A stretch of 64,000 bases of DNA, taken from the sequence record MZ501074. One strand, written 5' to 3'. Below are positions 1-64,000 of this stretch, piece by piece; position 1 is the first letter of the stretch, and the number at the start of each line of letters is the position of its first letter. The position numbers and the translations under genes are program-made. The stretch is from Escherichia phage HildyBeyeler. The notes below the pieces were generated by a model. It searched no databases. It was given only the letters and a program-made list of their open reading frames with translations, and was not told the DNA's origin.

Positions 1-420
1 AGAAATATCAATATCAAACGGAGTTGCCAGGTTCAACTGCTTCATGATAGACTGGATGCCTTTCAGAATAGTAGCCTTGACTTCCATTACTTTCAGTTTG
101 TTATCAGAACGGTCAATAACAAAGGCGATATAGTTTTTCTTCGGTTTCAGCGGAACACGATTACCATCTTTATCCAGCTCTTTCTCGAAGAAGCCCATCT
201 CATGAACCGGATCAGCTTTACCACGAACAAAGCTCTCTTTGTCACGGTTAAAACGGAGACATTCGAAAGGAGCTACGTTACCCTCTTTATTAGTCAGCCA
301 ATAGACATAACGTGGAAGAACACCAGAAACGATACGAACACGAGTGATGCCGTTGTTGAACTTCAGGAATTCGATTTTATCGTTAGAACCGCCAGTAGTT
401 TCGCCCCAAGACTTAGCCAT
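1..420 (-). CDS. hypothetical protein, N-terminal ~140 aa (gene runs past the window start)
   Basis: ATG at 418-420 on the minus strand, preceded by an AGAGGA RBS; frame is open to position 1; N-terminus MAKSWGETTGGSNDKIEF. Confidence 0.6.
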   Translation of the reverse strand, partial: MAKSWGETTGGSNDKIEFLKFNNGITRVRIVSGVLPRYVYWLTNKEGNVAPFECLRFNRDKESFVRGKADPVHEMGFFEKELDKDGNRVPLKPKKNYIAFVIDRSDNKLKVMEVKATILKGIQSIMKQLNLATPFDIDIS

Positions 421-697
421 ATTTTATTTCCTCTTTAAAGATTAATTTCGATTTGTTAATTGCGATTAGTGGGTTAGTGTCGATTACTAAACGTGGTATC
501 CATACTGGAACATATTGTATGTCCAAACTAGGATCGTTTGTAAACTTGTATTCGGCATAATTTCGTAGACTTAAAATTCCTAGATATTCTGCCAGTTGTC
601 TATTAGACAATTTATTTGGATTATCAACTATTGTTGATTCGTTCAAAATGAATGAGGAACCGACCAATAATTGGTGAGCATCAGGCTCTGTAAGCAT
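413..697 (-). CDS. hypothetical protein (94 aa)
   Basis: ORF track; sits downstream of two minus-strand promoters; weak RBS. Confidence 0.35.
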   Translation of the reverse strand: MLTEPDAHQLLVGSSFILNESTIVDNPNKLSNRQLAEYLGILSLRNYAEYKFTNDPSLDIQYVPVWIPRLVIDTNPLIAINKSKLIFKEEIKYG

Positions 698-804
698 TCT
701 TTTGAATAGCTTAATAATTAGGTCGGAATTTCCTCTAGCTAGTAAGTATAGCTTTTCATAATCGAAGAATTTAATTTTTGTTTTCTCCTCGAATTTATGT
801 ATAT

Positions 805-834
805 ATTATACTAGATTTCGAGAGAATTTAGCAA
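805..834 (-). promoter_or_regulatory. sigma70 promoter (TTGCTA, 18 bp, TATAAT)
   Basis: Consensus hexamers with downstream ATAAATTCGAG box. Confidence 0.55.
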
Positions 835-905
835 CTAAAATTTTTATTTTTCTGCTTCGGACTTTCTTATCAATCCGAAACTTTCTCTCTCAAATTTATG
901 TGTAT

Positions 906-934
906 ATTATACATCATTTATAAGCTGTTGCCAA
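906..934 (-). promoter_or_regulatory. sigma70 promoter (TTGGCA, 17 bp, TATAAT) inside the 3' end of the helicase gene
   Basis: Consensus hexamers with the conserved downstream box. Confidence 0.5.
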
Positions 935-2270
935 ATGCAATTTTAGCTAATTGAACTGCTTTCTCCGGAGTCATAGTAATAGTTTTCCACCCGTTGTTAC
1001 GATATACTGCCATACGTCCAGAAGCCTGTCTTAGTCCAGTGCCACCTTTCATAATTAGATCTACAACAATAGGGTCGAGTTTACCATCGACAATACGTTG
1101 AACACGACCTGCAAGCTGTTCAATGAGAGATTCATTATTAATAAGACTCCCAGTTATTAAACAAGACAGCTCGTTAAGTGAAATACCTTCAGAGAAGATG
1201 CTTTGAGCTGCTGCAAGCACACACGGCCCGCCTTTTGCTATATCTTCCTGAATTTTTAATCGGTCATCTAAGTGGGTTGCTCCTATAATTTCATATGTTG
1301 TAACACCACGCTGTGTAAGAGCTTCTAGTACTATTTGGATTAACTCTGTTCTATCACTTACAATGAGTACTTTATGCCCCATATTCACATATAAATGCGC
1401 TAGGTTTATAATAGTCTCTCGATATTCGGGGTGATTATACACATCGTTAGCACGTAATGCCCACGGTACGTTTTGATTTCCTGATAGCTCAACAGGCACG
1501 GAGTACCTATGAATTGTAGGTGCAACAGTATTATTAACAGGCGGGCTAAAGATCTTATATCCAAAGAAATCTTTGAACATAACTTGTAGACCATCTTTAC
1601 GTTTTAATGTTCCAGATAGTCCAATTTTATAGCGCGCACAGGATATTTCTAGGAAATTAGTGAAAGTTGTAGCCACACAATGGTGAACTTCATCAACTAT
1701 AACAGTGCCGAATACTTTAGAAAGATTATTCGCATGTTTATTCACTGTTTGAATATTACTAACTACAATTGGTGGATCAATATTGTATTTCCCAGAACCT
1801 ATGATGCCCGGTTCAAACCCAAACCATTTACGAACTTCTGCCGCCCACATCTCACGAATAGATGTGTTAGTACAAATTACCAGGGTTTTCTGGCCAAATT
1901 TATACGCAAGTGCGAGGGCTAGGATAGTTTTGCCAAATCCAGGCTTACCATTAATAATACAGGTATCATCACACTCTTCATATATTGGGAGCTGGTCTTC
2001 TTCACGCAGCTTGAACTTAGGTTTTGGTATATCTACCGGAGCTAATGTGCGTTTATCGACTAATTCGTATTTTATTCCTTTAGCATCTAATAAGTCCAGA
2101 CGCGTAATAGGAATCCACTTAATCTCTTTGGCAACAACACCACTATTCTTATACATAATAGGGTATTTACTGGTCATTGTCTCTATGTGATAAGTGGTTT
2201 GCTTACTACAATAATCCCAAAGTTCATCATCGGGCTTGAAATAGGCTTTATTAGATATAACAACCTTCAT
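918..2270 (-). CDS. SF2 ATP-dependent DNA helicase (450 aa)
   Basis: Walker A GKPGFGKT, Walker B-like VIVDEVHH, helicase C-terminal motifs. Confidence 0.75.
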   Translation of the reverse strand: MKVVISNKAYFKPDDELWDYCSKQTTYHIETMTSKYPIMYKNSGVVAKEIKWIPITRLDLLDAKGIKYELVDKRTLAPVDIPKPKFKLREEDQLPIYEECDDTCIINGKPGFGKTILALALAYKFGQKTLVICTNTSIREMWAAEVRKWFGFEPGIIGSGKYNIDPPIVVSNIQTVNKHANNLSKVFGTVIVDEVHHCVATTFTNFLEISCARYKIGLSGTLKRKDGLQVMFKDFFGYKIFSPPVNNTVAPTIHRYSVPVELSGNQNVPWALRANDVYNHPEYRETIINLAHLYVNMGHKVLIVSDRTELIQIVLEALTQRGVTTYEIIGATHLDDRLKIQEDIAKGGPCVLAAAQSIFSEGISLNELSCLITGSLINNESLIEQLAGRVQRIVDGKLDPIVVDLIMKGGTGLRQASGRMAVYRNNGWKTITMTPEKAVQLAKIAFGNSL

Positions 2271-2764
2271 AATTTTATTCTAAGTCTAGGAATTTCAGGC
2301 TCCTCTTGATGGACTTGATAAATAACAGGGCTATTATTTACCAGAATATAGCTTATATAAGCTGGAACATAGGATAATACAAATGGATAAGGGACTTTAG
2401 CCACATAGCATTGGTATTTTCCATTATAAATTCTAGCTGAATGCAAAACTTTAGAGGTGACAACATCATAAAACGTAGTTTTCTTCCAATTAATAAGATT
2501 TCCATCAGAATCTATAAACTGGTTACGCTTTGACCCAACTAATTGAGACAACATTGATATTCTACCCCTAATAGGATAGAGCTTGTATGGTAATTCTTTC
2601 CGTTTCTCAAATAGAATAAGCCTACGTTGAGAAAACGTGCCAGGCAACTTCCTGTTATCTAGCACATATTTATTATATCTTGTTGTAATTACGGAATAAT
2701 CACCTTCTTGCTCAATTGATACAAACGCCCGTAACGCATAGACGGGCAATTTGAAATTAAGCAC
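2267..2764 (-). CDS. hypothetical protein (165 aa)
   Basis: ORF coupled by start/stop overlap to the polymerase and helicase genes. Confidence 0.5.
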   Translation of the reverse strand: MLNFKLPVYALRAFVSIEQEGDYSVITTRYNKYVLDNRKLPGTFSQRRLILFEKRKELPYKLYPIRGRISMLSQLVGSKRNQFIDSDGNLINWKKTTFYDVVTSKVLHSARIYNGKYQCYVAKVPYPFVLSYVPAYISYILVNNSPVIYQVHQEEPEIPRLRIKL

Positions 2765-5324
2765 CGAGAATCCTTTTCACGTTATCCAGATCTTTACATA
2801 TAGCAATAAACTTATCGTCCTTGTACTTGCTATGATCTGGATGCTCTTTATCCATTGCAGCTAATTTCTTATACTCGAACTCTGCATCAAGTAATACACC
2901 CTTGACATAGCGAGTATATTCATCATCATCAATACAAGCGATTGATGGGTGCTGTTTCTTCATCTTACCACAAGAATAGTCACGAGAACCTCCAGCTTCA
3001 GAATCTGAATCAATACCAATCGGACAGCCAGGAATACTGATACCACGGTCTTTCTGAATATTACGAATCAGGATTTCATTGTATTGGTCGATTAAGTCTT
3101 CACGAACAATAGCAACTACGGAGTCATGAACCAGCATAACAATCTTCATCTCTTGCTCTAGGCCAAGAGAAATGATCTCATTATCTGCATCTACAGCACC
3201 TAAAAGGAGACTATCAGAAGAAGCAGACTGAATGATTGCGTTAAATCCAGAACGAATTTCTTCCCCCTGAACGCCACGATCTTCAGAATGGATATTATGC
3301 AGACGACGTTTACGACCAAAGTGACTATAGATAAATCCATGATTCTTGATCTGATCGTGGCACTTATCGATCCAACGCTTAAGCTGTGGGAATTGACCAA
3401 AGTAAGTCTCAATGTACTCTTTAGCATCTGCAACAGTACACTCTACAAACGGTTCCCCAGTTTTAGCTGCTTGTTCGAGCAATGCTTCGTTAACAGAATG
3501 TGCTACTTTAGCTGGGCCAGAACCATACAGAATACCAAAGGTGATTGCTTTAGCTGCTTGACGCAGAGCTGGGAATAACTTTTTAACATCACGAGGTTCG
3601 CATTGGAGCTTAAATACCATGTGTGCGATGTTAGAGTGGAAGTCAGGGTATTTATCAGGTTCATTTCTCATGTTGATAAATACTTGTTGCATATTTCTAT
3701 CACCAGATAGAGCAGCAGCATAATAAACTTCCGCAGTTGTTAAGTCCCACGCGATTACACGATACCCAGGAGGAGCTACTACACAACCCTTGATAATAGA
3801 TTCATCACGAGGTAACTGTTGCAGGTTCAGTTTACCAGAAGAACTCAGACGACCAGAAGTGGTCATATGTTCATGGAAACCAGTACGAATGCACCCATCT
3901 GCATCAATACTCAGAAGAATCTTCTCAACATAAGTAGAGATTAGCTTAGTCAGCTTACGAATCTCTAGCAGAGTTTTAGCAATTGGATGCTGCGTAGCCA
4001 GTTCATTCAGAGCTTCTGCATCCGTAGAATCTGCACCAGTATCTGTTAACTTACCAGTTGGAGTCAAACCAACATAATCGAACAGAAGAACACGAAGTTG
4101 TTTAACAGAGTTCGGGTTAAATGCTTCATTCTGATCTTGTTCTAGCTGTTTAACTTCTGGATAAGTGTACAGTTTCTCACGGGCTTTATTCAGGTTATGG
4201 GTTAACTGATACTGAGCTTCTTTCAAACGATCAATAGAGATAGGTACGCCACGATCTTCGACACGTTGTAAGAATACGCAACCAGGCATCAAAACATCGT
4301 AATACAGACTACAAAGTTTTTCATTCTTCTCAATCTTTGGTAAGAAGAAGTTGTGTAAACGTAGGGTAGCATCTGTATCTTTCGCAGCATATGGCCACAT
4401 AATATCAAATGGAATTAAATCATAGGTGAAATCTTCTTTCTTGATTTTATGTGCTTTGCAGTAATCATCTTTGAACTTATCTAGTTCGAAGTCATAGTCA
4501 CCCATATCGGTATACTTCATTGCTAGGGATTTCAAGCCATGAGTACCCCGACGTTCGTCTAGAACATAGTGCTGCAACATGGTATCATGGAGCCTGCGTT
4601 CTTTATGTGCTTTATCAAAAGTAAGCCCCAGATGGTACTTATAAAAGTGCATATCAAACTTTAAGTTGTGAAAAACAATAGTGTGGTTTTCACTATCTAG
4701 AATTTTCTGGAGATAATATACTGCAACCTCTGTGAGACAATCAGAATCGATATATACACCCTGATATTCTTGGTGAGATATAGAAACACCAAGCAGATAA
4801 CCATCTCGACAGTATAGTGCTGAGGTTTCGGAGTCGAATGCGACGGGTCCGATAACCATATTATACACCATCTTGATATATTCTTCCGCCTCGTCAGGGT
4901 CAGTAATAGGACGGTAATCACCAGCTTTTGCAATCTTCTCACGACCATTGATAATATCGTGGATATTCTCTACTGTTGCATCAAAAACTGGTTTCATTTC
5001 AGGCTTAAAGTGTAACTGGGCTGGGCTGATACTCGCAATCCAGTTAGCATATCCATTATATTCTACACGTTTACCAGTATAGTCACCAATGCCTTTCTTA
5101 CCTGCGAAATACAGGAAAGGTTCAGCACCTACTAGTATAACAAAATCATAATCATTCGGATCAAACGGGTTTTCTGGTGTTCCAATAGTAATGTGCTTTT
5201 TAAGCAAACGACCAGATAACTTCTCGTTACACATATGGAATACATCAACTTCCTCGCCGTATAGCTGGAAATGTTTATCGTAACGAGTGTTACTTAGAGC
5301 TTTATCAACTACTGCGATTTTCAA
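2757..5324 (-). CDS. DNA polymerase, family A (855 aa), probable TTG start
   Basis: 3'-5' exonuclease and polymerase motifs (KAITFGILYGSG, LVHDS); 855 aa as in T5 DNA polymerase; GAGGAG RBS. Confidence 0.9.
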   Translation of the reverse strand: MKIAVVDKALSNTRYDKHFQLYGEEVDVFHMCNEKLSGRLLKKHITIGTPENPFDPNDYDFVILVGAEPFLYFAGKKGIGDYTGKRVEYNGYANWIASISPAQLHFKPEMKPVFDATVENIHDIINGREKIAKAGDYRPITDPDEAEEYIKMVYNMVIGPVAFDSETSALYCRDGYLLGVSISHQEYQGVYIDSDCLTEVAVYYLQKILDSENHTIVFHNLKFDMHFYKYHLGLTFDKAHKERRLHDTMLQHYVLDERRGTHGLKSLAMKYTDMGDYDFELDKFKDDYCKAHKIKKEDFTYDLIPFDIMWPYAAKDTDATLRLHNFFLPKIEKNEKLCSLYYDVLMPGCVFLQRVEDRGVPISIDRLKEAQYQLTHNLNKAREKLYTYPEVKQLEQDQNEAFNPNSVKQLRVLLFDYVGLTPTGKLTDTGADSTDAEALNELATQHPIAKTLLEIRKLTKLISTYVEKILLSIDADGCIRTGFHEHMTTSGRLSSSGKLNLQQLPRDESIIKGCVVAPPGYRVIAWDLTTAEVYYAAALSGDRNMQQVFINMRNEPDKYPDFHSNIAHMVFKLQCEPRDVKKLFPALRQAAKAITFGILYGSGPAKVAHSVNEALLEQAAKTGEPFVECTVADAKEYIETYFGQFPQLKRWIDKCHDQIKNHGFIYSHFGRKRRLHNIHSEDRGVQGEEIRSGFNAIIQSASSDSLLLGAVDADNEIISLGLEQEMKIVMLVHDSVVAIVREDLIDQYNEILIRNIQKDRGISIPGCPIGIDSDSEAGGSRDYSCGKMKKQHPSIACIDDDEYTRYVKGVLLDAEFEYKKLAAMDKEHPDHSKYKDDKFIAICKDLDNVKRILGA

Positions 5325-5385
5325 ATTTAATCTCCTCTTGGTAAGTAAGTATAACTTCAGTGTTTCTTCTCTAACTTACCAATAT

Positions 5386-5415
5386 ATTATACCAAATCTT
5401 TAAGCGATTCAGCAA
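5386..5415 (-). promoter_or_regulatory. sigma70 promoter upstream of the DNA polymerase gene (TTGCTG, 18 bp, TATAAT)
   Basis: Hexamers overlap the 3' end of the primase gene. Confidence 0.5.
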
Positions 5416-6277
5416 CTAAAATTTCAATACGTTTTGCTAACATATCAATTTCATCTTTGTTTAAATCACCTGGATCCTTGCCTTCTGGCAGAAGAAAGTT
5501 AGCCACTACAGGTGTTAAACGCGTTTTTGTACGAATTAGCTTGGCCAATGCTTGTGCAGCTTTATTACCAGAAGCATCATTATCTAGTAAGATAACAACA
5601 ACTTTTACACCGGCAATAATATAAGGACTGAACTTATCTGCAATGTTATCCGAAGTAAACTGATGGGTACCAAAGCAGCAAGAAGCATAGTCTATACCAT
5701 TATCCTCTAGGTTCAGCATATCAAAGATGCCTTCAACTAGAATAAGAACTGGAGTATTATATCGTACAGGAAAAATTGGCGGTGAAACTTGTTTTGGTTT
5801 TACTAAGTATTTAGGAGGGGCAGAACTGTTTATAGAACGACCCAAAAATAGGATATTGCGTCCAACAGCATCTGTGATTGGGAATACAATTCTGCCTTCC
5901 CAGCTCTCTTGGTGTTGGAAAGCAAAATATTTCTTCAAGGTCTTAGAACTGATACCTCGGAAATCACCTTCGAAAAGGCAGGCAGACTCAGGTATTGCAA
6001 GATTCATAGATCCATTTCTAATTTCTGAAATCTTTTTTCGTACCTGTGATAGTCTTGGGGACTGTCGGTACTGAGCCTCATTAAAATAATGGTAAATGCT
6101 CGGTATACCTTTACCGAAGCCACAACTCAAGCAGTGCATGACCCCTGACTCGGGGTCAATACGTAGACTTGGATGTTTATCATCATGTTCAGGATTCAGG
6201 CAGCATATAAGAATATCCCCGCCTGTATCCTTGTACTCAATTCCTTTTAGATCAAGTAGTTCTGTTATTCTACTCAT
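5387..6277 (-). CDS. DNA primase, DnaG-like (296 aa)
   Basis: Zinc-binding Cys/His cluster (CLNPEHDDKHP...CLSCGFGKG) and TOPRIM-like EGIFDMLNLED. Confidence 0.75.
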   Translation of the reverse strand: MSRITELLDLKGIEYKDTGGDILICCLNPEHDDKHPSLRIDPESGVMHCLSCGFGKGIPSIYHYFNEAQYRQSPRLSQVRKKISEIRNGSMNLAIPESACLFEGDFRGISSKTLKKYFAFQHQESWEGRIVFPITDAVGRNILFLGRSINSSAPPKYLVKPKQVSPPIFPVRYNTPVLILVEGIFDMLNLEDNGIDYASCCFGTHQFTSDNIADKFSPYIIAGVKVVVILLDNDASGNKAAQALAKLIRTKTRLTPVVANFLLPEGKDPGDLNKDEIDMLAKRIEILVAESLKDLV

Positions 6278-7740
6278 ATATCGCTGGCCTGTTCACCTGT
6301 TGAATTTTCAGTTTTATCTTTCTTAGCACGTTTAGATTGAGCTGGCTTATCCTTTTCAATAGGGATAATGAACTCAGCTTCCATTTGAGATATATCTTCC
6401 ATTGCTAGGTTGGTAGTGTTATCCATCCGCAGAGTTTCCCAGTTCATCTTAGGCATAAACTTCACGCTACCAGAAGAACGGGTCTTAACGAAGTCAAACA
6501 TAATAGCACCTTGACCATTATCAGCTTTTGCAGCATTAAGATTAGCAGCCATGTCTGCGGAATCAAGAATCCCCTTTGACATACGTGTTCTACCATCTTG
6601 ATCGATCTGGTAAGGAGCTACGCCAGCCACGTTATGTTTCTGGCAGATAGATTTGAAAGACGAGCTAACAACCATCTGTTCTTTCCAGTCATACATATCA
6701 ATGGTTTTAGAATCTGGAAGTCGGGTTTGGTTAATATAGTCAAGTAAAGCTACTGTAACCTTATCCCCATATCTAGCAACTAATTTATTTAACTCTACGT
6801 CAACTGTTGTAATAGACAGCTCAGGGTCATAAACAATAATCATAGGAGTATGTAGCTCATATCCTTCTATTAGCTTACTTTCCATATCGTAGAAATCACT
6901 CATCTTAGCCATTGTGTACTGTTTAACGAAGTTATCGAAAAGCTCTTCACCACCATTAAACATTCTAGCTCTAGTTCTGGCTAATCTCAACAGAGCTGCA
7001 CCTTCTAGAGTATTATTACGCATTGCTAATGCTGATACACCAGCTAACATGGCTAGATTACGTCTAAATACTTCATGTTCTTTCATCTCAATTGAGAAGT
7101 ATGGAGCAATATCCCCATTCAAATATTGCTGAACCTGTATGTTTGAACAGATAATGGATTTACCAGTACCACGCCAACCACCAAGCAGTAACGTTTCTGT
7201 GCGAGCTAAACCAATTTGAGCGTCGAACTCATTACAAATACCAAGAGCGATTAAATTCAGTTTGGTATCTTCTTCTCTCTGGAAAATACGCATGTTATCT
7301 GCGTTGAATACTTTCCCAGTATTCGTTACTTTCTCTTCTAATTTTAAGTGAAGGGAGGCAACTCGGTTAAGAATTTCTCCCTGATCCAGCATTGTTAAAT
7401 CTTGAAGCACGTCTGTTTCTAGAAGCTTCAGGAATAAATCCTGTGTATACTCGGCCTCTAGGACTTCAAGTGCCTGTTCCATGCTAACTTCTGGAATTTG
7501 AGTGTTAGCTAAAACGACTAGAGCTTGAGAAAGGCGGGCGTTCCTATTAGCCTCAAGCATCAGTGCGTCAATGGACGGCATTGTGTTATATTTTTTATAA
7601 TAATTCTGGACGGCTTGGTAAATTGAGGAGAAAGCGTCATTAAAATGATCTTTATGCAGTTTTGAGAATGTTTCCAATGCTATTTGCTTCTGTTCGGAAG
7701 CTAGAAGCATCTTCAACACTACAGCTTGCACGTTAAACAT
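6274..7740 (-). CDS. replicative DNA helicase, DnaB-like (488 aa)
   Basis: RecA-like core with P-loop GGWRGTGKS; adjacent and translationally coupled to the primase gene. Confidence 0.65.
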   Translation of the reverse strand: MFNVQAVVLKMLLASEQKQIALETFSKLHKDHFNDAFSSIYQAVQNYYKKYNTMPSIDALMLEANRNARLSQALVVLANTQIPEVSMEQALEVLEAEYTQDLFLKLLETDVLQDLTMLDQGEILNRVASLHLKLEEKVTNTGKVFNADNMRIFQREEDTKLNLIALGICNEFDAQIGLARTETLLLGGWRGTGKSIICSNIQVQQYLNGDIAPYFSIEMKEHEVFRRNLAMLAGVSALAMRNNTLEGAALLRLARTRARMFNGGEELFDNFVKQYTMAKMSDFYDMESKLIEGYELHTPMIIVYDPELSITTVDVELNKLVARYGDKVTVALLDYINQTRLPDSKTIDMYDWKEQMVVSSSFKSICQKHNVAGVAPYQIDQDGRTRMSKGILDSADMAANLNAAKADNGQGAIMFDFVKTRSSGSVKFMPKMNWETLRMDNTTNLAMEDISQMEAEFIIPIEKDKPAQSKRAKKDKTENSTGEQASDI

Positions 7741-8314
7741 TATTTAGCAACTCCTCTGTAAAGTTATCCGCTATATTCTGCGGTTTAACCCTCTCTATAT
7801 CTAGAGCATCTAGGGCTGCGAAATCTCCGTACAAGGCTAAAAGCAGCTTATCTCTATACCACAGAGCTTCTCCTAGAGTTTTTAGGGTTTTTCTAAATAC
7901 TTTGGAGTTTTTAGATATGGTTACTTTAAATGTGTTATTTTTTGTTACTTCTATGTTACGAATGCCTAGCTTGTTACCTATAAAGCTATTAGCGGAATTT
8001 TGAGAGGAAGTAACTTCACGTAAGTTATTCCAAGTATTATCAGTTTTAATTCTATTTTTATGATCAACCTTGTCAGGGATTTCTCCTTCCATATATAGAA
8101 AGGCCCACCTATGCGCTCCCATAGATTTTTGTATACCTGACTCTAAGGTTATCTTTATGTAAATATAGCCTGATGAATGCATATAGCCTGCAGGTTTGTT
8201 AGCGTGCTTAGCATTGAACGCAGGATTATTTTCTCTAGGTAGCCAGTAGAAATTTCCAGTATCAGGCTCATATCTTAATAATGTTTTAAGATACTGCTGG
8301 GTAATCTCCCCCAT
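7733..8314 (-). CDS. HNH homing endonuclease (193 aa)
   Basis: HNH motif VDHKNRIKTDNTWNNLR plus an AP2-like C-terminal segment. Confidence 0.8.
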   Translation of the reverse strand: MGEITQQYLKTLLRYEPDTGNFYWLPRENNPAFNAKHANKPAGYMHSSGYIYIKITLESGIQKSMGAHRWAFLYMEGEIPDKVDHKNRIKTDNTWNNLREVTSSQNSANSFIGNKLGIRNIEVTKNNTFKVTISKNSKVFRKTLKTLGEALWYRDKLLLALYGDFAALDALDIERVKPQNIADNFTEELLNNV

Positions 8315-8373
8315 TATGTAGCCTTCTAATATACAAGAAAGGAGAACCGAAGTTCTCCTTATCTGCCTTCTAA

Positions 8374-9141
8374 TTATTCAGCAGCCGCAGCTTTTGCATC
8401 CAGTTTAGCACGCTTAGCGGCACCATCATAGTCCTTAGCAACCAGACCACGACGAGACAGCATAGATTTAACACCGCGCTCAGACTTACCAGTTTTCTCA
8501 GCGATCTCAGCAACAGTCATGTTAACCAGATCCAGACCTTCTAACAGATCTTCACGAGTTTTAGCACTTGAGGTTTCCTGTACCGGCATAGCAGCGATAC
8601 GACCTTCACGAAGCAGACTCAGAGCTTTACCACGGATCTGTTTGATATTACGACCGAAGTGAGCAGCGATAGCTTCAATAGTAGCCCCAGCAACAACCTG
8701 ATTAACAAAGTCAGTTTCTTCATCCGGAGTGAAGGAACGAACAGCAGCAGTTTTTTCGGTTGGTTTAACAGAAGCGGTCATTTCCAGACTCAGGATCTTA
8801 CCCTGTACCTGTTTAGCACCGAACTGACCACCAGCCACAGCAGCAGCGATTTCAGCATAAGTATACTGACCAGCATGAGCGTTCAGGAAATCAACCAGTT
8901 CAGCTTCCTGCTCAGGAGTCCACGGGGATTTCTGTACTTCGTTAGCTTTCTGTACTTCAAAACCTTCTTTACGCAGTTTAGAGCCAACAGAGCGAGCAGT
9001 AACATCTTTGCCAGTTTCAGCAGCCAGTTCAGCGGCGATAGCAGCTACTTGTTCTTGAGAGATTACATCAACACCCAGAGCAGTGGCTTTTGCTTTCAGA
9101 GACTCGGTTACACCTTCTACGTTCCAGTTCAGTTTAGACAT
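8374..9141 (-). CDS. DNA-binding protein with three tandem HTH-like repeats (255 aa)
   Basis: Three internal repeats of the form TxAEIAxxxGxxxxxxxGKxLSL; Ala-rich. Confidence 0.5.
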   Translation of the reverse strand: MSKLNWNVEGVTESLKAKATALGVDVISQEQVAAIAAELAAETGKDVTARSVGSKLRKEGFEVQKANEVQKSPWTPEQEAELVDFLNAHAGQYTYAEIAAAVAGGQFGAKQVQGKILSLEMTASVKPTEKTAAVRSFTPDEETDFVNQVVAGATIEAIAAHFGRNIKQIRGKALSLLREGRIAAMPVQETSSAKTREDLLEGLDLVNMTVAEIAEKTGKSERGVKSMLSRRGLVAKDYDGAAKRAKLDAKAAAAE

Positions 9142-9916
9142 TATTATTTTTCTCCAATAGTTCTTTAATCGACAGGATTTCTATCCCATTCGTTTCGGCT
9201 TTCTTATAAGATGAGGAAGAACGCTTCGATTCATCCTCACAGATTAGGTATTTGACGTCTTTGGTAACGGATTTCTTAACCGTATATCCTAGACCTTCTA
9301 AATAGTTTGTTGCATCCGTTCTATTTGCAAAATCTTGCAAAGATCCGGTAATACATACCGCGATTCCATTTGGCTGGGCAGCTAATTCATCCGTAGTGAT
9401 AATATTAGCTTTAGTGCCCTTAATACCAGTTGAGAATTTCCACGGTAGTTCGATAACATCCTTGCCTTGTGGGGAATTTAGCCAGGCTTTGTAATTTTCT
9501 CCAGCCTTGCCGTCAGCCTTCACATCATGGAAGCTAGTGCAATTTTGGGATAATTTCTTTGCTGCAACCTCTCCAATTAGAGGGATTCCTAAAGAACCGA
9601 GAACTGAACCAAAGTCAATGTCTCCGCGAACTTTAGTATTTAATTCGCTAGTTAACTTAGCGGCAACCTTGCTACCCACGGCTCTAACCAAATCTTCTTC
9701 GGTTAGGTAAAATAGTTCTGAAATCTTCGTCAGCTCCAGCTTCTCAATAGTTTTTGGGCCAAAGCCCTTTAACTTCATTTTTGAACAGAAGTTCTCAATT
9801 AACTTGCTTGATTGCGCTGGACAGTTGGACTTATTACGACAGAATAATTGTCCGTTGACAAGATCTAGCTTAGAACCACAAGAGGGACATTGTGTTGGAA
9901 TTTCGATTTTCATCAA
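9134..9916 (-). CDS. ligB: NAD-dependent DNA ligase, C-terminal subunit (zinc finger, HhH, BRCT)
   Basis: N-terminal Cys4 zinc finger CPSCGS...CRNKSNC, helix-hairpin-helix region and BRCT-like C-terminus. Confidence 0.8.
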   Translation of the reverse strand: MMKIEIPTQCPSCGSKLDLVNGQLFCRNKSNCPAQSSKLIENFCSKMKLKGFGPKTIEKLELTKISELFYLTEEDLVRAVGSKVAAKLTSELNTKVRGDIDFGSVLGSLGIPLIGEVAAKKLSQNCTSFHDVKADGKAGENYKAWLNSPQGKDVIELPWKFSTGIKGTKANIITTDELAAQPNGIAVCITGSLQDFANRTDATNYLEGLGYTVKKSVTKDVKYLICEDESKRSSSSYKKAETNGIEILSIKELLEKNNNV

Positions 9917-9943
9917 ATTTCTTCCTTATCAATTTATATAAAT

Positions 9944-9972
9944 ATTATAGCAAGTATTTAAGCATTTAGCAA
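9944..9972 (-). promoter_or_regulatory. sigma70 promoter between the two ligase genes (TTGCTA, 17 bp, TATAAT)
   Basis: Consensus hexamers followed by AAGGAAG RBS and the ligB start. Confidence 0.65.
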
Positions 9973-10115
9973 CTACAATTTTAATTAACTTTGCTTACCC
10001 TCGCCATAACTTTCTATCCCTCAACTGAATGATAATAGTATATACCTAAGCGGCGAAAATGTCAATAACCACTTTATAATTCCGATATGGTAGATGGGTA
10101 GCAAAGGGTTATGTA

Positions 10116-11087
10116 TTAATCGTATACTCGCTCTACTATGCACGGGATTACACCACCAGCACGAATCACTCGAATCTGGCAACCGATCTCTAGATCGAGA
10201 GAGTTAATATAATCAACGTTATTAAGAGTTGCTTTAACAATTGTAGCATCATCAATAATTACCGGTTCAAAATAACCAACTGGAGTTACTTTACCCGAAG
10301 CCCCCACCTGCCATTCAACTTTAGTAAGAGTTGTAATCTCGCCTTCTTCATCCTCTTTAATAGCGAATGCTCCACGAGGGAATTTATTAGTCCAGCCTTC
10401 ACGGAAGAATTTGTTGTTATCATTAATACGAACAACTTTACCGTCCGTCGGAATCCATTTAAAGAAGGAACGCACATTAACAACTGTTAAGAAGTTCTCA
10501 TTCTCCAGCCAAAGCATATCTTTTAAGTATGATTCTGTAATACCTACAGATTCAGCAGAACACTGGATACCATATGCAACGAAGATTAAACCACCTTCCC
10601 CAATGCGTTGTACGAAATCATCACTATCTTTGAGGTTAATAGCACCAGAGGCAAAGTTACGTTTATTTTCTACTTCTTTTGTAATTAGAACTTCACCAGT
10701 TATTTGAGTAGGTACTTTTTGGGAAATCTTTTTAGGAATATTCAGCAATCTTACGTTGCTTGTGACATCATTCCCTAGAATACCGTTACCACGAGTTAGT
10801 GCTTGAACAAATTCGCCGTTAATATACAGCAGAGAAATTGCACAACCATCTAACTTATCGGTTTCCACCTGACCTAAAGGATTGAATGGTGGTTTATCAC
10901 CACGGTTATAGTAAACTTTCTGTAAAGAATACATACGATATAGATGTGGAATATCACCCTTAGGCCCGATCTCTTCCTCTAATGGGAAGCGTTTTACCAG
11001 ACGATCATATTCTTCATCAGAGATTAAAGACATTCCCTGGTAATATGCTTCTTGGCAACGTTTAATAAAGTCTTTTACATTAGTCAT
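10116..11087 (-). CDS. ligA: NAD-dependent DNA ligase, N-terminal adenylation/OB subunit
   Basis: Adenylation motif KLDG (TDKLDGCAISLLY), Ia domain and OB fold; lacks the zinc-finger and BRCT parts. Confidence 0.85.
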   Translation of the reverse strand: MTNVKDFIKRCQEAYYQGMSLISDEEYDRLVKRFPLEEEIGPKGDIPHLYRMYSLQKVYYNRGDKPPFNPLGQVETDKLDGCAISLLYINGEFVQALTRGNGILGNDVTSNVRLLNIPKKISQKVPTQITGEVLITKEVENKRNFASGAINLKDSDDFVQRIGEGGLIFVAYGIQCSAESVGITESYLKDMLWLENENFLTVVNVRSFFKWIPTDGKVVRINDNNKFFREGWTNKFPRGAFAIKEDEEGEITTLTKVEWQVGASGKVTPVGYFEPVIIDDATIVKATLNNVDYINSLDLEIGCQIRVIRAGGVIPCIVERVYD

Positions 11088-11360
11088 TTATTCTGCCTCA
11101 TAGTACGTGGGTTGTCTGGTAGATCCGTGCCACGTATAATTTTTGCAAAGATGCAAATATGTAGTTTTTACTAGCCTATCCGATAATGGAGAGTATATTT
11201 CAGCTATTAATACTTCTTTTTCGTAATAAAGTGAAATCAGTTTATACCCAGCTCTAGTTTTAGTATACTTTTCCCCATTAATCTTTTCCTCCCACATGAG
11301 TATGAGAGGCTGTCCGATATATGGAAAAGGTTTAAGTGTACTTATATGTATCTTTTTCAC
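11088..11360 (-). CDS. hypothetical protein (90 aa)
   Basis: ORF directly downstream of minus-strand promoter 11391-11419. Confidence 0.5.
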   Translation of the reverse strand: MKKIHISTLKPFPYIGQPLILMWEEKINGEKYTKTRAGYKLISLYYEKEVLIAEIYSPLSDRLVKTTYLHLCKNYTWHGSTRQPTYYEAE

Positions 11361-11390
11361 TTTGCAACCCTCTCATTAATTTATATAAAT

Positions 11391-11419
11391 ATTATATAAC
11401 AAAACTGAGTTGAAAGCAA
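11391..11419 (-). promoter_or_regulatory. sigma70 promoter (TTGCTT, 17 bp, TATAAT)
   Basis: Consensus hexamers with downstream TAAATTAATGAGAG box. Confidence 0.65.
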
Positions 11420-11446
11420 ATACATTTATAAAGAAAAAGCCAAGAA

Positions 11447-11755
11447 CTAGGCATTCTTGGCTTTGAGTTCTTCAGCTCGTTTCTGTACTTCATGTAAAAC
11501 CTCAGATTCGCTAAGAATCTGTGTAAACGCATAGAAAAGCTGTGATGTTGTTTCTAGGGTGTAAGGAAAAGAGAAGCCAGATTTCGTTGGAAACCATTCA
11601 TCATTAATATCAAGAAGCCAGTAACGAATACCCATGTATAGATTCCCACGAAATTCAGATACTGTTAATCTTACTTGTTCCCCCTCCCTCTCCCAAAGTA
11701 TGATGGACTGGTCATCAACGTGTCCTTCATAGTTTTGATTTACCTGTTCGCTCAT
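11447..11755 (-). CDS. hypothetical protein (102 aa)
   Basis: ORF track; co-oriented early gene. Confidence 0.5.
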   Translation of the reverse strand: MSEQVNQNYEGHVDDQSIILWEREGEQVRLTVSEFRGNLYMGIRYWLLDINDEWFPTKSGFSFPYTLETTSQLFYAFTQILSESEVLHEVQKRAEELKAKNA

Positions 11756-11805
11756 TTACATATCCCAAATACACAAAAAGCCCCATATAGGGGCTAATTG
11801 TTTTC

Positions 11806-12102
11806 TTATCGGCCTACTGGAGAAGCACGATCTAACTCTGATTGGAGGCTAGTCACACGACGAACTTTCTCAACAGGAATAAAACGGAAGCTATCATTAG
11901 TACGAGAGAAGACAAGGATTTCGTCATCTTTTGGTTGACGGATACGTTCGCGTTTAATACGCTCCGCCAGATATTTATCTTGGGCCGGATCAAATTCCAT
12001 TGTACCCTGAAGATATGTGGTTCCTTTCTGACGAAGTTTCTCGTAATGAAGATAAAACTCACCAAATTTTTCACACTGTGCAATAATTTCAGCTTTAGTC
12101 AT
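11806..12102 (-). CDS. hypothetical protein (98 aa)
   Basis: ORF track; co-oriented early gene. Confidence 0.5.
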   Translation of the reverse strand: MTKAEIIAQCEKFGEFYLHYEKLRQKGTTYLQGTMEFDPAQDKYLAERIKRERIRQPKDDEILVFSRTNDSFRFIPVEKVRRVTSLQSELDRASPVGR

Positions 12103-12138
12103 AGCTATAGTTCCTTTTGTTGGTGGATTTATCTAAAA

Positions 12139-12549
12139 TTATTTAGTGATGGCTCGAATTGCTTCTGCCAGATGAGCAGCCGCTTTACCGGTCAGTTTGT
12201 CGATAATTGCATCATCCAGAAAATCTGGTGCTAAGCCAGCGTCAGAGAATGCTGAGCGAAGGTCAGCATGAGCTTGGGCTTTGGAGGTACGAGAACCACC
12301 AGAGGCTTTTTCTGCAGTAGATGCGCTAGATTTAGAAGCAGAGCCAGCAGCTTTCTTGATATACACACCTGCTTTAGTCAGCTTCATACGAAAACCGTTC
12401 GGAGTTACACCATTTTCCTGGGCAATTTCGCTAACAATTTCCATGCTAACATTCGGACGTTCATCCTCTGGGAATTGCTCCATACGAGCAACGTATTCGG
12501 AAGACATTTTTTCGAACAGTTCATCAGTCCACTGAGTTGGAGTAGTCAT
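12139..12549 (-). CDS. hypothetical protein with one HTH-like repeat (136 aa)
   Basis: Segment EIAQENGVTPNGFRMKLTKAG resembles the repeats of the 8374-9141 protein; downstream of promoter 12608-12636. Confidence 0.5.
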   Translation of the reverse strand: MTTPTQWTDELFEKMSSEYVARMEQFPEDERPNVSMEIVSEIAQENGVTPNGFRMKLTKAGVYIKKAAGSASKSSASTAEKASGGSRTSKAQAHADLRSAFSDAGLAPDFLDDAIIDKLTGKAAAHLAEAIRAITK

Positions 12550-12607
12550 ATTTTATATTTCCTTAATTAAGAATTAAACAGAATAGTTCTTTCAAACTAT
12601 GAGAATA

Positions 12608-12636
12608 TTATATCAAGAATTATAGGATTAAGCAAC
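12608..12636 (-). promoter_or_regulatory. sigma70 promoter (TTGCTT, 17 bp, TATAAT)
   Basis: Consensus hexamers upstream of CDS 12139-12549. Confidence 0.65.
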
Positions 12637-12652
12637 TGAAATTTTTAAGTAG

Positions 12653-12928
12653 TTACTCCACCAGGCCAACAGCGAGCATATCATCAATGCTGGCAACCTC
12701 CCAATCGTCCGCAATAGCTTCGCATACTGTTAATGAAACAACCTCGCTATATGGATAGTTACCGGCTACCCAGGTATGCTGAGTAGCTACATCTGAGTCA
12801 GCATCTAAAGTTAATAACACTAAGCCGTTATTATCGTTATCCCAGCTTCTACGATATAGCGTTTTTACTTCCCCATCTTTAAGTAAATCAGTTAGTCTAC
12901 TCACTACGTTTTCCTTTTTCTTTATCAA
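12653..12928 (-). CDS. hypothetical protein (91 aa)
   Basis: ORF track. Confidence 0.45.
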   Translation of the reverse strand: MIKKKENVVSRLTDLLKDGEVKTLYRRSWDNDNNGLVLLTLDADSDVATQHTWVAGNYPYSEVVSLTVCEAIADDWEVASIDDMLAVGLVE

Positions 12929-13601
12929 GTTTCAAGGCAGCCTTAACAGCTTCGTTAATCAGTGTGATAACTTCTTCCCGGGACCATTTATACCCCAGAG
13001 ATTTTACGTCTACCCCCAGCTTTTCCAGATGCTTTACAGAAGCCAATTCATAATTCATATAATGAACGTTCTGTTGTTTGCCTTCTGATAGAAGCCATAC
13101 ACGGTAGCAACCAACAGGATTATCCATTGCTTTTTTGATTTCACCGATACACTGGTATCCAGGAACCCAAACAAGCTCACCTACCTCAAATTCTTCTGCT
13201 ACAGCATCATCAGGAATAATTGGTGGATTCAATGGATCTACAATATCATTCAAACGAAGCAGAGCACCATATCGTTCCAGAACAGATTTAACCATTGCTA
13301 CAGAGCGGTAATTACGATCGGCAATCTCTTCAAAAGAATCGCCAGATAGATACTGTTCAATAACGTTGGCTAACTCAATACCTTCAATGAGTGTACCACG
13401 TTTCTTTTTCTTCATTTCGGCAACTTGAATCTGGCGGTCTTGCCACTCTTCAATCATCCTTTCCATAGTTGGATTGGATGATACACCGAGCATTTCACAT
13501 GCTGCTTTCTTAGTACCACCGTTCTCCAGATGCTCTATAACTTTTTTAAAGACTTCATCCGGGATTTCATGGATGTGTTTCTTTCTGCGAGAACCAGCCA
13601 T
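12897..13601 (-). CDS. hypothetical HTH-containing protein (234 aa), first gene downstream of the PN25-like promoter
   Basis: GAGAGG RBS then ATG at 13601; HTH-like GTKKAACEMLGVSSNPTMERMIEEW. Confidence 0.6.
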   Translation of the reverse strand: MAGSRRKKHIHEIPDEVFKKVIEHLENGGTKKAACEMLGVSSNPTMERMIEEWQDRQIQVAEMKKKKRGTLIEGIELANVIEQYLSGDSFEEIADRNYRSVAMVKSVLERYGALLRLNDIVDPLNPPIIPDDAVAEEFEVGELVWVPGYQCIGEIKKAMDNPVGCYRVWLLSEGKQQNVHYMNYELASVKHLEKLGVDVKSLGYKWSREEVITLINEAVKAALKLDKEKGKRSE

Positions 13602-13632
13602 ATTTAAACTCCTCTCTCAAATTTATGAATCT

Positions 13633-13661
13633 ATTATACAGAAAAATTTTCCTGAAAGCAA
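13633..13661 (-). promoter_or_regulatory. strong sigma70 promoter matching T5 PN25
   Basis: Minus strand reads TTGCTT, 17 bp, TATAAT, then AGATTCATAAATTTGAGAGAGG; the reverse complement of 13611-13680 matches the PN25 sequence from memory. Confidence 0.85.
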
Positions 13662-13670
13662 ATAAATTTT

Positions 13671-13913
13671 TTATGATTCTTTGAGCAAAGAAGAAAGTTC
13701 AGCATATACTTTATCTAACTCAAACCCTATGCGAAGAGATACGTTAGTCCTCCGTTGTTTAAGTAACCACTCGGATATGTTAGGGATGCCAGCTAGTCTA
13801 GCAGGAACCACCCTACATAGCTTCTCCGAAGTATCATAAACAGGGACTTTACGTTCTTTTACTGGAAACTTCCTTGTTTCCCATTTTTTATTCTTCACTG
13901 TCATTTCTAGCAC
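13671..13913 (-). CDS. hypothetical protein (80 aa)
   Basis: ORF track; overlaps the end of the upstream gene. Confidence 0.45.
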   Translation of the reverse strand: MLEMTVKNKKWETRKFPVKERKVPVYDTSEKLCRVVPARLAGIPNISEWLLKQRRTNVSLRIGFELDKVYAELSSLLKES

Positions 13914-16677
13914 CTAGCTCTGACATTGCTTCTTCTGCCATAGCCTTCTCTTCCTCTGTCATGAATTTGAAAGGAATTGGCATACACTCGATTTTACAAT
14001 AGGTTCTGTACCAGTCTACGATATTCTCCGTGTTCATATCTTTACCAATACCCATCATACCAAGATACATTCTAGCATATTTTGGGTTAGCACTCTGGCC
14101 TGTTTTAAGGAAGAAATCCTTTTTCTTACCTTTTAGAGCTTCTATGAATGGTTTAATGGTTACATTTGAACACTTCTTAATGTCTTCCCAGAACATCTCG
14201 TGCATCTTATGAAAGAATGCAGCTCGATCATTTGGTTTATCTTTGATATATTGTTCAACATGCTCAACTGTTACATCTTTAATAGACTCAAGATGATAAT
14301 AGCGAACAATAAGTAGTTTAGCTTCATACGCATCAGCATGACGTGGAGCACAATAATCCGGAGTTGAATGTAGAATAGCTTTGATTCGCTCTTCTGTGTA
14401 CTCTTTACCAGCACCTTCAATAGTTCCCCAGCTTTCACTGAAAATATCAATAGTTGCACCCTGATCAAGCAAGTAATAACGTAAAGTACTAGTATAGTTC
14501 CTAGATTCCAGCTCCCTGCGACGTGCGTATAATTGCTGTGCTAACTCCAGCCAACCCTCATCAATGTTATACTGTTCAGAACCTGCGGAGAATCCACTCG
14601 TAGATTTATCAATAAAATAATAAATGTTCTGAGCGCCACGGTCGCGCCTGATTGCTTGGAAACGCATGTTTGGCGCTTGATTACTGGTTCTAGTAATAAC
14701 AAATACGTTATCAAAATAGTTGAAGTCAACTCCACTCGTTACGGATGGACTACATAATAAGCAATCAATTTGTTGATCAATTAGCTCATTAGTTGTGTAA
14801 TCCAGAATACGTCTAATATCCACATCTGATGTGGAGTTTGAGTGGATTTCCTTAACTAACGCACCAGTATTACGACGTAGTGCCATGCCCTTCTCATTCA
14901 GCTCATCAGGGCCACAATCAGATACTAGAATAGATTTCTCACCCATCTCTAGAGAAGTCTGAAGTGCAACCCAAATACTGGATTCATCGGGGAACTCATA
15001 AGCGTGAGCTTTTGACAGCATTTTACGGTGATGATTATAAAATGCTACTGGTTTATCGAACTCAATCAAAGAACCATATGCTTCAATTGTTTCAGCACTA
15101 ATATCACCATCGGATAGTATAATGATTTTTGCAGTTGCAAGAATATCACGAAGAACCTGAATACACTCGCGACGTTGCTTAACAACTGGGGCGAATAATA
15201 GGTCATTCATTACTGCATCACATTCATCGATAAAGATTGCATCAATTTGACCAATAAAACTCTTAAACTTATGTAAAGAGTGGATAGTTGTGGACATACG
15301 GTCAATAGCACCACGCTTAAAATTAAGCATATCTACAGACTTATCATATTGTCCTGCACTAAATTTCTTGGCATTTGAAGACACCAGTGCCCTAGTATTG
15401 GTAATTGCTAAGAAATTACCTTTAATAACTCCTGAATCTAACCAACGCACAACTGCCGTGGTTTTACCTGTACCTAGACTTGCTTTTACAAAAGTCATAT
15501 AACCTTCTGGTGGTACAGTGTTTAATTTCAAGAAGTTATCAGTTTCTAGAGAATTAGTTTCTAATTTTTTAAGTGGAACACCTTTTAATACTTCTGGGAT
15601 CTCACGCTTAGAGTTATTAACAAAGGCTTTTAATGCCTGTTTTCGACCGTTATTAAAATAATCTTGAATATTACGACTATTATCTTTAGTTGCAATATAC
15701 TCAGATAAAGCTGGGCGGATCTCCTTCTCTAGCCAACCAAAATCTACACCATCCTCTAACGCTCGGTGATATAGCTTTGGAATAATACGTAGATATACAC
15801 CATCCTCAGCCTCTTCTAACTCGCTAATGGTTTCTTCTACTTTATCAGAAGCAATCTTTTTGCCTTTAATTTGATCGAGTAAAGAGTAGAATTCCTCTTT
15901 AAACTCCCCTCTAGTTGTTTCATAGTCAACCAGATTATTAGGTAAATTTACTTTAGAACCCTTAACAAATACCAGACGTGAAGCACCCTCCGCTTTAAAC
16001 GGATCAACTATACCATCAGTAAATAAAGGATCTGCAAAGTAATGGAGCTGTACGGAAGAGTAATAAGCTAAGTCGGCAATATCAAAGCCATACTTTTGTC
16101 TACTACTTTCATTGATAGATGTAAATAAGAACTTGATCTGACCCTGTGTAACTTTAACATTAGATTCTAGTATTAAGTGCATTCGGATACCTGGTTTTAG
16201 TCCAGCCGAAGACGATGCATGAGCAATAAACCCTGCATCAAGAGGAAACATATCCTCACTAATACTATTCAACATTCTAATAATATGACGCGCCATGCCA
16301 ACAAGATCAAACTTGTTACAACCTCCTGTATCTACAATACCATCCACGTCCATTGCAATTATATGACTTGGGTTAGATACATTAAAGTTGTCCTTCTTAC
16401 GCCGCACATTATTTTTAGGTGCAAGACATCGACCTCGTACCGCAACGATATGGGGGTCAGACGTTAAACGTCTCATAAGAGGGAGCATTTCTACTAGGGT
16501 TTGAGGATCAACTTCATCAATTACATCAAACTTGAAGGGCATTGAAGCTGGTTTACCTTCAGGATGCTTTGAGGAAAATCTTTTAGCAAAAAGATAATCT
16601 TCTGCTTTAACTTCTCGCCAATTGCCCGTGGCTAAATCGCGATGAAATCCTGCATGACCTTGTAGGATTGAGAACAC
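13888..16677 (-). CDS. putative replication origin-binding protein / SF2 helicase (~929 aa), GTG start
   Basis: P-loop FVKASLGTGKTTAV and DEAD-like IFIDECDAV; the track ORF extends to 16875, but an AGGAG RBS supports the GTG at 16677. Confidence 0.65.
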   Translation of the reverse strand: MFSILQGHAGFHRDLATGNWREVKAEDYLFAKRFSSKHPEGKPASMPFKFDVIDEVDPQTLVEMLPLMRRLTSDPHIVAVRGRCLAPKNNVRRKKDNFNVSNPSHIIAMDVDGIVDTGGCNKFDLVGMARHIIRMLNSISEDMFPLDAGFIAHASSSAGLKPGIRMHLILESNVKVTQGQIKFLFTSINESSRQKYGFDIADLAYYSSVQLHYFADPLFTDGIVDPFKAEGASRLVFVKGSKVNLPNNLVDYETTRGEFKEEFYSLLDQIKGKKIASDKVEETISELEEAEDGVYLRIIPKLYHRALEDGVDFGWLEKEIRPALSEYIATKDNSRNIQDYFNNGRKQALKAFVNNSKREIPEVLKGVPLKKLETNSLETDNFLKLNTVPPEGYMTFVKASLGTGKTTAVVRWLDSGVIKGNFLAITNTRALVSSNAKKFSAGQYDKSVDMLNFKRGAIDRMSTTIHSLHKFKSFIGQIDAIFIDECDAVMNDLLFAPVVKQRRECIQVLRDILATAKIIILSDGDISAETIEAYGSLIEFDKPVAFYNHHRKMLSKAHAYEFPDESSIWVALQTSLEMGEKSILVSDCGPDELNEKGMALRRNTGALVKEIHSNSTSDVDIRRILDYTTNELIDQQIDCLLCSPSVTSGVDFNYFDNVFVITRTSNQAPNMRFQAIRRDRGAQNIYYFIDKSTSGFSAGSEQYNIDEGWLELAQQLYARRRELESRNYTSTLRYYLLDQGATIDIFSESWGTIEGAGKEYTEERIKAILHSTPDYCAPRHADAYEAKLLIVRYYHLESIKDVTVEHVEQYIKDKPNDRAAFFHKMHEMFWEDIKKCSNVTIKPFIEALKGKKKDFFLKTGQSANPKYARMYLGMMGIGKDMNTENIVDWYRTYCKIECMPIPFKFMTEEEKAMAEEAMSELGARNDSEE

Positions 16678-17273
16678 AACAATACTCCTGTGTTGGAAAT
16701 GAAATAAGTTTTCTTTAGGACTATTCAGAAAGAATAGAACAACTGTTACTGTCAATTTCTCAACAATTAATCGCAAATACTGAAGTGGGGTGGCAACTTC
16801 CACTTTCACGCTGCGCTGCTGCCTCATTATACCGCACAAATCCTTGAGGATGGCCGCTAAGCCGGATTTGCTCACCTAATGCTTCATATACTAGCTCATA
16901 CTAGATGCAATATAACTTACAGAATCACGTCTCGGTAGTTTTTCACTCCTCCCATCTCACTTCACAACCACCTCATACTAGGTTGCTTCGAGGCCTTACC
17001 AGGGTTCCTATGGGACGCAGATCGCTAAGTATTCTATTAACTATTTGTTTAAAAACTAACACGTAACAGTTAAAACAACCCTTAATGGGGCAGCCTAACT
17101 GTTCCGTATCGCGGATTGTAAACAAGAAAAAACTTTTTCGTAAAGCTCTAGCAACGTACCTTATGCAGCTATTTACGGGTCATCGATTCCTCTCGCCGTA
17201 AATCCATTGTCAGCTTCACTAAGAAAAATTAGCAAAATCAATTTTTACTAATGTCTCTCAATTCAATATAAAT

Positions 17274-17302
17274 ATTATAGCAAGATTTTGAGCATCATGC
17301 AA
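17274..17302 (-). promoter_or_regulatory. sigma70 promoter (TTGCAT, 17 bp, TATAAT)
   Basis: Consensus hexamers with the conserved downstream box TTGAATTGAGAGAC. Confidence 0.6.
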
Positions 17303-17378
17303 GTAAATTTTTAAGGAGAATGCTATCAGTGTCTTTGAGCACAGTGAAAACCGAGCCAAAATGACTCGGTTATGTGGA

Positions 17379-17573
17379 TTAGACACTTAAAATACTTCTA
17401 ATCTCTTCTATATACTTATCTACTTTTTTAGCATCTATTTTACTTAGTTTTCCTATATCAAAATCAGGATCAGTCAAATATCTTGCCATAAATTTTACTT
17501 GTTTAGCTGAAAGTTGACCCTTATTCCACTTTTTAATTTTACCATAACATACCCAATATTCTTTATTCATCAT
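17379..17573 (-). CDS. hypothetical protein (64 aa)
   Basis: ORF track. Confidence 0.4.
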   Translation of the reverse strand: MMNKEYWVCYGKIKKWNKGQLSAKQVKFMARYLTDPDFDIGKLSKIDAKKVDKYIEEIRSILSV

Positions 17574-17955
17574 TTAGTCCCGAAACATAAATCCCAACAC
17601 GGTTTAATTGTTCTTTGGCTTCTTTGAGAATATCTGGAGTGTACTCCCAAATATCATCTTCCACCTGTAAAAGATGGGGCGAACAACCGTCATCGGGCAC
17701 ACGACATATGGCCAAACCACGTGGATGGAACAAAGAGAAATTTAGTGCAACAATTAAACCCATAGCAGACAACTCATTCCAATCCAATTCCCATTCCCTA
17801 GCGTAGCCTGATAGGAAAACACCAATACAGGGATCGTCTATTTGCTGCTCCGGAAAAGTAAAGGAGGCTTGTCTTACCCCCAACCAACGTTGTAGCAGCT
17901 TCTCCGCACGCTTCACCAAACTAGGATCAATCTGACGCCAATATACTTGTTCCAT
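17563..17955 (-). CDS. hypothetical protein (130 aa), paralog of 17965-18393
   Basis: Shares CIG...W.EL...MGL..ALN..LF.P with the neighbouring gene. Confidence 0.55.
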   Translation of the reverse strand: MEQVYWRQIDPSLVKRAEKLLQRWLGVRQASFTFPEQQIDDPCIGVFLSGYAREWELDWNELSAMGLIVALNFSLFHPRGLAICRVPDDGCSPHLLQVEDDIWEYTPDILKEAKEQLNRVGIYVSGLNDE

Positions 17956-17964
17956 TGTGCCACC

Positions 17965-18393
17965 TTAGGCAGTTAAACCAGGAATTTGATAACCAAAACG
18001 ACGAAGTTTCTGGATACCATCATTTACTTCTTCCGGTGAGTAAGACCAACCGTAATGTTCATCAACTTGAAAGCCAGGAGATTCACTGGTTTTATAGTTA
18101 ACAACAATACGGTGTTTATTGGGCATAAATAGCTTATAGTTTAATGCAAAAACCAACCCCATTTCATCCAGCTCTTTCCAGCCGACAATCTCTTCCAGAC
18201 CATCCTCTACCTGCACAACTAGACCAATACACGGGGCCTCATCAATATCATCTTTAAAAGCAAAGGAGATTTCATTATTTTCACACCATATTTTCAAGGA
18301 GTTAATAGTCTCATTATACAGGCTAGCTGGGAGAGTACGCCAGAAGTTAACCAAAATTGGATTAGCTTCTTTAGAGAATACATTATTGAACAT
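17965..18393 (-). CDS. hypothetical protein (142 aa), paralog of 17563-17955
   Basis: Shares a conserved central block with the adjacent gene. Confidence 0.55.
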   Translation of the reverse strand: MFNNVFSKEANPILVNFWRTLPASLYNETINSLKIWCENNEISFAFKDDIDEAPCIGLVVQVEDGLEEIVGWKELDEMGLVFALNYKLFMPNKHRIVVNYKTSESPGFQVDEHYGWSYSPEEVNDGIQKLRRFGYQIPGLTA

Positions 18394-18395
18394 AT

Positions 18396-18902
18396 TTACA
18401 CCTTAAGTTGTTGTAGGGCTTTACACATTTCAAGATCTGGACTAAATTCTAGCATATAGCTAACAGCCATTAAATCTTGAAGGTTTATTCCAGTTCTACC
18501 GTTGACTATAACCGTTGGATACTGGTACATCATAGCACCAGCGTCATCCAGCACACACCAATGTTTGAGCTTATGCTTTTCAACGAAGCGAAGAACAGAA
18601 TTACCCCTAGATAGCCCACCACCAGTAAAATCCGTTGTACCAAGAAAACGATCAATAAGATCTAATCTGGTCATAATCTGAACGTTCTCCATCTCATTCC
18701 TGACAGAGAACCATGAAGATACCCCAACAATCATTATTGGAGAAGGACGAATAAAGTCCTGAAAAGCCTTGAGAAGCGGCTTAAAAACCCAGTCACTTCC
18801 AAAGAAAATCTTTTCATCATCAGGTGCATGATGGTGGGAGATGCTCGAATTAAGCACCCCATCGATGTCTAGAAAAATAATTGGAGTATTACTTATTTCC
18901 AT
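18396..18902 (-). CDS. HAD-superfamily phosphatase-like protein (168 aa)
   Basis: N-terminal HAD motif I IIFLDIDGVL and a downstream VLDD motif. Confidence 0.6.
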   Translation of the reverse strand: MEISNTPIIFLDIDGVLNSSISHHHAPDDEKIFFGSDWVFKPLLKAFQDFIRPSPIMIVGVSSWFSVRNEMENVQIMTRLDLIDRFLGTTDFTGGGLSRGNSVLRFVEKHKLKHWCVLDDAGAMMYQYPTVIVNGRTGINLQDLMAVSYMLEFSPDLEMCKALQQLKV

Positions 18903-19071
18903 TTCTGTTCCTTTCTAAGAACGTATCATACTCAACCGTATCAACATATATGACACCATAGTCATCGGATTTATAGTCCATTTCCCATAGCTCACATCGA
19001 TAGCACCAACTACCATCCGCCCATACAAATATATCATCGGGATGTGTATACACAGATTTAACTATGGACAT
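18889..19071 (-). CDS. hypothetical protein (60 aa)
   Basis: ORF track. Confidence 0.35.
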   Translation of the reverse strand: MSIVKSVYTHPDDIFVWADGSWCYRCELWEMDYKSDDYGVIYVDTVEYDTFLERNRNGNK

Positions 19072-19886
19072 ATTTGTTTTCCCGGCATATAAGGTCTACC
19101 CTCTAGATGAGCTTCTACACGAGCAATAAAACCAGGATCACTGAAAGCATCTACTGCACCTTTACTCCAGTAAGGAATACCACGATCTTCCAGTTGGTAC
19201 ATATCACTACGAGTCATACCTTGATAGCCTGGTTTCGACGCTAGGGCACTATCATAGTAGTTAACTACCATAAGTTTCGCAGCAGTCCGATTAAGAACAG
19301 GGAATAGTTCCCAGTAGAAGTTAATTACTTGGTTAGAGCAACCAACTACAACGATCATATCTTGACTGGTAATACCATCAAAAATATTGTACATTTCTGC
19401 GTACGCTGGAGCATGCTCACCAAAAAAGATTACATTAGGTTTAACCCATTTATAATCATCTGGGTCAATAGAGTTATACCCAACATCAATAACCCGTTTA
19501 TTACTACTATTGTAGCTATCAGCTACAACAACCTCTTTTAAATATCCGTGAATGTGCAGAATATCACTATGTGGAACGCCAGCACGCTCAATAAGGTCAT
19601 CAACGTTGGTAGTCAAGTTTACTACTTGACCCGGATATTTCTTATACCATTCACCAATACGCAAGTGTGCAAGATTAGGTTCAACAGTTTCTAACTCTTC
19701 ACGCCGCTTGTTGTAAAACATATGGGTTTTATGATAAAAGTTACCACGAAAGGCGTGAATATTACATACTTCTTCTAGATCATAATCATCCCACAGTGCT
19801 TTACCACTAGCAGTATCGGTACGAAAAGCTCGTACACCACTTTCAACGCTCAAACCTGCACCGCTAATAATAATTAATCTACGCAC
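19062..19886 (-). CDS. Sir2-family (sirtuin-like) NAD-binding protein (274 aa)
   Basis: GAGLSVESGVRAFR (compare Sir2 GAGIS..SGIP.FR), NVDDLIERAG and catalytic-His context ILHIHGY. Confidence 0.65.
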   Translation of the reverse strand: MRRLIIISGAGLSVESGVRAFRTDTASGKALWDDYDLEEVCNIHAFRGNFYHKTHMFYNKRREELETVEPNLAHLRIGEWYKKYPGQVVNLTTNVDDLIERAGVPHSDILHIHGYLKEVVVADSYNSSNKRVIDVGYNSIDPDDYKWVKPNVIFFGEHAPAYAEMYNIFDGITSQDMIVVVGCSNQVINFYWELFPVLNRTAAKLMVVNYYDSALASKPGYQGMTRSDMYQLEDRGIPYWSKGAVDAFSDPGFIARVEAHLEGRPYMPGKQICP

Positions 19887-20080
19887 TATACGATTCCTCG
19901 CTTAAATCCTTCGATAATATTTCGGAGTAAAATTGCTTCCTCCGGGCGTACCTTCTCTTGCTTAATAAGCATATCCAATCCAGCAATACAACTAGTTACA
20001 CCAGCATTATAACCAGAGTTCCATTGCTCAATGAGCATGTTTTCTAGATTACTTTTTAGATTCTGATTCAAGAAGTCCAT
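19886..20080 (-). CDS. hypothetical protein (64 aa)
   Basis: ORF track. Confidence 0.4.
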   Translation of the reverse strand: MDFLNQNLKSNLENMLIEQWNSGYNAGVTSCIAGLDMLIKQEKVRPEEAILLRNIIEGFKRGIV

Positions 20081-20255
20081 AAAGTTTCTCCTCTAGTCCC
20101 ATAATACGATTTTCATAAGAAGCACGCAACTTTTCAATTGCCAGCGCACGCACTGTAACCTCATTAGAATTAATAGCTAACTGGGCCAGATCTTCTGTTT
20201 CCATACGTCCGTTGTAAATTAAGCGATATTTAAGGTGTTTCACATTCTTGGTCAT
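20049..20255 (-). CDS. hypothetical protein (~68 aa)
   Basis: ORF track, start moved to the internal ATG at 20255, which has a GGAG RBS. Confidence 0.4.
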   Translation of the reverse strand: MTKNVKHLKYRLIYNGRMETEDLAQLAINSNEVTVRALAIEKLRASYENRIMGLEEKLYGLLESESKK

Positions 20256-20628
20256 TATTAAACTCCACTGCAACTGTTTCTAGGTCTTCGTCAAAAAAAC
20301 TAGAGTATGTATCTTTAAGATACTGTTTAATACTCCAAGTAATATCTTCGTATCCATCTGGACTACGTTGGTATACTTTTAACACTCTATTATACACAAA
20401 TTCAAGATTACATTTTACTTCATCTCTGTCTTCATCAAACAAGCAATATGGGTTATATGGCGATACATCTAGATTTGTTTCCACCCAATCACCAATAACG
20501 GTGGGGTATCCAGCACCATCTATATGAGAGTAATCACCTGTGGCAGCAAAGACAGCCTCAGCAATATCATCCACGCCCAGATGGAAATCACCACATGTAG
20601 ATTCAACTATATAGGGCTTTAATTCCAT
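20230..20628 (-). CDS. hypothetical acidic protein (132 aa)
   Basis: ORF downstream of promoter 20657-20685; no radical-SAM CxxxCxxC motif, so not NrdG. Confidence 0.5.
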   Translation of the reverse strand: MELKPYIVESTCGDFHLGVDDIAEAVFAATGDYSHIDGAGYPTVIGDWVETNLDVSPYNPYCLFDEDRDEVKCNLEFVYNRVLKVYQRSPDGYEDITWSIKQYLKDTYSSFFDEDLETVAVEFNNDQECETP

Positions 20629-20656
20629 ATCTTTCTCCTCTCAAATTTATAAATCT

Positions 20657-20685
20657 ATTATACATAAATTTTTAGCTGAAAGCAA
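20657..20685 (-). promoter_or_regulatory. strong sigma70 promoter, PN25-family
   Basis: TTGCTT, 17 bp, TATAAT on the minus strand with ATAAATTTGAGAGGAG downstream box. Confidence 0.75.
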
Positions 20686-20727
20686 ATAAAATAAAAGCCA
20701 GGTCGACTAGCAACCCGGCTGATTAGC

Positions 20728-22554
20728 TTACTTAAGATTTAAGTGTTTTACTCTACCAAGAACTTCTTTTTGTTTCCCAGAATTGAAAGGCCTACTGCTA
20801 GGGGATCCCAAGTACCCGCAAACCCTACGTGTAACCTCTATTTCTTCAGACCCACAACTCGGACATACAAACCCACGTTCAGAGGCAACAGATTCACCCA
20901 TATACCCACAGTTGAAGCACTCATCAATTGGTATATTAACACCAATATAATGGCTACATTCTAGCCCCTTATCCACCACATACTCAAGAGCTTTGTGGAA
21001 CTTTTTCATTTGAGGTAGTTCCACAAATGATATATTACCACCATTAGCTATTTTGGTAAAATGAGCCTCGTACTCAAATTTAGTATCTGGGGCTACCTTC
21101 TCTCTTACGTCCAAATGGTGACTATTAGTGAGATAGCCTTTATCTGTTAGCCAAGAATACTCTGGGAATCTACGTTCTAGTAATTTATTAAAACGATTAC
21201 ATAGAGACTCACTAGGAGTAGCGTATAAGCTAAATCCAAGATTAGTCTCATTAGCTTTAACTTCGCAACGATTTTTTAGGTGAGTAAGAACTTCTTCTGT
21301 AAATTCAATACAATCCCTATGGGTTTGTGGTAGACCAAACATTATTTGGCACATCTCATAGACCCCAATGTATCCAAGAGATACAGAAGATCTACCCTCA
21401 AAAATAGGCCATACATACTCTTCCCCATCTAAACGCACACCAAAACCACCGTGCATATAAAGAATAGGGGCTTGTTTAGCCTTAACTTTCTTCAGTCTGT
21501 TTAAGAAGAAGTCATGCGCTTCAAAAGCCTCATCCACATATTTGTCTAGAATATCCCAGAAATCTTCAAAAACCCCATCTGCCTCAGCAGCAACCATAGG
21601 TAGATTAATAGACACTACACCTAAATTATTGCGCCCTGCAATTTCTCCGGAGGGGATAGCAGATAAAAAGCTACGACAACCCATAGGTGCTTTAAAATCA
21701 CCAGTAACAGCTACAACTTTCTCATAGCTTAAATAGTCCGGGTACATACGGGTAGCAGAACACTCAAGTGCTAGCTGTTTTATATCGTAGTTAGGATCGC
21801 CTGGATTTTTATTTAACCCTTCTTTAACTGAGAATACTAGTTTAGGGAAGATAGGGGTTGACTCAGCAGCACCTAAACCTTTAATACGGTTTTGGAGGAT
21901 GGCTTTCTGAATCATCCTTTCCTCCCACTCCTGTCCTAGCCCAAAGCCAAGCGTAACAAAAGGAGTCTGTCCATTAGAGTTAAATAATGAATTAGTTTCA
22001 TACTCTAGGGCTTGGAATGCGTCATAACACTCTTTTTCAGTGAGTTCAGTAGCATATACAGCAGCTTTCCTTTCATCCTTGAGCCAACGTAGACCACGAC
22101 CCAGGTGCTTATCATAAGACTTTCTGACATAAGGGGCTAAAACCTCATCGATACGATCAATAGAAGTGCCACCATACTGAGCACCAGATACTTGGGCAAT
22201 AATCTGAGCAGTGATTGCACATGCAGTAGTTATGGATTTAGGAGTTTCAATATTTGCATTACCAATTTTAGTACCATTCTTCAGCATGCCACCAAGGTCT
22301 ACTAAACAACAGTTAGTGTATCCCTGTGCCCTGTAATCCATATCATGGATGTGTATTTTACCTAGATTATGGGAGTCTAATAGATGTTTAGGTAATTCTT
22401 GTGCTACTAAATACTTGTTGATTTCTCCAGCTAATAAGTCTCTTTGGGTATGGAACATCTCACTAGGCTTATTAGCATTATTATGTTGTAAGTCCTTATC
22501 AGCAGTTAGAGTGAGCAGGCCTTTGCAATTCTCAATTAATTCATTCTCTGTCAT
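20728..22554 (-). CDS. nrdD: anaerobic ribonucleoside-triphosphate reductase (class III RNR), 608 aa
   Basis: C-terminal zinc ribbon CFNCG...CPSCG and glycyl-radical motif RVCGYLG. Confidence 0.9.
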   Translation of the reverse strand: MTENELIENCKGLLTLTADKDLQHNNANKPSEMFHTQRDLLAGEINKYLVAQELPKHLLDSHNLGKIHIHDMDYRAQGYTNCCLVDLGGMLKNGTKIGNANIETPKSITTACAITAQIIAQVSGAQYGGTSIDRIDEVLAPYVRKSYDKHLGRGLRWLKDERKAAVYATELTEKECYDAFQALEYETNSLFNSNGQTPFVTLGFGLGQEWEERMIQKAILQNRIKGLGAAESTPIFPKLVFSVKEGLNKNPGDPNYDIKQLALECSATRMYPDYLSYEKVVAVTGDFKAPMGCRSFLSAIPSGEIAGRNNLGVVSINLPMVAAEADGVFEDFWDILDKYVDEAFEAHDFFLNRLKKVKAKQAPILYMHGGFGVRLDGEEYVWPIFEGRSSVSLGYIGVYEMCQIMFGLPQTHRDCIEFTEEVLTHLKNRCEVKANETNLGFSLYATPSESLCNRFNKLLERRFPEYSWLTDKGYLTNSHHLDVREKVAPDTKFEYEAHFTKIANGGNISFVELPQMKKFHKALEYVVDKGLECSHYIGVNIPIDECFNCGYMGESVASERGFVCPSCGSEEIEVTRRVCGYLGSPSSRPFNSGKQKEVLGRVKHLNLK

Positions 22555-22744
22555 TGATTATTTCCTCAATAAACTTTATAGCTACTTTTGGTTCAATATT
22601 GAAGAATTCCGTAGCGCCGTCAAAATCTTTGTACTGGCAATTCTGCTCTTTAAAGTAGTTATGGGCTAATTTTTCTATTCGAACTGCACTACTATATTCT
22701 CCAATTTCAAATACTTTAATTTTTTCGGCATTACTCTTCTCCAC
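22541..22744 (-). CDS. hypothetical protein (67 aa)
   Basis: ORF directly downstream of minus-strand promoter 22760-22788. Confidence 0.4.
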   Translation of the reverse strand: MEKSNAEKIKVFEIGEYSSAVRIEKLAHNYFKEQNCQYKDFDGATEFFNIEPKVAIKFIEEIINDRE

Positions 22745-22759
22745 AGAATTTTCACACCT

Positions 22760-22788
22760 ATTATACTAAACATTATCCACTATGTCAA
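22760..22788 (-). promoter_or_regulatory. sigma70 promoter (TTGACA, 17 bp, TATAAT), divergent from the phoH promoter
   Basis: Consensus hexamers on the minus strand upstream of 22541-22744 and nrdD. Confidence 0.6.
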
Positions 22789-22925
22789 TTAAAATTTTCT
22801 TTCGCCACCTAATACTGTAATATTCCGCGTATAAATAAATGATTATCTAATACCATACATTTCCCGTTAAAAGCAAGCAAATTTTTTATTTAAATGCAAT
22901 ATCATAGGCTTATTTAAAATTGTAG

Positions 22926-22954
22926 TTGCTTTTTACTGCATATACTGGTATAAT
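22926..22954 (+). promoter_or_regulatory. sigma70 promoter (TTGCTT, 17 bp, TATAAT) for phoH and nrd genes
   Basis: Consensus hexamers with A/T-rich upstream region. Confidence 0.65.
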
Positions 22955-23030
22955 ATATTTGTAAGTTGATAAACAAGATCTCTTTGTTGATCCTCTGTTA
23001 GAAGCGAAGTACACTATAGGAGTGTTATGT

Positions 23031-23783
23031 ATGGGAAAAGCACGTCAAAAAAGAGAGAACCGCAATGGTTCAAGAAAGCGTGGCAACAAATATGAGAATA
23101 ACGTAATTCAGGCTGATTTTTCTAATGATTACGCTAACCCAGTTGCTAAATCCCTAGTAGGTAAAAACCGAGAGCAAAAATCATATATCAATATGATCAA
23201 GAACAACACAGTGACTGTGGGTATCGGTGAGCCAGGTACAGGTAAAACCTTTATCCCGTCTGTTCTTGCAGCTCAGGAACTCGTAGACATTCACTCAGAT
23301 ATTGAGCAAGTGATCCTCGTACGTCCTAATGAACCTCTAGGTAAGTCTCTTGGTATGCTTCCTGGTGATCTAGCAGAAAAGCTAGAGCCTTGGTTGGAGC
23401 CAATAGCTGATGGTATGAAATGGGCCATCGGTGATCATGCCTATAGGGGATACGTCGAACGTCAGAAAATTAAATTTTTGGCTATCGAACATGCTCGTGG
23501 CAGAACTTTCAACAACTCCTATGTAATTGTCGATGAAGCTCAGAATATTTCCGTTGAGGCAATGATTTGTCTCCTAACTCGTGTAGGACAAGACTGCCGT
23601 TTAATTATCTGCGGAGATATAGCTCAGAAAGACATTAAAGGTGACTCAGGTCTAGCACTCCTTATGGAAGTCTATGAGAAATACGAAAATGCCCCCTTCT
23701 CAATGATCGAATTGATTGATAACGTTCGTTCTGCTGAGTCTAAAGCATTCTACGATATTTTTAAAGACATGGGGAAGGTGTAA
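23031..23783 (+). CDS. phoH: PhoH-like ATPase (250 aa)
   Basis: Walker A GIGEPGTGKTF, Walker B VIVDEAQN; AGGAG RBS before the ATG at 23031. Confidence 0.8.
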   Translation: MGKARQKRENRNGSRKRGNKYENNVIQADFSNDYANPVAKSLVGKNREQKSYINMIKNNTVTVGIGEPGTGKTFIPSVLAAQELVDIHSDIEQVILVRPNEPLGKSLGMLPGDLAEKLEPWLEPIADGMKWAIGDHAYRGYVERQKIKFLAIEHARGRTFNNSYVIVDEAQNISVEAMICLLTRVGQDCRLIICGDIAQKDIKGDSGLALLMEVYEKYENAPFSMIELIDNVRSAESKAFYDIFKDMGKV

Positions 23784-23784
23784 T

Positions 23785-23982
23785 ATGGGAGACGTTGTAC
23801 ATCTACACCGAAAAACTAAAATACATCGTACTTCACTGAGTGCTGCTAATATGATTACACGTAAGGAAGGGGAAGAAAGTCCTAAGACTACCCTAGCGTG
23901 GAAAATTGTAACCTCAAATCCAAATCGGCCCTTCAATTATAACGAACTAAGTACCTCAATAGATATTCTGCTGAGAACTTAA
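23785..23982 (+). CDS. hypothetical protein (65 aa)
   Basis: ATG overlaps the phoH stop (TAATATGG); GAAGG RBS. Confidence 0.45.
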   Translation: MGDVVHLHRKTKIHRTSLSAANMITRKEGEESPKTTLAWKIVTSNPNRPFNYNELSTSIDILLRT

Positions 23983-24126
23983 GTGGCCAAAAACTAGACT
24001 GACAACACAGAAGGCCTGGGTATGAAAGTACTCGGGCCTTTTCTATCAGAAAATTTTATTTGCCAAATGACTGAGAATAAAGTAAACTATTTCCTAAATC
24101 CTGATAACTATAAAAAGGAAAGCCAA

Positions 24127-26460
24127 ATGAGCCATCGCATTGAAAAGGTAATTAAACGTGACGGTACTGTAGAAGACTTTGCTCCTGAAAAACTCAATGG
24201 TTGGGCAGAGTATGGTTGCAAAACAGTTGATGTAAGTTGGTCTGCCATTACTATGGCTGCTCAAAAAACTCTGCCTAAAGGGGTTGTAGATTCCGACACT
24301 CTGATGGATGCGTTAATTAAAGCTGCTGAAAGTCTTATCAAAGATAATCCAGCATACGACGTGCCAGCAAAGGAATTACGTCTTGCGCAGATGCGTAAAC
24401 GCCTTTATGATTCCTTTGAACCACCTTCTCTACGCTTCTTCCACGATCATATGGTTAGTGTAGGTGCATGGGAAGACATGAGTGCATGGATTACCGATGA
24501 GCAATTTGAAGCTCTGAATCAGGTTATCGACCATGATCGTGACCGTCTTTTCACTAGTGGAGGACTGAAACAATTCTTTGATAAGTATTCCCGTCGTAAC
24601 ATAGCCACCGGTGAAATTTATGAAACCCCGCAGTTTGCCTACATGGGTATGGCAATGGCGATGCTATCTCAACCTAACTGGACAATTCTCGATGCAATCG
24701 ACCTATACAACGCAATGTCACTCCACAAAATCAACGTTCCTACGCCGCCACTGGTTGGTCTGCGCTCTAGTGATCGTGGATTTGCTAGTTGTTGCCTCGT
24801 TGATTCCACTGACACATTGGATTCAATCGACACAGCCGAGCACATCGTTTTTAAAATGGTCGCAGCCAGAGCGGGAATCGGGTATCATCTTGAAAGCAGA
24901 TCAATTGCTGATCCGGTGCGAAATGGGGCATTCCCGCATTCCGGAAAACTGCCATATTATCGACACATTGACCGCTCAGTAAAGGCCAACACTCAGCAAA
25001 CTCGTGGTGGTTCTGCTACAGTGTCTTATCCATACTTTGATCCTGAAATCATTCAGTTGATGCAGGTTAAGCAACAACGTGCTACAGACGAGAATAAAAT
25101 CGATAAGATGGATTATTCTCTGAGCTTCAACAATCTTTTGTTAAAACGTTATCTTAAAAATGAAGATATTACGCTAATGTCATACTTCTATGCTCCGGAA
25201 GTTCATGAAGCGTTTTATAGTGATGACGAGGCTAAATTTGAAGAAATCTATGTGGCAGCGGAGAAACGTGTGGCATCTCTTACAAAGATCGACCACGAAG
25301 GAAAAACAGTTCCAGCAGCTCCTAAAGTCTCTGCAAAAGAAATCCTAGATACTTGGCTGCGTATCCGAATGGAAACAGGACGTATGTATGCCCACCACAT
25401 TGGGGAATCTAATCGTCACGGTAACTTCCTTGATCCGATCCGTATGACAAACCTTTGTGTTGAAATTACTCAGCCTACACGCCCGTTCCATCATATCACG
25501 GAACTGTATAAAACGAAAGAGCAGCTTGACCAAATGAAGCCGGAGGATATTGGGGAAGTATCTCTATGTAACTTAGGTGGTGTTGTACTAGGACGCATGG
25601 AATCTCTAGCTGAGTGGGAAAAAACTTGCTACATCCTCCTGAAATTCGTTGATACAATTATTGAAATTCAGGATTATCCGTTCCCAACTATGGAATATAC
25701 GGCTAAGAAACGTCGTAATGTTGGTATTGGCCTGATGAACGCAGCAGGTGCAATGGCAGCAGAAGGTCTGGCTTATGAAGGTATTGAAGCCCGTAACTGG
25801 ATTCACCGTGAGGCTGAAAAACTGTCTTACTTCCTGCATAAAGCCTCTGTACGCCTAGCTAAAGAACAGGGTGCATGTGAGTGGTTTGATCGTACTAAAC
25901 CATCTAAAGGAATTCTGGTAATCGACACATACAAGAAAACTGTTGATGAGCTGGTATCCGTAGGTCTAGAAATGGATTGGGAATCTCTGCGTGCAGATAT
26001 TCTGAAATACGGTATGCGTAACTCTGTTCTGACTGCGCAGATGCCTGGAGAAAGTTCCTCTGTACTATTGGGTGTTACCAACTCAATTGAGCCACCTCGT
26101 AGGATTGTATCTATCAAGGGTAGTGCAGTGAATAAAGTAATTGCAATTGCTCCGGGTGCAACTGATTGGGATACTCTCATGAGCTATAAACTGGCCTATG
26201 ATATTGATCGCACTGAGTGGATCAAATGGAACGCCGTTTACCAAAAATTCTTGAGCCAGTCATCAAGTTTCCAGATGTATTATGATTACTCTAAATTCGA
26301 GAATGAAATCATTCCTGGCCCAGTAGTAGTTCGTGACTTTATGACTGCGGTTAAGTATGGTATAAAGACCTGGTATTATGCTAACTTTAACACTGCGAAT
26401 GGTGGAGGAGCTGGTGAAGAGGCGGCAACAGGTTGTGCATCAGGCGGTTGTCAGTTATAA
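24127..26460 (+). CDS. nrdA: ribonucleotide reductase large subunit (class Ia), ~777 aa
   Basis: ATP-cone N-terminus (MSHRIEKVIKRDGTVEDF), catalytic core, C-terminal Cys pair; AAGGAAAG RBS before 24127. Confidence 0.9.
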   Translation: MSHRIEKVIKRDGTVEDFAPEKLNGWAEYGCKTVDVSWSAITMAAQKTLPKGVVDSDTLMDALIKAAESLIKDNPAYDVPAKELRLAQMRKRLYDSFEPPSLRFFHDHMVSVGAWEDMSAWITDEQFEALNQVIDHDRDRLFTSGGLKQFFDKYSRRNIATGEIYETPQFAYMGMAMAMLSQPNWTILDAIDLYNAMSLHKINVPTPPLVGLRSSDRGFASCCLVDSTDTLDSIDTAEHIVFKMVAARAGIGYHLESRSIADPVRNGAFPHSGKLPYYRHIDRSVKANTQQTRGGSATVSYPYFDPEIIQLMQVKQQRATDENKIDKMDYSLSFNNLLLKRYLKNEDITLMSYFYAPEVHEAFYSDDEAKFEEIYVAAEKRVASLTKIDHEGKTVPAAPKVSAKEILDTWLRIRMETGRMYAHHIGESNRHGNFLDPIRMTNLCVEITQPTRPFHHITELYKTKEQLDQMKPEDIGEVSLCNLGGVVLGRMESLAEWEKTCYILLKFVDTIIEIQDYPFPTMEYTAKKRRNVGIGLMNAAGAMAAEGLAYEGIEARNWIHREAEKLSYFLHKASVRLAKEQGACEWFDRTKPSKGILVIDTYKKTVDELVSVGLEMDWESLRADILKYGMRNSVLTAQMPGESSSVLLGVTNSIEPPRRIVSIKGSAVNKVIAIAPGATDWDTLMSYKLAYDIDRTEWIKWNAVYQKFLSQSSSFQMYYDYSKFENEIIPGPVVVRDFMTAVKYGIKTWYYANFNTANGGGAGEEAATGCASGGCQL

Positions 26461-26469
26461 TAAAAACAA

Positions 26470-26496
26470 GGAGATCTTCGGGTCTCCTTTTTCTTT
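26470..26496 (+). terminator. intrinsic terminator after nrdA
   Basis: GGAGATC-TTCG-GGTCTCC hairpin followed by TTTTTCTTT. Confidence 0.7.
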
Positions 26497-26506
26497 GAAA
26501 TTTTAC

Positions 26507-26535
26507 TTGCTAATCGCTACCAGATTTGCTATAAT
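26507..26535 (+). promoter_or_regulatory. sigma70 promoter (TTGCTA, 17 bp, TATAAT)
   Basis: Directly follows terminator 26470-26496; precedes the HNH gene. Confidence 0.6.
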
Positions 26536-26561
26536 ATCTCCATTAGTTAAGGAGATTAGTT

Positions 26562-27077
26562 TTGATAACACAAGATGAATTAAAAAGGATTCTGGAGTAT
26601 AATCCAGATGAAGGAACATTTACTTGGTTAAATAACCAGGAAGTACACAATAAAGTAAGGGGACTACCTGCTGGCTGTTTAAAACCCCACTCAGTAGATC
26701 CTAACCGAAAAGACTTAGTAATACAAATCAAGGGTAAGAAGTATCCCGCACAAAATATTGCTTTCCTGTACATGACAGGAAACTTACCTAAAGTTATGGT
26801 TGACCATATAGATGGAGATTCACTAAACTATAAGTGGGCTAATCTAAGAGAAGCAGACTGGCAGTTAAATAGTCAAAATAGAAAAACTAGTAAAAACAAT
26901 ATATTGGGTACTAAGAATATTCGGAAGAAAGGGTCTGGATTTCAAGTTAGAAAATCCATTAACGGAAAAGAATATGTGAAAACTCTCCCAACTCTAGAAG
27001 AGGCGATAGAGTATCGAGATTCTTTAATCCTCTCTATAACCAAAGATCCAACACTACTTAGAAACACAGATAAATAG
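26562..27077 (+). CDS. HNH homing endonuclease (171 aa), TTG start
   Basis: HNH motif VDHIDGDSLNYKWANLR with AP2-like C-terminus; inserted between nrdA and nrdB with its own promoter. Confidence 0.75.
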   Translation: MITQDELKRILEYNPDEGTFTWLNNQEVHNKVRGLPAGCLKPHSVDPNRKDLVIQIKGKKYPAQNIAFLYMTGNLPKVMVDHIDGDSLNYKWANLREADWQLNSQNRKTSKNNILGTKNIRKKGSGFQVRKSINGKEYVKTLPTLEEAIEYRDSLILSITKDPTLLRNTDK

Positions 27078-27085
27078 GAGAACTA

Positions 27086-28231
27086 ATGACAACTTTACTT
27101 AACTTAAACTGGGATCATACCAATAAAGATCTATTTCTCGGTGATTCTCTTGGTATTGCAGATTATGTACGAGTAGCCCATCCAGAGCTGGAAAGGCTGG
27201 CGTTATTAGCTCGCTCTCAATTCTGGACTGAAACTGAAATCAGTCTGGAAGCAGATAAGAAACAATGGCCTAATCTCCCACGAGAAATTCAGGAAATTAC
27301 CCTCCTGAATTTAGCATGGCAGACTCAAACTGATTCCTTTATCAGTCGAGCGCCTGAAGCAGCTATTATGCCACTTGTAAGTCGTCCAGAATTGGAAGGT
27401 ATGCTAAAGCAGTGGAGCTACTTCGAAGACCTGCATAGTCGCGCCTATAGCAATATTATTCGTAATGTGCTGACTGATCCAGCAGAATTTATTGATTCTG
27501 TAACCAAAAACCAGGAAGCATTCGCACGCATCGCTGATTCTGTTGAACTGTTCGATGAACTGTATCAGTTAGGTCAGTATTTCCTCGCAGTACGCGATCA
27601 TCGTGGTGACAATACATATCCAGAAACTGAGTTCCCTGAAGTTAAACGTGAAACTCAGGCTAAACTATTAGACGCTTACTTTGCGATCTATGGTCTGGAA
27701 GCAATGCAGTTTTACGCATCCTTTGCATGTACTTTTGCTCTAGCAGAGAACGATATTCTGCAAGGTATTGCTAAGAACCTGCAATTAATCGCTAAAGATG
27801 AGGCTCTGCACACCCAGATGTCTAAAGCAATCATCCAGATTATGTTCCAGCAGTTTGACAAAGATCTGGTAGATGAAGCAGTGGCTAAAGCACCAGCACA
27901 GCTCCTGAAAACTCTGAAAACTGAAATTGAATGGGGTCATTTCATTTTCAAAGGTCGTAGTCTGATTGGCTTGAATGCAGAACTTCTAGAAGAATATCTG
28001 TACTTTGTGGGGCGTAATGCATTTATGCACATCGGTGTAGAATGGCCTAGTCATTTACCAGTAATCACTAAGAACCCCATTCCGTGGATCATGAACTGGC
28101 TGGATACCACTTCTTTACAGCCTGCTCCACAAGAAATCCAGATTGGTGCAGCCTACCGTGTAGGTCAGGTAACTGAGACCTCTACTGATACTCTGAAAGA
28201 TCTGGGTAATGAATTTGGAGATTTCTTATGA
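27086..28231 (+). CDS. nrdB: ribonucleotide reductase small subunit (381 aa)
   Basis: Di-iron ligand and ferritin-like motifs; follows nrdA. Confidence 0.85.
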   Translation: MTTLLNLNWDHTNKDLFLGDSLGIADYVRVAHPELERLALLARSQFWTETEISLEADKKQWPNLPREIQEITLLNLAWQTQTDSFISRAPEAAIMPLVSRPELEGMLKQWSYFEDLHSRAYSNIIRNVLTDPAEFIDSVTKNQEAFARIADSVELFDELYQLGQYFLAVRDHRGDNTYPETEFPEVKRETQAKLLDAYFAIYGLEAMQFYASFACTFALAENDILQGIAKNLQLIAKDEALHTQMSKAIIQIMFQQFDKDLVDEAVAKAPAQLLKTLKTEIEWGHFIFKGRSLIGLNAELLEEYLYFVGRNAFMHIGVEWPSHLPVITKNPIPWIMNWLDTTSLQPAPQEIQIGAAYRVGQVTETSTDTLKDLGNEFGDFL

Positions 28232-28758
28232 TTACAGCAATGTATGCAGTTGGGCCGAATGGAGAGTTCGGCCTCCGAGGTAAACTTCCCTGGGGTTCCT
28301 TCAAAGAAGAGTTAGATGCTTTCTATTCTCAACTGGACGTGTTGAATCCAGATAACATCATCATTGGTGCGGGTACTTATTTAGCACTTCCAGAAGTTGT
28401 TAGGCAACGTATGATTGGAGAATCCGACCTCTTTATTCGTGCTGACCGACCTCTGGCTGATAGCATCAAAGAAACTTACACTGCCATATCAAGGATAGGT
28501 GATACACTACCTACTTTCCTAAAAGATCAGCAAACAGTAGTTCTAGGCGGAGCTAATCTTCTCCTAGAAATGTATCAGCATGGGCATATAGAAAGTGCTT
28601 TTGTATCTACAATCTTTAGTGAGCAGAAGCTAGAGGCAGATACATACCTAGATAGTATGATACTGGATTATAACTATGAATCCACTCGATTAGTCTATGC
28701 AGTTGGCGCAAACAGTGATAACAGCCTGCGATTTGTACAGGAATTGGTTACTTATTAA
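28228..28758 (+). CDS. frd: dihydrofolate reductase (176 aa)
   Basis: DHFR-like N-terminus with GKLPW; translationally coupled between nrdB and thyA. Confidence 0.65.
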   Translation: MITAMYAVGPNGEFGLRGKLPWGSFKEELDAFYSQLDVLNPDNIIIGAGTYLALPEVVRQRMIGESDLFIRADRPLADSIKETYTAISRIGDTLPTFLKDQQTVVLGGANLLLEMYQHGHIESAFVSTIFSEQKLEADTYLDSMILDYNYESTRLVYAVGANSDNSLRFVQELVTY

Positions 28759-29597
28759 TGCAACAATACTTAAAAATTTTGACAGATGTAATTTTACTAG
28801 GTGAACCCCGTAATGACCGTACAGGAACAGGCACAGTTTCAATTTTTGATTCCTATGCTAAGTTCGATCTACGTGAGGGATTCCCTGCCGTAACCACTAA
28901 ACGTCTAGCCTGGAAATCAGTAGTAGGAGAACTTTTATGGTTCTTGTCTGGTTCCACAAATCTTCATGATCTACGTGTATTCACATTTGGGCGTGACGAA
29001 GGACAGTGGACCATCTGGACTCCAAATTATGAAGACCAAGCTATAAGTATGGGGTATGATAAGGGTAATCTAGGACCGGTATATGGTAAACAGTGGCGTA
29101 ACTTTGGTGGGCGAGATCAGATTCTAGAACTTATTGAAGGACTCAAGAATAATCCTCATGGCCGCAGACATCTAGTTTCTGCATGGAACGTAGCTGAACT
29201 TGATAAAATGGCATTACCGCCCTGCCACTACGGCTTCCAGTGCTATGTAAGTAACGATGGATACCTAGATCTTAAATGGACACAACGTTCTGTAGATTGT
29301 TTCCTCGGTTTACCCTTCAATATTGCTAGTTATGCTTTATTAACGCATATATTAGCAAAACTGACAGGATTAAAACCTCGTTATCTCATCTTTAGTGGTG
29401 GAGATACTCATATCTATAATGACCACATGGAACAGGTAGAAGAACAGGTAAAACGCAAGCCACGCCCTCTACCAACTCTAGTAATGCCAGAGTTTGTAGA
29501 TCTTTACGATTTATTAGAAAATAATACGGCAGCTTGGTCCTTCCAGCTTGAAGGATATGATCCGCATCCGGCTCTTAAAGCTAAAATGTCTTCCTAA
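28758..29597 (+). CDS. thyA: thymidylate synthase (279 aa)
   Basis: Active-site motif ALPPCHYGFQCYV and TS fold signatures. Confidence 0.9.
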   Translation: MQQYLKILTDVILLGEPRNDRTGTGTVSIFDSYAKFDLREGFPAVTTKRLAWKSVVGELLWFLSGSTNLHDLRVFTFGRDEGQWTIWTPNYEDQAISMGYDKGNLGPVYGKQWRNFGGRDQILELIEGLKNNPHGRRHLVSAWNVAELDKMALPPCHYGFQCYVSNDGYLDLKWTQRSVDCFLGLPFNIASYALLTHILAKLTGLKPRYLIFSGGDTHIYNDHMEQVEEQVKRKPRPLPTLVMPEFVDLYDLLENNTAAWSFQLEGYDPHPALKAKMSS

Positions 29598-29603
29598 CTC
29601 AAA

Positions 29604-29630
29604 TAGCCCTTCGGGGCTATTATATTTAAA
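29604..29630 (+). terminator. intrinsic terminator after thyA
   Basis: TAGCCC-TTCG-GGGCTA hairpin followed by a T-rich tract. Confidence 0.65.
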
Positions 29631-29636
29631 TTTCAT

Positions 29637-29665
29637 TTGCTTATTTAGTGAAATTTAAATATAAT
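29637..29665 (+). promoter_or_regulatory. sigma70 promoter (TTGCTT, 17 bp, TATAAT)
   Basis: Follows the thyA terminator. Confidence 0.65.
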
Positions 29666-29690
29666 ATATTTTATAAATTGGAGGTATATA

Positions 29691-29972
29691 ATGATTTCAG
29701 CCAAAGAAGCTCAAGAACTTGCAGGATTAACAGAAGTACCCGCATTCCTAAAGTTTATAGAAGAAAAGATTGTAGAAGCTGCTAAGTCTGGAAATACAGA
29801 AGTAATTATTCGAGATAATCCTTACGCTAGGTGGCTATATAATCCTAGAGAAATGCCAGGAGCAGCTAAATCGGTACTAAAAACCTTATCGGATAAGGGG
29901 TATCACCTCTCACAATACTACCGAGAAGCCGCCTTTGTAGACATGGGTCTTAAAATTAGTTGGGAGGTATAA
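29691..29972 (+). CDS. hypothetical protein (93 aa)
   Basis: GGAGG RBS; follows terminator and promoter. Confidence 0.55.
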   Translation: MISAKEAQELAGLTEVPAFLKFIEEKIVEAAKSGNTEVIIRDNPYARWLYNPREMPGAAKSVLKTLSDKGYHLSQYYREAAFVDMGLKISWEV

Positions 29973-30448
29973 TGTCGGTTTTCCACATTTACACAGATGG
30001 TGCTTGTAAGTCTAACCCAGGTCCAGGTGCTTGGGGTTTTATTGTCTATAATGATAACGACGATCGTTTAGGTTCTAAATCTGGTTATAATCCTAAAACT
30101 ACAAATAATGAGATGGAACTCACAGCTATTGTAGAAGCTCTACGTTGGTCTGTTAAAAAAGATAATAGACCAATTGCTATCTATACTGATTCTGCTTATT
30201 GCAAAAATGGCATGGAAAGTTGGATGTTTTCTTGGCAAAGGAAAGGCTGGAAGAAAGCAGATGGTGAAGTTCCCCTTAATCTAGAACTTTGGCAGGAAGC
30301 ATTTAAATTAACACAGCAGTATATCAACTTTCATAATATTAACCCTACTTTTATTAAGGTTAAAGGACATTCTGGTATTAGTGGTAATGAAGCTGTAGAC
30401 GCCTTATGTAACACAGTTATTACTGAGCAAGAACTTGCCGAGATGTGA
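29972..30448 (+). CDS. rnh: ribonuclease H (~158 aa)
   Basis: RNase H1 signature HIYTDGACKSNPGPGAWG and downstream DSAY/GHSG motifs; GGGAGG RBS. Confidence 0.8.
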   Translation: MSVFHIYTDGACKSNPGPGAWGFIVYNDNDDRLGSKSGYNPKTTNNEMELTAIVEALRWSVKKDNRPIAIYTDSAYCKNGMESWMFSWQRKGWKKADGEVPLNLELWQEAFKLTQQYINFHNINPTFIKVKGHSGISGNEAVDALCNTVITEQELAEM

Positions 30449-30469
30449 TAAGTAAATTAAAAATTCAAT

Positions 30470-30498
30470 TGCTTAAAGCCCTCTAATTTAGTATAATA
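30470..30498 (+). promoter_or_regulatory. sigma70 promoter (TTGCTT, 17 bp, TATAAT)
   Basis: Consensus hexamers with A-tract upstream. Confidence 0.65.
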
Positions 30499-30524
30499 TT
30501 CGTATTGAAAGTGAGGAGGGCTTT

Positions 30525-30809
30525 ATGAGAATTTATAACTCAAATTCATTAGGATTTAAACCATTGAGAAAACGTGCACAATCACCTCGTCAAATAAGAA
30601 AGGCTAATATTGGTGAACCAGAAACACGTCTTCCACCTCCTCCAGAACAACGTTTAGTTTATCTGGACGAAGAATTAGCGGAACGCGAAAGAAAAGCTCA
30701 AGAAGAGATTAAGCATAAGAAAATGTGTACTGCTCCAGCCTACTCCAAAGGGGCTTATCAATATATCTATACAGCCGAGGAGGCTAAAGATGCGGGGCGT
30801 AAAAAATGA
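30525..30809 (+). CDS. hypothetical protein (94 aa)
   Basis: GAGGAGG RBS; own promoter. Confidence 0.5.
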   Translation: MRIYNSNSLGFKPLRKRAQSPRQIRKANIGEPETRLPPPPEQRLVYLDEELAERERKAQEEIKHKKMCTAPAYSKGAYQYIYTAEEAKDAGRKK

Positions 30810-31255
30810 AGATTACTGAATTTAAAGGTACTTATAGTTTTTTATCTAACTTTTATTTATCACCAATTACTTTCGAATATCTAAATGAGATATGGCATGC
30901 TGATACTGTAGAACATGCTTTTCAGGCTATGAAATCCGACCAAAAAGATGATGTAGCTCATGTGCTGCGCTCCCTAAATGCAGGAGTTGCCAAACGTAGA
31001 GGACGTAAATTAACTCTGCGCTCTGACTGGGATAAGGTAAAAGATGATGTAATGTTAGAGCTTTTACGGTTAAAGTTTGCAATCCCTGATTTGAGGGACA
31101 AACTGTTAGCAACAAAAAATGCAACTTTGATCGAAGGAAATACCTGGGGAGATACATACTGGGGTGTTTGCCGAGGCATCGGGGATAATACTTTAGGAGT
31201 TCTTTTGATGCAGGTAAGGTCTGAAATTAAAAGAAGTTTACAGTTAATAAATTAA
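30806..31255 (+). CDS. NADAR-domain (YbiA-like) protein (149 aa)
   Basis: FLSNFY...EHAFQAMK signature of the NADAR/DUF1768 family. Confidence 0.65.
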   Translation: MKITEFKGTYSFLSNFYLSPITFEYLNEIWHADTVEHAFQAMKSDQKDDVAHVLRSLNAGVAKRRGRKLTLRSDWDKVKDDVMLELLRLKFAIPDLRDKLLATKNATLIEGNTWGDTYWGVCRGIGDNTLGVLLMQVRSEIKRSLQLIN

Positions 31256-31263
31256 AAATTCAT

Positions 31264-31292
31264 TTGCTAAACGCTTCAAATTCTAGTATAAT
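31264..31292 (+). promoter_or_regulatory. sigma70 promoter (TTGCTA, 17 bp, TATAAT)
   Basis: Consensus hexamers plus ACTTCATAAATTGA downstream box. Confidence 0.7.
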
Positions 31293-31330
31293 ATACTTCA
31301 TAAATTGATAAACAAAAAGGAAAATAAATA

Positions 31331-31846
31331 ATGGCTAAGCAGAAAAACGCAAAAACTCAAGCAGCAACTACAGTTAAAACTTTCCCTCAGACTGAGGCTA
31401 ACCGCAAAGCTCGTCTGGAACGCCACCTGCGCAAGCATCCTACTGATGCTCAAGCTGCACAGGCACTGAATCGTCCGGCTCCGATTCGTCAAAAGCCGAA
31501 GGCTAAGAATGCTACTCGTTCTGTAACCCGCCTTGTGACCTATGTACAGGGTTATGGCCACAAATCTGTTCCAGTAACACTGAGTTTCAATGCTGGAGCT
31601 GAATTGTTCCCTCGTAATGGCATGGCCATGAAAGATTACGAGAAAGCAGTTAACCAGAAACGCAAGCCAACGGCAGATGTGCTTCGTGACACTCATGGAC
31701 AGTTTGGCTCTGTTAAGCCAAATATCTTTGGCGTAGAGTATAGTAAAGATAGTGTTCGTGCTCTGTGTTACGGTGTAGGCATTAAGTTCACTGGTGATTC
31801 TGCTCGTAAATCTGCTAAACCAGCTCGTAAACGTAAAGCGAAGTAA
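31331..31846 (+). CDS. hypothetical basic protein (171 aa)
   Basis: Lys/Arg-rich; own promoter; terminator follows. Confidence 0.5.
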   Translation: MAKQKNAKTQAATTVKTFPQTEANRKARLERHLRKHPTDAQAAQALNRPAPIRQKPKAKNATRSVTRLVTYVQGYGHKSVPVTLSFNAGAELFPRNGMAMKDYEKAVNQKRKPTADVLRDTHGQFGSVKPNIFGVEYSKDSVRALCYGVGIKFTGDSARKSAKPARKRKAK

Positions 31847-31857
31847 TAGATAGGAGG

Positions 31858-31884
31858 GGCGAAAGCCCCTCATATTTTGGAGAA
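31858..31884 (+). terminator. probable intrinsic terminator
   Basis: AGGGGC-GAAA-GCCCCT hairpin followed by CATATTTT. Confidence 0.5.
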
Positions 31885-31887
31885 ACT

Positions 31888-32124
31888 ATGCGTAATTTTG
31901 TAGTAAAGAATGATTTTAACCGTGCTAGCACCCATAAGTCCGCTAGAGATTATACACGACTTTCTAGTCATGAGGTAATGGATACCTGTTATGAAGAGCT
32001 GGAAGATAACTGGAATGAATGGCCAGACTTTTCTATGGAAGAAAACTGGGATGTTAGTGAAGATATGCTTCCTGGTTTTAAAGACCCCAAGAAGTGGGAG
32101 TCTATTAAAGAGACAGCTCTTTAA
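31888..32124 (+). CDS. hypothetical acidic protein (78 aa)
   Basis: ORF with RBS. Confidence 0.45.
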   Translation: MRNFVVKNDFNRASTHKSARDYTRLSSHEVMDTCYEELEDNWNEWPDFSMEENWDVSEDMLPGFKDPKKWESIKETAL

Positions 32125-32152
32125 TAGTTTTCTACACAATAAAGGATAAGTT

Positions 32153-32854
32153 ATGAAAGTAAAACCATTTGGTATGCTAGATATTGAATCTCTAGGAACT
32201 CCGGGGGATTGTGGTACTACTCATATCGCAATGCCTTCTTTCGCTTTTGTGGCTATGCATGGGATTGATAAAGACCCTGACTTAGTATTTGCTACTTTGG
32301 ATGTGCAGGATCAGCTTAATTCTGGTGCCAAAGTTACAGCATCTACTCTAGCATTCTGGATGGATCAAGCTAAAAATAGCCCGTCTGCTATTCACATTAT
32401 GGAAGCTATGAAGGAACGTAATCCAAAACTGATTGCCTTCCAAAATGGTAAACATCATTGCACTACTAAATTAGGCTCAAACTATGCTGCCTTCTCTATG
32501 GCTCAAAATATTATGGAGTTGGCTCTAGGCGAAAATGCTTTGTATTATGGCAATGGCCCAGAGTTTGATATGACTATCTACTCTGCAAACACGTTCCATG
32601 CTGGAACCAATGAAGAGGTAGTTCCGTGGAAATTCTGGAATTTAGGCAATGTTCGATCTCTTCGTAATCTCTGGATGCAAGCGGGTTATAGTTACAAAGA
32701 TCTAGAGGCTGAAGGTATTAGCTGGGCAAAAGCTAAAATGGAGAAGATGGACACCATTCGTTATGGGATCTATCCGGTTAAGCACGACCCAGCATTCGAT
32801 GCCCTAGTTGAGGGCTATTGTGTTGCAGCTATGATCGAAAAAATGAAAATTTGA
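32153..32854 (+). CDS. hypothetical protein (233 aa)
   Basis: AAAGGA RBS. Confidence 0.55.
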   Translation: MKVKPFGMLDIESLGTPGDCGTTHIAMPSFAFVAMHGIDKDPDLVFATLDVQDQLNSGAKVTASTLAFWMDQAKNSPSAIHIMEAMKERNPKLIAFQNGKHHCTTKLGSNYAAFSMAQNIMELALGENALYYGNGPEFDMTIYSANTFHAGTNEEVVPWKFWNLGNVRSLRNLWMQAGYSYKDLEAEGISWAKAKMEKMDTIRYGIYPVKHDPAFDALVEGYCVAAMIEKMKI

Positions 32855-32855
32855 T

Positions 32856-32884
32856 TTGCTTCCGGCTCCAAAATTCTGTATAAT
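32856..32884 (+). promoter_or_regulatory. sigma70 promoter (TTGCTT, 17 bp, TATAAT)
   Basis: Consensus hexamers plus ATTTATAAATTTGAGA box. Confidence 0.7.
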
Positions 32885-32925
32885 ATATTTATAAATTTGA
32901 GAAAACAATAAAAGGAAAAACAAAT

Positions 32926-33108
32926 ATGCCAGTATCTAAAAATGTTCGTAAAAATGGTAAGAAAGCTACTCGTAATCTGGGTATCCGTCGTATGGCCGAA
33001 CGTCAATCAGGTGTCCAGAAAATCTTTGATCTGTTAAATCGTGCTAATCCTAAAATTGATAACAGTAATGATACTGTTCTGCGCACTCTGCTGGCAATTG
33101 GTCTGTAA
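32926..33108 (+). CDS. hypothetical basic protein (60 aa)
   Basis: Own promoter and RBS. Confidence 0.45.
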   Translation: MPVSKNVRKNGKKATRNLGIRRMAERQSGVQKIFDLLNRANPKIDNSNDTVLRTLLAIGL

Positions 33109-33161
33109 TAGATCAAATTTAAACAAATTCAAATCTCAAACTTCATATAAGGAAGCAAATA

Positions 33162-33800
33162 ATGACTACTCGTATTTCTAAAACTCGCGCTCTGGCAACT
33201 ATCAAATCTCTGGAAGCTAAAATCCGTAAAGCTGCTGAACAGCAGGTTCTGATCGCTGTTGGTGAAGGTAAGGATAAAAATAAGGTTGTAGTTGGCGCTG
33301 CAATCGAAGTAGACGATCTGTCCGCCCGTATTAAGGCAGATTTCCAATCTCTCCTGGATATGATGTCCCAGCGTGATCGTATCAAAGCTGCTCTGATTAA
33401 GAGCAATGCGGAAACAATCGTTGAGATTGGCTCTCGTAAGATGACTGTTGCGGAAGCAATTGAAGCTAAGCGTTCTATGGAACTTAAAGCCCAACTGCTG
33501 GCTAACATGCGTAAGCAGTTCCAAGCCGCTACGGCTAAGTTTAATACGCAGAAAGCACAGTTTGATGCTAAATATGAGCGTTTGCAGGATAGCATGGCTA
33601 CCCGCGATAAGAAAACTTCCGAAGATGAAGTTAAAATGCAGCTCAACCTGCTGGAACTCAAGAATACTCCATTCTTGATTGATCCGCTGGAACTGGAGAA
33701 GCTGATTAAGCAGCATGACGAGGAATACCAGGACTTTGCAACAAATGTTGACTTTGTTCTGTCCGAGTCTAACGCCTCTACCTTCATTGAAGTAGAGTAA
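33162..33800 (+). CDS. hypothetical coiled-coil protein (212 aa)
   Basis: AAGGAAG RBS; preferred over the antisense ORFs covering the same span. Confidence 0.55.
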   Translation: MTTRISKTRALATIKSLEAKIRKAAEQQVLIAVGEGKDKNKVVVGAAIEVDDLSARIKADFQSLLDMMSQRDRIKAALIKSNAETIVEIGSRKMTVAEAIEAKRSMELKAQLLANMRKQFQAATAKFNTQKAQFDAKYERLQDSMATRDKKTSEDEVKMQLNLLELKNTPFLIDPLELEKLIKQHDEEYQDFATNVDFVLSESNASTFIEVE

Positions 33801-34183
33801 TAATTTAAAAGCTAGTAAATCGGTAGACGAAAGCCCAAGCATCTTACCTCGCAGCAGCGGTTGAAATACGAGGTTAAATAAGACCGCTGACCATACTATA
33901 AAGTATAATCTATTGGAGATTATGTTTATTACATCAGACATTTAATCTGACACGTAAAAACAAAGCGTCGTTGATATTACCGACACAACTTCAAAGATCA
34001 ACATTTAAGTATGAAAGCTGAAAAGTTTAAAGAACTCAAACTTCTAAACTTCTAAAGCTAAAAGATGCAAAGTATTCGTTGATGATTCAAACCCTAGATC
34101 AAAGGTACATGGCTCATAAGATATGGCCTGTGGCGCCTCTAGGCTGTTTATCGGTTTACTAGTTTCACAATTTAAAAATGTAT

Positions 34184-34212
34184 TTGCTAATTTATTAAGT
34201 TATCTGTATAAT
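34184..34212 (+). promoter_or_regulatory. sigma70 promoter (TTGCTA, 17 bp, TATAAT)
   Basis: Precedes HNH gene 34243-35064. Confidence 0.65.
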
Positions 34213-34242
34213 ATATTTTTAAATTGATGAAACGAGGCTATT

Positions 34243-35064
34243 ATGGGTAAATTACAAAAACAAATACTACCATATATAGATTATATCCGAGAAATTATAG
34301 AGTATAATCCCTATACTGGTAAATTATTCTATAAGCCTAATAAATATAAGAATAAAACTTGGCATACTTTATATGCTGGGAGAGAAATATGTAGTAAGAA
34401 CTCTGATGGGTACATCAGAGTTAGTTTGCTCTTAGATAATAAACCCACAATTATTTATGGACACCGAATAGCGTGGCTCCTTCACTATGGGGAGGAACCA
34501 CCTGCTATGATTGATCATATAAATACTATACCGTGGGATAATAGAATTATTAACCTAAGAGAGACAAATTTTAAGTTAAACAGACTTAATACTAACAAAA
34601 CGGTAGGTGTAGAGCTGCTGCCAGAAGGATTTGTGTACAGCATTACATTAGGTGAAAAGTTTTTTGTATCCCCCGGCTTCCCCACTTTCGAACAAGCTAA
34701 AGTGGAAAGAGAAAAACTAGTAAATGGTTTATGTAATGCAGAAATTGGGAAGCAGACCAATATTCTAATAGACGATGTTAGAGATTTACCTGAAATGTCC
34801 ATTATTTGTCGTACAGTTATAGGTGCGCTGGAACTATCAGATGTGTTTAGTTTCACAGGATCCTATTTATTTATGGACTCAGATTTAGGAGATTCAGAGG
34901 TACAAGGAAAAGATTTATTAGATCATATACTATTATTAGGTCAAAGACCCCTAAAAGTGATTCTAGTAACATCTAATCCTGTTGACGCAGAGTACATGAG
35001 AGGTACTCTTACGTCTTATGGATACCGAGAAAATCCCAATAGATTAGAATATGATCTATTTTAA
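34243..35064 (+). CDS. HNH homing endonuclease (273 aa)
   Basis: HNH motif IDHINTIPWDNRIINLRETN; own promoter. Confidence 0.8.
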   Translation: MGKLQKQILPYIDYIREIIEYNPYTGKLFYKPNKYKNKTWHTLYAGREICSKNSDGYIRVSLLLDNKPTIIYGHRIAWLLHYGEEPPAMIDHINTIPWDNRIINLRETNFKLNRLNTNKTVGVELLPEGFVYSITLGEKFFVSPGFPTFEQAKVEREKLVNGLCNAEIGKQTNILIDDVRDLPEMSIICRTVIGALELSDVFSFTGSYLFMDSDLGDSEVQGKDLLDHILLLGQRPLKVILVTSNPVDAEYMRGTLTSYGYRENPNRLEYDLF

Positions 35065-35076
35065 GGAGTAAAAAGA

Positions 35077-35526
35077 ATGAAGGCAGCTTTGCTTTTAGTA
35101 GCTGCCCTTACCTTCAGCTTCAATAGTCATGCGACCTACGACTCAAAGCAGATTGATTGCATTGCAAAAAATATCTACTTCGAAGCACGAGGTGAGGGCA
35201 TAAAGGGAATGACGGCGATTGCACACGTTACTAAAAACCGTGTTAACTCTGGTACTTTTCCTGATTCTTACTGTAAAGTAGTATATCAGTCTAACCAGTT
35301 CTCTTGGGTATCTAAGAGACCAAAAGTTGATAAAACTGATGAGGCTTGGAAAACCGCCAAGAATTTAGCTAGAGTGATATACTACGTTGATTCACCACAA
35401 GATCCTACACATGGAGCGTTATACTTCCATAGTGGTAAAGATAAACCGCGCTGGACAAAGAAGTTTAAGAAAACAACTAAGATTGAGGGACATACATTTT
35501 ATAAGCCTGTTGTCACTAAAACTTAA
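35077..35526 (+). CDS. secreted cell-wall hydrolase, SleB/CwlJ-like (149 aa)
   Basis: Signal peptide MKAALLLVAALTFSFNSHA; NIYFEARGE...KNR block. Confidence 0.55.
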   Translation: MKAALLLVAALTFSFNSHATYDSKQIDCIAKNIYFEARGEGIKGMTAIAHVTKNRVNSGTFPDSYCKVVYQSNQFSWVSKRPKVDKTDEAWKTAKNLARVIYYVDSPQDPTHGALYFHSGKDKPRWTKKFKKTTKIEGHTFYKPVVTKT

Positions 35527-35534
35527 AAATTTAT

Positions 35535-35563
35535 TTGCTTAAATACTTAAACTTCTGTATAAT
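35535..35563 (+). promoter_or_regulatory. sigma70 promoter (TTGCTT, 17 bp, TATAAT)
   Basis: Consensus hexamers plus CTTTCATAAATTAATGAGAGG box. Confidence 0.7.
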
Positions 35564-35594
35564 ACTTTCATAAATTAATGAGAGGAAGCGAAAT

Positions 35595-35765
35595 ATGAAA
35601 AACTTGATCGTCATTGGTGTTAACACTCGCGGTATTCGTACTACGAAAACTGTTAAAACTTCTAACGTTGCTGAGATCACTACGAACCCTAAAAAGTTTG
35701 ATTTCGCCAAAGTCTCAGCAGTTATGACAGAACAATCTTTTAACCAAGCGTTAGGAATGAAATAA
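35595..35765 (+). CDS. hypothetical small protein (56 aa)
   Basis: Promoter and GAGAGGAAG RBS; ATG overlaps next gene (TAATG); below the ORF-track cutoff. Confidence 0.5.
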   Translation: MKNLIVIGVNTRGIRTTKTVKTSNVAEITTNPKKFDFAKVSAVMTEQSFNQALGMK

Positions 35766-36208
35766 TGGGAGAGAATATTTTAGATGTTTTGCGTAGAGCT
35801 TTGCAGGATTCTAAGTTTAATGGTTCTGATAAAGAAGTCGCTAAAAGCTATCAGACCATAATCGGGGATCTTCAGCGTATTGATAAAGATTTCATCACTT
35901 CTGAACAATTTGTGTCTTATCTCAAAGCTCAACTAAAAAGCATTAACCAGATGAAAGCTAAACTTCATGGTCAAGATCTTGATAGTTATAGCTTGCAGTC
36001 CGCTCAGTATGAATACATTCTAAATAAGTGGTTGCAGGAGTATCTGCCTCCTCAGTTATCTGATACTGAGATTCGTAAATACTTTGCAGAATTAGTTAAG
36101 CTAAACCCTGGAATTACAAAAGGTATGCTGATGAAAGCGATTAAGGAAGAATTTCCTGGGCGTTATGATGGTGGTACTGCTGCTCAGATTGCTGGCGAAT
36201 TTAATTAA
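35765..36208 (+). CDS. GatB/YqeY-domain-like protein (147 aa)
   Basis: C-terminal KGMLMKAIKEEFPGRYDGGTAAQIAGEF resembles the YqeY domain. Confidence 0.45.
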   Translation: MGENILDVLRRALQDSKFNGSDKEVAKSYQTIIGDLQRIDKDFITSEQFVSYLKAQLKSINQMKAKLHGQDLDSYSLQSAQYEYILNKWLQEYLPPQLSDTEIRKYFAELVKLNPGITKGMLMKAIKEEFPGRYDGGTAAQIAGEFN

Positions 36209-36216
36209 AAATTTAT

Positions 36217-36245
36217 TTGCTAAATGCCTATAAATTCTGTATAAT
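36217..36245 (+). promoter_or_regulatory. sigma70 promoter (TTGCTA, 17 bp, TATAAT) at the head of the tRNA cluster
   Basis: Consensus hexamers plus ATTAATAAATTAGAGAA box; no ORF follows for about 900 nt. Confidence 0.7.
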
Positions 36246-36468
36246 ATATTAATAAATTAGAGAACAGCGGGCCGATTACGCTGAGTGCAGAATCCAAACC
36301 GGAGTGCATTGAATAGAGTCGGTGGGTTAGTTGTAAAACTAGTACACAGTGGGCGGCAATCCCGGTTAGTGGCTAGAACGTGTAAAATGGGGCGTCTGAA
36401 ACCTCTCCCCTAAACTCTTCTCTAGTTTATAAATAGTGGGGTGTGGAAATCACTTATGTAGTAACACT

Positions 36469-36540
36469 GCCGATCTAGTATAAACGGTATTATCAAGCCG
36501 TAACTGGTGGAAGATGTAGGTTCGAATCCTACGATCGGTA
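36469..36540 (+). other. tRNA-like minihelix element (7-bp acceptor-like stem plus T-arm; no anticodon arm found)
   Basis: GCCGATC at 36469-75 pairs with GATCGGT at 36533-39; GTAGG-TTCGAAT-CCTAC T-arm at 36516-32; interior does not fold into D and anticodon arms. Confidence 0.3.
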
Positions 36541-37041
36541 AGAACTGGATAACTGGTGCTTTTAACGTAAAAGCTTCCGAGGTTAGTTGCGCACTGCCTA
36601 AACCACGCGGTAGTTGGTTCCAGACTAACCAACCAGTCTGCTGAATAGTTTTATTACGATTTAACTATGTCCAGGCTAAAGAAGAACTTTAGAAGGTATT
36701 CTAGGTGGTGAAGTTTTTCCTCCATATCGGAGTAGTTTTTCAAGCTACCAACAAAGTGGGAAATGCTGACATGAGAGATGTCACTAATGGTGCACAATAG
36801 CACAGGTAATTCGCGATAACTCCTGTTGAGTAGCAGCAAAAGGCGGGAAGTCATGACCCCAAGCCTAACCGAGTCCTCAATATACCGCAGGACATAACCA
36901 CTAAGTCACCCTGACTTAAACTGGAAAATAATAGACGTTACTGTATTTTGTCTTGAAATACTTAATGAGTGAGACTTATGACTCTCCCGGTATCGTCTGT
37001 ATTTTTAAGAGTTTTTACGAGAGTTCTTAAAAATACTTAAA

Positions 37042-37116
37042 CGGGGTGTAGTCTAAGGGAGAGGCAGGAGTCTTCTAAATTCCTTTATGCAGGTTCGAAT
37101 CCTGTCACCTCGGCCA
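37042..37116 (+). tRNA. tRNA-Arg (anticodon UCU), CCA encoded
   Basis: Hand fold: acceptor CGGGGTG/CACCTCG, D-arm, anticodon loop CU-UCU-AA, T-arm GCAGG-TTCGAAT-CCTGT, G73, CCA. Confidence 0.75.
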
Positions 37117-37150
37117 ATTTTATTAACTGTAACTAAAACAAAGGAAATAT

Positions 37151-38098
37151 ATGTTTAATACTAAAAATATGAAAGAACTGACTTCTGAGCAAAAAGTAAT
37201 TCGCACTATTAAACGTTGGGGTATTGGTTCTGTAGTTGGTTTAGCAGGTTTAATCCTAGCTTTTAATTCATATACTATTGTTTCTGATGGTACAGTTAAA
37301 ACCCAAACATTTCTGGGTAAAGTAGATCCTAACCCAGTATTACCTGGTTTCCATCTTGTAAACCCATTTGCATCTTTCGATACTTTTAGTACAAAAGATA
37401 TTGCTGTAAAATTAGATAAACTTCAGGTTCCTAGCCAGGATAAGTTTAAATCCACTGTTGACCTGACTGTTATGTTGCAGTTTGATGGTTCTAAGGCACC
37501 GATCAACCGTATTAATGCAGGTACTCAGGATCAGGCGTTAGACAAATATGTTACTGAAAAATTACTGTCTACCATCCGTGAGTTTGGTAAGTCTGTACCT
37601 AAAGCACAAGATTTGTTTGATGCTAAAATTCAAGCACAATTACAAACTGCAATTCAACAGGAAGTTGAAGAGTATGCACGCCCTTATGGTTACACAGTTA
37701 AGCAAGTGTTCCTTCAGGATATTACATTGCCACCGGTAATTATGGAACAGGTACAGAATACCAAAGTTCGTGAAGAACAAGTTAATGCTGCGAAAGCTGA
37801 ATTGGCTCGTGTTGAACAAGAAGCACAGCAGAAGGTTAAACAAGCAGAAGCAGATCGTGAAGCTCGTAACAACCAAGCTATTGCAAACGAACGTGATGCA
37901 GATGCTAAACTGTATGCAGCTAAGAAAGAAGCCGAAGCTAACGCCGCTCTGCAACGTACTATTACTCCTGAGATGATTCGCTGGAAACAACTAGAAGTTG
38001 AAATGACTCGTGCTCAGAAGTATCAAGGTGGTGTGCCTCAGACTGTAGTAGGTACTGGTTACGATGGTCAAATGATCATGGATATGCGTAACAAGTAA
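37151..38098 (+). CDS. SPFH/band-7 (stomatin/prohibitin-like) membrane protein (315 aa)
   Basis: N-terminal TM helix, SPFH core, long Ala/Glu-rich coiled coil; terminator follows. Confidence 0.65.
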   Translation: MFNTKNMKELTSEQKVIRTIKRWGIGSVVGLAGLILAFNSYTIVSDGTVKTQTFLGKVDPNPVLPGFHLVNPFASFDTFSTKDIAVKLDKLQVPSQDKFKSTVDLTVMLQFDGSKAPINRINAGTQDQALDKYVTEKLLSTIREFGKSVPKAQDLFDAKIQAQLQTAIQQEVEEYARPYGYTVKQVFLQDITLPPVIMEQVQNTKVREEQVNAAKAELARVEQEAQQKVKQAEADREARNNQAIANERDADAKLYAAKKEAEANAALQRTITPEMIRWKQLEVEMTRAQKYQGGVPQTVVGTGYDGQMIMDMRNK

Positions 38099-38121
38099 TA
38101 GTTACACGTAATCTTCGAAGT

Positions 38122-38161
38122 AAGCCCTGTGTTCCCTGGAGAGCGCAGGGCTTTTCTGTTT
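38122..38161 (+). terminator. intrinsic terminator after the SPFH gene
   Basis: AGCCCTG...CAGGGCT stem followed by TTTCTGTTTT. Confidence 0.6.
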
Positions 38162-38324
38162 TAAGGTAGAGGATAAGTGTGTCTCTTTGGTCACTCAGCT
38201 ATGACAAATACTTTACACTATATCACATTGAAAATCAAGTGGGGATAACAATTTTGGGGTCTATCCACTTACCTGCTACCCTTAAGCATCCTGTTATTTT
38301 CCTCTAAAAAGTTAAAAAATTCAA

Positions 38325-38353
38325 TTGCTTGAATGCTAAATTCTCTGTATAAT
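38325..38353 (+). promoter_or_regulatory. sigma70 promoter (TTGCTT, 17 bp, TATAAT)
   Basis: Consensus hexamers plus ACTTATAAATTTGAGAGAGAGG box. Confidence 0.7.
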
Positions 38354-38385
38354 ATACTTATAAATTTGAGAGAGAGGAATCTAGT

Positions 38386-38904
38386 ATGACTGTTGATGAA
38401 CTAACAGAACATCTCTTATCTAGAGGGTTTGATACAGATAAGTATCATTGCTGGTTAAGTCCGGAAGGATGGCTAACAGTCCCGTTGTATGACTTCTCTG
38501 GGATGTTGAGAGGCTATCAGACTTATAATCCTTCTGCTCCAAAAGGTCATGGTAAGTGCCCCTTTGAAGCTAAATATTTTACTTATTCAACTACACAGTG
38601 TGTATGGGGATTAGAAACTCTCAATGGAGATGAAAAAGTAGTATTGATTGCTGAATCTGTATTTAAGGCAGTTGCGTTACATAACGCTGGTTATCCAGCC
38701 CTGGCAATGTTGGGTTCTTCCCCCGGAAAAGCATTGTTAAAGCAATTGAAATTATTACCTTTTAAATTGGTAGCTGTCGGAGATAATGATCCTGCGGGTG
38801 AAAAATTTGCTAGAAAATTAAACGGCTTTGTTTCTCCTGTAGATGTAGATGAGATGTCTACCGAAAACTTGAAAAATTTTCTTGCTATGAAGCTAAATTT
38901 CTAA
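38386..38904 (+). CDS. hypothetical protein, possible Toprim-like domain (172 aa)
   Basis: VVLIAESVFKAVAL...LVAVGDNDPAGEKFARKL; 3' end overlaps promoter 38882-38910. Confidence 0.4.
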   Translation: MTVDELTEHLLSRGFDTDKYHCWLSPEGWLTVPLYDFSGMLRGYQTYNPSAPKGHGKCPFEAKYFTYSTTQCVWGLETLNGDEKVVLIAESVFKAVALHNAGYPALAMLGSSPGKALLKQLKLLPFKLVAVGDNDPAGEKFARKLNGFVSPVDVDEMSTENLKNFLAMKLNF

Positions 38905-38910
38905 TATAAT
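38882..38910 (+). promoter_or_regulatory. sigma70 promoter (TTGCTA, 17 bp, TATAAT) overlapping the 3' end of CDS 38386-38904
   Basis: Consensus hexamers directly upstream of tRNA-Ser. Confidence 0.6.
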
Positions 38911-38924
38911 ATATTTATAAATTC

Positions 38925-39013
38925 GGAAGAATAGCATAACGGTATTGCAGCAGATTGCTAATCTGTCGGTTTGAAATATAGCCTTGTGGGTTCGATTCCC
39001 ACTTCTTCCGCCA
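38925..39013 (+). tRNA. tRNA-Ser (anticodon GCU), long variable arm, CCA encoded
   Basis: Acceptor GGAAGAA/TTCTTCC, anticodon loop UU-GCU-AA, long extra arm, T-arm GTGGG-TTCGATT-CCCAC. Confidence 0.75.
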
Positions 39014-39019
39014 AATTCT

Positions 39020-39097
39020 GGTTCTCAAGCTCATATGGTATGAGCACCCAGCTCATAACTGGAAGGTACGTAGGTTCGAATCCTCGGGGAGCCACCA
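39020..39097 (+). tRNA. tRNA-Met or Ile2 (anticodon CAU), CCA encoded
   Basis: Acceptor GGTTCTC/GGGAGCC with G-U pairs, D-stem GCTC/GAGC, anticodon loop CU-CAU-AA, TTCGAAT T-loop; T-stem imperfect. Confidence 0.6.
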
Positions 39098-39116
39098 AAT
39101 TAAATAAGGACAACTA

Positions 39117-39305
39117 ATGGAATTATTCATAGTTTCTGTTAAATTTGCACAAGATAGAGAACGTTCGGATGAGTTTAAACAAGGGTACAGACTAGTAAAG
39201 GCTACATCTGAACTCCATGCTATGGACAAAGTAGTAGACTATATGTATAATGTAGAAGATGTTTACTACGTCAATGCTTTAGAAGCCTCAAAAGTAATTG
39301 ACTAA
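39117..39305 (+). CDS. hypothetical protein (62 aa)
   Basis: AAGGA RBS. Confidence 0.45.
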   Translation: MELFIVSVKFAQDRERSDEFKQGYRLVKATSELHAMDKVVDYMYNVEDVYYVNALEASKVID

Positions 39306-39314
39306 GGAGACTAT

Positions 39315-39500
39315 ATGTCTAAGTTTCAAGAACTCAAGCAAGAGCTAGAAGAATGTGCCTGCCCTGAGTGTAGAGGAATTGGTGAAAGTTCTGATGCAGA
39401 AGCAGTGGATACTTTTTGCAATATCTGGGTTTGCCCAAATTGCAAGGGTACAGGTATTAATCCTAACTGTGGTATTTCTCTAGATATTGAAAGAGGATAA
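39315..39500 (+). CDS. small zinc-ribbon protein (61 aa)
   Basis: Two CxxC pairs (CACPEC, CPNCKG); AAGGAG RBS. Confidence 0.5.
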   Translation: MSKFQELKQELEECACPECRGIGESSDAEAVDTFCNIWVCPNCKGTGINPNCGISLDIERG

Positions 39501-39505
39501 TACCT

Positions 39506-39595
39506 GTGAAACTAAAAGATTATTATATTGGTTGGTTTGTGGGACTAGTAGTAGGATTTTCACTAGGCTATAATATGTATCAACTAATAAACTGA
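39506..39595 (+). CDS. small hydrophobic peptide (29 aa), GTG start
   Basis: AGAGGA RBS 7 nt before the GTG; predicted single TM helix; ends 7 nt before a tRNA. Confidence 0.35.
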   Translation: MKLKDYYIGWFVGLVVGFSLGYNMYQLIN

Positions 39596-39601
39596 TTACA
39601 T

Positions 39602-39678
39602 GGGGGTGTAATCGAATTGGCATAGGTACTGTACTTAAAATTCAGGTTTTGTGGGTTCGAATCCCACCACCCCTACCA
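39602..39678 (+). tRNA. tRNA with anticodon UAA (Leu-type) but short variable arm, CCA encoded
   Basis: Acceptor GGGGGTG/CACCCCT, anticodon arm CTGTA-CUUAAAA-TTCAG, T-arm GTGGG-TTCGAAT-CCCAC, A73. Confidence 0.55.
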
Positions 39679-39693
39679 AATTAAGGAAATAAG

Positions 39694-39861
39694 ATGTATA
39701 GACATCCACCTCCGCCAACACGTCGTTCTAGAGAAGTTATTCTCATGGAATTGACGAAAAACTTCAAGGCAACCCTTGAGGATAGAGACTTAGGTACAGA
39801 TGAAGACGTTGATTTTATCTGTAAACTATTAAAAATGAAACTGGAGAAGCAACATGGCTAA
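39694..39861 (+). CDS. hypothetical small protein (55 aa)
   Basis: AAGGAAATAAG RBS; stop overlaps the next start; below the ORF-track cutoff. Confidence 0.45.
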   Translation: MYRHPPPPTRRSREVILMELTKNFKATLEDRDLGTDEDVDFICKLLKMKLEKQHG

Positions 39862-40060
39862 TCCTGAAATTACCATGCAACGACTCATGACTAAAGGTAT
39901 GATATCCGAGGCAGGCATTGAACAAGAAGTAAAAAGTTATTACGAACAGATTAAGGGTATTATAGACTCTGCTAAAAACACAGGAGAAAAAGAACACGGT
40001 GCAGCAATTATGGCTATAACTCTTATTAGTCTAGACTTGGCAGAAGAATCTGGAGTTTAG
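39854..40060 (+). CDS. hypothetical protein (68 aa)
   Basis: ORF track. Confidence 0.45.
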   Translation: MANPEITMQRLMTKGMISEAGIEQEVKSYYEQIKGIIDSAKNTGEKEHGAAIMAITLISLDLAEESGV

Positions 40061-40090
40061 CTCCTCCAAACAGAATTTTTAAAAATGTAC

Positions 40091-40120
40091 TTGCCTTTTG
40101 CTTTAAATTTCTGGTATAAT
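40091..40120 (+). promoter_or_regulatory. sigma70 promoter (TTGCCT, 18 bp, TATAAT)
   Basis: Hexamers plus AGTTATATAAATTGATGAAGGAG box. Confidence 0.6.
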
Positions 40121-40150
40121 AGTTATATAAATTGATGAAGGAGTTAACGA

Positions 40151-40426
40151 ATGCAAAATCGTGTTATAGCAACTGGTATTGAAAGTGCAATCTGTAAATC
40201 CTGGGAAGGCTGGGAAGGTGAGATTGAATGGCTTTATTTCTACGATGTAGAACTTCTGCCGGAAATTAAAGCTAAATGTGTTGAAGCTGGCATGGCTCCA
40301 GATGCAAAAGCTGATATTGATATTTCAATGTCTGAACTTAAAGGTCGTGTAGTTACCGTTAGTAATGAGGGCGAAGAAGTTTTTGAACTTCCGTTCTCCT
40401 TAGCTGTCACTCCTAAGTTCGACTAA
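40151..40426 (+). CDS. hypothetical protein (91 aa)
   Basis: Promoter 40091-40120 and GAAGGAG RBS. Confidence 0.5.
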   Translation: MQNRVIATGIESAICKSWEGWEGEIEWLYFYDVELLPEIKAKCVEAGMAPDAKADIDISMSELKGRVVTVSNEGEEVFELPFSLAVTPKFD

Positions 40427-40434
40427 CTAATACA

Positions 40435-40473
40435 GCACTGAGCAAGTCCTTTAAAATTTGACTTGCTCAGTGC
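40435..40473 (+). repeat. perfect 14-bp inverted repeat (GCACTGAGCAAGTC / GACTTGCTCAGTGC) with an 11-nt spacer
   Basis: Arms at 40435-48 and 40460-73 are exact reverse complements; the 3' arm contains the -35 of promoter 40463-91. Confidence 0.8.
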
Positions 40474-40491
40474 CTTAAAACTTGGTATAAT
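40463..40491 (+). promoter_or_regulatory. sigma70 promoter (TTGCTC, 17 bp, TATAAT); -35 lies in the 3' arm of a 14-bp palindrome
   Basis: Hexamers at 40463-68 and 40486-91. Confidence 0.6.
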
Positions 40492-40625
40492 AGTTATCTA
40501 ATTTGGAAAGTTCTTTTTAAGGTAGTTCTTACTTTAGCAGAGTAAACTTTCGGCAGATGGTGGCAGCCACTTTACCGATATTCCATAGTCAGTGCCGCAA
40601 ACACTGGCTACCTTAAAGAGAATTT

Positions 40626-40713
40626 GGGCGTTTATTCCGTAAGTGGTAGCGGAGGGGATTGTAAATCCCTGGTCATTGCGACTCGAGTGGTTCGACTCCA
40701 TTAACGCCCACCA
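40626..40713 (+). tRNA. tRNA-Tyr (anticodon GUA), long variable arm, CCA encoded
   Basis: Acceptor GGGCGTT/AACGCCC, anticodon arm GGGGA-UUGUAAA-TCCCT, extra arm, TTCGACT T-loop. Confidence 0.65.
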
Positions 40714-40721
40714 AATTTAAT

Positions 40722-40796
40722 GCACCTATCGTCTAATGGCTAGGACATCAGGATTTCAATCTGAGAATCGGAGTTCAATTCTCCGTGGGTGTACCA
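40722..40796 (+). tRNA. tRNA-Glu (anticodon UUC), CCA encoded
   Basis: Acceptor GCACCTA/TGGGTGT, anticodon arm TCAGG-AUUUCAA-TCTGA, T-arm CGGAG-TTCAATT-CTCCG. Confidence 0.7.
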
Positions 40797-40804
40797 ATTT
40801 CTGC

Positions 40805-40881
40805 ATTCCTAGAGTGTTACTGGACAGCATGTCGGTCTCCAAAACCGTACGGTCTAGGTTCGAGTCCTAGTAGGTTTGCCA
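40805..40881 (+). tRNA. probable tRNA-Trp (anticodon CCA), CCA encoded; 5' boundary uncertain
   Basis: Anticodon arm TCGGT-CUCCAAA-ACCGT, T-arm CTAGG-TTCGAGT-CCTAG, 3' G-CCA; acceptor has U-U mismatches. Confidence 0.5.
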
Positions 40882-40887
40882 AAATTT

Positions 40888-40962
40888 GCACCTTTAGCTG
40901 AGATGGATTAGCGCTTGCCTGAAGAGCTTGAGAGGTTGGATCGTTACCAACGGGGTGCACCA
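40888..40962 (+). tRNA. possible tRNA-Phe (anticodon GAA), CCA encoded; non-canonical T-loop
   Basis: Acceptor GCACCTT/GGGGTGC and D-stem GCTG/TAGC are clean; anticodon stem has two U-U mismatches; T-loop AUCGUUA. Confidence 0.4.
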
Positions 40963-40978
40963 AATTGAAGGAGCTGCT

Positions 40979-41252
40979 GATGCATCCTGAAAACTTCTTT
41001 ATTTACTGCGCGGATAAGTCGCTGAAACGTAGAATTAACAAAGTCTATCATTATCGTGCTAGTCAACAGCCTTATGTATACGCTTTTGACGGTGATCACA
41101 TTCCACTAGAACAATTATCTTGTGATTACATGATATTGAAGAACTTTGACGAGACGAAGATCTCAAGCGTTTATAATCGACAGAATCCATTAACGTGGAA
41201 ATATAAGAAGAAAAAGAAAGGCATCAAATTCTTAAAAAATATAGTTGCTTAG
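40979..41252 (+). CDS. hypothetical protein (~90 aa)
   Basis: GAAGGAG RBS 5 nt before the ATG at 40979; the track ORF starts at an upstream TTG. Confidence 0.45.
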
Positions 41253-41273
41253 TTTCCAAAAGTTCTGTATAAT
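41245..41273 (+). promoter_or_regulatory. sigma70 promoter (TTGCTT, 17 bp, TATAAT)
   Basis: Hexamers plus AATTACATAAATTGAACTGGAG box; precedes tRNA-Cys. Confidence 0.65.
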
Positions 41274-41321
41274 AATTACATAAATTGAACTGGAGAAGCA
41301 ACATGATAGAACAAGATAAAT

Positions 41322-41397
41322 CGACCGTTGGCTGAATGGCTTAGGCGAAGGATTGCAAATCCTTTTTATGTGAGTTCAAATCTCATGCGGTCGTCCA
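41322..41397 (+). tRNA. tRNA-Cys (anticodon GCA), CCA encoded
   Basis: Acceptor CGACCGT/GCGGTCG, anticodon arm AAGGA-UUGCAAA-TCCTT, T-loop TTCAAAT. Confidence 0.75.
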
Positions 41398-41399
41398 AT

Positions 41400-41540
41400 T
41401 TGCTGAAAGAATTGTTAAATCAATTCAGGCACGCGTAGGAACACTGTCTCCGTAATTGAAAGATGAGGCACGGTTTGGAGAGGTATGCCGCTACACGCTA
41501 CGGTGCTAACTCCGTCTAGGTGAAAATCCTAGTCAGCAAT
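41400..41540 (+). ncRNA. candidate structured RNA (141 nt) with tRNA-like termini
   Basis: TTGCTGA at 41400-06 pairs perfectly with TCAGCAA at 41533-39; CTAGG-TGAAAAT-CCTAG hairpin sits just before the 3' strand; D-arm-like GAAT/ATTC near the 5' end; no ORF. Confidence 0.35.
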
Positions 41541-41549
41541 GTAAATTTA

Positions 41550-41635
41550 GGGTCGTTGGCTGAACGGTTTAAGCGCCGGACTGTTAATCCGTATCCGCAA
41601 GGATAAAGTAGGTTCAACTCCTACACGGCCCGCCA
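41550..41635 (+). tRNA. tRNA with anticodon GUU (Asn-type) but a long variable arm, CCA encoded
   Basis: Acceptor GGGTCGT/ACGGCCC, 3-bp D-stem, anticodon loop CU-GUU-AA, 15-nt extra arm with GCAA loop, T-arm GTAGG-TTCAACT-CCTAC, G73. Confidence 0.55.
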
Positions 41636-41737
41636 AATTCTGTGTAGAGTTAAGTAAACCGGTAGCCAACCAGCTATCATTGCTGACATCGAATTCAGCC
41701 ACAGATACCATTTTCATTAATAACTAAGGAAACAAGC

Positions 41738-41923
41738 ATGTCCAAGAATGTGATTGCGCAGCTAGAAGTTCATCGTGATAGCACTATCAACAATATTAAG
41801 TGCCGACAAAAAGATATTGAAGCTCAAAAGGCTGATCTTTTAATGAGTATTCGAGAGCTTAATGTACGAAAAGAGTTTCTTAAAGAACTTAATGCAGCTA
41901 TTGAAAAACTCAAAGCTGAGTAA
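41738..41923 (+). CDS. hypothetical coiled-coil protein (61 aa)
   Basis: AAGGAAACAAG RBS. Confidence 0.45.
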   Translation: MSKNVIAQLEVHRDSTINNIKCRQKDIEAQKADLLMSIRELNVRKEFLKELNAAIEKLKAE

Positions 41924-41932
41924 ATGAATTAT

Positions 41933-42009
41933 GCGACCGGGGCTGGCTTGGTAATGGTACTCCCCTGTCACGGGAGGGAATGTGGGTTCAAATCCCATCG
42001 GTCGCGCCA
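41933..42009 (+). tRNA. tRNA-Asp (anticodon GUC), CCA encoded
   Basis: Acceptor GCGACCG/CGGTCGC, anticodon arm CTCCC-CUGUCAC-GGGAG, T-loop TTCAAAT. Confidence 0.7.
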
Positions 42010-42026
42010 GATAAGGTAGGTTAGCT

Positions 42027-42185
42027 ATGGAACGTAGGGAGTTTACTCCAGAAGAGATAGAGCAGATAAAAGAATCTGCTATGAAAAATGCTAGAATATC
42101 TCTGTCACTGGAAGGTATCATTATTAGTGATGTAAACTTTGAAAAAATCAAAGCCATAGCTGATGAACTGGAAAAAGTAATTTAA
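42027..42185 (+). CDS. hypothetical small protein (52 aa) between tRNA-Asp and tRNA-Lys
   Basis: AAGGTAGG RBS; sequence MERREFTPEEIEQIKESAMKNARISLSLEG...; below the ORF-track cutoff. Confidence 0.4.
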   Translation: MERREFTPEEIEQIKESAMKNARISLSLEGIIISDVNFEKIKAIADELEKVI

Positions 42186-42186
42186 T

Positions 42187-42262
42187 ACATCCATAGCTCA
42201 ATGGTTAGAGCTACCGCCTCTTAAGCGGAGGGTTCTAGGTTCAAGTCCTAGTGGGTGTACCA
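42187..42262 (+). tRNA. tRNA-Lys (anticodon CUU), CCA encoded
   Basis: Acceptor ACATCCA/TGGGTGT, D-stem GCTC/GAGC, anticodon loop CU-CUU-AA, T-arm CTAGG-TTCAAGT-CCTAG. Confidence 0.7.
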
Positions 42263-42292
42263 AACAAACTAAACTAGCACGAGAAATATGCT

Positions 42293-42640
42293 ATGATTAA
42301 TGCTAAAGAAGAATTGTTACTTGCCCTAAAGAATACTAATTCTGAAGTTAAGTGTATTAAGATAGAATTCGGTTATTATGGGGACAAAGAAGTTTTGGTA
42401 TTACCCATAGGTTACACAGAAAAAGATATTGAAGATTTTCTAAATAATCTAGACTTTAAATATGATTCTGGTTTCGGTGGACAATTGCTTTATGGTAACG
42501 TATGGTTTACTGATGGAACTTGGTTAGAACGTGGTGAATATGATGGTTCTGAATGGTGGGAATATAAGACTACACCAGCAATTCCAGAGGAATGCCGAAC
42601 AATTAATGGTGAAGTAGATCGTACTTTACTATTAAATTAA
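42293..42640 (+). CDS. hypothetical protein (115 aa)
   Basis: ORF track. Confidence 0.5.
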   Translation: MINAKEELLLALKNTNSEVKCIKIEFGYYGDKEVLVLPIGYTEKDIEDFLNNLDFKYDSGFGGQLLYGNVWFTDGTWLERGEYDGSEWWEYKTTPAIPEECRTINGEVDRTLLLN

Positions 42641-42762
42641 CAAAATCTCAGTGCAGAACACGGAGCTAGCAATTCGGAAATGCTGACTCATGATAAGCTG
42701 CCTATGTACTTGCGAAGCGGTCGTGTCCAAGACTCGGACTCTTGCACTGAAAACAATCAAAC

Positions 42763-42883
42763 ATTCTAGCGTGGTTGATGGGGAAACCAGCTTGGCTAGG
42801 GCAGAAGCTCGTTCGATTCGAGTGAAAGAATGGTTCTCGTAAGTCCGCACAAGTGATAACAGGTTCGAGTCCTGTCTAGAATG
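42763..42883 (+). ncRNA. candidate structured RNA (121 nt) with tRNA-like termini
   Basis: ATTCTAG at 42763-69 pairs perfectly with CTAGAAT at 42876-82; T-arm-like ACAGG-TTCGAGT-CCTGT before the 3' strand; internal GCTCG-TTCGATT-CGAGT hairpin. Confidence 0.35.
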
Positions 42884-42897
42884 ACACTATAAAGTTT

Positions 42898-43012
42898 ACT
42901 TATTATGTAGGTTCCGATAGACCGGCGGGTCTATTCTGGCATTTAAGAGAGGTCTCGCAAACTTCTTTGTCAGCCGTGGGGTTGATAGCCCCCAGGTGGC
43001 CTACACAATAAG
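42898..43012 (+). repeat. 14-bp inverted repeat (13 of 14 pairs) enclosing about 87 nt of hairpin-rich sequence
   Basis: ACTTATTATGTAGG at 42898-911 pairs with CCTACACAATAAGT at 42999-43012; internal hairpins ATAGACC/GGTCTAT and GGGG/CCCC. Confidence 0.65.
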
Positions 43013-43032
43013 TAAATTTATGAAAAATGTAG

Positions 43033-43061
43033 TTGCTATTTAGCTTAATTCTCTGTATAAT
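43033..43061 (+). promoter_or_regulatory. sigma70 promoter (TTGCTA, 17 bp, TATAAT)
   Basis: Precedes HNH gene 43094-43669. Confidence 0.65.
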
Positions 43062-43093
43062 ATATTCTATAAAGTGAAGAGAAGGAAAGCAAA

Positions 43094-43669
43094 ATGGAAG
43101 GATTTAAACCAATACCCGAGTATCCAGAATACTTAGTATCTGAGAAGGGAGAAATATACTCCACTATCAGTAATAAATATTTAAAACCTACCATAAACGG
43201 GAGCGGCTATTACCACTTTGCAGTACGTGAAGATACTAATGAGTATAGATGGCTTCTGCTGCACAGAGTTATATGCAGGGTTTATGGTAATCTCCCCTCT
43301 TTAGATAGTGAAATGGAAGTAGATCATAATGATTGTAATAGGCTTAATATACTCCCTAGTAATTTAGTTGCCAGAGAGAAGAAAGATCATTACGATAAAA
43401 CTACACTGGAGAGAGGAAAAACTATAGGGGGCACTAGATGTATAGTCTGTAATAAGAGGATACACTCTGGTCGAGAATACTGCATAAATTGCAGTCCAGT
43501 TAAACAGACTAAATCCCCAGAGATTACCGCAGAACAGATAGAATATTGGGTATCAAAGTATTCCTGGACTAGAGCTGCAAAAGAGTTAAATTTATCTGAT
43601 AATGGTCTACGAAAACGGTATACTAAATTAACAGGTAAATCCCCAAAAGAAATTAAAAAATCAGGGTAA
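43094..43669 (+). CDS. HNH homing endonuclease (191 aa)
   Basis: HNH motif EVDHNDCNRLNILPSNL and zinc-ribbon CIVCNKRIHSGREYCINC; last 8 nt overlap the 5' end of tRNA-Pro. Confidence 0.75.
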   Translation: MEGFKPIPEYPEYLVSEKGEIYSTISNKYLKPTINGSGYYHFAVREDTNEYRWLLLHRVICRVYGNLPSLDSEMEVDHNDCNRLNILPSNLVAREKKDHYDKTTLERGKTIGGTRCIVCNKRIHSGREYCINCSPVKQTKSPEITAEQIEYWVSKYSWTRAAKELNLSDNGLRKRYTKLTGKSPKEIKKSG

Positions 43670-43739
43670 GGGCGATAAGGTACGCCACCTCGTTTGGGGC
43701 GAGGAAATCTTTAGAGTTCGAATCTCTATACCCTGACCA
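43662..43739 (+). tRNA. tRNA-Pro (anticodon UGG), CCA encoded
   Basis: Acceptor CAGGGTA/TACCCTG, D-stem GGCG/CGCC, anticodon arm CCTCG-UUUGGGG-CGAGG, T-loop TTCGAAT. Confidence 0.75.
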
Positions 43740-43745
43740 AACAAT

Positions 43746-43821
43746 TGCGGGTGGGAGGCATAGAGTTCTTCTTAGTCTCATAAGCTAAGTAAGTCCAGGG
43801 CAGTACTGGAACCCGCTACCA
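43746..43821 (+). tRNA. tRNA with anticodon CAU (Met/fMet/Ile2-type), non-canonical T-loop, CCA encoded
   Basis: Anticodon arm TTAGT-CUCAUAA-GCTAA, T-arm TCCAG-GGCAGTA-CTGGA, acceptor 6 bp with a U1-U72 mismatch. Confidence 0.45.
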
Positions 43822-43839
43822 ATTTCAAGAAAAACGCAG

Positions 43840-43868
43840 TTGCTTAATGCTTAATTTCTTGTTATAAT
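43840..43868 (+). promoter_or_regulatory. sigma70 promoter (TTGCTT, 17 bp, TATAAT)
   Basis: Hexamers plus ATTTATATAAATTGATG box; followed by about 330 nt with no ORF. Confidence 0.65.
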
Positions 43869-44204
43869 ATTTATATAAATTGATGCGAAAATAGCTGCCT
43901 AGATACCAGGTGTATGACGTCTACACTAGCAGAGCTACCGAAAAAGAGATCCCCAGGATAAACGTCGTAGCAAAATTAGTCTGGTATCCATCAATTTAGT
44001 TCACTAAGGTATTAGCTCGACCTAGGACTGGCTGCCAAAAAGCACGATCCCTACGATTCGGGAGAAGTTCTAGATTAGTCCACTAGATTCAGCGGCAACT
44101 GAATAGTGTATTGGGTTTGCGAGATGACGCAGTTCCTTCCGCTCGAAGCGAAGGTGCTGTAGTTACGCCGAGCTAATAGCCTTAGTAAACTAGAAGGAAT
44201 ATCT

Positions 44205-44468
44205 ATGTTTGATCTGAAAGATATGGCTAAAAAGTTAATGTCGCAACGCTATCAACAAAGAACACTCCATAAACGAGTTTCCGATATGAAAAAACGTTGC
44301 AATAATGCTAAATATTATAATAGTCTTAATAAACTATCTGATGCAGATCTTGTTAAAACTGAAGCAATATATAATCACTTAGCAGTAGAGTATGATATAG
44401 TGAATAAAGATATTGCTAGGCTAGAAGCTCAGATTGTAGCAACTGTACTTGACATGTACAGGGAATAA
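44205..44468 (+). CDS. hypothetical protein (87 aa)
   Basis: GAAGGA RBS. Confidence 0.5.
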   Translation: MFDLKDMAKKLMSQRYQQRTLHKRVSDMKKRCNNAKYYNSLNKLSDADLVKTEAIYNHLAVEYDIVNKDIARLEAQIVATVLDMYRE

Positions 44469-44479
44469 ATAAAGAATTT

Positions 44480-44558
44480 GGGGGATGGGTCTGCTGGGAG
44501 TGGACACCTCGCTTGCACCGAGGACATCAGAACGATTCGAATTCGTTATCCTCCACCA
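44480..44558 (+). tRNA. tRNA-Ala (anticodon UGC), CCA encoded
   Basis: Acceptor GGGGGAT/ATCCTCC with G3-U70, anticodon arm CCTCG-CUUGCAC-CGAGG, T-loop TTCGAAT. Confidence 0.7.
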
Positions 44559-44563
44559 AATAC

Positions 44564-44640
44564 GCGTGATTGATGGAATTGGCATACATACCGTCCTTAG
44601 AAGTCGGGTTTTGAGGGTTCGAATCCCTTGTCACGCACCA
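44564..44640 (+). tRNA. tRNA with anticodon UAG (Leu-type) but short variable arm, CCA encoded
   Basis: Acceptor GCGTGAT/GTCACGC, anticodon loop CU-UAG-AA, T-arm GAGGG-TTCGAAT-CCCTT, A73. Confidence 0.55.
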
Positions 44641-44764
44641 AATTTGATGGTCAGAGTAAATTAAACCTACTATCTCGGTTGAGCTGTTTTAATGGGTTCG
44701 AATCCCAGCGAGGCGTAACTGCCTGGTGTGATAGAGGCATCATTCCACTAATATTGGAAAACTA

Positions 44765-44995
44765 ATGAAACGAAAATTAAAAAAATCTTATATAATTAAG
44801 ATAAATAAGCTAAGAAGTAGGGCAAAAGGATGGCCACTTCGGATATTAATTGCGGATAACCATATTAGATACCATGCGGAACAACGTCATTATAAACAGT
44901 GGGAGTCATACTGCCGCTCAAAAGCAGGTCGTTTAGATGGATCTTATGAGTTTCTATTTGGTAAGAAGCCTACTAGAGTAGCTTTAGGTAATTAA
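44765..44995 (+). CDS. hypothetical basic protein (76 aa)
   Basis: ORF track. Confidence 0.4.
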   Translation: MKRKLKKSYIIKINKLRSRAKGWPLRILIADNHIRYHAEQRHYKQWESYCRSKAGRLDGSYEFLFGKKPTRVALGN

Positions 44996-45000
44996 TACTT

Positions 45001-45091
45001 GGAAGAGCAAATCGAATTGGCGACGAAAACCGCTTGGAAAGTGGCTGACCGGTAAAACGGCTTGAGAGTTCAAATCTCTCCTCTTCCGCCA
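45001..45091 (+). tRNA. tRNA-Ser (anticodon GGA), long variable arm, CCA encoded
   Basis: Acceptor GGAAGAG/CTCTTCC, anticodon loop UU-GGA-AA, 18-nt extra arm, T-arm GAGAG-TTCAAAT-CTCTC, G73. Confidence 0.65.
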
Positions 45092-45103
45092 AACAATTTA
45101 TAT

Positions 45104-45198
45104 GGTAGGTCAATCCAACGGCTGGCGCTGGACTCCGACTTGAAATCGGTTGATCGTAGTGATACGGTGTAAGGGTTCGATCCCCTTACCTACCTCCA
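45104..45198 (+). tRNA. tRNA-Ser (anticodon UGA), long variable arm, CCA encoded
   Basis: Acceptor GGTAGGT/ACCTACC, anticodon arm CCGA-CUUGAAA-TCGG, long extra arm, T-arm AAGGG-TTCGATC-CCCTT. Confidence 0.6.
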
Positions 45199-45450
45199 AA
45201 TCTTGAAGTATGCCGGAATCGGTAGACGGGGCTGCCTAAAAGGTTTATAGGGAACATCCACTCCCTGCAACATACCTCATAAAGCGGCTGAGATAAATGG
45301 TCTATCTCGTGAAGGTTCAAGTCCTTCTGCTTCTTGATACATCTATGGCTCAAAGTGTAACGGTGCTATTTGATGCTCTTGGTAAGACTTCCCCGACATG
45401 CGTTCGGGAGTAAGCTGCTAAGACTAGAGTAGAAGAGTTTCTGAGAGCCG

Positions 45451-45568
45451 CCACAATTGAAAATTCGTACTCGTCTTGAGCTGCGTGCAATAGGAGATAA
45501 CTTGATTAGTATTCTAGAACATGCTAATTGAGGATGGTTTCGCTAACCCTGCGAGTTTTCAATTGTGG
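45451..45568 (+). repeat. 13-bp perfect inverted repeat (CCACAATTGAAAA / TTTTCAATTGTGG) enclosing about 92 nt
   Basis: Arms at 45451-63 and 45556-68; the 3' arm runs into the acceptor stem of tRNA-His. Confidence 0.75.
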
Positions 45569-45641
45569 CTATATCATAATTGGTTAATGATCCTGATTGT
45601 GAATCAGGCCTATGTGGATTCGAATTCCACTAGCCACCCCA
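45565..45641 (+). tRNA. tRNA-His (anticodon GUG), CCA encoded
   Basis: Acceptor GTGGCTA/TAGCCAC, D-stem TCAT/ATGA, anticodon arm CCTGA-UUGUGAA-TCAGG, T-loop TTCGAAT. Confidence 0.75.
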
Positions 45642-45666
45642 AATTAACTTAAATAGGAAATAAAAT

Positions 45667-45864
45667 ATGGCTGATTTCTGCAAACAATGCTCCATTGATA
45701 TGTGGGGCAGAGATACTGGTGATCTTTCTGGTTTGATTACAGAAGCCGAAGTCAAAGAAGGTTATGGTGCAGTTGTGGTTTGCGAAGGATGCGGAGTTAT
45801 TCGAGTAGATCATGAAGGCAAACGTTTAGAAGAACCGGAAAATTTAGGAGAAACAAATGAGTAA
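45667..45864 (+). CDS. hypothetical Cys-containing protein (65 aa)
   Basis: ATAGGAAATAAA RBS. Confidence 0.45.
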   Translation: MADFCKQCSIDMWGRDTGDLSGLITEAEVKEGYGAVVVCEGCGVIRVDHEGKRLEEPENLGETNE

Positions 45865-46093
45865 TGCTTTAATTAGTGAAATTATGTTAACACGTCTTGC
45901 AGAACTGCAAACTCTTCGAGATGAATCTCAGAATAACTTATCCTACCATAAACAGATGGTAGATACTCTTACTACTCGTATTGAAACTTACGAGCGTGAT
46001 ATTGCAGCATTACAAGCTCTTTTCTCCGTATCAGCACCAGATACGTTAGAACAGCCTGCTGTATCTCAGCCAGTAGAGACAGCATCTAGTTAA
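45857..46093 (+). CDS. hypothetical protein (78 aa)
   Basis: GGAG RBS; coupled to the upstream ORF. Confidence 0.45.
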   Translation: MSNALISEIMLTRLAELQTLRDESQNNLSYHKQMVDTLTTRIETYERDIAALQALFSVSAPDTLEQPAVSQPVETASS

Positions 46094-46102
46094 TAGCATT
46101 TT

Positions 46103-46178
46103 TGGAGTGTAGATCAATTGGCAGATCGTCGGCCTCTGACTCCGAAGGTTCCTGGTTCGATCCCAGGCACTCCAGCCA
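46103..46178 (+). tRNA. tRNA-Gln (anticodon CUG), CCA encoded
   Basis: Acceptor TGGAGTG/CACTCCA, D-stem GATC/GATC, anticodon loop CU-CUG-AC, T-arm CCTGG-TTCGATC-CCAGG. Confidence 0.7.
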
Positions 46179-46184
46179 AATAAT

Positions 46185-46260
46185 TGGAGAGTAGTGTAAC
46201 GGTTAGCACAACGGCCTTTGACTCCGTTAATGGTAGGTTCGATTCCTCCTTCTCCAGCCA
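46185..46260 (+). tRNA. tRNA-Gln (anticodon UUG), CCA encoded
   Basis: Acceptor TGGAGAG/TTCTCCA, D-stem GTGT/GCAC, anticodon loop CU-UUG-AC, T-loop TTCGATT. Confidence 0.7.
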
Positions 46261-46267
46261 AAATAAT

Positions 46268-46342
46268 GCGTGATTAGTTCAGTGGCTAGAACAACTGGCT
46301 TCCAACCAGTAGACACGAGTTCGACTCTCGTATCCCGCACCA
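46268..46342 (+). tRNA. tRNA-Gly (anticodon UCC), CCA encoded
   Basis: Acceptor GCGTGAT/ATCCCGC (one mismatch), D-stem GTTC/GAAC, anticodon arm ACTGG-CUUCCAA-CCAGT, T-arm ACGAG-TTCGACT-CTCGT. Confidence 0.7.
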
Positions 46343-46356
46343 AATAAGGAATCTCT

Positions 46357-46608
46357 ATGCACGTTTTTGAGTTTCGTAATAAAAGTACCAATAAACGAGT
46401 TATTGTTATTGGGGAAACATATCGAGCATATGAACAAACTGACGGCTCTGTTATCTTGAATGATGAGAAAGGGGGTTTTAGCTTTTATCCAGAAGAACCT
46501 TATGAAGAGTTTCGAAAACAATTTAACCTAGACTGGAGAAAGCATTTAAACACTGTTGCTTCATCTGTAGTACTGCCAACTACCAGTACTGTACTATCTA
46601 ATGGCTGA
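46357..46608 (+). CDS. hypothetical protein (83 aa)
   Basis: AAGGAAT RBS. Confidence 0.5.
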   Translation: MHVFEFRNKSTNKRVIVIGETYRAYEQTDGSVILNDEKGGFSFYPEEPYEEFRKQFNLDWRKHLNTVASSVVLPTTSTVLSNG

Positions 46609-46765
46609 TAACCTAAAAGTCAAGATCGACAAACAAAAGAAACGTGTAGAAGTAGAGATTGGTGAAGAACGTGTAGCCTTCACCTTTGAATTTCTACAAC
46701 AAATGGCAATGACAGTTATGACTGATAAGTCTCCTGTTATTGAAAAAGAAATCCCGTTGAAATAA
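46601..46765 (+). CDS. hypothetical small protein (54 aa)
   Basis: ATG overlaps the upstream stop (ATGGCTGA); hairpin follows; below the ORF-track cutoff. Confidence 0.4.
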   Translation: MADNLKVKIDKQKKRVEVEIGEERVAFTFEFLQQMAMTVMTDKSPVIEKEIPLK

Positions 46766-46773
46766 CGGGTTCT

Positions 46774-46860
46774 GCTGGGTTGGCAGAATGGTTGAATGCA
46801 CCTGATTTGTAATCAGGAGGAGTAATCCCGTTGCAGGTTCGAATCCTGTGCCCAGCACCA
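46774..46860 (+). tRNA. tRNA with anticodon UGU (Thr-type) but a long variable arm, CCA encoded
   Basis: Acceptor GCTGGGT/GCCCAGC, 3-bp D-stem, anticodon arm CCTGA-UUUGUAA-TCAGG, 15-nt extra arm with GTAA loop, T-arm GCAGG-TTCGAAT-CCTGT, A73. Confidence 0.55.
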
Positions 46861-46874
46861 ATTTAAGGACTATT

Positions 46875-47042
46875 ATGTTTAAACTGTTAGTAGTTATCTG
46901 GTATAGTCAATCAAATAGAGCGAATACCTCCCACGTTATAGACTTTACTACTAAAAATGAAGCTGAAAAAGCATATGCTAATTTAATAGAACGCAATAAA
47001 GAATCTCGTAGTATAGTTTATGAAGTGACTAAACTTTATTAA
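46875..47042 (+). CDS. hypothetical small membrane protein (~55 aa)
   Basis: AAGGA RBS before the ATG at 46875; the track ORF began inside the preceding tRNA. Confidence 0.45.
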   Translation: MFKLLVVIWYSQSNRANTSHVIDFTTKNEAEKAYANLIERNKESRSIVYEVTKLY

Positions 47043-47050
47043 AAATTCAT

Positions 47051-47079
47051 TTGCTTTCCCTCTTATTTATTGTTATAAT
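47051..47079 (+). promoter_or_regulatory. sigma70 promoter (TTGCTT, 17 bp, TATAAT)
   Basis: Hexamers plus ATTTATATAAATTAATGAGAGGG box. Confidence 0.7.
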
Positions 47080-47109
47080 ATTTATATAAATTAATGAGAG
47101 GGAAACCAA

Positions 47110-47400
47110 ATGAAACGTTATCTTTCTGTTATGTTCCAAACCGGCGGCCAAAGATACACCTATGAATTTCCACCTTCCTGGAAAATCAGGGAAGGTGATC
47201 AAATAGTTGTGTTGACACCGCGTGAAGAATATAAAGTAGTGACGGTTAAACAAGTATTTCCAAAAGATCATGAACCAGCTATAGGCATCCGATATAAGAT
47301 GATTCATGGCGTGGTTCGTCAAGTACCACGAACTGAGGTAGAAGTAGATAATACTGGAGAAACTAAATTCCATTATACTTCTTACTTAGACAGTGTGTGA
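47110..47400 (+). CDS. hypothetical protein (96 aa)
   Basis: Promoter 47051-47079 and GAGAGGG RBS. Confidence 0.55.
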   Translation: MKRYLSVMFQTGGQRYTYEFPPSWKIREGDQIVVLTPREEYKVVTVKQVFPKDHEPAIGIRYKMIHGVVRQVPRTEVEVDNTGETKFHYTSYLDSV

Positions 47401-47415
47401 TGTAAATATTTTAAT

Positions 47416-47491
47416 GCTTCGGTAGCTTAGCGATCTAAAGCACTCGGCTGATAACCGAGAGATCAGGGGTTTAAATCCCTCCCGGAGTACC
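47416..47491 (+). tRNA. tRNA-Ile (anticodon GAU), CCA encoded
   Basis: Acceptor GCTTCGG/CCGGAGT, D-stem GCTT/AAGC, anticodon arm CTCGG-CUGAUAA-CCGAG, T-loop TTTAAAT. Confidence 0.7.
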
Positions 47492-47510
47492 AAATCTAGG
47501 AATTAAGACT

Positions 47511-47594
47511 ATGCGTCCAGGAAAGTTTAAAAAAGCTAGTTGGTCTAAAGAGTACAAAGAATACTTACTTAGCCTAGTAAAACGTAATAGTTAG
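47511..47594 (+). CDS. hypothetical small peptide (27 aa) between tRNA-Ile and tRNA-Met
   Basis: AGGA RBS; 3' end overlaps the tRNA-Met 5' end by 2 nt. Confidence 0.25.
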
Positions 47595-47664
47595 TTGGCA
47601 GAGTGGTTATGCGCCTCCTTCATACGGAGCGACTACAGTGGTTCAAATCCACTACTAACTACCA
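47593..47664 (+). tRNA. tRNA-Met or Ile2 (anticodon CAU), CCA encoded
   Basis: Acceptor AGTTGGC/ACTAACT (one mismatch), anticodon loop UU-CAU-AC, T-arm AGTGG-TTCAAAT-CCACT; short D-arm. Confidence 0.55.
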
Positions 47665-47677
47665 AACAGGAGATCTA

Positions 47678-48046
47678 ATGAAAGCGTATCAAAATCTTAA
47701 ATCTGGCGTAATTAATATTGTTCATAATAATCAGATTATTCAACTGTACTCTAAAGATGGTGAACTTAAACAAAAGGTTCTAGTTGAAGATCTAGATGGT
47801 ATCACACCTCATTTTGACCCAGAATCCTTTCGTGAAGTCAAAGTGGAAGTCGCCCCTCAAATTGAAGGTGGTCAACACCTAAATGTCAATGTGTTAAGTC
47901 GTGATCAGCTTTTGGATGCGCAGAAACATCCTGAAAAATACCCTCAATTAACTATCCGTGTTTCAGGGTACGCTGTGCGTTTTAACGCACTGACGCGTGA
48001 ACAGCAGAACGACGTTATTAGTCGTACATTTACTCAGGCGATGTAA
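47678..48046 (+). CDS. grcA: autonomous glycyl-radical cofactor (GrcA/YfiD-like), ~122 aa
   Basis: C-terminal glycyl-radical motif [31 protein letters not shown]; AGGAG RBS before 47678. Confidence 0.75.
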
Positions 48047-48127
48047 TGGGGCTTGGATACGGTTTCTACGAACTACGTAAGGTAGTCGAGCAAACTCCAT
48101 TTATCTCCCAAGTTTTAGGAGAAATGT

Positions 48128-48442
48128 GTGGATCGAGCATTAAGACGTCATCACCGGCAACGTGTAAAGAACAACCGCAAGAAGTATTGGACAGTCTTCC
48201 CACATGAAGAAAGCCCTAAACGGTTAGGTATTATCACTACTACTCCTTGTATCTGTTCTTGTTGGATGTGCGGGAACCCTCGCAAACACTTTAAGAATAG
48301 TAAAGCAGGGATGAAAACCTCGGAGATTAGGAAAATGGAAGCAATGATTACGGATATTTCAAATGATGAATTTGATGGCTTCGTAGGATTCGGGGAAGAT
48401 ATTAGCTCGGACTGTTTCGAAGATGAGCTCCCAGGTCTATGA
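48128..48442 (+). CDS. hypothetical Cys-rich protein (104 aa), GTG start
   Basis: AGGAG RBS 7 nt before the GTG; terminator follows. Confidence 0.45.
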   Translation: MDRALRRHHRQRVKNNRKKYWTVFPHEESPKRLGIITTTPCICSCWMCGNPRKHFKNSKAGMKTSEIRKMEAMITDISNDEFDGFVGFGEDISSDCFEDELPGL

Positions 48443-48450
48443 TTAATAAC

Positions 48451-48488
48451 AAACCCCAGCTATTGAATAAGTAGTCTGGGGTTTTTCT
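48451..48488 (+). terminator. intrinsic terminator
   Basis: AACCCCAG...CTGGGGTT stem followed by TTTCTG. Confidence 0.6.
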
Positions 48489-48563
48489 GTATACAGGTAG
48501 ATAATTTATGTATAATAAAATTCATCCACATTAGGTTAATTCAAAAGACTTAATGGAGGTAAT

Positions 48564-48911
48564 ATGAGCCGTACTTATCGTAGACAAACTGGTGATCAGT
48601 GGTGGAAGTCTAAAGCTAATTACACCCAGGGATATACTTTCCTCAAAGCAAGTGACTACTACATTCGTGTTACTTATGCTAAATCCTGGGATGAGGTAGA
48701 ACAGGAAATGGAAGAAGCAACCATTCGTAATGAGAAAAAGGATGGTTATAGCTGGAATTCTGTTAGTAAGAATGTTAAGTGGCATTCTAATAAAATGGTT
48801 CGTCAAGGAAATCGTCAAGAACTCCACCGCGTGATGAAAGACCCAGAAAATTACGACTATAATCGCGATCATGACATGCGTAAGCGTGGGTTACGGTGGT
48901 GCTATGACTAA
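48564..48911 (+). CDS. hypothetical protein (115 aa)
   Basis: GGAGG RBS. Confidence 0.5.
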   Translation: MSRTYRRQTGDQWWKSKANYTQGYTFLKASDYYIRVTYAKSWDEVEQEMEEATIRNEKKDGYSWNSVSKNVKWHSNKMVRQGNRQELHRVMKDPENYDYNRDHDMRKRGLRWCYD

Positions 48912-48928
48912 ATTCTGAAATAATTCAT

Positions 48929-48957
48929 TTGCTAAACCTCTCTTTTCTTGCTATAAT
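48929..48957 (+). promoter_or_regulatory. sigma70 promoter (TTGCTA, 17 bp, TATAAT)
   Basis: Hexamers plus ATTTATAAATTGATGAGAGAGG box. Confidence 0.7.
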
Positions 48958-48987
48958 ATATTTATAAATTGATGAGAGAGGTTTGAA

Positions 48988-49269
48988 ATGAAAACTCGTC
49001 TAGACTGTGCTGTTCATGTTCTTGAACATGATGTTGTGGGAACCTGTATGTCTTATCACGAAGCAGGTCGTTTAATTAAAGAACGTGTGGCAGATGTATG
49101 TGGGTTGAAGATTACTGCTGAGGAAGCTGATGATCTTCTAGACCAGGCACTGGGGAAAACAGAAATATTCCTCTGCGATTCCTGCTCCTGGTGGTGTGAA
49201 GCTCACGAACATTCCTTCAACGATTATGATGTATGCCGTGACTGTAATGAGGGGGACCATGATGAATAA
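48988..49269 (+). CDS. hypothetical Cys-rich protein (93 aa)
   Basis: Promoter 48929-48957 and GAGAGAGG RBS. Confidence 0.5.
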   Translation: MKTRLDCAVHVLEHDVVGTCMSYHEAGRLIKERVADVCGLKITAEEADDLLDQALGKTEIFLCDSCSWWCEAHEHSFNDYDVCRDCNEGDHDE

Positions 49270-49561
49270 GTTTATTGTTGCACTGATGGTTTCAGCAGTT
49301 AGTTTCGGTTCTCTAGCATCTACCAAAGTTTTTATGAAAAACGGTAATGTTAGGGTACAACAGAATGGTATTATTACCGAGTATGGTAAAGTGCGTGATA
49401 TTAAAGAACGTAATGGCAAAGTAGAAATATATACTAATAAAAACTTCTCTACTCCAGCCGTTACTGTTAGCAAACGCGGTGAAATAACCACTCAACGTAC
49501 TAATAGCTCTAGTTCTTTTACTTGTCGTTATGATTGCGACTTTGAAGGTGAAGATGAATAA
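49258..49561 (+). CDS. hypothetical secreted protein (~100 aa)
   Basis: Signal-peptide-like MMNKFIVALMVSAVSFGSLAS; start overlaps the upstream stop. Confidence 0.45.
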
Positions 49562-49904
49562 TTTAGATCCTAGAATTAAATTTGCAATTACAGAAATCCA
49601 AGATCAAATTGATGAAGACTTCACTGTTTGGTCAAGGTCCGGTAACGGGGAATACTGCCAGCTTTATAGCATGAAAATGGGTATCTCAATTGAGCTTAAT
49701 ATCAACTCTGAAGGTAGAGTAGAAGCCCAACCCATGTTCAGTGTTCCAGGCTTCTCTGGATTTGTTGCAGGTATGAAATTGTGTCTACCAAATAACCATC
49801 TTCATCGAGTTATTTGTCAACTAGAGACTATTAAACACTTCTTGCCAGAAGGTAATATTAATGACTACTACCATGAAGTTGTAGCAGCTCATATGATGAA
49901 ATAA
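49554..49904 (+). CDS. hypothetical protein (~116 aa)
   Basis: GAAGG RBS; ATG overlaps the upstream stop (ATGAATAA). Confidence 0.45.
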   Translation: MNNLDPRIKFAITEIQDQIDEDFTVWSRSGNGEYCQLYSMKMGISIELNINSEGRVEAQPMFSVPGFSGFVAGMKLCLPNNHLHRVICQLETIKHFLPEGNINDYYHEVVAAHMMK

Positions 49905-49926
49905 TGCAAACGTCGGAGAGAAGAAC

Positions 49927-50223
49927 GTGAAAAGACTAAACATCAACAGCACAGTGCAGATTCCAGCAACTAAGGATATTTTAACCTTCCTACGGAGTGA
50001 AAACGCTCAGTTTTGGCATGATCATGTTGTAAAGAACGGTAGTACTCCAGATGTAGTTGCCTTTGCTAAAAAACGTATCGAGGAGTACAAAGATCCAGAG
50101 ATTAAAGATGGTATGATTACTATGCAGTTGTGGGTAGCTATGCAAACCTTTGGCCCCACCATGTGTTTAGGAAATACTCCATTATTTACAAATATTTTAA
50201 TTAATGAAAAGGATTTGAAATGA
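49927..50223 (+). CDS. hypothetical protein (98 aa)
   Basis: ORF track. Confidence 0.45.
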   Translation: MKRLNINSTVQIPATKDILTFLRSENAQFWHDHVVKNGSTPDVVAFAKKRIEEYKDPEIKDGMITMQLWVAMQTFGPTMCLGNTPLFTNILINEKDLK

Positions 50224-50504
50224 TTGTTTCTCCATTTGCTCTTTGGTTCGTCATTGGGTCTATAGTTGCTATTTATAGTCTAATAGATGATTTATTCATC
50301 TCCAAGAATAAAGATGTGTTCTTATATGTTGCACACAAAACACGCCCATCAGACCTAGCACCTCTTGATGATAAAACGCTACTAAGATGTGCTAGAGCTG
50401 CAATATTTATTATGGATATTCTGCTAGGACCAGCATCTGTATTTTTCTATTACCGAAAAACTCGTAATATGAAAAAATTTAAAGCAGAAATGCAGAATAA
50501 CTAA
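50220..50504 (+). CDS. hypothetical membrane protein (94 aa)
   Basis: Hydrophobic N-terminus; ATGA start/stop overlap. Confidence 0.45.
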   Translation: MIVSPFALWFVIGSIVAIYSLIDDLFISKNKDVFLYVAHKTRPSDLAPLDDKTLLRCARAAIFIMDILLGPASVFFYYRKTRNMKKFKAEMQNN

Positions 50505-50614
50505 AGAACTCGCGTAGGACCGAGTTGCGTCACCTGCAACTGTTACGGATAAGGGAGTCGTGCCCCTTAGTGCGGTAAGTGGTGAGTTGGTCGCTGACCC
50601 TAACTGGAGATGAT

Positions 50615-50959
50615 ATGACTATATTACTAATTCTTGTTACTACCTGGTTTTTAATCGGTGCTGGATATGCAATAGCTATTATTAGACATTTGGATGAACA
50701 TTCTGCTGAATGGTTTGTTAAATATCTACGTATAGACAACAAGGATCACGAGTTTAAAGATGAAAAGCAGAAAAAAGCAGTTGAAGAAATGACAGGCGAA
50801 GAATGTTTATTCTATATGCGTGCAATAGGATTCTTAGGATTATTTAGTGCTGGCCCACTAGGTTTTACCATAGCTCCTTATAAAGAAACAGTAGACGATA
50901 TTAAGTTATGGAGAAATGCAGGGGTACTACGCAAAGCTAGAGAAACTAATATTACATAA
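50615..50959 (+). CDS. hypothetical membrane protein (~114 aa)
   Basis: GGAGA RBS before the ATG at 50615; two predicted TM helices. Confidence 0.45.
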   Translation: MTILLILVTTWFLIGAGYAIAIIRHLDEHSAEWFVKYLRIDNKDHEFKDEKQKKAVEEMTGEECLFYMRAIGFLGLFSAGPLGFTIAPYKETVDDIKLWRNAGVLRKARETNIT

Positions 50960-51003
50960 GATTGACACTAAGTCAGCTTACTAGCAAAAGCAAATAATGA
51001 CAA

Positions 51004-51038
51004 AGCCCAGCCTGCACTTTTGCAACTGGGCTATTTTT
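51004..51038 (+). terminator. intrinsic terminator
   Basis: AGCCCAG...CTGGGCT stem followed by ATTTTTAT. Confidence 0.6.
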
Positions 51039-51053
51039 ATAATAAAATTTTAG

Positions 51054-51082
51054 TTGCTTAGATGCCCAAACTTTTGTATAAT
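51054..51082 (+). promoter_or_regulatory. sigma70 promoter (TTGCTT, 17 bp, TATAAT)
   Basis: Follows terminator 51004-51038; downstream GTTTATAGATTGAGG box. Confidence 0.7.
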
Positions 51083-51113
51083 ATGTTTATAGATTGAGGC
51101 AAGAGGATTAAAT

Positions 51114-51794
51114 ATGAGGATTATTTCTAAGTTCGCCGATGTGTATGATCTGCAGAACAGTTTGTTTGACCCAGATCGTGTGTGGGAACGTAAAACTGAA
51201 GAGCTAACAATAAAAGCCCCAGATGATGACAACTATACGATCATGCAAGAACGTAGGATTGCTCGTATTGAGGGAAAGATTGGTTACTTTAAAATTTTGC
51301 CTTTCTTCCTAGCTGGGGAGATTTACTGGTTATACCACATTGATGTACTGGATACCCAAGTAAAAACCTTCAGTTTGGACGAGGCGTTAGAAATTTTGGA
51401 GGAGAAGGGATGGTCAACAGGGTTTTCTTTGCTAGACATAAATAGGGGGAAGCCAAAAGAGTCTATCTTAGCATGGCAAGAAGAAGTTACCCCCAAAGCT
51501 AAAGAAGCCTTAACTGAGTTAAGAGTACCCTTAGCAATTCTAGACTCAGTAGTTCCAAATGATAAAGATAACAATAAATACTTCAAGGTTATAACTAATC
51601 CACGCCTACACCTATCAGGAATACCGTGGCAGAGTGTGGAACCTAACTTATATCGACTGCACCAAAGAATCGAGCAGTATATTTGGGGTGTACTAGGAAC
51701 TGGTGAGCCTGATATGATTACTGTGTCAGATAAAGACCGCCTAGCAGCACATGGATTTGATACGGTTACGTCATTCAGGAATATGAAAAGATGA
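51114..51794 (+). CDS. hypothetical protein (226 aa)
   Basis: Promoter 51054-51082 and GAGGA RBS. Confidence 0.55.
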   Translation: MRIISKFADVYDLQNSLFDPDRVWERKTEELTIKAPDDDNYTIMQERRIARIEGKIGYFKILPFFLAGEIYWLYHIDVLDTQVKTFSLDEALEILEEKGWSTGFSLLDINRGKPKESILAWQEEVTPKAKEALTELRVPLAILDSVVPNDKDNNKYFKVITNPRLHLSGIPWQSVEPNLYRLHQRIEQYIWGVLGTGEPDMITVSDKDRLAAHGFDTVTSFRNMKR

Positions 51795-52234
51795 TAAAAA
51801 ACTTTATTAGTTCTCTATGGCAAGGTAAATGGTATATCCTGGGAGCAGGTCTAGCGATAGGCATCGGATTCGGTGCTTATCACTTAGTAGATAAAGTGGA
51901 GACTTTAGCAGGAGATCTTGCGGTAGCTACTAAAAAGATTTCTTCCCTAGAAACTTCCCTCAATAAGGTGAAAGCTGAAAGCGAACTTCGTGAGACTAGA
52001 ATGAATCAGTATTTCACAATGAATAATATTTCGCAAGCAGATCTAGACAAAAAGATTAAGCAGTTAGATAAAGCTCTTAGTCGCCAAGATATTATAGCTG
52101 CAAAGCCTGGATTGGTAACATTAATTGCTAAAAAGCAGAGTAAAGAATTTGAGGAGAGATTAGCATGTCTTTCTGGAAGTGTGGAATACTGCTCGCAGCC
52201 GCAATCACAATCACAGGCTGTGCACAAGAAATAA
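51791..52234 (+). CDS. membrane-anchored coiled-coil protein, candidate i-spanin (147 aa)
   Basis: N-terminal TM helix followed by a coiled coil; 3' end overlapped out of frame by a lipoprotein gene. Confidence 0.4.
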   Translation: MIKNFISSLWQGKWYILGAGLAIGIGFGAYHLVDKVETLAGDLAVATKKISSLETSLNKVKAESELRETRMNQYFTMNNISQADLDKKIKQLDKALSRQDIIAAKPGLVTLIAKKQSKEFEERLACLSGSVEYCSQPQSQSQAVHKK

Positions 52235-52518
52235 AGCCAGAGCCCTCTCATGAGCTACCAACAGCTCACGTAGATTGGCCTAAAGGACTTCAACCTTGTA
52301 GCTTTGACTTTAAGTTTGAAAAGAAAGTAGCTACAAATGGAGAAGAGGGCGTAGTAGTTGTTGTACCATATAAAGATTGGAATATGTTGGCAAAATGCCG
52401 TGAGGCAGAATATTCCTTTATTTCACGACTGACTAGTATGGTTTGCTTCTATCGCCAAGATTTACAAGAAAAACGTTGCTTAATTTACTATCCACCCATT
52501 AACAGTAGGAAAGATTAA
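52165..52518 (+). CDS. lipoprotein, candidate o-spanin (117 aa)
   Basis: Signal peptide with lipobox (AAAITITGC); GAGGAGAG RBS; starts inside the upstream gene in another frame. Confidence 0.4.
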   Translation: MSFWKCGILLAAAITITGCAQEIKPEPSHELPTAHVDWPKGLQPCSFDFKFEKKVATNGEEGVVVVVPYKDWNMLAKCREAEYSFISRLTSMVCFYRQDLQEKRCLIYYPPINSRKD

Positions 52519-53270
52519 TGTCAGTATTAGTAGGTTTACATGGCGAGGCAGGTGCAGGAAAAGATACCGTTGCAAAATTAATTATCGATTGGTGTAATGA
52601 CACGTATCCAACGTGTTTACCACGTCGTTACAGTTTTGCTAAACCAGTTTATGAGCTTGCATCCGTAATCCTCGGGGTAACTCCAGAGTTTCTAGGAGAG
52701 CGCAGGGGAAAAGAAATTGACCAATGGTTTACGGTCACACAATCTCAATTGGAGCGAGCTAGAGACGTATGGTTTAAATATGGTATCGATAAGTTTGAAG
52801 ACTTCTCGTACGTTTGGCCGATTTTTGAGGAAAAATATCTTAATCCTCAACAACTTATCTCAGAGAATAAAGAAGACGGACTTTATAGTTTATTTATTTC
52901 TCCGAGAAAAATGTTACAGCTCGTAGGAACAGAGCTAGGAAGGCAGCTGGTACATGAACGCATTTGGCTCATAATTCTGGAGCAATCCATCGCTAAAGAC
53001 GACCCAGATGTCGCCGTAATAACAGATGTGAGATTCCCCAATGAAGGAGAGTTACTCAGAGAAACGAACCATTTAGATATGGATTCTTTACTAATAAATG
53101 TAGTGCCCGCTGAGCAGAAGTTCACTATTAAATCAGATCATCCATCTGAAAGTGGTATTCCTACAAAATATATCACTCACGAATTAGTTAATAAATTCGA
53201 TGGTATCAATAACCTTAAACTAGAAGTGTATAACTTCTGTGACTTAGAGCTAGAACCACTAGTTGGATAA
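52518..53270 (+). CDS. dnk: deoxynucleoside monophosphate kinase (250 aa)
   Basis: P-loop GLHGEAGAGKDT; size matches my recollection of T5 dNMP kinase. Confidence 0.65.
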   Translation: MSVLVGLHGEAGAGKDTVAKLIIDWCNDTYPTCLPRRYSFAKPVYELASVILGVTPEFLGERRGKEIDQWFTVTQSQLERARDVWFKYGIDKFEDFSYVWPIFEEKYLNPQQLISENKEDGLYSLFISPRKMLQLVGTELGRQLVHERIWLIILEQSIAKDDPDVAVITDVRFPNEGELLRETNHLDMDSLLINVVPAEQKFTIKSDHPSESGIPTKYITHELVNKFDGINNLKLEVYNFCDLELEPLVG

Positions 53271-53282
53271 TCAAGGATTGCT

Positions 53283-53876
53283 ATGGCTAATAAAAAAGAA
53301 GAAAAGACTAACCTGTTTCACTCCATTCGCCAATCTAACGAGTATACCTTTTTCTTTGATGAAGAACTTGGTCCGCCTGATGAATACCGTGATTTATCAA
53401 TGGTACTTATGCAGGCAAATGAGGACGACGAAATTAATCTGATGATTAATGGCCCTGGTGGCTATGTTGATACCGCTGCACAGTTATCTAACTTAATTGC
53501 CAATTGCCGTGGAACAGTTATAGGACATCTGATTGGTCCTAGTGCTTCTGCTTATTGCACAATTTTCCTATCCTGTCATAGATGGGTAGTACATCCACAT
53601 GCTACGCTAATGGGACACACGTTCTCTGGCGGATTCTGTGAGAAAGGTCAAGAAATCAAGAAAGCCTATGAATCTTACAACAAGTTTGTAGAAGATATGA
53701 TGCTAGATGTCTACTATCCGTTCTTCTCAATAGATGAAATCGACGAGATGGTAAAAGACAACAAAAATATCTATCTAGATAGCAAGGAAATTCATAAGCG
53801 TATTGAAATCTTGGCAAAATATCGATCTGAGCAATATAATAAAGCCCAGTTACCTCAATCCTGGGGGCACAACTAA
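53283..53876 (+). CDS. ClpP-like serine peptidase (197 aa)
   Basis: INGPGGYV...GHLIGPSASAYCTIF resembles the ClpP/S14 core; terminator follows. Confidence 0.5.
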   Translation: MANKKEEKTNLFHSIRQSNEYTFFFDEELGPPDEYRDLSMVLMQANEDDEINLMINGPGGYVDTAAQLSNLIANCRGTVIGHLIGPSASAYCTIFLSCHRWVVHPHATLMGHTFSGGFCEKGQEIKKAYESYNKFVEDMMLDVYYPFFSIDEIDEMVKDNKNIYLDSKEIHKRIEILAKYRSEQYNKAQLPQSWGHN

Positions 53877-53892
53877 GAGTAAGTAGTTTTAA

Positions 53893-53925
53893 GCCAGGGT
53901 TTAACGACCCTGGCCTTTCTTTTAT
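53893..53925 (+). terminator. intrinsic terminator after the ClpP-like gene
   Basis: GCCAGGGT-TTAACG-ACCCTGGC hairpin followed by CTTTCTTTT. Confidence 0.7.
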
Positions 53926-53986
53926 CTAAAATTCTTCTTGACAACGACATAATTTTGTGCTCCAAGTGTAACGTTTAAAAACCAAT

Positions 53987-54015
53987 TGAAATTTTCCTCC
54001 AAAATTAGTATAATG
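53987..54015 (+). promoter_or_regulatory. sigma70 promoter (TTGAAA, 17 bp, TATAAT) for the lysis genes
   Basis: Follows terminator 53893-53925; precedes the holin start. Confidence 0.55.
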
Positions 54016-54039
54016 GTACTGGTTAGAGGAGGTTACAAA

Positions 54040-54696
54040 TTGGAAAAGTTCTTACAATTATTAACAGTACTGCTCCAAGAAGCGAAAGACCCAGCATCGC
54101 TTCTTAAACGTCTGCTAACTATCTTAGTTGCTGTCATTATTTTCTTATTTGTTAGTAATACTAGTGAGGTGATGTCATTCTTAAAGACTTTCTCCACGTC
54201 TGCGGTTCTACAGGATGTTCAAACTCAAAGGATAAGTAATTTTCCTAACGTAGCTAGAGAAAAGAGCATGGTGCTTTTTTCCCAAACGGGTGCGGATGCT
54301 GTTTTTGTAGTCAAGTATAAACCCGATGCCATTAATGATTATTCTAACATTATTGCATGGGAAAGCAATGCGCAATTAGATAGGGCTGACTTGGCTGATA
54401 AAGCGGTAAATAAGACGTCTGAGCTATATAGACGTCACTTAGACGGCTTTAACTACGCATCGGATTTAAGTGTAAAAGTAAATAAATACATGGGGTTAAA
54501 TATACCTGCGTTTAAGAACGTTACTTTTAATTACATATACACTTGTCCGTATTTCAATCTAAACAATATCTATGCTGGATATATTGGTATTGCTTGGAAA
54601 GATAATCCTGTAGATACAGCTGATTCTGAACAGTTCAAGGAATATTTAGCAAAGCTCTGTTCCCCACAACAGAGATCTTTAGGTAGGTCAATATGA
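54040..54696 (+). CDS. hol: putative holin (~218 aa), TTG start
   Basis: AGGAGG RBS 7 nt before the TTG; N-terminal TM segment; immediately upstream of and coupled to the endolysin gene. Confidence 0.5.
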   Translation: MEKFLQLLTVLLQEAKDPASLLKRLLTILVAVIIFLFVSNTSEVMSFLKTFSTSAVLQDVQTQRISNFPNVAREKSMVLFSQTGADAVFVVKYKPDAINDYSNIIAWESNAQLDRADLADKAVNKTSELYRRHLDGFNYASDLSVKVNKYMGLNIPAFKNVTFNYIYTCPYFNLNNIYAGYIGIAWKDNPVDTADSEQFKEYLAKLCSPQQRSLGRSI

Positions 54697-55106
54697 GTTT
54701 TAAATTTAGTAAAAGAAGTTTAGATAGATTAAAGGGTGTTCATCCAGATTTAGTAAAAGTAACTCATAGAGCTTTAGAATTAAGCCCATATGATTTTACT
54801 ATTACAGAAGGATTACGTTCCTTAGAACAAAGCGCCCAAAATATTAAGAATGGAACCTCGTTTTTAAAAGACCCGAGCAAGTCAAAACACGTACAAGGGC
54901 TGGCTGTTGACTTTGCTCCTCTTAAAAATGGGGAGATTGATTGGAATGATTTAGAATCATTCAAATTAGTGGCAGATGCCTTCTTTAAGGCAGCAGAAGA
55001 GCTAGGAGTAAAGATTAGATGGGGTGGTGATTGGAACCAGAACGGAAGTTATAAGGATGAAATCCAACGTGGTACTTTTGATGGCCCACATATAGAATTG
55101 ATTTAA
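54693..55106 (+). CDS. lys: endolysin, L-alanyl-D-glutamate peptidase (137 aa)
   Basis: M15-family zinc-peptidase signature (HVQGLAVDF, WGGDW); 137 aa as in T5 endolysin. Confidence 0.75.
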   Translation: MSFKFSKRSLDRLKGVHPDLVKVTHRALELSPYDFTITEGLRSLEQSAQNIKNGTSFLKDPSKSKHVQGLAVDFAPLKNGEIDWNDLESFKLVADAFFKAAEELGVKIRWGGDWNQNGSYKDEIQRGTFDGPHIELI

Positions 55107-55181
55107 GTAAAATACGGCGGGAATACTCCCGCCTTTTTAGGCAAAGGGGGCTTTAATAACTTTTGAAGATAGGAGAAAGCC

Positions 55182-55598
55182 ATGTTTGCAGAACTATTCA
55201 CTACGATGCTGCTAGGTATCTGGAAAATAAGTCTAGTAGTATTCGTTTTAATAATAGTCTTTACTATCCTTGCACTAACTACCAGAAATATCTTATTAAT
55301 AAAGATTACTCATGGACTAGAGTATATAATTATGGGTTCATTCGGCGTTTGTAAATGCAATTGCCATAGAGATACGAAATATTGTTGGTTATGGATGGAA
55401 CTAGAGAATCCTATATCCATAGCTTTGGCTGTTTCATTCGGTATGATTCTTATGGCCCTTACTCTAGCATTAATACCTTTGATGTTAGCTGGGGGAGTTA
55501 CAGCGTATTTCACCCTTTTATCCCCGATACTTATGTACTCAATTTACCCAATAACTATGTATCTAGTTAGGAAAAGATTTATACATGCAGTAGATTAA
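55182..55598 (+). CDS. hypothetical multi-pass membrane protein (138 aa)
   Basis: AGGAGAAAG RBS; several hydrophobic helices. Confidence 0.5.
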   Translation: MFAELFTTMLLGIWKISLVVFVLIIVFTILALTTRNILLIKITHGLEYIIMGSFGVCKCNCHRDTKYCWLWMELENPISIALAVSFGMILMALTLALIPLMLAGGVTAYFTLLSPILMYSIYPITMYLVRKRFIHAVD

Positions 55599-55611
55599 GA
55601 TAAAAAAGTAG

Positions 55612-55640
55612 TTGACTTTTAGCCCTAGTTATTATATAAT
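55612..55640 (+). promoter_or_regulatory. sigma70 promoter (TTGACT, 17 bp, TATAAT)
   Basis: Hexamers plus ATATACATAAATTAGTTAAGAGAGG box. Confidence 0.65.
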
Positions 55641-55673
55641 ATATACATAAATTAGTTAAGAGAGGTATATATT

Positions 55674-56081
55674 ATGTCTGATCGTTTCTATACTCAAATG
55701 GCGGAACATTATAACATGGCTCCATATGAGTTGAACATCGCATTACGTGACCTCGATTCACCAGAGCGTAAAAAACTTGAGAAGAAGGCAGGAACTACTA
55801 TGTCTAAAGGCAAAAAGTTAACTCGTCTTGATCTTAATAAAATTTTAACTGAACTTTTGGGTACTGATATTGAAGGTGCTAAATTACCGCTTCTTGTACT
55901 AGAGACTATGATTAAAAAGGTCAAAAATAAAGAATATAAGAAGGTAGAAGTCCCAGAAGGCAGATTAAAGGCTCCTTATCAGGAAGCATTAACCGAGTGT
56001 TTGGGTGTAAATCTTGATCTGAGCACCGCAACCGTAAAAACTATGAAAAACTTCTTAGAGGCCATTAATAACTATGAGTAA
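55674..56081 (+). CDS. hypothetical protein (135 aa)
   Basis: Promoter 55612-55640 and GAGAGG RBS. Confidence 0.55.
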   Translation: MSDRFYTQMAEHYNMAPYELNIALRDLDSPERKKLEKKAGTTMSKGKKLTRLDLNKILTELLGTDIEGAKLPLLVLETMIKKVKNKEYKKVEVPEGRLKAPYQEALTECLGVNLDLSTATVKTMKNFLEAINNYE

Positions 56082-56364
56082 ATTAGTATATCTATTAAAA
56101 GGTTCCACGTGTCGTCCTTGTGCTCTTTTCGAGCCAGTATTTGATAAAGTAGTCAATGAGTATAATTTGGAAGTCCATAAAGAGACTGATAATACAGAAT
56201 TAATGCAGAAATTTGGCGTACGCCAAGTTCCTGTAGTAGTTCTGGCGGATCGCTTACCTAATGGTCGAGTAGAAGCTAATCATATTTTGATTGGACGTCA
56301 GCTTCGTAAAGAAACTATGCACGAAGCTATTAAAAATTTCCTGGATGATAATCCAGAAGGTTAA
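56074..56364 (+). CDS. thioredoxin-fold protein (96 aa)
   Basis: CxxC redox motif STCRPCALF; terminator follows. Confidence 0.5.
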   Translation: MSKLVYLLKGSTCRPCALFEPVFDKVVNEYNLEVHKETDNTELMQKFGVRQVPVVVLADRLPNGRVEANHILIGRQLRKETMHEAIKNFLDDNPEG

Positions 56365-56370
56365 TAAACC

Positions 56371-56403
56371 AAGCCTGATCTTAGCGGATCAGGCTTTTAT
56401 TTT
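56371..56403 (+). terminator. intrinsic terminator after the thioredoxin-fold gene
   Basis: AGCCTGATC-TTAGCG-GATCAGGCT hairpin followed by TTTATTTT. Confidence 0.7.
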
Positions 56404-56405
56404 AC

Positions 56406-56434
56406 TTGCTTTTTGCTAAAAATTTTGGTATAAT
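56406..56434 (+). promoter_or_regulatory. sigma70 promoter (TTGCTT, 17 bp, TATAAT)
   Basis: Follows terminator 56371-56403; downstream ACTTATATAAATTGATAAGAAGG box. Confidence 0.65.
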
Positions 56435-56491
56435 ACTTATATAAATTGATAAGAAGGCTATCTACGCACTACAAAAAATAGGAGTATTCCA

Positions 56492-56869
56492 ATGAACTAT
56501 GCATATCTAATTATTAATAATAACGTAGTTTGTGGTACTCGCGCTGTTGAGATGGGTATTACAGAAGAAGAGTATAAGTCACTTCCAGAAAAGGAACAAC
56601 AATATTATGTTGAAGAAGCTGCTTGGGAGTATGCTGAGGTTTATCCCGAACAACGTGAAGATCGCGTTACTATTGTTGTTTCTTTGGGGCTGGTTGGCTG
56701 TGATACCGAAGTTGATACAGACCTAGAGACTTTAGAGGAGTGGGAAGAGTTAGATATTTCAGCTAAAAACTCCTTAATCCGTGAAGCCTTTTGGGAAGCT
56801 GTAGATTGCCACGTAGTATTTGAGCCTAATGATGAAGAGGCTGAAAAACATACTAACCATTGGAGATAA
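56492..56869 (+). CDS. hypothetical acidic protein (125 aa)
   Basis: Promoter and AGGAG RBS. Confidence 0.5.
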   Translation: MNYAYLIINNNVVCGTRAVEMGITEEEYKSLPEKEQQYYVEEAAWEYAEVYPEQREDRVTIVVSLGLVGCDTEVDTDLETLEEWEELDISAKNSLIREAFWEAVDCHVVFEPNDEEAEKHTNHWR

Positions 56870-56873
56870 TTAA

Positions 56874-57119
56874 ATGTTAGCAGAGCGAGCAAAACGTTTA
56901 GCTAGGGTTAATAGAGCTGCTCTTCTCAAGAGCAGGAAGAAATCATATAAGTATGTTAAAAGACGGATTATAGCTTCTGTAGAGGCTGGAGGTTCTTATG
57001 TGCAGTTTAACCGTGACGAAATTAGTTATGAAGCTATAAAAGCCCTCAATAAAGATGGTTATACTCTCAAACTATCTAATGAGTATGGCACAACTATTTT
57101 AACTGTTATTTGGGAATAA
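56874..57119 (+). CDS. hypothetical protein (81 aa)
   Basis: ORF track. Confidence 0.45.
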   Translation: MLAERAKRLARVNRAALLKSRKKSYKYVKRRIIASVEAGGSYVQFNRDEISYEAIKALNKDGYTLKLSNEYGTTILTVIWE

Positions 57120-57121
57120 TT

Positions 57122-57973
57122 ATGAAAAAAGAATTTAATGTACATAAAACTCTAGTAGTGCCAGATGATGCCAACTTGTTTTTCGTTGGTGATATTCATG
57201 GGTGCAACGATTTGCTAGAAGATGCACTACAATTAGCTGGCTATAACGGCAAGAAAGATTGCGTTGTATGCGTAGGGGATTTAATTGACCGAGGCACGCA
57301 GAACCTACAAGTTTTAGCCAAATTCCTGTATAATCCACGCTTTATCAGTGTCCGTGGTAATCATGACCAATTTATGATTGTGGGAGATTGGGCTAACTGG
57401 ATGTATAACGGTGGTATGTGGGCTATGAATGAACTAGATGCAGATACCATTAAAAATATTGCCGAAGACATGGCTGAAAAAATGCCAGTATTCCTAACTG
57501 TTAAACATCGTGGCAAGAAGTATGGTGTTGTTCACGGTGCGGTTCCCTACAGGCATAAAGGGGATAATAACATATCTAAAATCCCAAATTGGGACACTCT
57601 TATTCTGGAGGCAGAGCAGGCCAAAGGGCTTGATTTAGCAGATATTATAGACGATGCTCTATGGGATAGGGATGTGATCCAAGATGTATTTTCCCATATG
57701 TCTGAGGATGCTGACCACCCGTATTTTCAAAGATATGCTGGACTTCCAGAAAACTTAATTAATCACATTCCTAAGGTAGAAGGAGTAGAATTCGTATTTC
57801 ACGGGCATACTGGAGTTCCTTACCCAATATTATATAAGAACCGTGTCTATCTTGATACTGGCGGTGTTTTCAACGGGCAGTTGACGGTTGCGCAGGTTAA
57901 TGATGAAACTGGCAAAATCACCACATTTACCACAGACAAAAATGATAGCTGCGGTGTACAGAGGGTTCTTTAA
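57122..57973 (+). CDS. Ser/Thr protein phosphatase, calcineurin-like (~283 aa)
   Basis: Metallophosphoesterase motifs GDIHG, GDLIDRG, GNHD. Confidence 0.75.
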   Translation: MKKEFNVHKTLVVPDDANLFFVGDIHGCNDLLEDALQLAGYNGKKDCVVCVGDLIDRGTQNLQVLAKFLYNPRFISVRGNHDQFMIVGDWANWMYNGGMWAMNELDADTIKNIAEDMAEKMPVFLTVKHRGKKYGVVHGAVPYRHKGDNNISKIPNWDTLILEAEQAKGLDLADIIDDALWDRDVIQDVFSHMSEDADHPYFQRYAGLPENLINHIPKVEGVEFVFHGHTGVPYPILYKNRVYLDTGGVFNGQLTVAQVNDETGKITTFTTDKNDSCGVQRVL

Positions 57974-58260
57974 TGAATGATAGAATGAAAGAAGTACAAG
58001 AAGAGTTACGAGCAATGCGTATTGATGCCCTTCGTTGGAGGGCATTAGTTAATGCTTTCGTAAAAGGAGATACCGGAGTAATATATTCTGGAATAGCAGT
58101 CAATTTTTGTTTTAATTCTCCTGCTGAAATAGAGATAGAAACAAGGCTTACTACCTTCCTTAATGAGGTAGACCTTAAGGAAGGAGAGACTCCCGAGGAG
58201 TTTAAAACTAGAGTATTAACTACCTGGGTTGATAATTTAATACAAAAAAGGAGTAAGTGA
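57973..58260 (+). CDS. hypothetical protein (95 aa)
   Basis: ORF track; coupled to flanking genes. Confidence 0.45.
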   Translation: MNDRMKEVQEELRAMRIDALRWRALVNAFVKGDTGVIYSGIAVNFCFNSPAEIEIETRLTTFLNEVDLKEGETPEEFKTRVLTTWVDNLIQKRSK

Positions 58261-58850
58261 TGAGGGTTAAATTCTGGTCAGACTTGCACTTAGACCACCC
58301 TGGAGCACTACGTTTCCGTCCGTGGTTTAAGAACATGAAAGAGCACGATGAGTATATTCTAGATACTTTGTCCAAGCATATTGGTAAACGAACAAAACTT
58401 ATTTTGCTAGGAGATATTGCAGTAGGTCGTGAAGGTCTGGCCAAATTAAAGTCGGTTATCCACAATGTCCCTAATCAACTCATTATGGGTAATCATGATG
58501 CGGAGCGTCAAGGACTGAGTATTAGGGACTTAGCGGAAGTTTATGACGATATTCAAGCTCTAGGCAAACAGACTGGAGGTGGCAAAAAGTTTTGGCTATC
58601 TCATTGCCCTTTGCACCCCAATGAGCTTCGGGGCAAATTAAATATTCACGGACACGTACATGCTACTTCTATACGTGACCCTCGTTACATCAATGTCTCA
58701 TTTGAAATGAGCAAAACTCCTATTCCTCTAGAAGATATTGTATCAGGTAAGTTTACTAGCTATGATAGAGTAGTTAATTGTACTACTGGCGAAGTATTAC
58801 AAATAGGGGAAGATGTAGCTGCTGTATTACGTGGCGATATAAATGTCTAA
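58260..58850 (+). CDS. calcineurin-like metallophosphoesterase (~196 aa)
   Basis: DLHLDHPG, LGDIAVG, GNHD motifs; AGGAG RBS before the ATG at 58260. Confidence 0.6.
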   Translation: MRVKFWSDLHLDHPGALRFRPWFKNMKEHDEYILDTLSKHIGKRTKLILLGDIAVGREGLAKLKSVIHNVPNQLIMGNHDAERQGLSIRDLAEVYDDIQALGKQTGGGKKFWLSHCPLHPNELRGKLNIHGHVHATSIRDPRYINVSFEMSKTPIPLEDIVSGKFTSYDRVVNCTTGEVLQIGEDVAAVLRGDINV

Positions 58851-58965
58851 GTATATAGCTGGGGCTATAATTAAACGAGTCATACAAGCAGTAGCAATAC
58901 TTATAATCATTTGTATTGCTATTGGTACAGGACTAGGCATTTTAATTAAAAGTTTTATTTGCTAA
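58843..58965 (+). CDS. small hydrophobic peptide (40 aa)
   Basis: ATG overlaps the upstream stop; predicted single TM helix; 3' end overlaps the -35 of promoter 58959-58987. Confidence 0.3.
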   Translation: MSKYIAGAIIKRVIQAVAILIIICIAIGTGLGILIKSFIC

Positions 58966-58987
58966 AATGCCTAAGTTTCTGTATAAT
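58959..58987 (+). promoter_or_regulatory. sigma70 promoter (TTGCTA, 17 bp, TATAAT)
   Basis: Hexamers plus TACTTTATAAATTGATGAGAGGG box. Confidence 0.7.
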
Positions 58988-59017
58988 TACTTTATAAATT
59001 GATGAGAGGGAAACAAA

Positions 59018-59449
59018 ATGAACAAAGTAGATAAAGCTCTAGTTTTTGCAGCAGCAGATAAGTTTGAACAAGTTAAAGCTACTTTCCGAACCCTGTTCCA
59101 GTCTTACGTTCAGGATAAGTCTAATCCTATTTCTGAACGCTTGATGGTTTGGGAGTGTCATGCTTGCAATGCCTTGCTAATTGCTGATTACCGTAGTGAT
59201 ATAGATAAAGATCTTTGTGAAATCCTTATCCCCGAGGAAGCAGAACGTTATCAGTTAATCTCTTTTCAAGATTTAGCAGAACAGATCATCCCTGATGATC
59301 TTTGGGACAAGTATTATGGTGATCCTGAAGACGAAGGAATGACTCCAGAAGCATGTATTGAACTGATCTGCAAAGATCATCCTGAAATTGCAGAAAAATT
59401 TGAGAAAGTTTTTGTTTCTGAGTTCTCCGGTGTTGTTAACGATTGGTAA
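59018..59449 (+). CDS. hypothetical acidic protein (143 aa)
   Basis: Promoter 58959-58987 and GAGAGGGA RBS. Confidence 0.55.
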   Translation: MNKVDKALVFAAADKFEQVKATFRTLFQSYVQDKSNPISERLMVWECHACNALLIADYRSDIDKDLCEILIPEEAERYQLISFQDLAEQIIPDDLWDKYYGDPEDEGMTPEACIELICKDHPEIAEKFEKVFVSEFSGVVNDW

Positions 59450-59466
59450 GTAATTAAAAAATTCAG

Positions 59467-59495
59467 TTGCTTCAAGCCTTAAAATTCTGTATAAT
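59467..59495 (+). promoter_or_regulatory. sigma70 promoter (TTGCTT, 17 bp, TATAAT)
   Basis: Hexamers plus AGTTCATAAATTAATGAGAGAGG box. Confidence 0.7.
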
Positions 59496-59527
59496 AAGTT
59501 CATAAATTAATGAGAGAGGAAATTCTA

Positions 59528-59806
59528 ATGGAAAACATGACTAAAGACTTCGACGCCTCTAACCTTACCAAGACTGAAATGGCCAATGTATTAGCAATTC
59601 TCCTCGACATGCAAGGATTTGAGGGGCAACTGATGAAAATGTCTATTCCGGCGATGAAGAAGATGTATGATTCTCTTAACAAGAACGCCATGGCCTTTAA
59701 CTTAGCAAAACAAGAGGCACGCTTTGCTAAGGAGCACCAAGCAGTGGCAGAACGCCGAGCAGCTAGCTTTGAGCGTGAAGTTAAGCAATTAAAGAAAAAA
59801 TGCTAA
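59528..59806 (+). CDS. hypothetical protein (~92 aa)
   Basis: GAGAGAGGA RBS before the ATG at 59528; the track start at 59510 lies inside the conserved promoter box. Confidence 0.5.
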   Translation: MENMTKDFDASNLTKTEMANVLAILLDMQGFEGQLMKMSIPAMKKMYDSLNKNAMAFNLAKQEARFAKEHQAVAERRAASFEREVKQLKKKC

Positions 59807-60336
59807 CACAAGAAAGATTAAAAGAGCTATTTGAATACCGCCCGGAAACGGGCGAGTTTATTAGATTAGTAAGTATAGGTAATCAAAAAGCTGGTAGTAC
59901 TGCTGGCTGTCTAAGAAAGACTGGGTATATAGAAATAAGAGTAGATAAAGTAGGCTACAAAGCACATCGACTAGCCTTCCTCTATATGGAAGGTTATATT
60001 CCCGAAGTAATAGACCACGTAAATCGTATACGGAGTGATAATAGGTGGGCTAACCTTAGAGAATCTAATAACCAAGAAAATTCTAGAAATAGAACAGCAA
60101 GGAGCAAATCATGGTATTTGGGAATCTTTTGGCATAAACAAAAGCAAAAATGGGAAGTAAGGGTTGTAGATTCGTACAAAAAGTTAGTGCATGGTGGGTA
60201 TTTTGATTTTCTAGATCTAGAATTAGCGGTTCAAAGAGCTAATGAACTACGTTTAGAACTACATGGGCCTAACGCTGTTATAGAAACTTTTGATCATACA
60301 AAACCCTTACCTACTTTAGAGGAATTAAATAAATGA
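59800..60336 (+). CDS. HNH homing endonuclease (178 aa)
   Basis: HNH motif IDHVNRIRSDNRWANLR and AP2-like GIFWHKQKQKWEVRV. Confidence 0.8.
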   Translation: MLTQERLKELFEYRPETGEFIRLVSIGNQKAGSTAGCLRKTGYIEIRVDKVGYKAHRLAFLYMEGYIPEVIDHVNRIRSDNRWANLRESNNQENSRNRTARSKSWYLGIFWHKQKQKWEVRVVDSYKKLVHGGYFDFLDLELAVQRANELRLELHGPNAVIETFDHTKPLPTLEELNK

Positions 60337-60614
60337 TTACAGAAATTCTTATTGGGTTACTAGTTCTTACTACACTAGTAGCGATTGGCGGAGTTATTGG
60401 GATTGTGAATGCACGAAAAAACATGGAAAATATGCTCATTACTAATGATGGGCTACACCACCGCTTGCTAGAGCAAGAGCAGGATATTGAACTAGCACAG
60501 AGACGCTCAGATATTCTTAAAGAAAAATTAAATAATATAGAAGCAATAGTTGGGAATAATAAATTACCTGCTAAAGTAATGCGTACACAGATAATTACGG
60601 AGATTAAAAAATGA
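60333..60614 (+). CDS. hypothetical membrane protein (93 aa)
   Basis: N-terminal TM helix; ATGA overlap with the upstream gene. Confidence 0.45.
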   Translation: MITEILIGLLVLTTLVAIGGVIGIVNARKNMENMLITNDGLHHRLLEQEQDIELAQRRSDILKEKLNNIEAIVGNNKLPAKVMRTQIITEIKK

Positions 60615-60853
60615 TGTTTATTCTAGCGTTTTATTTGATTGTGGTAGGAGTTCTGGTTACTAAGTACCATACATGGGCACCAAAGAATGTAGCTAAGGTA
60701 GCACTATTTGTTATCCCAGTTCCACTTATTATACTTTCTATGTTACTGGTGATGTTAATCGGTAAAGTGACGAAGACCGATATTAAGCGCATTGCTGACG
60801 AATTGCAACAGTCCTGTGATATGATTGAGGATATTATTAAAGATGAAACTTAA
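60611..60853 (+). CDS. hypothetical membrane protein (80 aa)
   Basis: Two hydrophobic helices; coupled start. Confidence 0.45.
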   Translation: MMFILAFYLIVVGVLVTKYHTWAPKNVAKVALFVIPVPLIILSMLLVMLIGKVTKTDIKRIADELQQSCDMIEDIIKDET

Positions 60854-61169
60854 TTTCAATGAGTTAAATACCTTGCATGAGCTGTTACAGTTTGTAAATA
60901 ATAATATTAGTATTCCAGCTGACACACTAGAAGTTCTCACGGTAATCGAGAAAAAGGTAGGAATTGAAATTGAGGACTCTTGGAAACCACTTTCTGTATT
61001 AACGCCACTCAATATGAAAGTGATTGTTAAAAATATCAATACCGGAGAAGAACGTGAGATGGTTCGTACAGAACTGGCTGATAGTTACTCTCCAACGTCT
61101 GTAGTGATGCAACATGATGGTGTTTCTGAAGTTCTACAGACAGCTAATTACGTATGGCGTCTCCCATGA
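60843..61169 (+). CDS. hypothetical protein (~108 aa)
   Basis: ATG at 60843 overlaps the upstream stop; the track ORF began at 60825. Confidence 0.45.
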   Translation: MKLNFNELNTLHELLQFVNNNISIPADTLEVLTVIEKKVGIEIEDSWKPLSVLTPLNMKVIVKNINTGEEREMVRTELADSYSPTSVVMQHDGVSEVLQTANYVWRLP

Positions 61170-61268
61170 TTGATCTAGTACCAATTACTGCGGGACTAAT
61201 AGCACTATTAGTGCTCGCAGTTTTCATTATTGTGGAGCAGGCCAAAGTAATAAGGAGACTTAAAAACA

Positions 61269-61469
61269 ATGATAAAACGTCTTGTTTATCAGACACCAAA
61301 GATTGTAACTGAGTATTTTGTATTACTGCCTCAAATTGTATTTCTAACAGCATTATTTAATATACTTTTTCGACATCTAGGAATAACAGAAAATATATTC
61401 TATACTTCTGGGTTACTTCCTTTTATGTACGAAGGCATCATTATGGCGATTAACGGGGTTCGTAAATGA
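61269..61469 (+). CDS. hypothetical membrane protein (66 aa)
   Basis: GGAGA RBS. Confidence 0.4.
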   Translation: MIKRLVYQTPKIVTEYFVLLPQIVFLTALFNILFRHLGITENIFYTSGLLPFMYEGIIMAINGVRK

Positions 61470-61933
61470 CAGCGCTACAACAACTACAGAATTACTGGTT
61501 TGATAACCAATTTAACGATCTTTTCATCCAGTTGTTTGTCGAAACGAACGGACGCTTCAACTACCGATTCTTTAATAAGTTTCATGAAACAAAATTCTCA
61601 CATACAGAAATTAATGCAGCGATCCAAGACCTAACTGGTTCTAAAGTAATTCAATATCGCGAAGTAGACTTTACACCAGATTGTTTTGGGTTTGAATTGT
61701 TTAAGAAAGCATATAAGTTTGGTAAGTTTGAAGATGCTCGTCAATGGGTTCACGATTTTTGGTATAACACCGATATTGTTCCTAGTCGCGTGCTGATTCT
61801 TAACTGGATTGCTAAGCAACATCCACCTAAAATGCAATCATCCTTCTTACCGACTGCCACAGGAAACCTCTACCATGACAGAAAAGAAGAATCCATTATT
61901 GGAGCAGATGAAGGAGTGGGAGAGCAATATTGA
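61466..61933 (+). CDS. hypothetical protein (155 aa)
   Basis: ATGA coupling with the upstream gene. Confidence 0.5.
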   Translation: MTALQQLQNYWFDNQFNDLFIQLFVETNGRFNYRFFNKFHETKFSHTEINAAIQDLTGSKVIQYREVDFTPDCFGFELFKKAYKFGKFEDARQWVHDFWYNTDIVPSRVLILNWIAKQHPPKMQSSFLPTATGNLYHDRKEESIIGADEGVGEQY

Positions 61934-62246
61934 ATCTGGTCTAATAGACGGTGAAGATATTGTTAATTCCATGTTAGAAGTAACAGTAGATAATATTAAT
62001 CCTATTTTGGAGGGAGAAACCTCAGATCTTATAGGACTCTCTAGCACATTTGATTCTTTGGCTAAATTAGCTTTAGACGATGAAGAGATAACCAAAGAAG
62101 ATCTCGCTACAGCTATGAATATGGCTATTAATGCTTACATCGGTAAACGTACTGATGAACTTGGTAAACAGATCAAAAAGCGTGATGCTACGCTAGGTCT
62201 TATGGAAACGGCCACTATGTTACGAAGTGGTAAACAACTTCATTAA
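61875..62246 (+). CDS. hypothetical acidic protein (~123 aa; start uncertain, 61875 or 61908)
   Basis: Track ORF trimmed to the first in-frame ATG; terminator at 62256-62290. Confidence 0.4.
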   Translation: MTEKKNPLLEQMKEWESNIESGLIDGEDIVNSMLEVTVDNINPILEGETSDLIGLSSTFDSLAKLALDDEEITKEDLATAMNMAINAYIGKRTDELGKQIKKRDATLGLMETATMLRSGKQLH

Positions 62247-62255
62247 TTTTAGGGG

Positions 62256-62290
62256 GCCAGGGCTTAACTGTTCTGGCCTTTTATGTTTTC
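62256..62290 (+). terminator. intrinsic terminator
   Basis: GGCCAG...CTGGCC stem followed by TTTTATGTTTT. Confidence 0.65.
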
Positions 62291-62302
62291 AAGGAAATTC
62301 AA

Positions 62303-62506
62303 ATGCAAGTATATGTCCTTACTAGAGATATAAATGAGTATAATCAGGATGGTGAGTATTTTGTAAAAGTATTCGCTGAAAAGCCAAGTAAACAACAATT
62401 ATTAGATGTTGGAGTACCGGAAGACCAGGCTAAGTGTTTATTACAGGATAAAGAGTTTACTGGAGATGCTTACGAATGTTTCCACCTTAGCTGTGAGACT
62501 ATTTAG
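62303..62506 (+). CDS. hypothetical protein (67 aa)
   Basis: AAGGAAAT RBS. Confidence 0.45.
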   Translation: MQVYVLTRDINEYNQDGEYFVKVFAEKPSKQQLLDVGVPEDQAKCLLQDKEFTGDAYECFHLSCETI

Positions 62507-62507
62507 T

Positions 62508-62954
62508 ATGAGAGAAAAAGTAAATGAATTATTAATCGAGGAAGCTAACAACTTTCCAATAAATAGGTTCGTCAAATCAGATGGGTCTATTAATAGAACT
62601 AAGATTAAGCAGCTACACCCCGACTTCCAGCAAGAAGCGCTAAACCTTATCTTTATCAAGAAAGCCATTGCAGCTCACGGGGCTTTCTTTGGGTATGAGC
62701 GTGTAAATTATAAAACAATGCAGCAGCAAGTCGAGATCTATTGTCCAGACCATGATGGTTATTACTGGCAAACTGCTAGATCTCATTTAGAAGGGCATGG
62801 ATGTCGACTGTGCGCACACAAGGTTGTGCAGCGTGTCACGGATTATGGAACTTATACCGTACCAGCATGTTACCATAAATTTGTAATTGACGATAATCAC
62901 ATAGTTTGGTATAATAAGTTTTCAAAGTTAAGAATGGAGATAAGTAGTGAGTAG
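62508..62954 (+). CDS. hypothetical Cys/His-containing protein (~148 aa)
   Basis: Track ORF trimmed to the ATG at 62508, just after the upstream stop. Confidence 0.45.
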   Translation: MREKVNELLIEEANNFPINRFVKSDGSINRTKIKQLHPDFQQEALNLIFIKKAIAAHGAFFGYERVNYKTMQQQVEIYCPDHDGYYWQTARSHLEGHGCRLCAHKVVQRVTDYGTYTVPACYHKFVIDDNHIVWYNKFSKLRMEISSE

Positions 62955-63237
62955 CTATATTGTATGGTCAAACCCACTAGCAGCACTTAGTAACAAACTA
63001 TTTAAAACAACGTGGGGGTATAATGAAATAGACTTAGGTAGTCACCCAATACCAAACAAACATCCCTTAGTTCCAGAGCTGTATAGGGTAGTGATAAATG
63101 GCGCGGAGTATTTGGTTGATAAATTTGACAGAAAACGTTTACTAGAGGGTATCTACGATAATTCTACATCAATAAATGAATTAGTAGAACATGCCCAAAT
63201 ATATGATAAAAGCTGGATGTTAATATGGAGATCATAG
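62947..63237 (+). CDS. hypothetical protein (96 aa), GTG start
   Basis: GGAGA RBS before the GTG. Confidence 0.4.
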   Translation: MSSYIVWSNPLAALSNKLFKTTWGYNEIDLGSHPIPNKHPLVPELYRVVINGAEYLVDKFDRKRLLEGIYDNSTSINELVEHAQIYDKSWMLIWRS

Positions 63238-63449
63238 TAATTATTTTAGCAGTTATGTTGTTTATTGTAACATTTGTATCATTTGCTATTATGCGCAGAG
63301 CTAGAGAACTAGCGGAAGATATAACAAAATTACGTGGTGAGTTGGCTGCCCTTAAACTACAGCGCGAGGCTTTAAAGTTATTTGTGGTTCAAGTAGCGTG
63401 GAGCATACAACAGAAGACTTCATCACGTATCTCAAACATTACATGGTAA
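63225..63449 (+). CDS. hypothetical membrane protein (74 aa)
   Basis: N-terminal TM helix; coupled start. Confidence 0.45.
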   Translation: MEIIVIILAVMLFIVTFVSFAIMRRARELAEDITKLRGELAALKLQREALKLFVVQVAWSIQQKTSSRISNITW

Positions 63450-63456
63450 TTAAATA

Positions 63457-63642
63457 ATGGAAACTCTTTTTCTTTTAATGCTTGTAGGTTCCCTGCTAGT
63501 CATATTAGCACTTCTACTAATCTGCAATATTCTTAATAATAAGAATTTAGAGTTAAAGTGTGAGAACCAAATCCTTAATCGTGAACTTAAACAATATAAT
63601 CTAGCAGCTCATAAACTGCTAGACAAACTGGAGAATAAATAA
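63457..63642 (+). CDS. hypothetical membrane protein (61 aa)
   Basis: N-terminal TM helix. Confidence 0.45.
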   Translation: METLFLLMLVGSLLVILALLLICNILNNKNLELKCENQILNRELKQYNLAAHKLLDKLENK

Positions 63643-64000
63643 TGTTTACACAACAACCTATTCAAGTAGTACCAGATCATGAACTGAATACATGGGATTA
63701 TAGCTTTAAAGATTTAACTGCTACTGTACAATTCAAATCTATGAAGCTAACCTTTGCACACACTAATATTAAAGCATGTAAAGATTTTGAAGGTAGGCTC
63801 AACAACGCTCGTAAGATTTTTGGTACGGCTCGGATTCCAGCTGATAACCTTATTAACGCATTAATAGATGCGGGCTATAAACTCGTGAAGGCTGAGGTGA
63901 ACCGCCCTAGTACTCCAGTAACTGTTAGTGATCCGTGGCAGTCAGGGCCAATTATAAGGTGGAACAGTCCTAAAATAACGTCGGATTTGCACAATGTTCC
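63642..64000 (+). CDS. hypothetical protein, N-terminal part (gene runs past the window end)
   Basis: ATG at 63642 overlaps the upstream stop; frame is open to the window edge. Confidence 0.5.
   Translation, partial: MFTQQPIQVVPDHELNTWDYSFKDLTATVQFKSMKLTFAHTNIKACKDFEGRLNNARKIFGTARIPADNLINALIDAGYKLVKAEVNRPSTPVTVSDPWQSGPIIRWNSPKITSDLHNV

What the first reader, a model, noticed from the sequence alone, without database searches (positions are those of the whole stretch)
41398..41549. A 141-nt element with tRNA-type ends between tRNA-Cys and the GUU tRNA
TTGCTGA at 41400-06 and TCAGCAA at 41533-39 form a perfect 7-bp terminal helix, and a T-arm-like hairpin (CTAGG-TGAAAAT-CCTAG) sits immediately 5' of the 3' strand, exactly as in a tRNA. 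The span is 141 nt, about twice tRNA length, with a D-arm-like GAAT/ATTC near the 5' end and extra internal helices. Possible explanations are a tRNA gene split by an insertion, a stable RNA processed by the tRNA machinery, or a tRNA-derived regulatory RNA.
Basis: seen in the sequence. Interest (0 to 1): 0.6.

Follow-up and report, generated by a model that had tools for sequence, protein, structure and literature searches.

The report
New tRNA-shaped RNA in phage tRNA cluster
Between two tRNA genes of this T5-like Salmonella phage lies an unannotated gene for a 140-nt tRNA-shaped RNA whose anticodon loop is replaced by a branched 70-nt domain; two phage families keep it, but what it does is unknown.

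Summary
TTGCTGA (41400-41406) pairs with TCAGCAA (41533-41539), and a 5-bp hairpin with a 7-nt loop abuts the 3' strand.

The window is Salmonella phage Tennessee, a T5-like phage. The 140-nt unit recurs in about 218 phage records in three lineages: Epseptimavirus/Tequintavirus-like phages, Sugarlandvirus with Yersinia and Enterobacter phages, and Klebsiella Mydovirus myophages. It always lies in a tRNA array, 2-3 nt after a tRNA or tRNA-like 3' end.

Six helices are 99.3% paired, and 15 of 37 pairs show compensatory changes. Genuine tRNAs align end to end with its covariance model, with the anticodon loop replaced by about 70 nt. That insert is a stem extension plus a three-way junction carrying a GNRA-capped hairpin.

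It is not a tRNA, an intron-bearing tRNA, a tmRNA or an ORF, and no Rfam family matches it.

It is a new, unannotated family of a known kind: the "tRNA-like stable RNAs of unknown function" of T5 (RNA1, RNA2) and T4 (species 1). T5 itself lacks it.

Excision by the tRNA-processing machinery is inferred. A role as a tRNA mimic or decoy is speculative.

The parts
41245..41273 (+). Likely promoter of the transcription unit: TTGCTT (41245-41250), a 17-nt spacer, then TATAAT (41268-41273). It is the homolog of T5 promoter P14b.
   Evidence: Window 41219-41315 is almost identical to the stretch that NC_005859 annotates as promoter P14b upstream of tRNA-Cys. The simple consensus scan did not list it, because its -35 hexamer matches only 3 of 6 positions.
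41322..41397 (+). tRNA-Cys(GCA) with encoded CCA. It ends 2 nt before the element.
   Evidence: ARAGORN; Rfam tRNA, 48.5 bits.
41400..41540 (+). The whole tRNA-shaped RNA gene: 140 nt plus the unpaired 'discriminator' T at 41540. No CCA is encoded.
   Evidence: Covariance model R1 scores 187 bits here and 103-189 bits in the full-length homologs of all three lineages; the truncated NR01 copy scores 91 bits. 99.3% of pair cells are paired. No ORF of 20 aa or more spans the element; only partial overlaps at its ends.
41400..41406 (+). P1 5' strand (acceptor-like, 7 bp). It pairs with 41533-41539.
   Evidence: 4 of 7 pairs carry compensatory changes and the helix is 100% paired (helix 1).
41409..41426 (+). 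P2, the D-arm-like hairpin: GAATTG, loop TTAAAT, CAATTC. The loop has no GG.
   Evidence: 5 of 6 pairs carry compensatory changes and the helix is 100% paired (helix 2).
41428..41438 (+). P3 5' strand: GGCAC, bulged G41433, CGTAG. It pairs with 41498-41507 (CTACG GTGCT). The outer 5 bp correspond to a tRNA anticodon stem.
   Evidence: Found by RNAalifold. 2 of 10 pairs are compensatory and the helix is 100% paired (helix 3). tRNA anticodon stems align to the outer 5 bp. The competing MFE helix 41428-41431/41486-41489 is broken in the Mydovirus copies.
41446..41469 (+). P4 hairpin: GTCTC pairs with GAGGC. A distal AUU/GAU stem is capped by a GAAA tetraloop (41458-41461). The Mydovirus copies have GAGA there.
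   Evidence: 3 of 5 basal pairs are compensatory (helix 4). The distal 3 bp are 97% paired, with one A-U to G-U change. The GNRA cap is read directly from the alignment.
41471..41490 (+). P5 hairpin (CGGT/GCCG) with the purine-rich 12-nt loop TTGGAGAGGTAT. This helix is predicted but not tested.
   Evidence: 3 of 4 pairs never vary; the only departure is one broken cell in an UNVERIFIED record, so there is no covariation either way (helix 5). A mutually exclusive alternative, 41439-41442 with 41473-41476, is equally compatible with the data.
41491..41497 (+). Junction CTACACG. It is almost invariant in all three lineages and nearly repeats the adjacent P3 strand CTACG.
   Evidence: Alignments. 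A single G-to-A change occurs in phage atrejo.
41508..41515 (+). 8-nt single-stranded linker AACTCCGT, in the position of a tRNA variable loop.
   Evidence: Consensus structure. tRNA variable regions align here.
41516..41532 (+). P6, the T-arm-like hairpin: CTAGG, loop TGAAAAT, CCTAG. The loop keeps U1 and A5 of a T-loop but has G,A where tRNAs have U55,C56.
   Evidence: 1 of 5 pairs is compensatory (A-U to U-A) and the helix is 100% paired (helix 6). The loop is invariant in the aligned full-length copies; one partial IMG/VR copy has TGAAAAC.
41533..41539 (+). P1 3' strand, TCAGCAA.
   Evidence: helix 1.
41550..41635 (+). tRNA-Asn(GUU). It starts 10 nt after the element's last paired base.
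   Evidence: ARAGORN; Rfam tRNA, 54.7 bits.

Best explanation
Positions 41400-41539 (+) are a gene for a roughly 140-nt, tRNA-shaped, non-coding stable RNA. It is a previously unannotated family of the kind known from phage tRNA clusters (T5 RNA1 and RNA2; T4 species 1 and 2).

Shown:
- It folds as a cloverleaf: a 7-bp acceptor-like helix, a D-like hairpin, a 5-bp anticodon-stem equivalent, an 8-nt variable-like linker and a T-like arm.
- The anticodon loop is replaced by about 70 nt. This insert is a 5-bp stem extension plus a three-way junction. One junction hairpin is capped by a GNRA tetraloop and the other carries a purine-rich loop.
- The fold is maintained by compensatory substitutions in three phage lineages from two families.
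- G-U pairs place the RNA on the + strand, the strand of the tRNAs.

Inferred:
- It is co-transcribed with tRNA-Cys and tRNA-Asn from the homolog of T5 promoter P14b.
- RNase P cuts at U41400, because the acceptor/T-arm stack mimics a pre-tRNA. The same cut leaves the upstream tRNA with a 2-nt trailer.
- The A/U-rich 3' trailer is trimmed like a tRNA trailer, and the host enzyme may add CCA, since none is encoded.
- The product cannot decode, because it has no anticodon loop.

Speculative (about 20%):
- It acts in trans as a tRNA mimic. It would occupy or titrate a factor that recognises the acceptor/T-arm/elbow of tRNAs, with the conserved inserted domain giving specificity.
- A host tRNA-targeting defence nuclease is one candidate target.
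- It is accessory rather than essential.

The confidence of 0.7 applies to the identity and biogenesis claims: about 0.85 that it is a structured tRNA-like RNA gene and about 0.6 for tRNA-type processing. It does not apply to the decoy function.
For: Identity and distribution:
- The window is 100% identical to Salmonella phage Tennessee.
- The element occurs in about 218 of 50,697 phage records, and in nearly all of the records listed nothing is annotated under it.

Structure:
- 37 pairs in 6 helices are 99.3% paired. 15 pairs carry changes on both sides. Partners slid by 1-3 columns give 25-44% pairing and 0-2 such pairs.
- RNAalifold independently finds P1, P2, P3, P4 and P6.
- G-U pairs (for example 31:110 and 77:90, both invariant) would be A-C mismatches on the other strand.

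tRNA likeness:
- tRNA-Pro and tRNA-Lys of the window align arm for arm to model R1 at 15-16 bits, E 0.003-0.006, with the central ~70 model positions deleted. tRNA-His and tRNA-Ile score about the same (14-15 bits, E 0.006-0.009); the one of these whose alignment was shown, tRNA-His, matches only the acceptor and T arm.

Context:
- The element always lies in a tRNA array on the tRNA strand, 2-3 nt after a tRNA or tRNA-like 3' end (not called by ARAGORN in KKP_3711 and BIS47). The neighbours differ: Cys|Asn here, Asn|ORF in phiR2-01, Asn|Cys in Spivey, Ser|Ser in VIK251.
- The scan found no terminator-like site on the + strand between 40400 and 42400.
- The upstream promoter is homologous to T5 P14b.

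Selection:
- It is the best-conserved segment between the window and Klebsiella phage Spivey: 85.6% over 160 nt, against 76.6% for the best tRNA.
- It is also the best-conserved segment between the window and the Mydovirus tRNA array.

Known kind:
- NC_005859 annotates rna1 and rna2 as 'tRNA-like stable RNA with unknown functions'. NC_000866 annotates rnaC and rnaD as 'small, stable RNA'.
- The window's rna2 homolog also folds as a cloverleaf with an elongated anticodon arm.

Background for the decoy idea:
- Phage tRNAs of the T5 family let phages evade retron and PARIS tRNA-cleaving defences (abstracts of PMC11555353 and PMC11464382, seen).
Against: - No expression, end-mapping or processing data were available. 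The RNA product is inferred.
- The covariation rests on only three lineages, so on few independent events. It was counted on an alignment fitted to the model.
- P5 and the conserved junctions are essentially invariant, so they are untested. P5 competes with an equally compatible alternative helix.
- The single-sequence fold is not exceptional (z about -2).
- The T-loop and D-loop lack the nucleotides that form the tRNA elbow (G18, G19, U55, C56). An L-shape, and therefore efficient RNase P recognition, is not guaranteed.
- No CCA is encoded, unlike in the flanking tRNAs.
- The element is dispensable. T5 lacks it. Phage NR01 keeps only the 3' 83 nt.
- Nothing in the data points to a particular binding partner.
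Confidence: 0.7

Rival explanations
1. It is a decaying tRNA pseudogene: a tRNA gene hit by an insertion, with no function of its own, kept only because it sits in a conserved array.
For: It has cloverleaf topology with the anticodon loop replaced. It is dispensable in T5 and truncated in NR01. The window also carries tRNA-sized units that score below the tRNA thresholds.
Against: 15 of 37 pairs are compensated and 99.3% of cells are paired across two phage families, including pairs within the insert. The insert's junctions and loops are almost invariant. The element is more conserved than the neighbouring tRNAs between genera. Its neighbours differ between lineages, so it moves as a unit.
Confidence: 0.07
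2. It is a processing spacer ('punctuation'). Its only role would be to offer RNase P a site that frees the 3' end of the upstream tRNA and separates the neighbours. The excised piece would be waste.
For: It begins 2-3 nt after the 3' end (CCA where encoded) of the upstream tRNA in the lineages checked. The acceptor/T-arm mimic is the minimal RNase P substrate (established knowledge of RNase P).
Against: Elsewhere in the same array adjacent tRNAs sit 5-8 nt apart with no such spacer, so the next tRNA already does this job. A spacer would not need a conserved 70-nt three-way junction with a GNRA cap.
Confidence: 0.1
3. It is a functional tRNA gene carrying an intron in the anticodon arm, spliced to give a decoding tRNA.
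For: The insert sits exactly where the anticodon loop should be.
Against: Removing the insert leaves no 7-nt loop, no U33 and no anticodon. At 70 nt it is far below the size of group I introns, the only self-splicing class known in bacterial and phage tRNA genes (established knowledge). No Rfam intron or tRNA hit appears at E<=10. ARAGORN with -i calls nothing. The canonical D-loop and T-loop nucleotides are absent.
Confidence: 0.02
4. It is a miniature tmRNA-like or ribosome-directed RNA. The P5 loop carries a Shine-Dalgarno-like GGAGAGG (GGGAGG in Mydovirus) followed by AUG and a 12-codon frame ending at the UGA in the T-loop.
For: Read directly from the sequence: GGAGAGGTATGCCGCTACACGCTACGGTGCTAACTCCGTCTAGGTGA. 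Both the SD-like run and the frame are present in all three lineages.
Against: ARAGORN finds no tmRNA. There is no G3:U70 alanine identity pair and no pseudoknots. The frame lies inside P5, P3 and P6. Differences between lineages are non-synonymous (V>G, P>L, R>W) and are exactly those explained by RNA pairing. Synonymous positions are invariant, which points to RNA-level constraint.
Confidence: 0.02
5. It is a cis-acting regulatory structure, such as an attenuator or a ligand or protein sensor, that controls read-through into tRNA-Asn and the downstream genes.
For: The near-repeat CTAC-A-CG/CTACG next to P3 would allow an alternative register. The junctions are highly conserved.
Against: No terminator-like hairpin with a U-run lies in or after it. 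The downstream neighbour differs between lineages. No riboswitch family matches.
Confidence: 0.05

Closest known systems
T5 RNA2 and RNA1 ('tRNA-like stable RNA with unknown functions', genes rna2 and rna1 of NC_005859)
   Same: They lie in the same phage group and the same tRNA region, on the tRNA strand and flanked by tRNAs. They are 125-144 nt long. Each has an acceptor-like terminal helix abutting a T-arm, with an enlarged anticodon region and no encoded CCA. The window carries homologs of both, at 42762-42886 and 45202-45346.
   Different: There is no sequence or covariance-model similarity (6.7 bits, E=1 with filters off). RNA2 and RNA1 keep canonical T-loops (UUCGAGU, UUCAAGU), and RNA2 has a GG-containing D-loop. 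The present element has UGAAAAU and no GG. Its insert is branched (a three-way junction with a GNRA cap) rather than one long arm. It is absent from T5 and is also found in Vequintavirinae.
T4 species 1 RNA (rnaC, 139 nt) and species 2 RNA (rnaD)
   Same: They are small stable RNAs encoded in a phage tRNA cluster. Species 1 is of similar size and has a tRNA-type T-arm next to its 3' end. Their function is still unknown (annotation).
   Different: They are not homologous: R1 finds nothing in the T4 locus. rnaC has the canonical GGUUCGAAUCC T-arm. Its MFE fold shows no D-like or anticodon-stem equivalents.
Canonical tRNA (Rfam RF00005)
   Same: It has a 7-bp acceptor helix, a 2-nt linker, a D-position hairpin, a 1-nt linker, a 5-bp anticodon-stem equivalent, a variable-position linker and a 5-bp T-stem with a 7-nt loop. 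It sits in a tRNA array.
   Different: It has no anticodon loop, G18/G19, U55/C56 or U8. It is 140 nt long. The tRNA covariance model and ARAGORN do not detect it.
tmRNA tRNA-like domain, and bacterial Y RNA YrlA
   Same: These are RNAs that combine a tRNA-mimicking module with a non-tRNA domain (from my own knowledge of these families).
   Different: There is no Rfam hit to tmRNA or Y-RNA families at E<=10. There is no G3:U70 pair, no pseudoknots and no tag frame. In YrlA the termini lie in the Ro-binding stem rather than in the acceptor-like helix (from memory, not tested here).

Membership tests
Phage tRNA-cluster 'tRNA-like stable RNA' (T5 RNA1/RNA2, T4 species 1): a kind defined by features, not a homologous family | Encoded inside a phage tRNA gene array, on the tRNA strand, abutting tRNAs | tested here: met
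   The element lies 2-3 nt after a tRNA or tRNA-like 3' end in every copy checked from all three lineages.
Phage tRNA-cluster 'tRNA-like stable RNA' (T5 RNA1/RNA2, T4 species 1): a kind defined by features, not a homologous family | Terminal helix stacked on a T-arm-like hairpin (an RNase P-type substrate), but no decoding anticodon arm | tested here: met
   P1 and P6 are conserved with covariation. The anticodon loop is replaced by about 70 nt.
Phage tRNA-cluster 'tRNA-like stable RNA' (T5 RNA1/RNA2, T4 species 1): a kind defined by features, not a homologous family | Accumulates as a discrete stable RNA in infected cells | not testable with these tools
   No expression data were available, and no paper reporting it was found.
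Phage tRNA-cluster 'tRNA-like stable RNA' (T5 RNA1/RNA2, T4 species 1): a kind defined by features, not a homologous family | Sequence or profile homology to T5 rna1, rna2, rna3, rnaI, rnaIII, rnaIV, rna2H or rnaX, or to T4 rnaC or rnaD | tested here: not met
   BLAST gives only 7-12-nt chance matches. Model R1 finds nothing in the T5 or T4 loci. The element is therefore a separate family of the same kind.
tRNA (RF00005) | Scores at or above the Rfam gathering threshold, or is called by ARAGORN | tested here: not met
   No hit at E<=10. ARAGORN finds nothing, even with the intron option and an 80% or 70% threshold.
tRNA (RF00005) | A 7-nt anticodon loop with U33, and the conserved elbow nucleotides G18, G19, U54, U55, C56 | tested here: not met
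   Read from the sequence: the D-like loop is UUAAAU, the T-like loop is UGAAAAU, and there is no anticodon loop.
tRNA (RF00005) | Cloverleaf topology with a 7-bp acceptor and a 5-bp T-stem | tested here: met
   At least two genuine tRNAs (Pro, Lys) align arm for arm to R1, and the pairs covary.
Intron-containing tRNA (group I intron in the anticodon loop) | An intron with a group I core, and exons that join into a canonical anticodon stem-loop | tested here: not met
   The insert is only 70 nt. No Rfam intron hit appears. The residual 'exons' leave no loop. ARAGORN -i is negative.
tmRNA | A tRNA-Ala-like domain with G3:U70, pseudoknots and a tag reading frame | tested here: not met
   ARAGORN's tmRNA search is negative. 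Pair 3:70 is G-C or A-U. No Rfam tmRNA hit appears.

The most novel reading that the evidence does not exclude
The RNA is a dedicated phage counter-defence or host-takeover effector. In this reading it is a non-decoding tRNA mimic. Its acceptor/T-arm half would be bound by a host tRNA-recognising protein, for example a tRNA-cleaving defence nuclease of the PrrC, PARIS, retron-Eco7 or Schlafen type, or a tRNA-processing or modification enzyme. Its conserved three-way-junction domain would lock or inhibit that protein. That would give the first function for the 50-year-old class of phage tRNA-like stable RNAs. The patchy presence among near-identical T5-like phages and the apparent transfer into Klebsiella myophages would fit an accessory arms-race gene.
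Probability: 0.15. Interest if true: 0.8.

Novelty: new member of a known kind. Interest (0 to 1): 0.45.

Why it matters
Phage tRNA clusters have been known since the 1970s-80s to encode stable, tRNA-like RNAs. None of them has an assigned function.

This element adds a well-supported new family to that class. It has a clear, covarying architecture and is not in Rfam. In nearly all of the records listed from the ~218 that carry it, nothing is annotated under it.

It is also experimentally convenient:
- Close relatives differ by its presence (Tennessee, SE11, Shivani and others), its absence (T5) or its truncation (NR01).
- It occurs in two unrelated virion types that infect Enterobacteriaceae.

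Recent work shows that T5-family tRNAs defeat tRNA-cleaving defences. A non-decoding tRNA mimic in the same operons is therefore an obvious candidate to test on defence-system panels.

At the least, it should be annotated and given a covariance model, so that it stops being read as empty intergenic DNA or as a spurious 'hypothetical protein' (as in phages Es2 and Roth37).

Tried and rejected
- Rfam, both strands, at gathering score over the whole window and at E<=10 over 41250-41750, found only the flanking tRNAs and a spurious plastid motif.
- ARAGORN with default settings, with the intron option and with lowered thresholds found nothing. At 60% it gives a meaningless 'tRNA-Thr' built on the 3' half.
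- Homology to the eight T5 'stable RNAs' and to T4 rnaC and rnaD was negative.
- Protein coding was rejected. No ORF of 20 aa or more spans the element, and the internal 12-codon frame was rejected on its substitution pattern.
- The single-sequence MFE helices GGCA/UGCC and ACGG/CCGU were rejected in favour of the 10-bp P3. The former is broken in Mydovirus with no compensation, while P3 shows two compensated pairs.
- Widening the family led nowhere. Three IMG/VR pattern scans and one metagenome scan returned only the same three lineages plus chance hits in coding DNA.
- My genome contigs pattern was too loose. Bacterial homologs are therefore not excluded by that scan.
- BLAST against 5,426 complete E. 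coli genomes and 72,556 plasmids found no match.
- MAFFT misaligned the Mydovirus 5' end. I used a covariance-model alignment instead. That alignment in turn forces a poor register for Mydovirus P4, which by eye is a perfect UCCCC/GGGGA helix.
- Literature searches found no description of this element and no transcriptome of a T5-like tRNA region.
Full report
**1. What is there**

The window is 100% identical over the 501 bases tested to Salmonella phage Tennessee (OZ075147), a T5-like member of the Demerecviridae.

The finding lies in the phage's tRNA region. ARAGORN finds 21 tRNAs between 36.4 and 47.7 kb, all on the + strand.
- TTGCTGA (41400-41406) is perfectly complementary to TCAGCAA (41533-41539).
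- CTAGG-TGAAAAT-CCTAG (41516-41532) abuts the 3' strand.
- GAATTG/CAATTC (41409-41414 and 41421-41426) forms a hairpin 2 nt after the 5' strand.

The paired span is 140 nt, not 141.

**2. Is it more than chance?**

From this one sequence, barely. The fold energy is only about two standard deviations below that of shuffled sequences. I estimate that a lone long-range 7-mer complement in 152 nt would arise by chance several percent of the time.

The composite motif is rarer. I scanned for a perfect 7-bp terminal helix directly followed by a perfect 5-bp hairpin with a 7-nt loop. It occurs 17 times in the window, against about 2 in simulated sequence. On the + strand of the tRNA region most of the hits are genuine tRNAs, this element, and the homolog of T5 RNA2.

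**3. Comparative evidence**

BLAST finds the element in about 218 phage records. They fall into three sequence groups.
- Group A is Salmonella, E. coli and Shigella T5-like phages (Epseptimavirus/Tequintavirus-like), 95-100% identical to the window.
- Group B is Klebsiella Sugarlandvirus, Yersinia phiR2-01 and Enterobacter KKP_3711, at 88-90%.
- Group C is Klebsiella myophages of genus Mydovirus (Vequintavirinae: VIK251, BIS47, P8734), at about 76%.

In group C phages VIK251 and P8734 the unit fills the 144-nt gap between tRNA-Ser(GCU) and tRNA-Ser(UGA).

In every copy checked it lies on the tRNA strand, 2-3 nt after a tRNA or tRNA-like 3' end (not called by ARAGORN in KKP_3711 and BIS47). The neighbours differ: Cys|Asn here, Asn|ORF in phiR2-01, Asn|Cys in Spivey, Ser|Ser in VIK251. 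It therefore behaves as an independent module of tRNA arrays.

It is also the best-conserved segment in two cross-genus comparisons:
- between the window and the 5-kb Mydovirus array;
- between the window and the Spivey locus, at 85.6% over 160 nt against 76.6% for the best tRNA.

No copy was found in 5,426 E. coli genomes or 72,556 plasmids.

**4. Structure**

RNAalifold on ten sequences recovered the terminal helix, the D-like hairpin and the T-like hairpin. It also found a helix the single-sequence fold had missed. GGCAC-G-CGUAG (41428-41438) pairs with CUACG-GUGCU (41498-41507), giving 10 bp with one bulged G.

I built a covariance model (R1) from groups A and B with six helices. I then let it align group C.

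On that 15-sequence alignment:
- 99.3% of pair cells are standard pairs;
- 15 of 37 pairs have changes on both sides;
- with partners slid by 1-3 columns, pairing drops to 25-44% and compensated pairs to 0-2.

Compensated pairs occur in P1 (4 of 7), P2 (5 of 6), P3 (2 of 10), P4 (3 of 5) and P6 (1 of 5). P5 (CGGU/GCCG, 41471-41474 with 41487-41490) is essentially invariant and so untested. A mutually exclusive alternative helix is equally compatible with the data.

The MFE's GGCA/UGCC helix is broken in group C without compensation.

The tip of P4 is a GNRA tetraloop in all groups. In A and B it is AUU-GAAA-GAU, with GAAA at 41458-41461. In C it is AU-GAGA-GU.

Invariant and lineage-specific G-U pairs place the functional strand on the + strand.

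Two caveats apply. Three lineages mean few independent substitution events. The alignment was also fitted to the model.

**5. How tRNA-like is it?**

With filters off, the next-best hits to R1 in the tRNA region are genuine tRNAs (Pro, Lys, His, Ile) at 14-16 bits, E 0.003-0.009. In the Pro and Lys alignments:
- the acceptor aligns to P1;
- the D-arm aligns to P2;
- the anticodon stem aligns to the outer 5 bp of P3;
- the variable loop aligns to the 8-nt linker;
- the T-arm aligns to P6;
- about 70 model positions are deleted where the anticodon loop would be.

The His alignment matches only the acceptor and T arm, and the Ile alignment was not shown.

The topology is therefore a cloverleaf whose anticodon loop has been replaced. 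The replacement is a 5-bp stem extension plus a three-way junction.

It is nonetheless not a tRNA.
- Rfam's tRNA model gives nothing at E<=10.
- ARAGORN calls nothing, even with the intron option.
- The D-like loop (UUAAAU) has no GG.
- The T-like loop (UGAAAAU) keeps only U54 and A58 of the canonical set.
- No CCA is encoded, unlike in both neighbours.
- Removing the insert leaves no loop at all.

No ORF spans it. The internal 12-codon frame that follows a Shine-Dalgarno-like run lies inside helices, and it changes non-synonymously exactly where RNA pairing requires.

**6. What it is**

T5's RefSeq record annotates eight 'stable RNAs with unknown functions' in its tRNA region. Two of them (rna1, 144 nt; rna2, 125 nt) are called tRNA-like. 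T4 annotates rnaC (species 1, 139 nt) and rnaD.

The window carries homologs of all eight T5 RNAs. The rna2 homolog also folds as a cloverleaf with an elongated anticodon arm.

The present element is not homologous to any of them, and T5 does not have it. In T5 the Cys-Asn interval holds ORF T5.069, a T5orf172/MUG113-domain protein.

The element is thus a ninth such RNA in this phage. It is a new family of an already known kind. It is not in Rfam. In nearly all of the records listed from the ~218 that carry it, nothing is annotated under it, and a few (Es2, Roth37, BIS47) lay a protein-coding feature over it.

**7. How it most likely works**

Shown: the conserved, covarying cloverleaf-like fold, its strand, its array context, and the absence of coding capacity.

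Inferred from context and from established tRNA-processing biochemistry:
- The promoter is the homolog of T5 P14b (TTGCTT-17-TATAAT, 41245-41273). The window is nearly identical to T5 here, apart from a 115-nt deletion that removes most of ORF T5.070.
- The scan found no terminator-like site on the + strand between 40400 and 42400, so the element should be part of a Cys-element-Asn precursor.
- The 12-bp acceptor/T-arm stack is what RNase P needs. Cleavage at U41400 would at the same time leave tRNA-Cys with a 2-nt trailer.
- The A/U-rich trailer (UGUAAAUUUA) would be removed like a tRNA trailer, and the host enzyme could add CCA.

Function is unknown. My best guess, at about 20%, is a trans-acting tRNA mimic that engages a tRNA-recognising factor, with the conserved junction domain giving specificity. 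Tertiary docking of the GNRA loop would make the RNA compact.

The arms-race setting makes a defence nuclease a natural candidate. T5-family tRNAs are reported to neutralise retron and PARIS tRNA-cleaving systems (PMC11555353 and PMC11464382, abstracts seen).

The element is accessory. T5 lacks it. Phage NR01 retains only its 3' 83 nt, fused to a promoter and leader.

**8. Rivals**

- A dead tRNA pseudogene is contradicted by the covariation within the insert, and by conservation exceeding that of the neighbouring tRNAs.
- A mere processing spacer is unnecessary, since other tRNAs in the array sit 5-8 nt apart. It also would not need a conserved three-way junction.
- An intron-bearing tRNA and a mini-tmRNA each fail their defining tests.
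- A cis-regulatory switch is not excluded, but it lacks a terminator and a constant downstream gene.

**9. Verdict**

This is a real, conserved, structured RNA gene. It is a new family within the known class of phage tRNA-like stable RNAs. Its biogenesis by the tRNA machinery is plausible but unobserved, and its function is unknown.

It is of moderate interest. It is worth annotating and testing, but it is not a new kind of system.

Noticed in passing
window 36413-37041, 41638-41710, 42762-42886, 42905-43007, 44010-44181, 45202-45346, 45347-45453, 45458-45563 (+): These are homologs (85-100% identity) of all eight T5 'stable RNAs with unknown functions': rnaX, rna3, rna2, rnaIV, rna2H, rna1, rnaI and rnaIII. 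rna3 starts 2 nt after tRNA-Asn, so the finding sits in a run of tRNA-Cys, new RNA, tRNA-Asn, RNA3.
   Followed up: partly
window 45002-45087 and 45104-45194 (+): Two tRNA-sized units (86 and 91 nt) have perfect acceptor and T-arm geometry, but ARAGORN and Rfam at gathering score do not call them. They score below threshold (tRNA 21.7 bits; tRNA-Sec model 38.3 bits against a cut-off of 47). T5 has tRNA-Ser(UGA) and tRNA-Ser(GGA) at the syntenic place, so they may be divergent or decaying class II tRNAs.
   Followed up: partly
window 41304-41336 (+): Downstream of the P14b-like promoter is a 10-codon ORF with a ribosome-binding site (GGAGAAGCAAC-ATG; MIEQDKSTVG*). It runs into the 5' end of tRNA-Cys. 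It is what remains of T5 ORF T5.070 after a 115-nt deletion relative to T5.
   Followed up: partly
L016 (Salmonella phage NR01) 919-1120, minus strand: tRNA-Cys and the 5' 57 nt of the element are missing. A promoter (TTGCCT...TATAAT), a ribosome-binding site and a 12-codon ORF (MQNRVIATGIER*) are fused to the element inside the P4 loop. This is a natural truncation showing the RNA is dispensable in that phage.
   Followed up: partly
L003 (T5) 8007-8545, minus strand: In T5 the Cys-Asn interval holds ORF T5.069 (172 aa) with T5orf172/MUG113 domains, a fold related to GIY-YIG nucleases as far as I recall. The first bases after tRNA-Cys (AATTACTAAAGG) resemble the start of the group B element (TTTTACTGAAAGG). 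This may be a remnant left when the ORF displaced the element.
   Followed up: partly
L161 (IMGVR_UViG_3300032312_001269) 4179-4250, minus strand: A 72-nt tRNA-like gene sits 6 nt after tRNA-Gly in an unrelated viral contig. It has a 7-bp acceptor, a tiny D-like hairpin, a 5-bp stem with a 5-nt loop, a T-arm identical over 21 nt to the Mydovirus element (UGUCUUGGUGAAAAUCCAAGU), and an encoded U-CCA. Rfam's tRNA model and ARAGORN do not call it; R1 scores 20.9 bits; the fold z-score is -3.3. It hints at a wider class of phage tRNA mimics with a UGAAAAU T-loop.
   Followed up: partly
window 41550-41635 (+): tRNA-Asn(GUU) is 86 nt long, with a 12-nt insertion (UCCGCAAGGAUA) in the variable region that can form a small hairpin. 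This is unusual for an Asn tRNA. The T5 copy is 78 nt, while the Mydovirus VIK251 copy is 89 nt.
   Followed up: no
window 36468-36541, 39020-39094, 40888-40959 (+): The tRNA callers disagree. ARAGORN reports a 'tRNA-Ser(ACU)' inside the rnaX homolog (Rfam tRNA, 39 bits). Rfam alone calls tRNAs at 39020-39094 and 40888-40959. From T5 synteny the first sits at the position of tRNA-Ile2(CAU) and the second at that of tRNA-Phe(GAA), assuming the gene order matches.
   Followed up: no
L022 (Klebsiella phage BIS47) 2426-2568; hits H89 and H92: In the BIS47 GenBank record the element lies under a feature annotated 'DNA ligase'. In phages Es2 and Roth37 it lies under 'hypothetical protein' CDSs. These are probably mis-annotations over a non-coding RNA.
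   Followed up: no

What the first reader, a model, noticed from the sequence alone, without database searches (positions are those of the whole stretch)
42641..43020. Three consecutive structured, ORF-free elements after CDS 42293-42640
Three elements lie back to back. At 42648-42740 an 8-bp closing helix (TCAGTGCA with TGCACTGA) encloses a CAAGA-CTCGGAC-TCTTG hairpin. At 42763-42883 a 121-nt unit has perfect 7-bp termini (ATTCTAG with CTAGAAT) and a canonical T-arm before the 3' strand. At 42898-43012 a 14-bp inverted repeat with 13 pairs encloses stable hairpins. The 380 nt contain no ORF. Such long-range helices are unlikely by chance and suggest stable RNAs or a nuclease/recombination target.
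Basis: seen in the sequence. Interest (0 to 1): 0.6.

Follow-up and report, generated by a model that had tools for sequence, protein, structure and literature searches.

The report
Known T5 small stable RNA genes
Two of the three elements are small RNA genes already annotated in phage T5 and BF23 (tRNA-like RNA2 and stable RNA IV), both of unknown function, and the first is a conserved but unproven spacer.

Summary
The window is the tRNA-gene region of a T5-like phage. Element 2 (42762-42886) is the orthologue of T5/BF23 gene rna2, annotated as a 'tRNA-like stable RNA with unknown functions'. Element 3 (42905-43007) is the orthologue of rnaIV, a 'stable RNA with unknown functions'. Promoter P13a follows it directly. 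Both annotations are in GenBank records AY543070 and AJ604530. Covariation supports both folds.

RNA2 is a tRNA cloverleaf whose 7-nt anticodon loop is replaced by a conserved module of about 55 nt. The module is a GGGY/RUCC helix closing a junction that carries a second T-loop hairpin and an invariant (C/U)GUAA-N-UCCGCA. I found the same architecture in tRNA clusters of unrelated phages. These include a T4-like Acinetobacter phage and contigs of 164-363 kb. It has no Rfam family of its own.

RNAIV is a four-way junction. Its 13-bp AU-rich outer stem lies outside the annotated mature ends and probably acts as a processing stem.

Element 1 (42641-42761) is unannotated. It is nevertheless about ten times less variable than the adjacent ORF and also occurs without that ORF.

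Verdict: real, but already known. Function remains unknown.

The parts
42641..42761 (+). Element 1: conserved, unannotated 121-nt segment between the stop codon of ORF 42293-42640 and RNA2. Candidate fourth small RNA or processing spacer.
   Evidence: It corresponds to the unannotated gap between T5.067 and rna2 in T5 (97.5% identity). It is found in 218 phage records, all at 90% identity or more. Nucleotide diversity (pi) of the core is 0.0125, against 0.13 for the adjacent ORF. It is present without the ORF in TrudiGerster and SB9. Fold z-scores are -0.7 to -1.4. No compensatory pairs were found.
42646..42656 (+). Element 1 terminal helix, 5' strand (TCTCAGTGCAG). Pairs with 42742-42752 (TTGCACTGAAA).
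   Evidence: RNAalifold consensus. The helix is 11 bp in most relatives. The window has a C.A mismatch at 42647. The helix does not vary, so it cannot be tested by covariation.
42725..42739 (+). Element 1 hairpin GTCC-AAGACTC-GGAC.
   Evidence: The A89T and A90T variants in TrudiGerster and SB9 fall in this loop but would break CAAGA/TCTTG.
42762..42886 (+). RNA2 gene (tRNA-like stable RNA), orthologue of T5/BF23 rna2.
   Evidence: 96% identical to T5 rna2 over 125/125 nt. Annotated in AJ604530 and AY543070. Scores 140.5 bits on covariance model R1. All 30 of 30 model pairs form.
42763..42789 (+). RNA2 acceptor 5' strand ATTCTAG (42763-42769, pairs with 42876-42882) and D-arm TGGT-TGATGGGGAA-ACCA (42772-42789).
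   Evidence: Helices 1 and 2 each have changes on both sides in every pair.
42790..42854 (+). RNA2 extended 'anticodon' arm. It comprises a 5-bp stem GCTTG/CAAGT (42790-42794 with 42850-42854), helix GGGC/GTCC (42799-42802 with 42843-42846), an inner T-loop hairpin GCTCG-TTCGATT-CGAGT (42807-42823), and the junction strand GAAAGAATGGTTCTCGTAA (42824-42842). GCA follows helix 4 at 42847-42849.
   Evidence: Helices 3, 4 and 5 covary. The GGG/UCC pairs are invariant in 28 sequences. The AUG/CGU mini-helix varies only by wobble-compatible changes. The Rfam tRNA model aligns relative L131 with 55 nt in place of the 7-nt loop.
42859..42886 (+). RNA2 T-arm ACAGG-TTCGAGT-CCTGT (42859-42875), acceptor 3' strand CTAGAAT (42876-42882) and tail GACA (42883-42886). 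No CCA is encoded.
   Evidence: CCA is encoded in some relatives (L006, L148).
42892..42904 (+). 5' half of the 13-bp AU-rich outer stem flanking RNAIV (AAGTTTACTTATT). Pairs with 43007-43019.
   Evidence: Invariant in 22 sequences. It lies outside the annotated mature RNAIV. BF23 retains it next to RNAIV despite a 209-nt insertion after RNA2.
42905..43007 (+). RNAIV gene (stable RNA), orthologue of T5/BF23 rnaIV. It forms a four-way junction. P1 is 42906-42915 with 42995-43005. P2 is 42916-42935. P3 is 42937-42976, with invariant loop CTCGCAA. P4 is 42978-42992.
   Evidence: 95.1% identical to T5 rnaIV over 103/103 nt. The z-score is -4.7. 98.5% of cells are paired. Eight pairs have changes on both sides, against 0.9 in shuffles.
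43007..43019 (+). 3' half of the outer stem (AATAAGTAAATTT).
43033..43061 (+). Promoter P13a (TTGCTA-17-TATAAT). It starts the next transcription unit (HNH ORF, tRNA-Pro and onward).
   Evidence: Best sigma-70 match in the region, 10 of 12. Homologous to the annotated T5 and BF23 promoter P13a.

Best explanation
The interval is the distal end of one early transcription unit in the tRNA-gene region of a T5-like phage.

Shown:
- It carries two small non-coding RNA genes already annotated in T5 and BF23.
- RNA2 (42762-42886) folds as a tRNA cloverleaf with a 7-bp acceptor stem, a D-arm with GG, and a T-arm with a UUCGA loop.
- RNA2's anticodon loop is replaced by a conserved module of about 55 nt. 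The module is helix GGGY/RUCC closing a three-way junction that bears a second T-loop hairpin, a small AUG/CGU hairpin and an invariant (C/U)GUAA-N-UCCGCA.
- RNAIV (42905-43007) is a four-way-junction RNA.

Inferred:
- Both RNAs are cut out of a polycistronic tRNA/ORF precursor.
- RNA2 is probably matured by the tRNA machinery, with RNase P at the 5' end, because its acceptor and T-arm geometry is tRNA-like.
- RNAIV is probably released by cleavage in the 13-bp AU-rich outer stem that flanks its mature ends. That would leave a 10-bp terminal helix protecting it.

Element 1 (42641-42761) is a conserved leader or spacer closed by an 11-bp helix. It may be a further small RNA or a processing element.

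Function is unknown. My best guess, held with low confidence, is that RNA2 is a non-decoding tRNA mimic. It would bind or titrate a tRNA-recognising protein, such as a host anticodon nuclease or defence effector, or a processing or modification enzyme. This fits the anti-defence role shown for other parts of the T5 tRNA region.
For: Identity:
- BLAST hit H15 and the BF23 and T5 records annotate rna2 and rnaIV at the homologous positions, with P13a after them.
- Identities are 96% and 95% over the full lengths.

RNA2 structure:
- In 25 to 28 distinct sequences, 89% of cells are paired.
- The covariation score is 0.62-0.71, against 0.18 in shuffles and at most 0.14 for slid partners.
- All six helices are supported.

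RNA2 family:
- Members lie in tRNA clusters on the same strand, often abutting tRNAs.
- True members score 61-143 bits on model R1. Ordinary tRNAs score 20-40 bits.
- The Rfam tRNA model sees L131 and L153 as tRNAs with a 55-nt insert.
- There is only one hit in 185,579 bacterial species genomes, on a tRNA-rich 167-kb contig.

RNAIV:
- The z-score is -4.7.
- Eight compensatory pairs are seen, against 0.9 expected. Many conserved G.U pairs fix the strand.
- The outer stem is kept with RNAIV across the BF23 insertion.

Element 1: low diversity, and independence from the ORF.

Context: an approximately 8-kb tRNA-rich region of T5/SP15 can be deleted, and it carries anti-retron functions (PMC11555353).
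Against: - No expression, end-mapping or stability data could be examined. 'Stable RNA' rests on GenBank notes.
- RNA2's MFE is no better than shuffles (z = 0.0).
- RNase P and RNase III involvement is inferred from geometry only. The annotated RNAIV ends give roughly a 1-nt overhang, not the 2-nt overhang typical of RNase III.
- The decoy function is speculative. In the retron experiments the activity mapped to tRNA-Tyr and ORF75, not to these RNAs.
- Element 1 has no covariation and a chance-level fold.
- Several relatives have no spacer at all between tRNA-Lys and RNA2.
Confidence: 0.85

Rival explanations
1. Element 1 is not a separate functional RNA. It is only the leader or spacer upstream of RNA2, and its terminal helix is incidental or at most a processing aid. 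On this view only two structured elements are present, not three.
For: - The z-scores are -0.7 to -1.4 and the ensemble is ill-defined.
- An 8-bp repeat occurs in 32% of shuffles.
- None of 36 predicted pairs is compensatory.
- T5 and BF23, whose curators listed eight other stable RNAs, do not annotate it.
- It is absent from many relatives. Some have RNA2 9-10 nt after tRNA-Lys(CUU), and others carry unrelated spacers.
Against: - Diversity of the core is 0.0125, similar to RNA2 (0.019). That is about ten times lower than the adjacent ORF, even at codon positions 1 and 2 (0.096).
- It is kept next to RNA2 in Epseptimaviruses that lack the ORF.
- Polymorphic sites fall almost entirely in unpaired positions of the consensus fold.
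- The terminal helix is 11 bp in most phages.
- A different spacer type at the same place also has a closing helix, with one compensatory change.
Confidence: 0.5
2. RNA2 is a tRNA gene with an intervening sequence. Removing about 48 nt from the module would leave a 7-nt loop, N-U-C-C-G-C-A, with anticodon CCG (Arg), and so a decoding tRNA.
For: - The Rfam tRNA model passes its gathering score on two family members when a 55-nt insert is allowed.
- UCCGCA directly before the 3' strand of the stem is invariant.
- Some members encode CCA.
Against: - ARAGORN's intron calls are inconsistent (Phe, Arg, SeC, Ser), occur in only 7 of 25 members, and find none in the window.
- Position 37 would be C, whereas tRNAs have a purine there (established tRNA knowledge).
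- The putative anticodon is paired in covariation-supported helix 4.
- The known bacterial and phage tRNA introns are group I introns several-fold longer than 48 nt (my own knowledge).
- T5 annotates the full 125 nt as the stable species.
Confidence: 0.05
3. The inverted repeats act at the DNA level, as a cruciform, a protein-binding site, or a homing-endonuclease or recombination target.
For: - The region is an indel hotspot. Variable features include ORF T5.067, tRNA-Gly and the HNH gene at 43094-43669.
- The outer AT-rich repeat of element 3 is invariant and lies next to a promoter.
Against: - Helices contain many conserved G.U pairs: 5-128, 23-110, 24-109, 27-46, 58-78 and others in RNAIV, and the invariant G.U in RNA2 helix 4. 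These are mismatches in DNA or on the other strand.
- Compensatory changes preserve RNA pairing.
- The RNA2 architecture is conserved across unrelated phages whose sequences differ.
- No direct test of a DNA-level role was possible.
Confidence: 0.04
4. The interval encodes small proteins, as some automated annotations imply with 'hypothetical protein' calls over this region.
For: - ORFs of 72 aa (- strand, 42632-42850), 50 aa and 29 aa exist.
- Several GenBank records annotate hypothetical proteins here.
Against: - The 72-aa frame has an in-frame stop in T5 and is broken in TrudiGerster, Salmonella phage 1-29, Yersinia phage R2-01 and Pectobacterium phage My1.
- Indels among relatives are not multiples of three.
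- The pattern of conservation follows RNA helices.
Confidence: 0.02

Closest known systems
Bacteriophage T5 and BF23 gene rna2 ('RNA2, tRNA-like stable RNA with unknown functions'; GenBank AY543070 32959-33083, AJ604530 5701-5825)
   Same: Same gene. It is 96% identical over all 125 nt and has the same neighbours: ORF T5.067, the 121-nt gap, rnaIV and P13a.
   Different: Only a few substitutions. Like T5, the window lacks the tRNA-Gly(GCC) block that follows rna2 in BF23.
Bacteriophage T5 and BF23 gene rnaIV ('RNAIV, stable RNA with unknown functions'; AY543070 32838-32940)
   Same: Same gene. It is 95% identical over all 103 nt, lies 18 nt after rna2 as in T5, and is followed directly by promoter P13a.
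   Different: A few substitutions, mostly wobble-compatible or compensatory.
Canonical tRNA (Rfam RF00005)
   Same: RNA2 has a 7-bp acceptor stem, a 4-bp D-stem with GG in the loop, a 5-bp anticodon-position stem, a 4-nt variable region and a 5-bp T-stem with a UUCGA loop. It lies in a tRNA cluster on the same strand.
   Different: The 7-nt anticodon loop is replaced by a conserved structured module of about 55 nt. No CCA is encoded in the window copy. That copy falls below the Rfam gathering score, and ARAGORN does not call it.
Phage T4 species 1 and species 2 RNAs (rnaC, rnaD)
   Same: They are also small stable RNAs of unknown function at the end of a phage tRNA cluster, co-transcribed with tRNAs. 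rnaC also ends in a T-arm-like hairpin.
   Different: No homology was detected. rnaC scores 16.6 bits on the RNA2-family model, below ordinary tRNAs, and it lacks the conserved module.
tRNA-mimicking non-coding RNAs: the tRNA-like domain of tmRNA, and bacterial Y RNA (YrlA)
   Same: Part of the molecule copies tRNA, and the anticodon region is replaced by another functional part.
   Different: - There is no tag reading frame, and ARAGORN makes no tmRNA call.
- In YrlA the ends of the molecule form the Ro-binding stem, not the acceptor stem.
- No Rfam hit to either family falls on an RNA2-family element. The only weak YrlA match (L007 2758-2871, 22.7 bits) lies elsewhere.

Membership tests
T5/BF23 rna2 (tRNA-like stable RNA) | Full-length sequence orthology to the annotated gene | tested here: met
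   125 of 125 nt aligned at 96% identity to T5 rna2. Alignment to BF23.
T5/BF23 rna2 (tRNA-like stable RNA) | Same genomic position: after the T5.067 homologue, before rnaIV and promoter P13a | tested here: met
T5/BF23 rna2 (tRNA-like stable RNA) | Accumulates as a stable RNA of about 125 nt in infected cells | not testable with these tools
   Only the GenBank note states this. No paper in the searchable library describes it.
T5/BF23 rnaIV (stable RNA) | Full-length sequence orthology and position directly upstream of P13a | tested here: met
   103 of 103 nt at 95.1% identity. P13a lies at 43033-43061.
T5/BF23 rnaIV (stable RNA) | Conserved secondary structure on the + strand | tested here: met
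   98.5% of cells are paired. Eight pairs change on both sides, against 0.9 in shuffles. The z-score is -4.7.
Canonical tRNA (RF00005) | Cloverleaf with acceptor, D, anticodon and T stems, supported by covariation | tested here: met
   All four tRNA-type helices have compensatory changes.
Canonical tRNA (RF00005) | 7-nt anticodon loop with U33 and a readable anticodon | tested here: not met
   55 nt lie between the strands of the anticodon-position stem.
Canonical tRNA (RF00005) | Reaches the Rfam gathering score (29 bits) or is called by ARAGORN | tested here: not met
   The window copy gives an 18-bit partial match, no gathering-level match and no ARAGORN call. Relatives L131 and L153 do pass, at 44.8 and 40.9 bits.
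Canonical tRNA (RF00005) | 3' CCA and aminoacylation | not testable with these tools
   The window and T5 encode G-ACA. L006 and L148 encode CCA.
Intron-containing tRNA | A consistent anticodon and canonical loop after removal of the insert across family members | tested here: not met
   ARAGORN -i calls only 7 of 25 members, with four different identities, and none in the window.
tmRNA | tRNA-like domain plus a tag-peptide reading frame | tested here: not met
   ARAGORN finds no tmRNA. No Rfam hit.
T4 species 1 RNA (rnaC) | Homology detectable with the RNA2-family covariance model | tested here: not met
   16.6 bits, E = 0.06, below ordinary tRNAs.
Intrinsic transcription terminator | GC-rich hairpin followed by a U tract on the + strand | tested here: not met
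   No + strand terminator-like site in 41500-44000.
DNA-level target (cruciform or homing-endonuclease site) | Perfect Watson-Crick symmetry on both strands, with conservation independent of RNA pairing rules | tested here: inconclusive
   Many conserved G.U pairs and compensatory changes argue for RNA. The invariant outer AT stem cannot be told apart by sequence alone.

The most novel reading that the evidence does not exclude
RNA2 may be the founding member of a widespread phage tRNA-mimic family that Rfam does not list as a family of its own. In this family a tRNA scaffold carries, in place of the anticodon loop, a conserved three-way-junction module. The module has a second T-loop hairpin and an invariant (C/U)GUAA-N-UCCGCA. 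The family would act as a decoy or adaptor for a tRNA-recognising factor, such as an anticodon nuclease of a defence system or a modification or processing enzyme. Element 1 may also be a further, unannotated small RNA of T5-like phages. The existence and breadth of the family are shown here. The function is not.
Probability: 0.25. Interest if true: 0.7.

Novelty: already known. Interest (0 to 1): 0.3.

Why it matters
The genes are not new. T5 and BF23 curators annotated RNA2 and RNAIV about twenty years ago. Their function is still listed as unknown, and Rfam has no family dedicated to either.

This work places T5 RNA2 in a well-defined, covariation-supported family. The family is found in tRNA clusters of unrelated virulent phages: T5-like phages, a T4-like Acinetobacter phage, and contigs of 164-363 kb. 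It is nearly absent from bacterial genomes. Phage tRNA regions have recently been shown to counter tRNA-targeting defences. A conserved non-decoding tRNA mimic in those regions is therefore a concrete candidate for an RNA-based counter-defence or hijacking factor. For annotation, it also explains why automated pipelines place spurious 'hypothetical proteins' over this interval.

Tried and rejected
- Rfam at gathering and permissive thresholds gave no family for any of the three elements in the window.
- ARAGORN, with and without introns, gave no consistent call.
- A first loose DNA pattern scan of IMG/VR returned mostly chance matches and had to be tightened.
- Homology of RNA2 to T4 rnaC was suggested by a shared TCGATTCGAG...CGTAAG. 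The covariance model did not support it, at 16.6 bits.
- A tmRNA PK1-like pseudoknot (CGAG with CUCG) in the module was considered. I dropped it because the pairing is not kept in other members, judged by inspecting the alignments.
- Resemblance of (C/U)GUAAAUCCGC to the 3' half of the E. coli tRNA-Tyr anticodon arm was noted from memory only. It is too short to test.
- Element 1 as a tRNA-like RNA: no hit with R1 at E = 1 or below, and none with Rfam.
- Element 1 similarity to other parts of the window: nothing beyond 12-mers.
- A conserved protein neighbour of the RNA2 family: a YqeY-like ORF sits next to the L024 copy, but this does not recur.
- Literature searches for descriptions of T5 RNA2 or RNAIV, or for T5 small-RNA sequencing, found nothing specific.

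Full report
**Context.** The window carries 21 ARAGORN tRNAs on the + strand between 36.4 and 47.7 kb, plus Rfam tRNA hits. BLAST of the 380-nt interval against phage genomes found 480 records, nearly all T5-like Demerecviridae. One hit is the curated BF23 tRNA-region record AJ604530.

**What the curated records annotate.** Under the match, the BF23 record annotates 'rna2: RNA2, tRNA-like RNA with unknown functions' and 'rnaIV: RNAIV, stable RNA with unknown functions'. Promoter P13a follows them. The T5 genome record AY543070 carries the same annotations. In T5 an unannotated 121-nt gap lies between CDS T5.067 and rna2, and 18 nt separate rna2 from rnaIV.

**Mapping onto the window.**
- rna2 maps to 42762-42886 (96% identity).
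- rnaIV maps to 42905-43007 (95%).
- The unannotated gap maps to 42642-42761 (97.5%).
- The T5.067 ORF maps to 42298-42640 (88%).
- P13a maps to 43014-43088.

Elements 2 and 3 of the finding are therefore known genes. Element 1 is the unannotated gap. BF23 and many Epseptimaviruses carry tRNA-Gly(GCC) plus about 147 nt between RNA2 and RNAIV. The window, like T5, lacks this block.

**Check of the observation.** All the quoted motifs are present.
- The 3' arm of the element 1 helix is at 42743-42750, not inside 42648-42740. It overlaps the quoted inner hairpin by 2 nt.
- By Markov shuffling of the 380 nt, a perfect long-range 7-mer repeat occurs in 80% of shuffles. An 8-mer occurs in 32% and a 10-mer in 2%.
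- Fold z-scores on the + strand are -0.7 for element 1, 0.0 for element 2 and -4.7 for element 3.
- Only element 3 stands out thermodynamically.
- Short ORFs exist: 29 and 50 aa on the + strand and 72 aa on the - strand. The 72-aa frame has a stop in T5 and is broken in more distant relatives.

**RNA2 alignment.** Alignment with divergent relatives showed a conserved core and obvious compensatory changes. The relatives were Salmonella phage 1-29, Yersinia phage R2-01, Pectobacterium phage My1, a Klebsiella K7-like phage and the T4-like Acinetobacter phage 133.

**More RNA2 family members.** Two pattern scans of IMG/VR recovered further members. Some lie on contigs of 164-363 kb. A covariance model (R1) separates family members, at 61-143 bits, from ordinary tRNAs, at 20-40 bits.

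**RNA2 covariation.** On 28 distinct sequences, 88.7% of cells pair and the covariation score is 0.708. Shuffles give 0.178 and slid partners give at most 0.134. Twenty-five of 30 pairs show changes on both sides (one search gives similar values on the first set).

**RNA2 structure.** The structure has these parts:
- a 7-bp acceptor stem;
- a 4-bp D-stem;
- a 5-bp stem in the anticodon-stem position;
- an internal loop;
- a 4-bp helix GGGY/RUCC, with three invariant pairs and one covarying pair (UA 18, CG 4);
- a three-way junction;
- a 4-nt variable region and a canonical T-arm.

The junction carries a 5-bp hairpin capped by a T-loop sequence (GUUCGAUUC). It also carries a 3-bp AUG/CGU mini-helix, which varies only by wobble-compatible one-sided changes, and the invariant (C/U)GUAA-N-UCCGCA.

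**RNA2 and tRNA tools.** The Rfam tRNA model aligns relative L131 end to end, with 55 nt in place of the 7-nt anticodon loop. The window copy stays below threshold. ARAGORN with introns allowed gives inconsistent identities, so I do not file RNA2 as an intron-containing tRNA.

**RNA2 genomic setting.** Family members sit in phage tRNA clusters on the same strand, often directly abutting tRNAs. Some encode CCA. The core pattern occurs once in 185,579 bacterial species genomes, on a tRNA-rich 167-kb contig. T4 rnaC is not a detectable relative.

**RNAIV.** Twenty-two distinct sequences were aligned. They support a four-way junction closed by a 10-bp helix. 98.5% of cells are paired, and eight pairs change on both sides, against 0.9 in shuffles and 0-3 for slid partners. 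Many conserved G.U pairs fix the strand as + RNA.

The terminal helix continues outward as an invariant 13-bp AU-rich stem (42892-42904 with 43007-43019). This stem lies outside the annotated mature ends and stays with RNAIV across the BF23 insertion. I infer that it is a processing stem. The P3 apical loop CUCGCAA is invariant. No + strand intrinsic terminator is present, and the best sigma-70 match in the region is P13a at 43033-43061.

**Element 1: distribution.** It occurs in 218 records, all at 90% identity or more. It is absent from many relatives. In some of these, RNA2 follows tRNA-Lys(CUU) by 9-10 nt. Others hold unrelated spacers.

**Element 1: evidence against a structured RNA.**
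- Its fold is not significant.
- RNAalifold finds no compensatory pair.

**Element 1: evidence for some function.**
- Among 20 distinct T5-like loci its core diversity is 0.0125, similar to RNA2 at 0.019. The adjacent ORF has 0.13, and 0.096 at codon positions 1 and 2.
- It is retained next to RNA2 in Epseptimaviruses that lack the ORF.
- Polymorphic sites fall in unpaired positions of the consensus fold.
- Its terminal helix is 11 bp in most phages.

I leave it as a candidate small RNA or processing spacer, at roughly even odds.

**Function.** No paper in the searchable library describes these RNAs. Azam et al. 2024 (PMC11555353) show that an approximately 8-kb tRNA-rich region of T5/SP15 can be deleted. 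They also show that it carries anti-retron activities, which map to tRNA-Tyr and ORF75. That makes an accessory, host-interaction role plausible for the neighbouring RNAs, but it does not implicate them. I propose that RNA2 is a non-decoding tRNA mimic that engages a tRNA-recognising protein. This is inference.

**Verdict.** Those two are already annotated in the T5 and BF23 records. What this work adds is the covariation-supported architecture and the wide distribution of the RNA2 family.

Noticed in passing
window 43094-43669 (+): An HNH homing-endonuclease ORF of 191 aa (NUMOD4 + HNH_3) sits between promoter P13a and tRNA-Pro. It overlaps the tRNA-Pro gene (43662-43739) by 8 nt. T5 has the small ORF T5.066 at this position instead.
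   Followed up: partly
window 42886/42905 junction; L001 3246-3472: BF23 and many Epseptimaviruses carry tRNA-Gly(GCC) plus an unannotated stretch of about 147 nt between RNA2 and RNAIV. The window and T5 lack this 209-nt block.
   Followed up: partly
L160 613-701 (Escherichia phage TrudiGerster) and L161 (Salmonella phage SB9): An unannotated cloverleaf-like RNA of about 90 nt lies between tRNA-Lys(CUU) and the element 1 homologue. It has the acceptor helix GGGGTCT/AGACTCC followed by ACCA. It stands where the window has ORF 42293-42640.
   Followed up: partly
window 42293-42640 (+): The ORF upstream (phrog_3972, unknown function, no Pfam hit) is hypervariable among T5-like phages, with nucleotide diversity 0.13. 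The boundary to the conserved element 1 and RNA2 block at the stop codon is sharp.
   Followed up: partly
window 36413-37041, 41638-41710, 44010-44181, 45202-45563: Orthologues of the other T5 'stable RNAs of unknown function' are present. These are RNAX, RNA3 (100% identical), RNA2H, and the RNA1-RNAI-RNAIII block just upstream of tRNA-His.
   Followed up: partly
window 39020-39094 and 40888-40959 (+): Rfam tRNA matches above the gathering score that ARAGORN did not call. By position they correspond to the tRNA-Ile2(CAU) and tRNA-Phe genes of T5.
   Followed up: no
L005 1137-1193 and L158 (spacer between tRNA-Lys and RNA2): A different spacer of about 55 nt occupies the element 1 position in Pectobacterium phage My1 and some Epseptimaviruses. 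It is also closed by an 8-bp helix, with one compensatory C-G to U-A change between the two phages.
   Followed up: partly
L024 3005-3505: A YqeY-like (GatB C-terminal-like, PF09424) ORF lies directly upstream of the RNA2-family element on a 164-kb viral contig with no tRNA within the fetched 10.3-kb locus. This does not recur in the other loci.
   Followed up: yes
L059 12400-12474; L159 7053-7127: ARAGORN calls tRNAs with anticodon CUA (labelled tRNA-Pyl) in two phage tRNA clusters that also hold an RNA2-family member. These may be amber-suppressor tRNAs.
   Followed up: no
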